Below, in pieces: positions 1 to 32,000 of a stretch of 32,000 nucleotides of DNA (the stretch's first letter is position 1; the number at the start of each line of letters is the position of its first letter). The translations under genes and the position numbers were made by a program. The notes beneath the pieces were generated by a model that was given only the letters and a program-made list of their open reading frames with translations, was not told the origin of the DNA and searched no databases. The stretch spans positions 1 to 32,000 of the forward strand of contig NZ_OZ026462.1 in the NCBI RefSeq assembly GCF_964019745.1, given 5' to 3'. Source of the DNA: Candidatus Saccharimonadota bacterium (GTDB lineage Bacteria > Pseudomonadota > Gammaproteobacteria > Burkholderiales > Burkholderiaceae).

Positions 1-2
1 TG

Positions 3-1073
3 AAATGTAGAAAAAAAAAAAAAATAGAAAATAAAAATGAAAATGAAAAAATAAAAACAAAAATTAATCCATTTTTGACATTTAAAAATTTTTTTTTAGG
101 AAAATCTAATGAATTTGCTATAGCAGCTTCAAAACAAGTAATTAATAATCCAGGAAAAATTTATAATCCATTATTTATATATGCAAAAACTGGATTAGGA
201 AAAACTCATTTAATAAATGCTATAGGAAATAGTATGTTAAAAAAAAATCCTAATATTAAAATTAGACTTTCTACTTCAGAGGAATTAGTTAATAAAGTAG
301 TAAAAGCAAATTTTAATAAAAATTTTAATAATTTTAAATATTTTTATAATTCTTTAAAATTTTTATTAATTGATGATTTTGAATTTTTAATAGGAAAAAA
401 CAAAACACAAGAAGAATTTTTTTATATTTTTGAGGGGTTTAAAAAAACAAATAGGCAAATTATTATAACAAGTAATCTAATACCTAAACAAATGTTAGGG
501 ATAAATGAAAAAATAATTTCTAGAATAGAAGAAGGATTAATTATATTTATAAATCCTCCAGAATTAAAAATGAGAATAAATTTACTTTTAAAAAAAGCTT
601 ATTTAATGAAAATAAATTTATCTTATGAAATAGCTTTTTTTATAGCTCAAAATTTTACTTCTAATATAAATGAATTATTAGGGATTTTAAAAAGTATAAA
701 AATTTTTTTAAAAATATATAAAACTAATTTAACAATTAATATTATTAAAAAATTATTAATAAATAAAATTAAAAAAAAAAAAAAACAAATTTTAATAAAA
801 AATATACAAAAAATAATTACTAAATTTTACAATTTTAAAAAAATTGATTTAAATTCAAAAAAAAGATATATAAATATTATAAAATATAAACAAATAGCTA
901 TATATTTTTCAAAAAAATTTACTAATAAAAGTTTAAAAGAGATAAGTTTAGAATTTAAATATAAAAATCATACTTCAGTATTATATGCTATTAAAAAAAT
1001 TAAATTTTTAAAAAAAAATGATAAAAATTTTAAAAAAGAATTATATAATTTGAAAAAAATTATAAAAAAATAA
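3..1073 (+). CDS. dnaA: Chromosomal replication initiator DnaA (5'-partial or N-terminally truncated; AAA+ domain III and DNA-binding domain IV present)
   Basis: ORF track 75..1073 with a TTG start. Walker A TGLGKTHL, Walker B LLIDDFEF, and C-terminal DNA-binding helix NHTSVLYAIKKI are present. The conserved domain-III entry motif (I-N-P-x-x-T-F-x-x-F-x-x-G) starts at nt 63, upstream of the TTG. The frame stays open back to nt 3 with no in-frame ATG or GTG, so the gene probably continues off the left edge. Confidence 0.85.
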   Translation, partial: KCRKKKKIENKNENEKIKTKINPFLTFKNFFLGKSNEFAIAASKQVINNPGKIYNPLFIYAKTGLGKTHLINAIGNSMLKKNPNIKIRLSTSEELVNKVVKANFNKNFNNFKYFYNSLKFLLIDDFEFLIGKNKTQEEFFYIFEGFKKTNRQIIITSNLIPKQMLGINEKIISRIEEGLIIFINPPELKMRINLLLKKAYLMKINLSYEIAFFIAQNFTSNINELLGILKSIKIFLKIYKTNLTINIIKKLLINKIKKKKKQILIKNIQKIITKFYNFKKIDLNSKKRYINIIKYKQIAIYFSKKFTNKSLKEISLEFKYKNHTSVLYAIKKIKFLKKNDKNFKKELYNLKKIIKK

Positions 1074-1109
1074 ATATATTTTATATATATTAATAATTTT
1101 TATTATTTT

Positions 1110-2216
1110 ATGAAATTAATTATAAAAAAAAAAGATATTTTAATTAAAATATTACAAATAATAACAAGAATTTTAGAAAAAAAACAAACATTACCAATTT
1201 TAGAAAATGTTTTAATTAAAAGTATAAAAAAAAAATTATTTTTTTTATCAACAAATATAAATATACAAATTATAACTTATATTAAATTAGAAGAAGAAAA
1301 TAATAATTTATATATAACAGTAAATGGTAAAAAATTATTAAATATTTTAAAATCTTTTTCTAAAAATAAAAATATTTTTTTAAAAATTAAAAATAAAAAG
1401 TTAATTTTAAAATCAAAAAATTCAAAATTTTCTTTACAAATAATAAATCCTAAAAATTTTCCTATAATTAAAGAAATTAAAAATTTTAATTTTAAATTTA
1501 AAATAACACAAAAAAAATTAAAAAAATTATTTAATATGGTTTATTTTGCAATGGCTCAACAAGATATAAGACCTTATTTAAATGGAGTTTTATTAAAAAT
1601 AAAAAATAATAAAATATATACTGTAGCTACTGATGGTTATAGATTAGCTATTTATAAAGAAAAAATAAATAATAATTTATTTAAAAAATCTATTATTATT
1701 CCTAAAAAAACTATAATTCAACTTCAATATTTATTAAAAGATATAGATTCATTAGTAAAAATAAAAATTTATGAAAATAAAATAAAATTTATTTTTTTAA
1801 AAATAAAATTAATATCAAAATTAATAAAAGGTAAATATCCAGATTATAAAAGTATTATACCTAATAATAAAATTTTAATTATTATTAATAGAAAAAAATT
1901 ATTAAAATCTTTAGAAAGAATTTCTATTTTAACAAGTGAAAATTTTCAAGGAGTACAATGGATAATAAAAAATAATTTTTTAAAATTATTTTCTATTAAT
2001 TCTTTACAAGAAACAAGTGAAGAAATAATAAATATAAAATATATTGGAAAAACTTTAAAAATAGGATTTAATATAAATTTTTTATTAGATGTTTTAAATA
2101 ATTTGAATAGTAAAGAAATAAATTTTTTTTTAAATAAAAATATAAATTCTTCTATATTAATAAATATTCCAAATAAAAAAAAATTTTTTTATATTATAAT
2201 GCCAATGTATATTTAA
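1110..2216 (+). CDS. dnaN: DNA polymerase III beta sliding clamp
   Basis: 368 aa. N-terminus has ...QTLPILENVLIK; central RPYLNGVLL...TVATDGYRLA and GKYPDYKSIIP match DnaN signatures. Canonical position immediately after dnaA. Confidence 0.9.
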   Translation: MKLIIKKKDILIKILQIITRILEKKQTLPILENVLIKSIKKKLFFLSTNINIQIITYIKLEEENNNLYITVNGKKLLNILKSFSKNKNIFLKIKNKKLILKSKNSKFSLQIINPKNFPIIKEIKNFNFKFKITQKKLKKLFNMVYFAMAQQDIRPYLNGVLLKIKNNKIYTVATDGYRLAIYKEKINNNLFKKSIIIPKKTIIQLQYLLKDIDSLVKIKIYENKIKFIFLKIKLISKLIKGKYPDYKSIIPNNKILIIINRKKLLKSLERISILTSENFQGVQWIIKNNFLKLFSINSLQETSEEIINIKYIGKTLKIGFNINFLLDVLNNLNSKEINFFLNKNINSSILINIPNKKKFFYIIMPMYI

Positions 2217-2235
2217 AAAATATGTAAATAAATAT

Positions 2236-2336
2236 TATTATTATTTATATAATTTATTGTATTAAAATATTAATATATATTTAAAAAAATATATTAATAA
2301 TTAATATTATTATTTATACAATTTATTATATTAAAA
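2236..2336. repeat. 32-nt imperfect direct repeat (2236-2267 and 2305-2336, 2 mismatches) flanking an 11-bp perfect inverted repeat (2268-2278 / 2289-2299) in the dnaN-gyrB spacer
   Basis: Read directly. TATTATTATTTATATAATTTATTGTATTAAAA versus TATTATTATTTATACAATTTATTATATTAAAA. Between them, TATTAATATAT ... ATATATTAATA are exact reverse complements separated by 10 nt. Confidence 0.6.
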
Positions 2337-2347
2337 AAAAATAATTT

Positions 2348-4810
2348 ATGAATTTAAAAGAAAATAAATATCAAGCTTCTTCTATAAAAATATTAAATAG
2401 TTTAGAAGCAGTTAGAAAAAGACCTGGTATGTATATTGGAGATACTTCTGATGGGAGTGGATTGCATCATTTAGTTTTTGAAGTTTTAGATAATTCTATT
2501 GATGAAGTTTTAGCTGGATATTGTAATAAAATTTATGTTATTATTCATTCAAATGATTTAATATCTATTATTGATAATGGTAGAGGTATTCCTATAGATA
2601 TTAAAATGGATGATAAAAATTCTCCTAAAAGAAGTGCTGCTGAAATAGTAATGACAGAATTACATGCAGGAGGAAAATTTAATCAAGATTCTTATAAAGT
2701 ATCAGGTGGGTTACATGGATTAGGTGTTTCTTGTGTTAACAGTTTATCTAAATTTTTAGAATTAACTATTTATAAAAATAGTAAAAAATATATAATGAAT
2801 TTTAAAAGAGGTATATTGCAAAATAAAAAAATAAAAATAATTAATAATATAAAAATATCACCAATTGAAAGTATATGTAAAACAAAAAAAACGGGAACTA
2901 AAATAAAATTTAAAGTAGATAAAAAAATTTTTAAAAATATTAATTTTAATTATAAAATTTTAAAAAATCGAATAAAAGAATTATCATTTTTAAATAATGG
3001 AATATTAATAATATTAAAAGATGAAAGAATTAATAAAATTAAAAGTTTTTCTTTTAAAGGTGGAACAAAAGAATTTTTGAAATATATAAATAAAAATAAA
3101 AAAATTATAAATAAAAAAATTTTTCAAATAAAAAAAAAAAAAAAAATAAAAAAAAAAAAAATTTTTATAGATGTATCTATGTTATGGAATAACTCTTATA
3201 AAGAAAAAATTTTATGTTTTACAAATAATATTCCTCAAAAAGAAGGAGGTACACATTTAACAGGACTTAAAACAGCTATAACAAAAGTAATTAATAAATT
3301 TATTATTAATAATAATTTTTTAAAAGATAAAAAATTAGAAATAACTAGTGAAGATATACGTGAAGGATTAGTTTGTATATTATCTATAAAATTTCCTGAA
3401 CCAAAATTTAGTTCACAAACAAAAAATAAATTAATTTCTAGTGAAATTAGAAGTCCTATAGAAGAAGTTATAACTAAAAACTTATTAAAATTTTTATTAG
3501 AAAATTTCTATGATGCAAAAATTATATGTAATAAAATAATTAATATAGCAAAAATTAAAAAATCTTTAAAAAAAACTAGAGATATTTTAAAAAAAAAAAA
3601 AAATATAAAAGAAATTTTTTTATCTTCAAAATTAGCTGATTGTCAAGAAAAAAACCCATATTTAGCTGAATTATTTTTAGTAGAAGGAGATTCTGCTGGA
3701 GGATCAGCAAAACAAGGAAGAGATAGAAAATTTCAGGCAATATTACCATTACGTGGAAAAATTTTAAATGTAGAAAAAGCTACTTTTGAAAAAATAATTT
3801 CTTCTGAACAAATAACTACATTAATTGCTACATTAGGTATAAATATACAAAAAAAAAAATTTAATATTAAAAAATTAAAATATCATAAGATTATTATTAT
3901 GACTGACGCTGATATAGATGGTGCACATATAAAAACATTATTATTAACTTTATTTTTTAGATATATGCCAAAATTAATAAAAAATGGTTTTATATATATA
4001 GCACAACCTCCTTTATATAAAATAAAATTTCAAAATAAAGAATTATTTTTAAAAGATGATTTAGAAAAAGAAAAATATATTTTTAAAAAAATAATTTATA
4101 ATTATGATTATATATTAAAAGAAAATTATAAAGAAATAGAAAAAAATATAATAAAAATTTTTTTTAAAAAATATAAAATATTACAAAAAATTTTATTTAA
4201 ATTATCAAAAAAAATTGATTATTCAATATTAATATTAATATTATCAGGAATAAAATTAAAAATAAATTCTACTAAAGAAATTTATGAAACTTATTTAAAT
4301 TTAAAAAAAAAAATAAATAATAAAAATATAAAAATTAAAATAAAAAAAAAAAATAATAAAAATATTTTAAAAATAAAAAATTTTTTAAATGGTGAAATTA
4401 AAAAAACTGTTATTAATAATAATATTATTAATGATGAAAATTATAAATTGATAATTAATTTTTCAGATTTTTTTATAAAAATAATAGGAAAAGGTATTTT
4501 AATTAAAAATAAAAAAACAAAAAAAATAGAAAAAATTTTTATATATAATTTTTATAAAAAAATAAAAGATATTCTTTTGTTTATAGAGCAAAATATTATA
4601 AAACAAAGATATAAAGGTTTAGGAGAAATGAATCCTAATCAATTATGGGAAACAACTATGAATCCTGAAAAAAGATGTTTATTAAGAGTAAAAATTGAAA
4701 ATTTAAAATCAGTTGATAAAATATTTAATATATTAATGGGAGAAAAAGTAGAACCTAGAAAAGAATTTATAAAATTGAATGCAATTTTAGCAAAAAATAT
4801 TGATATATAA
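2348..4810 (+). CDS. gyrB: DNA gyrase subunit B
   Basis: 820 aa. GHKL ATPase motifs (GLHHLVFEVLDNSIDE, GGLHGLG), Toprim EGDSAGGSAKQGRDR and IMTDADIDGAHI, and C-terminal RYKGLGEMNP. Includes the long proteobacterial-type insertion, here K/N/I-rich. dnaA-dnaN-gyrB synteny. Confidence 0.97.
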   Translation: MNLKENKYQASSIKILNSLEAVRKRPGMYIGDTSDGSGLHHLVFEVLDNSIDEVLAGYCNKIYVIIHSNDLISIIDNGRGIPIDIKMDDKNSPKRSAAEIVMTELHAGGKFNQDSYKVSGGLHGLGVSCVNSLSKFLELTIYKNSKKYIMNFKRGILQNKKIKIINNIKISPIESICKTKKTGTKIKFKVDKKIFKNINFNYKILKNRIKELSFLNNGILIILKDERINKIKSFSFKGGTKEFLKYINKNKKIINKKIFQIKKKKKIKKKKIFIDVSMLWNNSYKEKILCFTNNIPQKEGGTHLTGLKTAITKVINKFIINNNFLKDKKLEITSEDIREGLVCILSIKFPEPKFSSQTKNKLISSEIRSPIEEVITKNLLKFLLENFYDAKIICNKIINIAKIKKSLKKTRDILKKKKNIKEIFLSSKLADCQEKNPYLAELFLVEGDSAGGSAKQGRDRKFQAILPLRGKILNVEKATFEKIISSEQITTLIATLGINIQKKKFNIKKLKYHKIIIMTDADIDGAHIKTLLLTLFFRYMPKLIKNGFIYIAQPPLYKIKFQNKELFLKDDLEKEKYIFKKIIYNYDYILKENYKEIEKNIIKIFFKKYKILQKILFKLSKKIDYSILILILSGIKLKINSTKEIYETYLNLKKKINNKNIKIKIKKKNNKNILKIKNFLNGEIKKTVINNNIINDENYKLIINFSDFFIKIIGKGILIKNKKTKKIEKIFIYNFYKKIKDILLFIEQNIIKQRYKGLGEMNPNQLWETTMNPEKRCLLRVKIENLKSVDKIFNILMGEKVEPRKEFIKLNAILAKNIDI

Positions 4811-4859
4811 TATTTTATTTTATTATATATATATTTATAATTTTTTTAAAAATTTTATA

Positions 4860-5927
4860 ATGAATAAATTTTGGAGTCCTATTATTAATAATTTAATACC
4901 TTATAAACCTGGGGAACAACCTAGAATAAAAAATTTAATAAAACTTAATACAAATGAAAACCCTTTTGGTCCTTCTATAAAAGTTATAAATGCTATGTTA
5001 AGAACTATTAATAATAATCTTAAATTATATCCTGATCCAGAATCATTTTCTTTAAAAAAAGCTATATCTAAAATGTATAAAATAAAAATTTCAGAAATTT
5101 TTATTGGTAATGGTTCAGATGAAGTATTAGCACATTCTTTTAAAGCTTTTTTTAAAAAAAAATTACCTATTTTATTTCCAGATATAACTTATGAATTTTA
5201 TTTAACTTATTCAAAATTATACAATATAAATTATATTTTAATACCATTACAAACTAATTTTACTATTAATATTAATGACTATTTAAAATATAAAAATAAA
5301 ATAGGAGGAATAATTTTTGCTAATCCTAATGCTCCTACTGGTTGTTTATTATCTTTAAAAAAAATAAAAACTATTTTAAATAATAATTTAAATATCGTTA
5401 TTATAATAGATGAAGCATATATAGATTTTGGAGGTAAAAGTGCTATTTCATTAATTAAAAAATATGATAATTTATTAATTATTCAAACTTTTTCAAAATC
5501 TCGTTCATTAGCTGGTTTAAGAATAGGTTTTGCTATTGGAAATTCTAATCTTATTTTAGCATTAGAAAAAATTAAAAATAGTTTTAATTCATATCCAATA
5601 AGTAAAATAGGTATTGCAGGAGCTACTGCTTCTATAAAAGATGAAAAATATTTTAATAAAACTAGATTAAAAATTATTTTTAATAGAGAAAAATTAAAAA
5701 AAGAATTAATTAAATTAAATTTTGAAATATTACCATCTATGGCGAATTTTATTTTTATAAGACATTTTAAATATAATTCTTATGAATTATTTAATTTATT
5801 AAAAAAAAATAAAATTTTAATACGTCATTTTCCTAAAAATAGAATTAATAATTTTTTAAGAATTACTATTGGTAATAGTTTTTCTTGTAATTTTTTAATT
5901 TTTATTTTAAAAAAATATATTAAATAA
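4860..5927 (+). CDS. hisC: Histidinol-phosphate aminotransferase
   Basis: The ORF track starts at 4800, overlapping the gyrB stop. The internal ATG at 4860 (MNKFWSPI...) gives the conserved N-terminus LIPYKPGEQP...LNTNENPFGPS. Other motifs: GNGSDE, ANPNAPTG, IIDEAYIDF, and the PLP-lysine motif FSKSRSLAGLRIG. Confidence 0.85.
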   Translation: MNKFWSPIINNLIPYKPGEQPRIKNLIKLNTNENPFGPSIKVINAMLRTINNNLKLYPDPESFSLKKAISKMYKIKISEIFIGNGSDEVLAHSFKAFFKKKLPILFPDITYEFYLTYSKLYNINYILIPLQTNFTININDYLKYKNKIGGIIFANPNAPTGCLLSLKKIKTILNNNLNIVIIIDEAYIDFGGKSAISLIKKYDNLLIIQTFSKSRSLAGLRIGFAIGNSNLILALEKIKNSFNSYPISKIGIAGATASIKDEKYFNKTRLKIIFNREKLKKELIKLNFEILPSMANFIFIRHFKYNSYELFNLLKKNKILIRHFPKNRINNFLRITIGNSFSCNFLIFILKKYIK

Positions 5928-5982
5928 TTTTTAATAAAATATTTTTAAATTAAAATTTTAAAATATAAATATATTATATATT

Positions 5983-8610
5983 ATGCAATATAAATATGAA
6001 CCATTAATAATTGAAAAGAAAGTTCAAAAAAATTGGAAAAAAAAAAATGTTTTTAAAGTTTATGAAAATAGTAAAAATAAAAAAGGTGAAATAAAAAAAA
6101 AATTTTTTACATGTTCTATGATACCTTATCCTTCAGGAAAATTGCATATGGGTCATATAAGAAATTATACTATTAATGATATTTTGTATCGTTATTTAAG
6201 AATGAATAAATTTAATGTTTTAATGCCAATGGGATGGGATGCATTTGGGATGCCAGCAGAAAATGCTGCTATAATAAATAGAAAATCTCCATATCAATGG
6301 ACATTTGAAAATATTAAATATATGAAAAAACAAATGAAATCTATGGGATTTTCTATAGATTGGTCAAGAGAAATAATTACATGTAAACCTGAATATTATC
6401 GTTGGAATCAATTGATGTTTTTAAAAATGTTAAAAAAAGGTATTATTTATAAAAAAAAAGAATTTGTAAATTGGGATCCAATTGATAAAACAGTTTTAGC
6501 AAATGAACAAATAATAAATGGTAAAGGTTGGAGATCTGGAGCTTTAATAAAAAAAAAAAAAATTTCTATGTATTTTGCAAAAATTACTAAATATGCTCCA
6601 AAATTATTAGAAAATATAGAAAAAAAATTACAAGGATGGCCAAAAAAAGTAATAGAAATGCAAAAAAAATGGATTGGTAAATTAAAAGGTTTTAATATAA
6701 AATTATTTTATAAAATAAATAAAAAAAAAAGAAAAATATGGTTTTTTATAGAAAAAATAGAAATATTAATGGGAGCAACATTTTGTTTAATTTCTATTAA
6801 TCATAAATTAATAAAAAAAATAATTAAAAATAATATTTATATTAAAACATTTATAAAAAAAGAATTAAAAAATCAAATAAAAAATAAAAAAAATATTTTT
6901 AAAAAAGGAATATATTCTGGAATATATATTTATCATCCATTAACTAAAAAAAAAATAGAAATTTGGATAAGTAATTATGTTTTTTCAGATTATAATTGTA
7001 ATGCAAAAATATGTGTTCCAACTTATAATAAAGAAGATTTTTTTTTTGCTAAAAAATATAATTTACCTATTAAACAAATAATAAATTTTAAAAATAAAAA
7101 ATATAATTATTATTTATATAAAAATTGGCATAAAAATAAAATATTAAAATTTAATAATAAATATAATTTTTTATTTATAAAAAAAATTAAAAAAATTTTT
7201 TTAAAATATTTAAAATATAAAAATATTTATAAAAAAAATATAATTTTTCGTTTACATGATTGGGGGATTTCTAGACAAAGATATTGGGGGACTCCTATTC
7301 CTATTATACATTGTAAGCAATGTGGTGAAATACCTGTACTTGAAAAAGATTTACCAATAATTTTACCTAAAAAATGTTTTTTAGATGGAATAAATAATCC
7401 ATTAAAAAAAAATAAAAATTTTTTAAATGTAATTTGTTATAAATGTAAAAAAAATGCTATTAGAGAAACTGATACTATGGATACATTTATAGATTCTTCT
7501 TGGTATTATATGAAATATTCATCTCCAGAAAAAAATAAATTTTTAATAAAAAAGAAAAATGAATTTTGGATGCCAGTTGATCAATATATTGGTGGTATTG
7601 AGCATGCAATATTACATTTATTATATGCAAGATTTTGGACAAAAGTAATGAAAGATTTAAATTTAGTTAAATTTGATGAACCTTTCAAAAAATTAATAAC
7701 TCAAGGAATGATTTTAAATGAAACTTTTTATAAAAAATGTAAAAAAACTGGAAAAAAAATATGGTTTAATAAAGAAGAAATAGATATAAAATATAATAAT
7801 AATAAAAAAATAATTTCTTTAAAACTTAAAAAAAATGGTAAAAATGTTTTTATAGGTAAAATAGAAAAAATGTCTAAATCTAAAAATAATGGTATAGATC
7901 CACAAAAAAAAATTAAAATTTATGGAGCAGATACAATTCGTTTATTTATAATTTTTGCAGCACCTTTAAATCAAGATTTAATTTGGTCTACTAATGGTAT
8001 AAATGGATCATTTAAATTTCTTGAAAAATTATGGAAATTTTGTTTTGAAAATTTAAAATATATAAAAAATATAAAAGTAAATTTATTTAATAATAATATA
8101 AATAAAAATAAAAAATTTAATTATAAAATTCATAAAATTTTACAAAATTCTAATTTTAATTATAAACATAATAAATATAATACAATTGTTTCAAATTGTA
8201 TGAAAATGTTAACTATTATAAATAAATTTTCTAAAAATTGTAAAAAAGAAAATTTACCTAATTTAAAAAAAAATTTATCTATTTTATTAAGGATATTATA
8301 TCCCATATCTCCTCATATAACATCTACTTTATGGATAAATTTAAAATTTACTAAAGAATATGGTGATATATTAGATGCACCATGGCCAAAAATAAATAAA
8401 GATATTTTAAAATATAAAAAAAATATTATTTTTCCAATATATATAAACGGAAAATTTCAAAAAAATATTTTAATTTTAAAAAATTTAAATAAAAATGAAA
8501 TAAAAAAAATTATTTTTAATAGTAAAAAAATTTTAGATAAAATAAAAAAAAAAAAAATTTTAAAAATAATTTTTATTCCTAATAAAATTTTTAATATTGT
8601 TATTATATAA
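5983..8610 (+). CDS. leuS: Leucyl-tRNA synthetase
   Basis: 875 aa. Class I HIGH motif (PYPSGKLHMGHIRNY), GWDAFGMPAEN, HDWGISRQRYWGTPIP, and KMSKSKNN. Confidence 0.97.
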   Translation: MQYKYEPLIIEKKVQKNWKKKNVFKVYENSKNKKGEIKKKFFTCSMIPYPSGKLHMGHIRNYTINDILYRYLRMNKFNVLMPMGWDAFGMPAENAAIINRKSPYQWTFENIKYMKKQMKSMGFSIDWSREIITCKPEYYRWNQLMFLKMLKKGIIYKKKEFVNWDPIDKTVLANEQIINGKGWRSGALIKKKKISMYFAKITKYAPKLLENIEKKLQGWPKKVIEMQKKWIGKLKGFNIKLFYKINKKKRKIWFFIEKIEILMGATFCLISINHKLIKKIIKNNIYIKTFIKKELKNQIKNKKNIFKKGIYSGIYIYHPLTKKKIEIWISNYVFSDYNCNAKICVPTYNKEDFFFAKKYNLPIKQIINFKNKKYNYYLYKNWHKNKILKFNNKYNFLFIKKIKKIFLKYLKYKNIYKKNIIFRLHDWGISRQRYWGTPIPIIHCKQCGEIPVLEKDLPIILPKKCFLDGINNPLKKNKNFLNVICYKCKKNAIRETDTMDTFIDSSWYYMKYSSPEKNKFLIKKKNEFWMPVDQYIGGIEHAILHLLYARFWTKVMKDLNLVKFDEPFKKLITQGMILNETFYKKCKKTGKKIWFNKEEIDIKYNNNKKIISLKLKKNGKNVFIGKIEKMSKSKNNGIDPQKKIKIYGADTIRLFIIFAAPLNQDLIWSTNGINGSFKFLEKLWKFCFENLKYIKNIKVNLFNNNINKNKKFNYKIHKILQNSNFNYKHNKYNTIVSNCMKMLTIINKFSKNCKKENLPNLKKNLSILLRILYPISPHITSTLWINLKFTKEYGDILDAPWPKINKDILKYKKNIIFPIYINGKFQKNILILKNLNKNEIKKIIFNSKKILDKIKKKKILKIIFIPNKIFNIVII

Positions 8611-8655
8611 ATAATTATTAATAAATAAATAATTTTATTTATTTTAATATTTTAT

Positions 8656-9642
8656 ATGCAAATAAAAATTCCTGATTTAAAAAAATATTTAAAAAAAAAT
8701 ATAAAACCTATATATATACTTTTTAGTAATGAACATATTTTATTAAAAAAAATAATTAAAAAAATAAAAAAATTTTATAAAAAAAAAAATTATAAAAAAA
8801 AATATATTTTTATAATAGATAAAAAATTTCAATGGGAAAAATTATTTTTAATTAATAATTTTCAAACATTATTTGAAAAAAAAAAAATTATTGAATTAAT
8901 TTTTATAGAAGAAAAAATTAATAATAAATATTATTGTTTATTAAAAAAATTAGTATCTAATATTAATATTAATAATTTATTTATTATTAGTTTTCCTAAA
9001 TTAACATTAAAAGAACAAAAAAATAAAGATTTAATTTATTTAAAAAATAAATATTCTTATATTAATATTTCAAATATTAAAAAAAAAAAATTTCAAAAAT
9101 GGGTTAAAAATAATTTTAAAAATCAAAAACAAATTATAAATAATAAAACTGTAGAATATTTTTCAAAAAAAATAAATTTTAATTTATTATTTGCAAATCA
9201 AGAAATTAAAAATTTTTTTTTTATATATAAATCTGGGAAAATTTCTTTTGAAGATGTAAAAAATTTTTTTTCAAATAAAAAAATTTTCATTAATAAATTA
9301 AAATTTAATAAAGTTTTTATTACTGCTAATATTATAAAAATAATAAAAACTATTTTTTTTTTAAAAAAAAAAAAAATTTCAATTTTAATAATACTATGGG
9401 ATTTATTAAAAGAAATTAGAATTTTAATAAAATATAAAATAGAAAAATTAAATTTTAAAAAAAATATTTTTATTAAAAAAAAATATAAATTAATACTTAA
9501 TAAAGTTAAATTAATTAATTTAAAAAAAACAATTTTAGAAATATTTAAAATAGAAAAAATTATCAAAGGTATTAAAATTAAAAATTTTTATACAAATCCT
9601 TGGGAAGCTATTATATTATTAATAATAAATTTAATAAAGTAA
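8656..9642 (+). CDS. holA: DNA polymerase III delta subunit
   Basis: 328 aa, directly downstream of leuS (conserved leuS-(lptE)-holA neighbourhood, with no lptE present). Collinear resemblance to E. coli HolA: YILFSNEHILLKK versus YLLLGNDPLLLQE; FIIDKKFQWEKLF...LFEKKKIIEL versus FSIDPNTDWNAIF...LFASRQTLLL; FQKWV...NLLFANQEIKN versus LPRWV...NLLALAQALER. Highly diverged. Confidence 0.7.
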   Translation: MQIKIPDLKKYLKKNIKPIYILFSNEHILLKKIIKKIKKFYKKKNYKKKYIFIIDKKFQWEKLFLINNFQTLFEKKKIIELIFIEEKINNKYYCLLKKLVSNININNLFIISFPKLTLKEQKNKDLIYLKNKYSYINISNIKKKKFQKWVKNNFKNQKQIINNKTVEYFSKKINFNLLFANQEIKNFFFIYKSGKISFEDVKNFFSNKKIFINKLKFNKVFITANIIKIIKTIFFLKKKKISILIILWDLLKEIRILIKYKIEKLNFKKNIFIKKKYKLILNKVKLINLKKTILEIFKIEKIIKGIKIKNFYTNPWEAIILLIINLIK

Positions 9643-9713
9643 TTTTTTTTATTATATTATAAATATGAATTTATAAAAAATAATATTTTTTTATATTTAT
9701 TTTTAATAAAAAT

Positions 9714-11360
9714 ATGAAAAATATTAAAAGAGAAAAAATAAAATTTGATGTGATAATTATTGGAGGAGGAGTAGCAGGATTATCTGCTGCTATACATATT
9801 AAACAATTAGCAAATATTTCAAGACAAAAAATTACAGTTTGTATTTTAGAAAAAGGAAATTATATTGGTTCACATATTATTTCTGGAGCAATTATGAATC
9901 CAATATCTATTTCTGAATTATTTCCTAATTGGTTAAAACTTCAATTTCCTATTGAAAAAAAAGTTATAAATGAAAAATTTTTTTTTTTAAGTAAAACAAA
10001 ATCTTATAAATTACCAATTTGGTTTTTGCCTAAATCTTTTAAAAATAAAAATAATTATATAGTGTCTTTAACAAAAGTTACTCAATGGTTAGGAAAAAAA
10101 GCAGAAAATTTAGGTATAGAAATTTTTCCAGGGTTTTCAGTAACAAAAATTTTATTTAATAAAAATCAAATTGTAAAAGGTGTAATAACTAAAGATTTAG
10201 GAATTGATAAAAATAATATAAAAACAAAAAAATTTCAATTAGGAATAGAATTACATGCAAAATATACTTTTTTTGCTGAAGGTGCAAGAGGTAATTTAGC
10301 AAAACAATTAATAAAAAAATATAATTTAAATAAAAATAAAGATCCTCAAAAATATTCTTTAGGTATAAAAGAAATTTGGGAAATTAATAAAAATTTTTAT
10401 AAACCTGGAACTATAATTCATACATTTGGATGGCCTTTTAATAAAAATTTAAATGGTGGTTCATTTTTATATCATATAAAAAATCAACAAATTTCTATAG
10501 GTTGTATAATAAGTTTATCTTATAATAATCCATATATTTCTCCACATGAAGAATTTCAAAAATATAAAACACATCCTAAAATTAAAAAAATTCTTATTAA
10601 TGCTAAAAGAATAGCATATGGAGCAAGATCTATAAATATTGGTGGTATAAATTCTATACCAAATTTAATTTTTCCAGGAGGAATTATTATTGGGTGTAAT
10701 GCAGGCTTTTTAAATGCTTCTAGTGCTAAAGGAATTCATACTTCTATTAAAAGCGGAATGTTAGCAGCAAAATCAGTTAATGATGCTATAAAAAATTTTA
10801 GAAAACATGACAAATTAAAATCATTTAATAATATTTTTAAAAATTCTTGGTTATATGAAGAATTATATAAAGTTAGAAATTTTAATTCATTAATAAATAA
10901 AGGTTTTATAGGTAAAATTTTAATTGGTATAGAACAAAAAATTTTTCAAGGAAAAATTCCTTATACTTTACATATAAAAAAAGAAGATTATAAATATTTA
11001 AAACCAATTTCAAATTTTAAAAAAATTAAATATTTAAAACATGATGAAAAATTAACTTTTAGTAAATTATCTTCTATTTTTTATTCAAATGTTAATCATA
11101 CAGAAAATCAACCTTCACATTTAATAATAAAAAATTATAAATTACAAGAAAAAATAAGTTTTAAAGTATATGGAGGGCCAGAAGAAAAATATTGTCCAGC
11201 AAATGTTTATGAATATACTATTAAAAATAATATAAATAAATTAAAAATTAATTTTCAAAATTGTATACATTGTAAAACTTGTGATATTAAAGATCCTTTT
11301 CAAAATATTACTTGGATACCCCCAGAAGGTGGTGGTGGACCTAATTATATTAATATGTAA
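9714..11360 (+). CDS. Electron-transfer flavoprotein:ubiquinone oxidoreductase (ETF-QO)
   Basis: 548 aa. N-terminal FAD fold FDVIIIGGGVAGLSAA. Diagnostic C-terminus CPANVYEY...NCIHCKTCDIKDP..NITWIPPEGGGGPNY (4Fe-4S cluster region), nearly identical in pattern to the mitochondrial and proteobacterial ETF-QO C-terminus. Confidence 0.9.
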   Translation: MKNIKREKIKFDVIIIGGGVAGLSAAIHIKQLANISRQKITVCILEKGNYIGSHIISGAIMNPISISELFPNWLKLQFPIEKKVINEKFFFLSKTKSYKLPIWFLPKSFKNKNNYIVSLTKVTQWLGKKAENLGIEIFPGFSVTKILFNKNQIVKGVITKDLGIDKNNIKTKKFQLGIELHAKYTFFAEGARGNLAKQLIKKYNLNKNKDPQKYSLGIKEIWEINKNFYKPGTIIHTFGWPFNKNLNGGSFLYHIKNQQISIGCIISLSYNNPYISPHEEFQKYKTHPKIKKILINAKRIAYGARSINIGGINSIPNLIFPGGIIIGCNAGFLNASSAKGIHTSIKSGMLAAKSVNDAIKNFRKHDKLKSFNNIFKNSWLYEELYKVRNFNSLINKGFIGKILIGIEQKIFQGKIPYTLHIKKEDYKYLKPISNFKKIKYLKHDEKLTFSKLSSIFYSNVNHTENQPSHLIIKNYKLQEKISFKVYGGPEEKYCPANVYEYTIKNNINKLKINFQNCIHCKTCDIKDPFQNITWIPPEGGGGPNYINM

Positions 11361-12240
11361 ATATTTTTATATAAAATTATATAAATAGTTTAATATTTAA
11401 TATAAATAAAATATTTATATATAATATATAAAAATATTTTATATTATTTAAATAATAATAAAATATAAAAATATATTTATATTTATATAAAATTATATTA
11501 AAATATTAATATTTAAAATAATAATAATGTAATTAAAAAATAATTTAATTTTAAAAAATTTATATATTTCAATTTTATTAAAATATAAATTTAATTTATT
11601 AATTTATAATATTATAAAAAATAATTTAAATATTTTAATAAAAATTTTATTATTTAAAAAATATAAAAATAAATTTTTTTAAAAAAAATTTATAATTTTT
11701 TTTTTATATTTTATAAAAATAAATATATAAAAAAAATTAAAAATTTTATTTTTTTTAAATAATATTTATAAAATAAATCATATATAAATTATTATTTAAA
11801 AATTATAAAAATTTTAATAAATATATATTTCATTTATTTAAATTTTAAAAAAATTTATTTTATATAAATAATAAATATAAATATTTATATTTATATTTAT
11901 ATTTAAAAAAATAAAAATTAATATTTTTTTATTTTTAAAATAATTATTAAAAATATTAATTTTAAAATTAAAAATATTTAAAAATAATAATATTAAATTA
12001 TTTAAAAAATAATATATATAAAAAATATATATATAACAAAAATTATAATATTTTTTAAAAAATTAATTTAATATTTTTTTCATAAAATTTAAAATATATT
12101 TTATTAAAAATAATTTTTTTATAAAAAATATAAATAAAAAAAAATATTAAATATAAATAAAATTTTTATTTATAATTTTTATATAAAATTATTTAATTTA
12201 ATAAAATTTAATTAAAAATTAAATAATATAATAAATTATT
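11361..12240. other. 880-nt non-coding spacer of almost pure A+T (7 G/C by my count), with no ORF in the track
   Basis: Direct count. The G/C are at 11388, 11529, 11570, 11779, 11831, 12037 and 12081 only, with G/C-free runs of over 200 nt. Contains a small (ATATTT)x4 microsatellite at 11881-11904. Confidence 0.9.
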
Positions 12241-12314
12241 ACGGTTGTAGCTCAGTGGAATAGAGTTCTTGGCTACGAACCAAGAGGTCGTAGGTTCAAT
12301 TCCTACCAACCGTA
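12241..12314 (+). tRNA. tRNA-Arg (anticodon ACG)
   Basis: Hand-folded cloverleaf. Acceptor ACGGTTG/CAACCGT, D-arm GCTC-AGTGGAATA-GAGT, anticodon arm CTTGG-CTACGAA-CCAAG (anticodon ACG), variable AGGTC, T-arm GTAGG-TTCAATT-CCTAC, discriminator A. No encoded CCA. Confidence 0.9.
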
Positions 12315-12343
12315 TTATTTTATATAAAAATTCAATAATAAAA

Positions 12344-14047
12344 ATGAAATCTAATAATTTTTTAAAAAAAATCATAAATTCTAATTTATTTTCTAAAAAA
12401 TTTATTAATCGTTTAGATAATAAAGGAAAAATTTTACCTAAAATAATCACTAGATTTCCTCCAGAACCTAATGGTTATTTACATATAGGTCATGCAAAAT
12501 CTATTTTTATAAATTTTGGTTTAGCAAAATTATATAAAGGAAAATGTAATTTAAGATTTGACGATACTAATCCTGAAAAAGAAAAAAAAGAATATATTCT
12601 TGATATAATAAATTCAATAAAATGGTTAGGTTTTAATTTAAAATATAAAAAAAAAAAAAATATATTTTATGCAAGTGATTATTTTAAAAAAATATATAAT
12701 ATTACAAAAAAATTAATACTTTTTAATAAAGCTTATATAGATGAACAAAATATTAAAGAAATACAAAAAACTCGCGGGACTTTAATTAAAAAAGGTATTA
12801 ATTCTCCTTGGAGAAATAGACCAATAGAAGAATCATTAAATCTTTTTAAAAAAATGCGTAAAGGAAAATATAAAAATGGAAGTTTATGTGTAAGAGCCAA
12901 AATAGATATGTTAAATTCAAATATTAATTTAAGAGATCCAGTTATATATAGAATTCGTCATATTTATCATTATAAAACAAAAAATAAATGGTGTATTTAT
13001 CCCACATATATTTATGCACATCCAATAGAAGATGCTTTAGAATATATTACTCATTCATTTTGTACATTAGAATTTGCAGATCAAAGACCATTTTATAATT
13101 GGGTATTAAAAAATTTATATAAATTAAAAATTTTTAAAAAACCACTTCCAAAACAATATGAATTTTCTAGATTAAATTTAACACATACTTTAACAAGTAA
13201 ACGAAAATTAAAACAATTAATAAAACAAAATATTGTTTCTGGTTGGGATGATCCTCGTTTACCAACAATTTCTGGTTTACGTAGAAGAGGATATACACCA
13301 AAATCAATTAAAATATTATGTGAAAAAATTGGTATTACTAAAAATAATAGTTTTATTGAATATAAAATTTTAGAAAATTCTTTAAGAGAAGATTTAGAAC
13401 ATAAAGTTCCTAGAATTATGGTTGTTTTAAAACCTATAAAACTTATTATAGATAATTTAGAAAAAGATAAAATTATTAATTGTATAGCTCCAAGTTATCC
13501 TAAAAATCATATTTTATATAAAAAAAAATATAGAAAATTTTTATTAACTAAAAATATATGGATAGAAAAAGAAGATTTTTCAGAAAATCCTTCAAAAGAT
13601 TTTTTTAGATTATCTTTAGGAAATAAAGTTAGATTAAAATATTCATATATAATAAAATGTACAAAAATTGATAAAGATAATAATAATAATATTCTTGCTA
13701 TACATTGTATATATTATCCTAATAGTAATATAAATAATTTAAATAAAAATAAATATAAAGTTAAAAGTAATATTCATTGGGTTAGTAAAAAATTTGCAAT
13801 TAAAATAGAAGTTAGATTATTTAATCATTTATTTAAAAATCCTAAACCAAATTTAAATGATAAAATTAATAAAAATTCAATAGAAATATTAAAATCTTAT
13901 TCGGAAATAACTTTAAAAAAAACAAAATTTAAAAAAATTTTTCAATTTGAAAGACAAGGTTATTTTATTTATGATAAAATAAATCATACAATTGAAAACC
14001 CAGTTTTTAATAGAATTGTACCTTTAAAAAATAATATTTTTAAATAA
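12344..14047 (+). CDS. glnS: Glutaminyl-tRNA synthetase
   Basis: The track ORF starts at 12269, inside the tRNA. The ATG at 12344 (MKSNNF...) is the plausible start. TRFPPEPNGYLHIGHAKSIFINFGLAKLYKGKCNLRFDDTNPEKE closely matches the E. coli GlnS N-terminus. The LTSKRKL motif (MSK-type) is present. Confidence 0.95.
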   Translation: MKSNNFLKKIINSNLFSKKFINRLDNKGKILPKIITRFPPEPNGYLHIGHAKSIFINFGLAKLYKGKCNLRFDDTNPEKEKKEYILDIINSIKWLGFNLKYKKKKNIFYASDYFKKIYNITKKLILFNKAYIDEQNIKEIQKTRGTLIKKGINSPWRNRPIEESLNLFKKMRKGKYKNGSLCVRAKIDMLNSNINLRDPVIYRIRHIYHYKTKNKWCIYPTYIYAHPIEDALEYITHSFCTLEFADQRPFYNWVLKNLYKLKIFKKPLPKQYEFSRLNLTHTLTSKRKLKQLIKQNIVSGWDDPRLPTISGLRRRGYTPKSIKILCEKIGITKNNSFIEYKILENSLREDLEHKVPRIMVVLKPIKLIIDNLEKDKIINCIAPSYPKNHILYKKKYRKFLLTKNIWIEKEDFSENPSKDFFRLSLGNKVRLKYSYIIKCTKIDKDNNNNILAIHCIYYPNSNINNLNKNKYKVKSNIHWVSKKFAIKIEVRLFNHLFKNPKPNLNDKINKNSIEILKSYSEITLKKTKFKKIFQFERQGYFIYDKINHTIENPVFNRIVPLKNNIFK

Positions 14048-14069
14048 ATTTATTATATTTTAAAATAAA

Positions 14070-14091
14070 TATATTTTATATATAAAATATA
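14070..14091. terminator. 22-bp perfect A/T-only palindrome between the convergent glnS and tilS genes (candidate bidirectional hairpin)
   Basis: TATATTTTATA|TATAAAATATA read directly, in the 54-nt gap between two convergent stop codons. There is no G/C in the stem, so function is speculative. Confidence 0.2.
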
Positions 14092-14101
14092 ATATTAATT
14101 A

Positions 14102-15529
14102 TTATTTTTTTGGAAAAATATTTTTCCAATATAAAATAACATAATTATTTTTAGGATCTAAAATAGATTTAAAAATAAAATTTATACCTATACCAGAAGC
14201 ATAAATAATTTTATTATTTTTTAAAGAAATTATTGGTAAATAATTTCTCTCCCAACTAGGAATTTTATTTTCTTGATAAATTTTTTTTAATTTTTTTGTA
14301 AATTTTTTTTTATATAATTTTATTTTATCTTTATTATTTTTATATCTAATAAATAATTTTTGTTTAAGTAACCAATTTATAGATATTCCATAATTATTTT
14401 TTTTAAAATAAAGTAAACCAAAAAAATTAGGAAAATTTATTTTTATTTCTCCTTTCCAATAAAAAGTTTGTAATAAAATTTTTTTTTTAAAATTATATGA
14501 AATATTAGTAATAAAAATATAATTTTGATAACTACGTATATAAATATTTTGATATTTTATAAAAATGTTAGAATTTAATTTAAAATTTATTATTTGTCTT
14601 CTAAATTCTTTCAAAAAAGCTGTTGAAGGTAAATATAAATTATTAAATTTAAACCAATAACGTAATAAATTATCAATTCTTTTTATATTTAATAAATTTT
14701 TAACTTTTAAAATATTTAAATTATTATTTTTAATACATTTTTTTAAATCATTTTTTGCTAAATTTTTTAATAATTTTTCTGTTGTTTTTGAATGATATAA
14801 AATACGTAAAATAGATTTTTTAAACCCAGGAAACTTTTTTATAAAAAAAGGTATTATTTTATTTCTTAACAAATTTCTTTTATATTTATTATTTTTATTA
14901 GAATTATCTTTTATATAAGATATATTTTTATTATTAACATAATTTTCTAAAGATTTTCTAGATATATTTAATAAAGGACGAAAAATAAAAATTTTTATAT
15001 TTTTAATAAAAATAGGAATTTTTGAAAATTTATGCATACCAGAAATTCCTAAAATTCCAGAACCTCTTAAGATTCTAAATAAAATTGTTTCTATTTGATC
15101 ATTTTTATGATGTGCAGTTAAAAGCAATTTAATATTATTTTTTTTACATAATTTTTTTAAAGCAAAATATCTTTTAATACGTAAAATTTCTTCTGATTTT
15201 TTTTTATTATTAATATTAATTTTTAAAGAATAAGATTCGAAAAAAATATTTAAAAATAAACATTTTTTTTTACAAAAATTTTGCCATAAATTAGAATTAA
15301 TATTTATATTATGATTTATATAAAAAACAAATAATTTAATTTTAAATTTTTTTGTAAATATTATTAACATATCTAACAAACAAGAAGAATCTAAACCACC
15401 ACTATAAGATAACGCTATTTTATTATATATAGAAAAAAATTTTTTATCTTTAAAAATTAAATAAAATTTATTATAAAATTTATAAAAAGAATTTATTAAA
15501 TTTTTTTCAAAAATATTATAAATATTCAT
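14102..15529 (-). CDS. tilS: tRNA(Ile)-lysidine synthase
   Basis: 475 aa. PP-loop ALSYSGGLDSSCLL and LLTAHHKNDQIETILFRILRGSG, which is typical of TilS. Confidence 0.9.
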   Translation of the reverse strand: MNIYNIFEKNLINSFYKFYNKFYLIFKDKKFFSIYNKIALSYSGGLDSSCLLDMLIIFTKKFKIKLFVFYINHNININSNLWQNFCKKKCLFLNIFFESYSLKININNKKKSEEILRIKRYFALKKLCKKNNIKLLLTAHHKNDQIETILFRILRGSGILGISGMHKFSKIPIFIKNIKIFIFRPLLNISRKSLENYVNNKNISYIKDNSNKNNKYKRNLLRNKIIPFFIKKFPGFKKSILRILYHSKTTEKLLKNLAKNDLKKCIKNNNLNILKVKNLLNIKRIDNLLRYWFKFNNLYLPSTAFLKEFRRQIINFKLNSNIFIKYQNIYIRSYQNYIFITNISYNFKKKILLQTFYWKGEIKINFPNFFGLLYFKKNNYGISINWLLKQKLFIRYKNNKDKIKLYKKKFTKKLKKIYQENKIPSWERNYLPIISLKNNKIIYASGIGINFIFKSILDPKNNYVILYWKNIFPKK

Positions 15530-15740
15530 AAAAATTTAAATTAATAATTTTATTATTAAAATAAAAATTATTTTTTATATTATTTAATAATTTAATAATA
15601 AATTTTTTTAAAAAAATTAAATTTTTTTAATTTTTTTTTATTAAATTAATTTTTAAATTTTTTTATAATTTGAAAAAAATTTTAATTTTTAAAATATATT
15701 AATTTTTTAAAAAAAAAATATTTATTTATATATTTAATAA

Positions 15741-15997
15741 ACTTAATAAACTTAATAAACTTAATAAACTTAATAAACTTAATAAACTTAATAAACTTAA
15801 TAAACTTAATAAACTTAATAAACTTAATAAACTTAATAAACTTAATAAACTTAATAAACTTAATAAACTTAATAAACTTAATAAACTTAATAAACTTAAT
15901 AAACTTAATAAAGTTAATAAAGTTAATAAAGTTAATAAAGTTAATAAAGTTAATAAAGTTAATAAAGTTAATAAAGTTAATAAAGTTAATAAAGTTA
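15741..15997. repeat. Tandem 9-mer array in two perfect blocks: (ACTTAATAA)x19 at 15741-15911, then (AGTTAATAA)x9 at 15912-15992, plus degenerate end copies
   Basis: Counted directly. One degenerate copy, ATTTAATAA, precedes the array at 15732-15740, and AGTTATTT trails it. Lies in the 592-nt spacer downstream of dnaJ and upstream of tilS. Confidence 0.95.
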
Positions 15998-16121
15998 TTT
16001 ATTATTTCAAAATTTTTTTATTTAATTTTTTATTTAATTAAAAATATTTATAATTTAAAAATATAATATATTTAAATATTAAATTTAATTAAAAATATTT
16101 TTTTAAATTTAAATTTAATAA

Positions 16122-17258
16122 TTATTCAAAAAATTCCTTAACTTTATCTAACCAAGTTTTAATTGCTGGAGAATGTTTCATTTTACTATTAATAGATTTT
16201 TCAAATTCAATTAATATTTTTTTTTGTTTTTGTGTTAAACGTATAGGAGTTTCAATAATTATTTGACATAATAAATCACCAAAAAAATTAGAATTTACAT
16301 TTTTTATACCTTTTCCTCTTATACGAAAAATTTTCCCAGATTGTGTACCTTCAGAAATATTAAATTTAATTTTTTTATCAAGAGTAGGAATTTCTATTTC
16401 TCCACCTAATGTTGCTTTAACAAAAGATATAGGAGTTATACAATGTAAATTATCTCCTTCTCTTCTAAAAACATCATGATTTAAAATATTTATTTCTATA
16501 TATAAATCACCTCTAGAACCACCATTAGAACCTAAATTACCTTCACCTTTAAAACAAATTCGAGCACCATTATTAATACCTACAGGAATTTTAACATCTA
16601 AAGTTTTTTTTATTTTAGAAAATCCTCGTCCTATACATATAGGGCATTTTGTTAATATAACTTTTCCTTTTCCATTACATTTATGACAACTTTGTTGAAT
16701 ACTAAAAAAACCTTGTTGCATACGAACTTCTCCACAACCATTACAATGAATACAATTAACTAAAGGTGCATTAAATTTAGAACCAGTAGAACCAGAACCA
16801 TTACAAGGTTTACATCTTACCCAAATAGGAACATCAACTTTTAAAGTTGCTCCTTTAGCAGATTGTTCTAAAGTTATTTTAATTTTAAAAGATGTATCAG
16901 AACCTCTACGAGGCCTTGGTTTTCTAACATTAGTATTTTTTTTATTAAAATTATTACTACTAGTGCCACTAAAAATATCACTAAAAATATCACCAAAAAT
17001 ATCAGAAAAATTAGTATTATCAACATTAGAATCTCTATTAAAATTTCCACCAGAATGTCCAAATCTATCATAAGATCTTCTTTTTTGAGGATCAGATAAT
17101 ACTTCATAAGCTTCTTTAAATTTTTCTTCTGCTTCTTTATTATTTAAATTACGATCTGGATGATATTTCATTGCTAATCTACGATAAGTTTTTTTTATAT
17201 CAATATTAGTTGCCCCTCTAGGCAAACCTAATACATGATAAAAATCACGTTTAATCAT
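16122..17258 (-). CDS. dnaJ: Chaperone DnaJ (Hsp40)
   Basis: 378 aa. J-domain with HPD (KYHPDRN) and four CxxCxGxG zinc-finger repeats ([32 protein letters not shown]). Confidence 0.97.
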
Positions 17259-17324
17259 ATAAAAAAATTTTCTCCTTTATTATTTTAAAAAAATTTTGTA
17301 TTTGTAATATAAAAATTTAATAAA

Positions 17325-19238
17325 TTATTTTACTTCCTTATAATCAGTATCTTCAGCATTATTTTTAGTAGAATTATTTATATCTTCTGTTGAAGAAGGT
17401 GTAGATTCTTCTTTAGATAAATCTTCTTTATATTTTTTACTTAATTTATCAACTATTTTCATTAAAGTATTAATTTTTATATTTATAGAATCTTTTTGAT
17501 CAGTTTTAAGAATTTCTTCTAATTCTTTAATAGAAGTTTCTACTTGTTTTTTTTCTGAATTAGTTAATTTATCAATAAATTTTGAAAGCATTTTTTTTGT
17601 AGAATGTACTAAAGATTCACCTTGATTACGAACTTCCGCTAATTCTTTTAAACGAAGATCTTCTTTAGAATTAATTTCAGCATCACGAATCATTTTTTTA
17701 ATTTCCTCTTCTTTTAAACCAGAATTCGCTCTAATAGTAATTTTATTTTCTTTTCCTGTAGCTTTATCTTTAGCAGTAACATGTAAAATTCCATTTGCAT
17801 CAATATCAAAAGTTACTTCAATTTGTGGTACTCCTCTAGGAGCACTTGGAATTCCTTCTAAATTAAATTCTCCTAAAAATTTATTATAAGTTGCTATACT
17901 TCTTTCACCTTGATATATTTTTACAGTTACAGCTGCTTGATTATCTTCCGCAGTAGAAAATACTTGACTAAATTTTGTAGGTATAGTAGTATTTTTATTA
18001 ATCATTTTTGTCATAACACTTCCTAAAGTTTCAATTCCTAAAGAAAGAGGAGTAACATCTAATAATAATAAATCTTTTCTATCTCCAGATAATACAGAAC
18101 CTTGAATAGCAGCTCCTACAGCTACTGCTTCATCAGGATTTACATCTTTCCTAGGTTCTTTTTTAAAAAAATTTCTTACTTTTTCTTGAACTTTAGGCAT
18201 ACGAGTCATACCACCAACAAGTATTATATCGGAAATCTCAGAAATTTTTATTTTTGCATCATTAATAGCTATTGAACAAGGTTTAATAGTTTTATCAATT
18301 AAATCTTCTACTAAAGATTCTAATTTTGCTCTTGTAATTTTTAAATTTAAATGTGCAGGAACATTATTATTCATAGCAATATAAGGTTCATTAATTTCTG
18401 TTTGTTGAGAAGAAGATAATTCAATTTTCGCTCTTTCTGCTGAAGCTTTAATACGTTGTAAAGCTATTGCATCTTTTGATAAATCTATTCCATTATTTTT
18501 TTTAAATTCTTTAATAATATAATCTATTATTCTTTGATCAAAATCTTCTCCACCTAAAAATGTATCTCCATTAGTAGATAACACTTCAAATTGTTTTTCA
18601 CCTTCTACATCTGCAATTTCAATCACAGAAACATCAAAAGTCCCACCTCCTAAATCATAAACAACAATTTTTTTATCACCTCTTTCAGATTTATCTAAAC
18701 CAAATGCTAAAGCAGCAGCAGTAGGTTCATTAATAATTCTTTTTACTTCTAATCCAGCAATTCTACCAGCATCTTTAGTAGCTTGACGTTGAGCATCATT
18801 AAAATAAGCTGGTACAGTTATAACTGCTTCTAAAATTACTTCTCCCATATAATCTTCAGCAGTTTTTTTCATTTTACGCAAAACTTCAGCAGAAATTTGT
18901 TGAGGAGCAATTTTTTTACCTCTAACATTAATCCAAGCATCACCATTTTCTGCTTGAATTATTTTATAAGGCATCATACTAATATCTTTTTGTACTTCTT
19001 TTTCAATAAATTTACGTCCAATTAATCTTTTTGCAGCATAAATTGTATTTTGAGGATTAGTAACAGCTTGACGTTTTGCAGGAGCTCCTACTAAAATTTC
19101 CCCATTCTCTTGATAAGCAACAACTGAAGGTGTAGTTCTAGAACCTTCAGAATTTTCTATAACTTTTGATTTATTATTTTCCATAATAGAAACACATGAA
19201 TTAGTAGTACCTAAATCAATACCAATAATTTTTGTCAT
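17325..19238 (-). CDS. dnaK: Chaperone DnaK (Hsp70)
   Basis: 637 aa. [22 protein letters not shown], and betaproteobacterial-type stretches [19 protein letters not shown] and [24 protein letters not shown]-like AAGGA lies about 6 nt upstream of the ATG (19242-19246, minus strand). Confidence 0.99.
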
Positions 19239-19284
19239 ATTTTTCCTTATATTTATAAAAATTTTTATTTAATTTTAAAAAATA

Positions 19285-19887
19285 TTATTCTTTTTTTTTT
19301 GCTACTATTACTAAAGCTGGGCGTAATAAACGATCATATAACATATATCCTTTTTGTAAAACATCAACTATAGTATTATTTTCTTGTTCAGAAATAATTA
19401 TAGATATAGCTTGATGTTTCATAGGGTCTAAACATTCTCCAATTTTTGGAGAAATTTCTATAAAACTATTTTTATCAAAAATATTAGATAATTGTTTTAA
19501 AGTTAAATTAATACCACTTTTTAAAACTTCTATTGAAGAAATATTTATTTTTAAAGAACTTTCTAAACTATCTCTAATAGGCAATAAAGATTTAGCAAAT
19601 TTATATATAGAATATTTATATATTTTTTTAATCTCATTTTGAAAACGTTTACTATTATTTTCTATTTCTGCTCTAGCTCTTAAAAAAGCTTCTTTAACTT
19701 TTTTAAATTTTTTTTTAATTTTAATTATTTTTTTTTTTAACTTTTTTTTTTTTATTAAACATAAAGAAATTTTATTTTTTTTATTATTTTTTTTTTTTTC
19801 AATATTTTCATCTATAATATTAGTTTTTTTACTTCTCTCCTCTAAATTCTTAAAAATATTACTATTTTTTTTAATATTTTTATCCAT
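19285..19887 (-). CDS. grpE: Nucleotide exchange factor GrpE
   Basis: 200 aa. RARAEIENNSKRFQNE...FAKSLLPIRDSLE matches the GrpE core. First gene of the grpE-dnaK-dnaJ cluster. Confidence 0.9.
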   Translation of the reverse strand: MDKNIKKNSNIFKNLEERSKKTNIIDENIEKKKNNKKNKISLCLIKKKKLKKKIIKIKKKFKKVKEAFLRARAEIENNSKRFQNEIKKIYKYSIYKFAKSLLPIRDSLESSLKINISSIEVLKSGINLTLKQLSNIFDKNSFIEISPKIGECLDPMKHQAISIIISEQENNTIVDVLQKGYMLYDRLLRPALVIVAKKKE

Positions 19888-19940
19888 ATAATTATTTTAA
19901 ATAAGTTAATATATTTTTTAAAAAAAAATTAATATTCATA

Positions 19941-19969
19941 ATTATAATTAATTAATTAATTAAATTCAA
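19941..19969 (-). promoter_or_regulatory. Candidate sigma70-like promoter for grpE-dnaK-dnaJ: TTGAAT-N17-TATAAT
   Basis: The minus strand reads TTGAAT (19969-19964), a 17-nt spacer, then TATAAT (19946-19941), about 54 nt upstream of the grpE ATG. The G of TTGAAT is one of only three G/C in the non-repeat part of this spacer. TATAAT-like hexamers are frequent by chance in this composition. Confidence 0.25.
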
Positions 19970-20011
19970 TATATTATTTTAATTTTAAAAAATATTTTTT
20001 ATAAAAAAATA

Positions 20012-20228
20012 TATATTATATATTATATATTATATATTATATATTATATATTATATATTATATATTATATATTATATATTATATATTATATATTATATAT
20101 TATATATTATATATTATATATTATATATTATATATTATATATTATATATTATATATTATATATTATATATTATATATTATATATTATATATTATATATTA
20201 TATATTATATATTATATATTATATATTA
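20012..20228. repeat. Tandem block A: (TATATTA)x31, perfect
   Basis: Counted from TT dinucleotides at 20016+7k, k=0..30. Confidence 0.95.
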
Positions 20229-20229
20229 T

Positions 20230-20471
20230 ATATATATTACATATATATTACATATATATTACATATATATTACATATATATTACATATATATTACATATA
20301 TATTACATATATATTACATATATATTACATATATATTACATATATATTACATATATATTACATATATATTACATATATATTACATATATATTACATATAT
20401 ATTACATATATATTACATATATATTACATATATATTACATATATATTACATATATATTACATATATATTAC
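20230..20471. repeat. Tandem block B: (ATATATATTAC)x22, perfect
   Basis: C at 20240+11k, k=0..21. Confidence 0.95.
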
Positions 20472-20647
20472 ATATATACTACATATATACTACATATATA
20501 CTACATATATACTACATATATACTACATATATACTACATATATACTACATATATACTACATATATACTACATATATACTACATATATACTACATATATAC
20601 TACATATATACTACATATATACTACATATATACTACATATATACTAC
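20472..20647. repeat. Tandem block C: (ATATATACTAC)x16, perfect; one T-to-C change relative to block B
   Basis: C positions at 20479/20482 and every 11 nt up to 20644/20647. Confidence 0.95.
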
Positions 20648-20654
20648 ATATATA

Positions 20655-21424
20655 CTATACATATACTATACATATACTATACATATACTATACATATACT
20701 ATACATATACTATACATATACTATACATATACTATACATATACTATACATATACTATACATATACTATACATATACTATACATATACTATACATATACTA
20801 TACATATACTATACATATACTATACATATACTATACATATACTATACATATACTATACATATACTATACATATACTATACATATACTATACATATACTAT
20901 ACATATACTATACATATACTATACATATACTATACATATACTATACATATACTATACATATACTATACATATACTATACATATACTATACATATACTATA
21001 CATATACTATACATATACTATACATATACTATACATATACTATACATATACTATACATATACTATACATATACTATACATATACTATACATATACTATAC
21101 ATATACTATACATATACTATACATATACTATACATATACTATACATATACTATACATATACTATACATATACTATACATATACTATACATATACTATACA
21201 TATACTATACATATACTATACATATACTATACATATACTATACATATACTATACATATACTATACATATACTATACATATACTATACATATACTATACAT
21301 ATACTATACATATACTATACATATACTATACATATACTATACATATACTATACATATACTATACATATACTATACATATACTATACATATACTATACATA
21401 TACTATACATATACTATACATATA
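20655..21424. repeat. Tandem block D: (CTATACATATA)x70, perfect (770 bp)
   Basis: C spacing alternates 5 and 6 nt from 20655 to 21424. Phase checked at both ends (770 = 70 x 11). Confidence 0.95.
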
Positions 21425-21699
21425 CTATATGTATACTATATGTATACTATATGTATACTATATGTATACTATATGTATACTATATGTATACTATATGTAT
21501 ACTATATGTATACTATATGTATACTATATGTATACTATATGTATACTATATGTATACTATATGTATACTATATGTATACTATATGTATACTATATGTATA
21601 CTATATGTATACTATATGTATACTATATGTATACTATATGTATACTATATGTATACTATATGTATACTATATGTATACTATATGTATACTATATGTATA
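21425..21699. repeat. Tandem block E: (CTATATGTATA)x25, perfect; carries a GTATAC palindrome every 11 bp
   Basis: C at 21425+11k and G at 21431+11k, k=0..24. This block creates the three overlapping phantom ORFs (MYTICILYVYY repeats) in the track. Confidence 0.95.
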
Positions 21700-21838
21700 A
21701 TATATATATAATATATATATAATATATATATAATATATATATAATATATATATAATATATATATAATATATATATAATATATATATAATATATATATAAT
21801 ATATATATAATATATATATAATATATATATAATATATA
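21700..21838. repeat. Tandem block F: (ATATATATATA)x12 plus a 7-nt partial copy; equals block E with both G/C positions changed to A
   Basis: AA junctions every 11 nt from 21699/21700 to 21831/21832. The array ends at C 21839. Confidence 0.9.
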
Positions 21839-21919
21839 CTTTTATAAATATATTATATTAATATAATTTGTTTATTTTTAATTTTTTTTTATATATAATA
21901 TATTAATTAATTTATAAAA

Positions 21920-21992
21920 GGCTTGGTAGCTCAGTTGGTAGAGCAAAGGACTGAAAATCCTTGTGTCAGTGGTTCAATTCCACTCCAAGCCA
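21920..21992 (+). tRNA. tRNA-Phe (anticodon GAA)
   Basis: Hand-folded cloverleaf. Acceptor GGCTTGG/CCAAGCC, D-arm GCTC-AGTTGGTA-GAGC, anticodon arm AAGGA-CTGAAAA-TCCTT (anticodon GAA), variable GTGTC, T-arm AGTGG-TTCAATT-CCACT, discriminator A. Confidence 0.93.
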
Positions 21993-22014
21993 TATAAAAT
22001 ATTTATAAAACTAT

Positions 22015-22809
22015 ATGATTCAATATTTAAATTTAATAAAATTCATTTTAAAAAATGGAATAAAAAAATCTGACAGAACTAATACAGGAACAAAATCAAT
22101 TTTTGGTTATCAAATGAGATTTAATTTAAAAAAAGGTTTTCCAATTTTAACAACTAAAAAAATATATTTTAAAAGTATAATATATGAATTAATATGGTTT
22201 TTAACAGGTTCAAAAAATATAAAATATTTAAAAAAAAATAATATTAATATTTGGAATAATTGGGCTGATGAAAATGATAATATAGGACCATCATATGGAT
22301 ATCAATGGATATATTGGCCTACTAATAATAATAAACATATAAATCAAATAAAAAAAATTATAAATAAAATTAAAAAAAATCCAAATTCAAGACGTTTAAT
22401 AGTATCAGCTTGGAATGTTGCAGATATTAAAAAAACAAAACTTCCACCATGTCATGTACTATTTCAATTTTATGTTTCTAATAATAATTTATCTTGTCAA
22501 TTATATCAAAGAAGTGCTGATGTTTTTATAGGACTTCCTTTTAATATTACATCATATGCTTTACTTATTCATATGATTGCTCAACAAACAAAATTAAAAG
22601 TAGGAGAATTTATTTGGACAGGTGGAGATTGTCATTTATATAAAACACATTTAAAACAAGCTAAAATACAATTAAAAAGAACTCCAACATTATTACCAAA
22701 ATTAAAGATTATTAATAAACCTAAAAGTATATTTAATTATAAATTTGAAAATTTTAAATTAATTAATTATAACCCACAAGAATATATAAAAGCAAAAATA
22801 TCTATTTAA
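22015..22809 (+). CDS. thyA: Thymidylate synthase
   Basis: 264 aa. YLNLIKFILKNG...DRTNTGTKSIFGYQMRFNL..GFPILTTKK and the active-site motif LPPCHVLFQFYV. Same length as E. coli ThyA. Confidence 0.97.
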   Translation: MIQYLNLIKFILKNGIKKSDRTNTGTKSIFGYQMRFNLKKGFPILTTKKIYFKSIIYELIWFLTGSKNIKYLKKNNINIWNNWADENDNIGPSYGYQWIYWPTNNNKHINQIKKIINKIKKNPNSRRLIVSAWNVADIKKTKLPPCHVLFQFYVSNNNLSCQLYQRSADVFIGLPFNITSYALLIHMIAQQTKLKVGEFIWTGGDCHLYKTHLKQAKIQLKRTPTLLPKLKIINKPKSIFNYKFENFKLINYNPQEYIKAKISI

Positions 22810-22868
22810 TAAATATATAAAATTATATATAAAATATAAATTTTAAATAATTTTTTATTTAATAAATT

Positions 22869-23180
22869 TTAAAAATCAAATGGTAATTTAATACCATTTG
22901 TAATGGTATTTATTTTTTCTTTAGATTTTAATTTTGCTTTATTTATTGCATCATTAAAAGCTATTATAATTAAATCTTCTAACATATCCTTATCTTTTTT
23001 AAATAAAGAAGGATCAATAAAAATTTTATTAACTTTATTTCTACATGTTAAATAAATTTTTACTAAACCTGAAAAAGATTTACCTTCTACTTCTATTAAA
23101 GATAATTCTTTTTTAACTTTTTTTAAACTTTCTTGCATAATTTTTGTTTTTTTTATTAAATCTAAAAAATTTTTTTTCAT
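22869..23180 (-). CDS. ybaB: Nucleoid-associated protein, YbaB/EbfC family
   Basis: 103 aa, directly downstream of dnaX (conserved dnaX-ybaB pairing). MQESLKKVKKEL...VEGKSFSGLVKI...IDPSLF..DKDMLEDLIIIAFNDA fits the family pattern. SD-like AGGAA lies upstream. Confidence 0.85.
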   Translation of the reverse strand: MKKNFLDLIKKTKIMQESLKKVKKELSLIEVEGKSFSGLVKIYLTCRNKVNKIFIDPSLFKKDKDMLEDLIIIAFNDAINKAKLKSKEKINTITNGIKLPFDF

Positions 23181-23201
23181 TTTATATTCCTTTTTAAAAA
23201 A

Positions 23202-24362
23202 TTAAATATTTTTTTTAAAAAAATTAAATTCTTTTAAAAAAATATTTTTAATATTATTTAAAGTATATGGATAAAAAATTAACATTCTTAATAATATCAT
23301 ACTAAAACCTATTTGTTCATCAGGTGCTAAAGATAATTCTTCTCTACCATGTATAACAATTTGATAAAAAAAATGAATTTCTTCTTTAGAAAATTTAGAA
23401 GCTAAAAAAAAAATTTCTTTTTTATATTGTAAAAATTCAAAATTTATATAAGATGTAATTTGAACTAAATTAATAGTATATATTAAACTTGAAAAGTTTT
23501 GTAAAACAATATCATAAGATATACAAAATTTATTAATAATTGAAATTATAGAAAATATTTTTTTTTTATTTTTAATTAATAAAGCATATAATAATTCTAT
23601 TAAATAAAAATTATTTAATGAACCTAACATATTTTGTACAATTTTTAATGTAATTTTTTTTTTTGAAAAATAAATAGCTTGATCTACTAAAGATAATGCA
23701 TCTCGCATAGATCCATAAGAATTTTTTGATAAAAATAATAAAGCTGATTCTTCAAATTCTATTTTTTCTTTTTTTAAAATATATTTAATATGTTTAATAA
23801 TATCTTTAATAGATATTTTCTTTAAATGAAATTGTAAACATCTTGAAAGTATTGTAAGAGGAATTTTTTGTGGTTCTGTAGTAGCTAAAATAAATTTAAC
23901 ATGTTTAGGAGGATTTTCTAAAATTTTTAACATAGAATTAAAAGCATATATTGTCAACATATGAACTTCATCTATCATATATATTTTATATTTTGCAAAA
24001 GATGGAATATAAATAGCTTGATTTAATAAAGAAGTCATATTTTCTATTCCTCTATTAGAAGCTGCATCTATTTCTATATAATCAATTAATCTATCTTTAT
24101 TAATAGCAATACAAGTTTTACATAAATTACAAGGAAAAGTAGTAATAATATTATTATTTTTATTTTTTTTACAATTTAAAGCTTTTGCTAAAATACGAGA
24201 AATAGTAGTTTTTCCTACACCACGAGTACCAATAAATAAATAAGCATGATGTAACATTTTAAATTTTAAAGAATTTATTAAAGCAGTAATTATATATTTT
24301 TGACCAACAACTTCTTCAAAAATACTAGGACGATATTTTAATGCTAATACACGATAAATCAT
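23202..24362 (-). CDS. dnaX: DNA polymerase III subunit gamma/tau, short form (clamp-loader core only)
   Basis: 386 aa. LALKYRPSIFEEVVGQ, Walker A GTRGVGKTT, Zn module CNLCKTC, Walker B YMIDEVHML, and sensor SRC (ILSRCLQF). No tau C-terminal domains are encoded. Confidence 0.93.
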   Translation of the reverse strand: MIYRVLALKYRPSIFEEVVGQKYIITALINSLKFKMLHHAYLFIGTRGVGKTTISRILAKALNCKKNKNNNIITTFPCNLCKTCIAINKDRLIDYIEIDAASNRGIENMTSLLNQAIYIPSFAKYKIYMIDEVHMLTIYAFNSMLKILENPPKHVKFILATTEPQKIPLTILSRCLQFHLKKISIKDIIKHIKYILKKEKIEFEESALLFLSKNSYGSMRDALSLVDQAIYFSKKKITLKIVQNMLGSLNNFYLIELLYALLIKNKKKIFSIISIINKFCISYDIVLQNFSSLIYTINLVQITSYINFEFLQYKKEIFFLASKFSKEEIHFFYQIVIHGREELSLAPDEQIGFSMILLRMLIFYPYTLNNIKNIFLKEFNFFKKNI

Positions 24363-24469
24363 ATTTTTATATTATAATAAATATAAAATATATTTTTAAT
24401 AAATAACTACATTATATATAAATATTAATATTTTTTTTAAAAAAAATAAAATTTTTTATAAAAAATAAA

Positions 24470-24853
24470 ATGAATAAAAAAAAAAAAATACGTAATATAA
24501 ATATATCACAAATAATTAAATATTATCTACCAATTACTGGTAAAATTTCTATTTTACATAGAATTACTGGTATTTTAATGGTTATTTTAATACCAATATT
24601 TTTAATATTTTTTCAATTTATTTTAAAAAATAAAAAAAATTTTAATAAATTTATTTTTTTAACACATAATATATATATTAAAATAATATTTTTTTTTATA
24701 AATGAAATTTTTTTATATCATATATTTTCAGGTTTTAGATATATTATTATGGATATAAATTTAGGAATTGAAAAAAAAAGTTCTAAAATTTTTTCTTATA
24801 TAACAATAATTATTAGTATTTTACTAAATTTTTTTTTAATAACTAATTACTGA
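24470..24853 (+). CDS. sdhC: Succinate dehydrogenase cytochrome b556 subunit
   Basis: 127 aa, membrane-like, with the SILHRITG heme-ligand region. First gene of the sdhCDAB order. Ends in TGA (24851-24853). Confidence 0.8.
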   Translation: MNKKKKIRNINISQIIKYYLPITGKISILHRITGILMVILIPIFLIFFQFILKNKKNFNKFIFLTHNIYIKIIFFFINEIFLYHIFSGFRYIIMDINLGIEKKSSKIFSYITIIISILLNFFLITNY

Positions 24854-24863
24854 AAATAATTTT

Positions 24864-25211
24864 ATGATTTTTATTAAAAAAAAAAAAAAAAATAATGATA
24901 TTAAAGATTGGTTTTTACAAAAAACTACAGGTATAATAATAGGAATATATTTATTATTATCTTATATAATTTTTTTTTTAAAAAAAAAAAATTCTTTTAA
25001 ATATATAATAAATATTATAAATAATATTTATTTTAAAATATTAATTATTTTTTTAATAATTAATATTATATATCATGTAATATTAGGAATACATGATATT
25101 TTTAATGATTATTTAAAAAAAAAAAATATTTTATATATTTTTAAAATTATTTTATTTTTTTGGATAATATTTGTTATAAAAAATATTTTATATATTTTTT
25201 TTAAAATTTAA
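24864..25211 (+). CDS. sdhD: Succinate dehydrogenase hydrophobic membrane anchor subunit
   Basis: 115 aa with three hydrophobic segments. DWFLQKTTG near the N-terminus and HVILGIHDIFNDY (His ligand / DY motif). Position between sdhC and sdhA. Confidence 0.75.
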   Translation: MIFIKKKKKNNDIKDWFLQKTTGIIIGIYLLLSYIIFFLKKKNSFKYIINIINNIYFKILIIFLIINIIYHVILGIHDIFNDYLKKKNILYIFKIILFFWIIFVIKNILYIFFKI

Positions 25212-25213
25212 AA

Positions 25214-26983
25214 ATGAATTTTAATAAAATTAAAACTAATTTTTTTGATGTAGTTATTATTGGAGCAGGTGGAGCAGGGATGATGGCATCATTAGAATTA
25301 TCAAAAGCAAATTTAAATGTTGCTGTTTTATCAAAAGTATTTCCTACTAGATCACATACTGTAGCAGCACAAGGAGGTATTAGTGCATCTTTAGGAAATA
25401 TGTCAAAAGATAATTGGTATTGGCATATGTTTGATACGATTAAAGGATCTGATTATTTAGGTGATCAAAATGCAATAGAATTTATGTGTAAAAAAGCTCC
25501 AAAATTAATATATTATTTAGAACATTTAGGAATGCCTTTTGATAGAAATCAAAATGGCACAATTTATCAAAGATCTTTTGGTGGACATACTTCTAATTTT
25601 GGAGAAAAACCTATACAAAGAGCATGTTCAGTAGCAGATAGAACAGGACATGCATTATTACATACATTATTTCAACATAATATTTTAGTAAAAACAAATT
25701 TTTTTATAGAATGGATATGTATAGATATTTTAAAATATGAAGATAAATCAATAGCAGGAGTGATAGCTTTAAATATAAAAACTGGTAAAATTAATATTTT
25801 TAAATCTAAAATAACAGTTTTAGCAACTGGAGGGGCTGGTAGAATATGGGCTGCTTCTACTAATGCTTTTATTAATACTGGAGATGGTTTAGGAATGGCT
25901 GCAAGAGCTGGTATACCTTTACAAGATATGGAATTTTGGCAATTTCATCCTACAGGAATTTTCGGTTCAGGGGTTTTAATAACAGAAGCAGCAAGAGGTG
26001 AAGGAGGTATTTTAATAAATAAAAATGGTGAAAAATTTATGAAAAAATATGCACCTAAAATGAAAGATTTAGCACCAAGAGATTTTGTTTCTAGATCAAT
26101 AGATCAAGAAATAAAAGAAGGAAGAGGAGTAGGAAAAAATAAAGATCATATTTTTTTAGATTTAAGACATTTAGGAGAAAATAAAATAAAAAAAAAACTT
26201 CCTACAATTTTAGAAATAGCTAATAAATTTGCAAATATAAATGCTATTAAAGAACCAATACCTATTATACCTACAATTCATTATCAAATGGGAGGTATTC
26301 CTACTAATATTAATGGAGAAGTAATTAATAATTATAATAGTATTAAAGAAAATATAATTCCAGGAATATATGCAATAGGAGAATGCGCTTGTGTATCTGT
26401 GCATGGAGCAAATCGTTTAGGTACAAATTCATTATTAGATTTAGTAGTTTTTGGACGTAAAACTGCAAATCATATAATAAAAAATATTAAAAATTATAAT
26501 TATAAAATTATACCTAAAAAAAAAATAATAAAAATTATTAATAAATTAAAAAAAATAGAAACAAATAAAAATGGAGAAAATGTTTTCTTTTTATCTAATA
26601 AAATAAGAAAAATAATGCAAAATTATTGTGGAGTTTTTAGAAATAAAAAAATTTTAAAAAAAGGAATAAAAAAAATTTTAAAATTAGAAAAAAAATGTCA
26701 AAATATTTTTTTAAAAGATAAATCAAAACTTTTTAATACTACTCGTGTAGAAATTTTAGAAATATATAATTTATTAGAAGTAGCAAAAGCCACTATAATT
26801 TCAGCAGAAGCTAGAGAAGAATCTAGAGGTGCTCATGCTCGTCAAGATTTTGAAAATAGAGATGATAAAAATTGGTTAAAGCATAGTTTATGGTTTTCAA
26901 AAAATAATAAAATTAAATATAAACCAGTAAATATTAATACTAAATTTATTAAACCATTTAAACCTAAACAAAGAATTTTTTAA
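25214..26983 (+). CDS. sdhA: Succinate dehydrogenase flavoprotein subunit
   Basis: 589 aa. FDVVIIGAGGAGMMA, the covalent-FAD His region RSHTVAAQGG, HPTG, and the HGANRLG and RGAHAR motifs. Confidence 0.98.
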   Translation: MNFNKIKTNFFDVVIIGAGGAGMMASLELSKANLNVAVLSKVFPTRSHTVAAQGGISASLGNMSKDNWYWHMFDTIKGSDYLGDQNAIEFMCKKAPKLIYYLEHLGMPFDRNQNGTIYQRSFGGHTSNFGEKPIQRACSVADRTGHALLHTLFQHNILVKTNFFIEWICIDILKYEDKSIAGVIALNIKTGKINIFKSKITVLATGGAGRIWAASTNAFINTGDGLGMAARAGIPLQDMEFWQFHPTGIFGSGVLITEAARGEGGILINKNGEKFMKKYAPKMKDLAPRDFVSRSIDQEIKEGRGVGKNKDHIFLDLRHLGENKIKKKLPTILEIANKFANINAIKEPIPIIPTIHYQMGGIPTNINGEVINNYNSIKENIIPGIYAIGECACVSVHGANRLGTNSLLDLVVFGRKTANHIIKNIKNYNYKIIPKKKIIKIINKLKKIETNKNGENVFFLSNKIRKIMQNYCGVFRNKKILKKGIKKILKLEKKCQNIFLKDKSKLFNTTRVEILEIYNLLEVAKATIISAEAREESRGAHARQDFENRDDKNWLKHSLWFSKNNKIKYKPVNINTKFIKPFKPKQRIF

Positions 26984-26986
26984 AAT

Positions 26987-27712
26987 ATGAAAAAAAAAAT
27001 TTTTAAAATATATAGATATAATCCGGAAAAAAATAAATATCCATATATGGAAACTTTTTCTATAAATTTTAAAAAAACTGATAAAATGTTGTTAGATGTT
27101 ATGATAAGAATTAAATCAGAAATAGATAATTCTATAACATTTAGAAAATCTTGTAGAGAAGGAATATGTGGTTCAGATGCTATAAATATAAATGGTAAAA
27201 ATGGATTAGCTTGTATAACAAATTTAAAAAAATTAAAAAATCCTATAATTTTAAAACCATTACCTGGTTTACCAGTAATAAAAGATTTAGTTGTAGATAT
27301 GAAAATTTTTTTTAAACAATATTATTTAATAAAACCATATTTAATTAATAAAAATATTCTTCCTAAAAAAGAAAGATTACAATCTCAAGAAGAACGAGAA
27401 TTAATAAATGGACTTTATGAATGTATTTTATGTGCTTGTTGTACTTCTTCTTGTCCATCATTTTGGTGGCATCCTAAAAAATTTATAGGTCCTGCTGGAT
27501 TATTACAAGCTTATAGATTTATAATAGATAGTAGAGATACTAATTTTGAAGAAAGATTAAATTTTTTAAATGATAAATATAAATTATTAAAATGTAAAAC
27601 AATAATGAATTGTTTAAATGTATGTCCTAAAAATTTAAATCCTACAAAAGCTATATTAAAAATTAAAAAATTAATTTTTATTAATAAAATAAAAACATTT
27701 TTTAAAAAATGA
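26987..27712 (+). CDS. sdhB: Succinate dehydrogenase iron-sulfur subunit
   Basis: 241 aa. 2Fe-2S CREGICGSDA...GLAC, 4Fe-4S CILCACCTSSCP, and 3Fe-4S C...MNCLNVCP. The TGA stop overlaps the next ATG (ATGA). Confidence 0.97.
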   Translation: MKKKIFKIYRYNPEKNKYPYMETFSINFKKTDKMLLDVMIRIKSEIDNSITFRKSCREGICGSDAININGKNGLACITNLKKLKNPIILKPLPGLPVIKDLVVDMKIFFKQYYLIKPYLINKNILPKKERLQSQEERELINGLYECILCACCTSSCPSFWWHPKKFIGPAGLLQAYRFIIDSRDTNFEERLNFLNDKYKLLKCKTIMNCLNVCPKNLNPTKAILKIKKLIFINKIKTFFKK

Positions 27713-27966
27713 AGTTAACTAAAAAAATATTAAAATTAAATATTAAAAGAGGAATATTAGAAAATGATCTTATTTTAAATAAATATTTAGATAAATATGA
27801 AAAAAAAATGTCTATTAAAGATAAATATGCTTTTTTAATATTAACAAATTTTTCTGATTTTAAATTATTAAATTTAATTTTTAAAAAAAAAATTAAAAAA
27901 ACATTTCATCCTAATATAAAAAAAATTTTAAAAAAAATAAAAAATTTAAAATTAAATTTTTTTTAA
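27709..27966 (+). CDS. sdhE: FAD assembly factor SdhE (DUF339 / YgfY family)
   Basis: 85 aa. Has the family's R-G-x-x-E-x-D motif (KRGILENDL). MSIKDKYAFLILTNFSDFKLLNLIF aligns with E. coli SdhE [25 protein letters not shown]. Sits after sdhB, as in many betaproteobacteria. Confidence 0.65.
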   Translation: MKLTKKILKLNIKRGILENDLILNKYLDKYEKKMSIKDKYAFLILTNFSDFKLLNLIFKKKIKKTFHPNIKKILKKIKNLKLNFF

Positions 27967-28042
27967 TTTTTATATATTTATATATAATATATATTATTTA
28001 TAATAAATAAATTATAATTATAAAATTATTAATAATAATATA

Positions 28043-30784
28043 ATGATAAATAAAATTATTTTAAAAAAAAAAAATAAATATAAAAATATTTCTTATTCAT
28101 ATCTTTTTAGTGAAAATATTAAATATTTAGAATATTTATTAAATAAAAATACTAAAATTACAAAAAAAAATATAAAAAAAAACATAGAAAAAAACATAGA
28201 AAAAAACATAGAAAAAAATATAAAAAAAAAAATATTACATTTAAAAATTAAAAAATTAATTAATAATTATAGAAATCTAGGATTTAAAAAATCAAATATT
28301 AATCCATTAAAAATAAATAAATGTAAATTAAAAAAATTAGATTTAAATTTTTATAATTTTAAAGAAAATGATTTTAAAAAAAAAATTAATATTAAAAATA
28401 TTTTTTTAAAAAATAAAAAATTATTTTTACATGAATTATATAATGCTCTAAATAAAATTTATTCTAAATTTATTGGTATAGAATTTTCTTATATTAATAA
28501 AAAAAAGGAAGTTTCTTGGATACAAAAAAAAATTGAAGAATCATATCAAAGTTTCTTTTTATCAAAAGAAAAAAAAATAAATATTTTAAAAAAAATAATA
28601 GCTGCAGAAGAATGGGAAATATATTTAAGTAAAAACTTTATAGGACAAAAAAGATTCTCATTAGAAGGTGCAGAAAGTATAATACCTTTATTAGATGAAA
28701 TAATTTTTTATTCATTAAAAAAAAAAATTAAAAAAATTATAATAGGAATGTCACATAGAGGAAGATTAAATGTTTTAGCAAATATTTTAGGTAAAAAACC
28801 TAAAAAAATTTTCAATGAATTTAATGAAATATCTTTTAAAAATATTTTTGGAGATGTAAAATATCATAAAGGATTTTCTTCTAAAATTTTTACTTCAAAA
28901 GGAAATATAAATTTATATTTATCTTTTAATCCTTCACATTTAGAAGCAGTAAATCCAGTAGTAGAAGGAATTACAAAAGCTTTTATGAATAAAAAACAAG
29001 AAAATATTTTACCAATTTTAATACATGGTGATGCGGCTTTTTCTGGACAAGGAATAGTTATGGAAACACTTAATTTATCACAAACTAAAGGTTATACTAC
29101 TAATGGTACAATACATATTATTATTAATAATCAAATAGGTTTTACTACTTCAAAAATTAAAGAATCTAGATCTAATATTTTTTGTACAGATATTGTTAAA
29201 ATGATTGAAGCACCTGTATTACATATTAATGTAGAAAATTTAAAATCAATAATTTTAGCTATACAAATAGCTATAGATTATAAAATAAAATTTAAAAAAG
29301 ATATTGTTTTAGATATTATTTGTTTTAGAAAATTAGGACATAATGAACAAGATACTCCATCTTTAACACAACCTTTAATGTATGAAAAAATTAATAAACA
29401 TATAGGTATTAAAAATTTATATATTAATAAATTAGTTAATGAAAAAATAATTTCTAAACAAGAAGTTAATAAAATTATAGATGATTATAAAAATTTAATT
29501 AATATACAAAAAAAACAAATTACTGGGTATTTTTTAAAAAAAAATTTATTTATGTATAATAAAAATTGGAAATTTTTTTTAAATAAAAAACAAAATAATA
29601 ATGTTATTACATCTATAGAAATAAAAAAAATTAAAGAACTTTCAAAAAAAATTACTACTATACCAAAAAAATTTAAATTACATAATTTAATTAAAAAAAT
29701 AATAAAAAATAGAATTTTAATGGGTAATGGTAAAAAAAAAATTGATTGGGGTATGAGTGAACATTTAGCATATGCATCATTATTAATATCTGGATATAAT
29801 ATAAGATTAAGTGGACAAGATTCAGAAAGAGGAACTTTTTCTCATAGACATGCTGTAATACATGATCAAAATATTAAAAAATATAATAATGGTGAATATA
29901 TTCCTTTACAAAATATTCAAAAAAATCAATCAAAATTTGAAATTATAAATTCAGTTTTATCTGAAAAAGCAATATTAGGTTTTGAATATGGATTTTCATT
30001 AGTAGAACCAAATAATTTAACAATTTGGGAAGCTCAATTTGGAGATTTTGCTAATGAAGCACAAGTTATTATAGATCAATTTATAAGTTCAGGAGAAAAA
30101 AAATGGGGATTAATATCGGGGATTGTTTTAATGTTACCACATGGTTTTGAAGGACAGGGACCTGAACATTCTTCTGCAAGATTAGAAAGATATTTACAAT
30201 TATGTTCTAATCAAAATTTACAAATAATACAACCTACAACTTCAAAACAATTATTTCATTTATTACGTCGTCAAGTAATAGGAAATTTTAGAAAACCATT
30301 AATTTTAATAATGCCTAAATCTTTATTAAGAAATGAGAATTCTAGTTCTAATTTAGAAGAATTAGCTAATGGTAAATTTGAGAATATTATAAAAAATAAA
30401 TGTAATAATATTATTTCTAATATTACAAATTTAATAATTTGTTCTGGAAAGATATATTTTGATATAATTAAAAAAAATGAAAAATATAATTTAAAAAATA
30501 TTTTTATAATTAGAATAGAACAATTATATCCTTTTCCTAAAAAAGATTTTTTTAAATTTATAAAAAAAATTAAAAATCTTAAAAAAATAATTTGGGTACA
30601 AGAAGAACCTAAAAATCAAGGAGCATGGTTATATATTAAAGAAAAAATTTCTAAAAAACTTAAAAAAAATCAAAAAATTTCTTATATTGGTCGTATTTCT
30701 AGTTCTTCTACAGCTACAGGTTGTTATAAACAACATTGTTTAGAACAAAAAAAAATTTTAAAAAAAATTTTTTCAAAAAAATAA
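28043..30784 (+). CDS. sucA: 2-oxoglutarate dehydrogenase E1 component
   Basis: 913 aa. KRFSLEGAES, MSHRGRLNVLAN, HGDAAFSGQG, NNQIGFTT, GQDSERGTFSHRHA, WEAQFGDFAN, LPHGFEGQGPEHSSARLER. Confidence 0.97.
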   Translation: MINKIILKKKNKYKNISYSYLFSENIKYLEYLLNKNTKITKKNIKKNIEKNIEKNIEKNIKKKILHLKIKKLINNYRNLGFKKSNINPLKINKCKLKKLDLNFYNFKENDFKKKINIKNIFLKNKKLFLHELYNALNKIYSKFIGIEFSYINKKKEVSWIQKKIEESYQSFFLSKEKKINILKKIIAAEEWEIYLSKNFIGQKRFSLEGAESIIPLLDEIIFYSLKKKIKKIIIGMSHRGRLNVLANILGKKPKKIFNEFNEISFKNIFGDVKYHKGFSSKIFTSKGNINLYLSFNPSHLEAVNPVVEGITKAFMNKKQENILPILIHGDAAFSGQGIVMETLNLSQTKGYTTNGTIHIIINNQIGFTTSKIKESRSNIFCTDIVKMIEAPVLHINVENLKSIILAIQIAIDYKIKFKKDIVLDIICFRKLGHNEQDTPSLTQPLMYEKINKHIGIKNLYINKLVNEKIISKQEVNKIIDDYKNLINIQKKQITGYFLKKNLFMYNKNWKFFLNKKQNNNVITSIEIKKIKELSKKITTIPKKFKLHNLIKKIIKNRILMGNGKKKIDWGMSEHLAYASLLISGYNIRLSGQDSERGTFSHRHAVIHDQNIKKYNNGEYIPLQNIQKNQSKFEIINSVLSEKAILGFEYGFSLVEPNNLTIWEAQFGDFANEAQVIIDQFISSGEKKWGLISGIVLMLPHGFEGQGPEHSSARLERYLQLCSNQNLQIIQPTTSKQLFHLLRRQVIGNFRKPLILIMPKSLLRNENSSSNLEELANGKFENIIKNKCNNIISNITNLIICSGKIYFDIIKKNEKYNLKNIFIIRIEQLYPFPKKDFFKFIKKIKNLKKIIWVQEEPKNQGAWLYIKEKISKKLKKNQKISYIGRISSSSTATGCYKQHCLEQKKILKKIFSKK

Positions 30785-30811
30785 AAATATTTTATAAAAT
30801 ATATAAAAAAT

Positions 30812-31900
30812 ATGGAAAATATTAATATTTTAGTTCCTCAATTATCAGAATCTATATCAGAAGCAACATTAATAAAATGGCATAAAAAAATTGGTGATAT
30901 AGTTAATGAAGGAGAAAACTTAGTTGATATAGAAACTGATAAGATAGTAATGGAAATACCTTCACCTAAAAAAGGAATAATAAAAAATATTATAAAAAAA
31001 AATGGAGAAAATGTTAAAACAAATGAAATAATAGGAATTATAAAAATTTTTAAAAAAAATGAAATTTTAAAAGAAAAAAAAAATAAAATATCAAAAATAA
31101 AATTAAATTCTAATATTAAAGAAAATAAATTTTCTTTAATAAATAAAAAAAAACAAGAAAATTTTAAATTTGAAGAAAAAAATAAACAAAAATATAATTC
31201 AAAAAAAATTGAATATATACCAATGAGTAAAATACGCATTAAAATAGCAGAAAGATTATTAGAATCACAAGCAAATAATGCTATTTTAACTACATTTAAT
31301 GAAGTAAATATGAAACCAATAATTGATTTACGAAATAAATATAAGGAAGAATTTGAAAAAGAATATAAAATTAAATTAGGATTTATGCCATTTTTTATTA
31401 AAGCTGTTATTCAAGCTTTAAAAAAATATCCTATAATTAATGCATCAATTGAAAATAATAATATTATTTATCATTATTATTATGATATAGGTATAGCAGT
31501 AAGTACTAAAAAAGGATTAATTGTGCCTATTTTAAAAAATGCTGATAAATTATCAATATCAGAAATTGAAAAAAAAATAAATTTATTTAAAATAAATGCA
31601 AATAATAGTAAATTATCAATAGATGAATTAATAGGTGGTACATTTACCATTTCTAATGGAGGAATTTTTGGTTCTTTATTTTCAACACCAATAATAAATC
31701 CTCCTCAATCAGCAATTTTAGGAATTCATACTAATAAAGATAGAGTAATAGTTGAATCAGGAAAAATAGTAATAAGACCAATGAATTATTTAGCACTTTC
31801 TTATGATCATCGTATTATAGATGGTAAAGAAGCAATCTTAAGTTTATTAACTATTAAAAAAAATTTAGAAGATCCATTAAGAATGATGTTAAAAATATAA
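30812..31900 (+). CDS. sucB: Dihydrolipoyllysine-residue succinyltransferase (2-oxoglutarate dehydrogenase E2)
   Basis: 362 aa. Single lipoyl domain with DIETDKIVMEIPSP; catalytic domain with GGTFTISNGGIFGS and LSYDHRIIDG. Confidence 0.95.
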   Translation: MENINILVPQLSESISEATLIKWHKKIGDIVNEGENLVDIETDKIVMEIPSPKKGIIKNIIKKNGENVKTNEIIGIIKIFKKNEILKEKKNKISKIKLNSNIKENKFSLINKKKQENFKFEEKNKQKYNSKKIEYIPMSKIRIKIAERLLESQANNAILTTFNEVNMKPIIDLRNKYKEEFEKEYKIKLGFMPFFIKAVIQALKKYPIINASIENNNIIYHYYYDIGIAVSTKKGLIVPILKNADKLSISEIEKKINLFKINANNSKLSIDELIGGTFTISNGGIFGSLFSTPIINPPQSAILGIHTNKDRVIVESGKIVIRPMNYLALSYDHRIIDGKEAILSLLTIKKNLEDPLRMMLKI

Positions 31901-31937
31901 AAAAATTTAAAATTTTAACTTTTTTTAAAAAAAAAAT

Positions 31938-32000
31938 ATGATAAAAAAATTTGATGTTATTATTATCGGTGGTGGCCCTGCAGGGTATACTACTTCAATT
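31938..32000 (+). CDS. lpdA: Dihydrolipoyl dehydrogenase (E3), 3'-partial (first 21 codons only)
   Basis: ATG at 31938. MIKKFDVIIIGGGPAGYTTSI is an FAD-binding GxGxxG N-terminus. Position directly after sucA-sucB. Truncated by the window edge. Confidence 0.75.
   Translation, partial: MIKKFDVIIIGGGPAGYTTSI

Follow-up and report, generated by a model that had tools for sequence, protein, structure and literature searches.

A composite tandem repeat array, probably generated by slippage, in the grpE to tRNA-Phe spacer of the Candidatus Zinderia endosymbiont of Aphrophora alni

Genomic setting of the array

The DNA analysed here, referred to as the window, is a 32 kb stretch out of the 336.6 kb genome of 'Candidatus Zinderia endosymbiont of Aphrophora alni', which is represented by a contig of 336,619 bp. 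The GC content of the window is 16.7%. It starts inside dnaA and opens with dnaA, dnaN, and gyrB. Approximately 20 kb downstream of dnaA is a large tandem repeat array, at which gene orientation diverges, with grpE-dnaK-dnaJ on one side and tRNA-Phe, thyA, ybaB, and dnaX on the other (Table 1). The immediate neighbours are grpE, tRNA-Phe (GAA), and thyA, as given in the initial annotation. The GrpE protein is 100% identical to WP_339044983.1 (Ca. Zinderia endosymbiont of Aphrophora alni).

The array occupies 90% of the spacer between these divergent genes. The remaining 205 bp are an ordinary length for a divergent pair in this window and are split between two non-repetitive flanks. The left flank contains a sigma-70-like sequence, TTGAAT-17-TATAAT, on the - strand at 19969–19941, with 10 out of 12 matches. 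The promoter scan called no + strand consensus promoter in the right flank, 21839–21919, where the tRNA-Phe/thyA promoter presumably sits.

The gene junctions of this genome had been described as tightly packed and the array as unexpected for it. Tight packing is true of 20 out of 23 spacers in the window, which are 131 bp or less, but not of two other large spacers of 879 bp and 592 bp. The array itself is less exceptional than had been supposed, as 2 of the 23 spacers hold perfect block arrays and a third, that of 879 bp, is 99.2% A+T. The second array is in the 592 bp spacer, 4 kb away and between two co-oriented genes, tilS and dnaJ. Its 9 bp units form two perfect, pure blocks, the same block architecture as that of the main array. 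In addition, a perfect in-frame 12 bp repeat of 3.6 copies is present inside sucA. The 9 bp array and the sucA repeat suggest that there are slippage products at several sites within 32 kb.

Table 1. Coordinates of the array, its blocks, and the associated features, as positions in the 32 kb window.
Feature	Position	Strand	Description and basis
Second array	15734..15997		tilS-dnaJ spacer (592 bp); (TTAATAAAC)x~20 abutting (TTAATAAAG)x~10
grpE	19285..19887	-	Left boundary gene, heads grpE-dnaK-dnaJ operon; NCBIfam GrpE equivalog, 189.7 bits
Left flank	19888..20011		124 bp, non-repetitive, 97.6% A+T; likely contains the grpE promoter
Whole array	20012..21838		(TATATTA)x31, then 145 complete 11 bp units
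Block A	20012..20228		(TATATTA)x31, 100% A+T; exact parsing
Bridge	20229..20236		8 nt, (TA)4, joins the 7 bp and 11 bp lattices; register parsing and sequence
Block B	20237..20478		(TTACATATATA)x22; register parsing
Block C	20479..20654		(CTACATATATA)x16, one change from B; register parsing
Block D	20655..21424		(CTATACATATA)x70, 770 bp, variant-free; exact and register parsing
Block E	21425..21699		(CTATATGTATA)x25; register parsing
Block F	21700..21838		(ATATATATATA)x12 and a 7 nt partial unit ending at 21838, 100% A+T; exact and register parsing
D/E quasi-palindrome	21150..21699		Two 275 bp arms centred on 21424/21425; 10 bp helices split by single C/C mismatches
Right flank	21839..21919		81 bp, non-repetitive
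tRNA-Phe (GAA)	21920..21992	+	Right boundary gene; ARAGORN, Rfam tRNA 74.4 bits
thyA	22015..22809	+	22 bp past tRNA-Phe; ThyA equivalog, 432.9 bits

Structure and composition of the array

Parsing with exact regular expressions and by register reproduced the six blocks, A to F, of the initial annotation to the base. Its statement that the blocks are mutation-free also holds, with no unit differing from the others in its block and the 770 bp of block D containing no substitution. Tandem Repeats Finder (TRF) reports a single array at 20009–21838 with a period of 11, 167.3 copies, and a score of 2177, by far the top score in the window, and continuous exact periodic runs extend over 20010–21838. 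When blocks B to F are read in one register from 20237 onwards, they comprise 145 complete 11 bp units, with no indels at the block boundaries and none of the 145 units out of place. These are of five types in five contiguous blocks (22, 16, 70, 25, and 12 units), without singletons or interspersed types, as would be expected from the duplication of adjacent units. The whole array has six different units, two periods, and 176 copies. Purines and pyrimidines alternate in 91% of the array steps, the sequence being essentially an interrupted (TA)n. The unit lengths of 7 and 11 are odd, each being (TA)k plus one base, and there are 0–2 transitions per unit.

The units of C, D, E, and F are mutually at a Hamming distance of 2, such that blocks that are not neighbours are as alike as those that are. 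The array had been read as a linear historical record running from A to F. With two changes separating each pair among C, D, E, and F, the support for this order is no greater than for a star centred on an unobserved unit, CTATATATATA; the star needs 5 changes as against 7 for the linear series, counted from the Hamming distances. Likewise, the proposed TA shift between C and D consists of two substitutions within the register, with the same outcome as if a TA had moved, and there is no shift of register.

The D and E units are reverse complements of each other at 10 of 11 positions, with one mismatch, and the junction of these blocks therefore forms a quasi-palindrome. As a single strand, its two arms of 275 bp fold as one hairpin of -131.4 kcal/mol (z = -16.2), and a 250 nt version gives -57.2 kcal/mol (z = -9.2). 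Block D alone is unfolded as a single strand (MFE 0, z = +4.96). The complementarity of D and E would be automatic if the same central transition had hit opposite strands of a palindromic TATATATATA core.

The GC content of the array is 13.4%, reaching 18.2% in blocks C to E, against 2.3% in the non-array intergenic DNA and 2.8% at fourfold-degenerate sites. The 244 G/C positions in the array are undecayed. With 13.4% GC where neutral sites have 2–3%, the array is far from mutational equilibrium, and is therefore either young or constantly homogenised.

The least stable 200 bp duplex window of the 32 kb starts at 20018, in block A, at -0.773 kcal/mol per stack, which is equal to the block mean; the second least stable is block F. 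The interior blocks, C to E, have near average duplex stability. The 879 bp spacer is comparably unstable, and other spacers come close to blocks A and F in instability, in a genome that is 83% A+T overall. Helical phasing of the G/C positions had also been proposed. A period of 11 bp matches the helical repeat of DNA only approximately, and no block has an A-tract longer than 3 nt. In the absence of A-tracts from the units, a strong intrinsic bend is not expected.

Origin of the array

Several identities for the array were considered and rejected. Open reading frames of 86–97 aa are present in all three + frames at once, almost wholly within block E and extending no more than 23 bp into block F, and none has a Pfam match, which argues against a protein-coding repeat. 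The only Rfam matches in the window are two tRNAs, so there is no sign of a structured RNA. The units abut without spacers and this is not therefore a CRISPR array. Nor is it a parC-like iteron or partition site, having six units, two periods, and 176 copies, with no cognate binding-protein or motor genes adjacent. A TTTTATAAA motif on both sides hinted at direct repeats and so at a mobile insertion or segmental duplication, but the local alignment score of the flanks (52) does not exceed the null (55 ± 8). The D unit, in three copies, was also found in 8 JGI/ENA metagenome contigs; the GC content of these contigs is higher (26–48%) and they have no more than 9 copies, indicating that they are unrelated chance microsatellites.

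The array is probably a non-coding, intergenic variable-number tandem repeat (VNTR) generated by slippage, and as such a further case of the arrays known in related symbionts. It has head-to-tail units without unique spacers in non-coding DNA, local spread of variants, and a non-equilibrium composition. The initial annotation had suggested a slippage hotspot in which units mutate and then expand, and this is favoured by the pure contiguous blocks, the second array, the high GC content, and the copy-number variation within hosts published for related symbionts. The array would have grown in place from TA-rich promoter-spacer DNA, through replication slippage or an equivalent local duplication and deletion of adjacent units. 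A rare point change in one unit would then have spread to its neighbours by more slippage, leaving five contiguous blocks of identical units on a single 11 bp lattice. Such expansion and homogenisation would have to be much faster than point mutation, and it is because homogenisation outpaces point mutation that 244 G/C positions would persist where neutral sites are 2–3% GC. The process would not be specific to this locus, as the 9 bp array 4 kb away shares the block structure. The array stops short of both divergent promoter regions, leaving 124 bp and 81 bp intact, probably since invasion of these would be harmful. The array itself is probably without a sequence-specific function and may be neutral. 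Its perfect purity and raised GC content could equally reflect selection on the array sequence.

It may be that loops of 7–11 nt escape mismatch repair, an idea that rests on MutS of Escherichia coli. Zinderia insecticola is reported to retain mutS, mutL, and mutH (PMC7952229), and loss of repair therefore cannot simply be invoked. This differs from 'Ca. Portiera aleyrodidarum' BT, which according to passages of Sloan & Moran 2013 (PMC3673631) no longer has dnaQ, mutL, and further genes of replication and repair, and from 'Ca. Nasuia deltocephalinicola', which is thought to lack conventional mismatch repair (PMC7952229).

The array is unlikely to be a selected structural element, although the instability of its ends and the strength of the D/E quasi-palindrome mean that it may have a structural role. 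The TA lattice is pictured as highly unwindable and prone to hairpins or cruciforms. It would either absorb transcription supercoiling between the divergent units, the heat-shock operon and tRNA-Phe/thyA, or bind a nucleoid or partition protein at 11 bp intervals. Blocks A and F as the two least stable 200 bp windows in the 32 kb and the 2 x 275 bp quasi-palindrome with its z of -16.2 would suit such an element, as would a GC content that exceeds the neutral level 6–8 times while no unit has decayed. The array is also located exactly between divergent promoters with both flanks intact, the gene for the nucleoid protein YbaB/EbfC is 1 kb away, and a large non-coding region with repeats is retained across strains in Nasuia. 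The unit sequence, however, differs between blocks, and there are two periods, 7 and 11, which is hard to square with one specific binding site. Blocks C to E are near average in duplex stability, the lack of A-tracts gives no expectation of strong curvature, partition genes are not adjacent, and the D/E complementarity would follow automatically from one transition on opposite strands of the palindromic core. The differently composed 9 bp array, between co-oriented genes and of the same architecture, points to a process rather than to a site.

A broader form of selection, which is decidedly improbable, would make the array a maintained chromosomal structure of the betaproteobacterial symbionts of Auchenorrhyncha, the counterpart of the conserved repeat-bearing region of Nasuia. 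That structure, a strongly unwindable hairpin lattice acting in replication, segregation, or supercoil management, would also take in the nearby 9 bp array and 99.2% A+T spacer, and its G/C punctuation would be kept by selection and not by the speed of slippage.

There is little chance that the structure or copy numbers are wrong through an assembly artefact, be it collapse, inflation, a fold-back chimera making block E, or a mis-joined host satellite. The array is known from one assembly only, a search of the Logan, ENA, and JGI collections for an independent contig whose flanking proteins are 100% identical found none, and low-complexity TA-rich DNA is hard for many platforms. Against this, the host project used PacBio HiFi sequencing (68.61 Gb, 7.34 million reads), with a mean read length of ~9.3 kb, several times the length of the array. 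Single HiFi reads should therefore span it, if the symbiont contig derives, as seems likely, from the reads of the host project. A fold-back would have made block E an exact reverse complement of D, which it is not, as C stays C. The flanking DNA on either side is unique symbiont sequence and correctly oriented, the five distinct blocks serve as internal landmarks, and there is a second array of the same style.

The suggestion that the array is an unwinding element tied to the replication origin or terminus can be all but dismissed. Both array ends are of very low duplex stability, gene orientation diverges there, and the window is the dnaA-proximal part of the chromosome, yet dnaA is ~20 kb away, DnaA-box-like 9-mers (≤1 mismatch) number 10 in the window against 8.4 ± 2.9 expected with none in the array, the GC skew of the window tracks gene strand and inside the array reflects the C-only units alone, and the 879 bp spacer is comparably unstable. 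The nearest DnaA-box-like site, at 19880–19888, overlaps the grpE start codon at the left edge of the spacer, and there are none within the spacer. Replication origins are normally not made of 145 units of identical period without initiator boxes.

Related and comparable arrays

A scan of genome contigs for GrpE found only distant, unrelated GrpE loci, and the ThyA relatives found have no more than 67% identity and are in unrelated contexts. A DnaK/GrpE search found three short Logan contigs of related symbionts (L012, L016, and L017), all of which stop short of the spacer or at its start. Contigs of relatives stop 139–170 bp upstream of grpE, and the flanks align unconvincingly. L016, a short-read contig on which GrpE is 69% identical, ends within (AT)9 at ~170 bp upstream of grpE, which is consistent with a TA-rich repeat in the same position that could not be traversed. 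L012 does not have the 9 bp array after dnaJ. In the literature, a keyword search of the Z. insecticola genome paper found no mention of repeat arrays, and the symbiont goes unmentioned in the A. alni genome note.

Portiera BT is, like Zinderia, a reduced, AT-rich obligate insect symbiont with perfect arrays of short units in enlarged spacers. Passages of Sloan & Moran 2013 (PMC3673631) describe how short tandem repeats have proliferated between its genes, with a peak at units of 7 bp, the unit class of block A here, and read these as slippage products linked to indel polymorphism. The composite lattice of Zinderia, with 145 units in a single register and five blocks, is not reported for Portiera BT in those passages.

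Nasuia belongs with Zinderia to the same group of betaproteobacterial Auchenorrhyncha co-symbionts ('BetaSymb'), and has a GC content of 15–18%. Its non-coding DNA includes a tandem array that is nearly G/C-free and on the scale of kilobases, the function of which is stated to be unknown (PMC7952229, PMC5533117, PMC4722273, PMC3787670), and a large non-coding repeat region is conserved among Nasuia genomes (PMC5533117). The Nasuia units are 72–85 bp, compared to 7 bp and 11 bp in Zinderia, and the arrays are likened by description. Their locations also differ, being between hisG and gltX in Nasuia and between grpE and tRNA-Phe in Zinderia. An array of 72/79 bp units in Nasuia has 7–53 copies among the spanning MinION reads of one sample, and 6 bp arrays in Sulcia have 8–11 copies (PMC7952229). 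By analogy, the Zinderia array would be expected to vary in copy number within hosts.

Even a 337 kb genome can contain kilobase-scale repeat DNA that is far off compositional equilibrium, and Zinderia joins Portiera, Nasuia, and Sulcia among the evidence that reduced genomes are not always kept compact by deletion bias. The array alone opens no new biological question; it would be of more interest as a structural element, a reading that lacks support at present. If slippage is the correct reading, the locus offers a highly informative length marker, ready to use and with five blocks that can be counted independently. Such a marker could gauge slippage rates, the heterogeneity of symbionts within hosts, and transmission bottlenecks in the spittlebug symbiosis.

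Arrays in which variants occur in contiguous runs are familiar from eukaryotic minisatellites (MVR-type) and organelle control regions, where concerted evolution by slippage or unequal exchange accompanies hypervariable length. The Zinderia array differs in being part of a bacterial chromosome, in its shorter units, and in its completely pure blocks. Direct repeats of 11 bp also surround the promoter of the parC partition site of plasmid R1, with about ten iterons and adjacent parM/parR-type genes. The resemblance is formal only, as Zinderia has 145 units, the unit sequence is not constant, and the neighbouring genes are not of the parM/parR type.

Anatomy of the array and relationships of its units

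Every block of the array in the grpE–tRNA-Phe-thyA spacer is an interrupted (TA)n tract. Purine and pyrimidine alternate at 86–92% of steps across the blocks, versus 45% for the window, with 4–5 TpA steps per 11 bp and no A-tract exceeding 3 nt. The periods of 7 and 11 both correspond to (TA)k plus one base. No unit deviates from its own block and there are no indels at the block boundaries. The description of the blocks in the initial annotation was exact, its units, counts and coordinates all being reproduced. The TRF score of the array is 2177, the next highest in the window being 458, and exact periodic runs (at least 24 bp, three copies) are confined to four loci of the 32 kb, with 6 of the 10 runs in this array.

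Features of the window, with coordinates where available
Feature	Position	Strand	Content
dnaA	1–1073		frame open to the first base
Genes left of the array		+	dnaN, gyrB, hisC, leuS, holA, ETF-QO-like oxidoreductase, tRNA-Arg, glnS
879-bp spacer	11361–12239		between the ETF-QO-like gene and tRNA-Arg/glnS; 99.2% A+T
Genes between glnS and the array		-	tilS, dnaJ, dnaK, grpE
Second array	15734–15997		(TTAATAAAC)x~20 then directly (TTAATAAAG)x~10, perfect; 592-bp tilS–dnaJ spacer
Array	20012–21838		blocks A to F
Block A	20012–20228		(TATATTA)x31
Bridge after block A			8 nt, (TA)4
11-bp units	20237–21831		145 complete, single unbroken register
Block B			22 x TTACATATATA
Block C			16 x CTACATATATA
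Block D			70 x CTATACATATA
Block E			25 x CTATATGTATA
Block F			12 x ATATATATATA
Partial unit closing the array	ends 21838		7 nt
D/E hairpin	21150–21699		25 helices of ten base pairs
Genes directly right of the array		+	tRNA-Phe, thyA
Genes after thyA		-	ybaB, dnaX
Genes after dnaX		+	sdhCDAB, Sdh5-like flavinator gene, sucA, 2-oxoacid dehydrogenase E2 gene
sucA repeat	28176–28218		in-frame 12-bp x3.6, AAAAAAACATAG, perfect

Compared in register, the B unit differs from C at one position and from F at two, and any two of C, D, E and F differ at two positions. Adjacency along the array therefore carries no special signal beyond B–C. A star tree from the unobserved unit CTATATATATA requires five changes (T4C to give C, T6C to give D, A7G to give E and C1A to give F, then C1T in C to give B), versus seven for the linear path B-C-D-E-F. 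The array had been read as a stepwise record of mutation followed by expansion; mutation followed by expansion is retained, but not the ordered history.

Inverted symmetry and base composition

Reverse-complementing the E unit reproduces the D unit at all but one of its 11 positions. The D/E junction therefore forms a quasi-palindrome of 2 x 275 bp, which is absent from the initial annotation. As a single strand this region folds into one hairpin with single mismatches between its helices (-131.4 kcal/mol, z = -16.2 against dinucleotide shuffles); a 250-nt version has a z of -9.2, and block D alone gave no fold. Such symmetry would arise naturally if one kind of central transition in the palindromic TATATATATA core occurred twice, once on each strand. 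It could equally have come from a micro-inversion or a template switch that converted CA to TG. An exact fold-back is ruled out because the C is kept as C.

The GC content is 13.4% for the array and 18.2% for blocks C to E, versus 2.3% for non-array intergenic DNA and 2.8% for fourfold-degenerate sites. All 244 G/C positions of the array are intact. With AT-directed mutation pressure this evident, a great age for the array would require either continual homogenisation or selection. GC along the array is symmetrical, at 0% in A, 9% in B, 18% in C, D and E and 0% in F, with A+T-only blocks at both edges.

Origin of the array and comparison with other symbionts

The reading that best accounts for the array is a composite variable-number tandem repeat (VNTR) of unusual size and purity. 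It would have grown from an interrupted (TA)n tract, either by slippage during replication or by unequal exchange between sister chromosomes, the one-base interruption setting the odd period. Individual units would then acquire rare transitions, and each such mark would be spread into a pure block as adjacent units were duplicated. The misaligned intermediates would be loops of 7–11 nt. Loops of this size are poorly recognised by MutS of E. coli. If mismatch repair is intact here, this could allow arrays of long units to expand rather than those of mono- to tetranucleotides. Hairpins formed where D meets E, or within block F, may add to stalling and slippage, and expansion is probably limited at both ends by the need for intact promoters.

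Arrays of this kind have been described before in Portiera, Nasuia and Sulcia, and the Zinderia case is most likely a new example. In Portiera BT, short tandem repeats have proliferated in intergenic DNA, peaking at 7 bp, and genes including dnaQ and mutL have been lost (PMC3673631). Nasuia and Zinderia are both members of one group of betaproteobacterial symbionts of Auchenorrhyncha. Nasuia has a large non-coding region that combines tandem repeats with a stretch of 98.3% A+T; this region is conserved from strain to strain and has no known function (PMC5533117). Another report on Nasuia gives an AT-rich repeat of 85 bp (PMC4722273). The 72/79-bp array of Nasuia-MSEV varies from 7 to 53 copies among spanning MinION reads, Sulcia 6-bp arrays have 8–11 copies, and Z. 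insecticola is reported to retain mutS, mutL and mutH (PMC7952229).

That the array is a selected structural element is a minority possibility. Nearest-neighbour duplex stability over the 32 kb places the two weakest 200-bp windows at blocks A and F, and blocks C to E are near the window mean (-0.97 versus -1.05 kcal/mol per stack). The Rfam search of the window returned two tRNAs and no other RNA family. An assembly artefact is unlikely; the symbiont contig presumably derives from the PacBio HiFi reads of the spittlebug host project (68.61 Gb, 7.34 million reads, mean ~9.3 kb; PMC11579584), in whose paper the symbiont goes unmentioned. Comparison of the two flanks with each other found no significant similarity, which argues against a mobile insertion. 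An association with the origin or terminus, one of the ideas first proposed, is unsupported: there are 10 DnaA-box-like 9-mers (up to one mismatch) in the window versus 8.4 ± 2.9 expected, none of them in the array, and GC skew tracks gene strand. A coding array was rejected, as the ORFs of 86–97 aa around block E (reaching at most 23 bp into F) are open in all three + frames simultaneously and have no Pfam match.

Source, gene setting and other repeats

The window encodes ThyA, DnaK and GrpE proteins that match those of 'Candidatus Zinderia endosymbiont of Aphrophora alni' with 100% identity, and for each of them the record gives one contig, of 336,619 bp. The window, with a GC content of 16.7%, begins inside dnaA, as seen from the open frame and an HMM match starting at profile position 108, which places the array ~20 kb downstream of dnaA. 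The other 21 of the 22 protein genes are complete. All 80 Trp codons are TGG, no protein gene (0 of 22) is interrupted by an in-frame TGA, and the stops are 20 TAA and 2 TGA (sdhC and sdhB, each with TAA one codon after). UGA encodes Trp in Z. insecticola CARI. The Zinderia studied here may use the standard code, or may simply avoid UGA.

Searches among related symbionts yielded no orthologous copy of the spacer. One short Logan contig (L012; 81% nucleotide identity over grpE'-dnaK-dnaJ) begins inside grpE and so has no upstream sequence; it carries a glutaredoxin-like gene directly after dnaJ, in place of the second array and tilS. Two others (L016 and L017; GrpE 69–70% identical, L016 at 69%) end 139–170 bp upstream of grpE. 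L016 (Logan ERR14886530, 1–170) terminates in (AT)9 ~170 bp upstream of the gene. Such an end would be expected if a short-read assembler had stalled there at a comparable TA-rich repeat, but it is no more than suggestive.

Spacers are 131 bp or less in 20 of 23 cases, the exceptions being 879, 592 and 2032 bp. Minus the array, the grpE–tRNA-Phe spacer is 205 bp (124 + 81), and its left flank has a good predicted sigma-70-like grpE promoter, TTGAAT-17-TATAAT. The second array, of 9-bp repeats, has the same architecture as the larger one, with pure blocks and one change between them. The 879-bp spacer has only weak, degenerate periodicities of 24–85 bp, perhaps due to chance in low-complexity sequence. 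Going by its published description, the stretch of 98.3% A+T in the Nasuia region is similar to this spacer. The repeat in sucA encodes KNIE repeats near the SucA N-terminus, showing that slippage products occur in coding sequence too.
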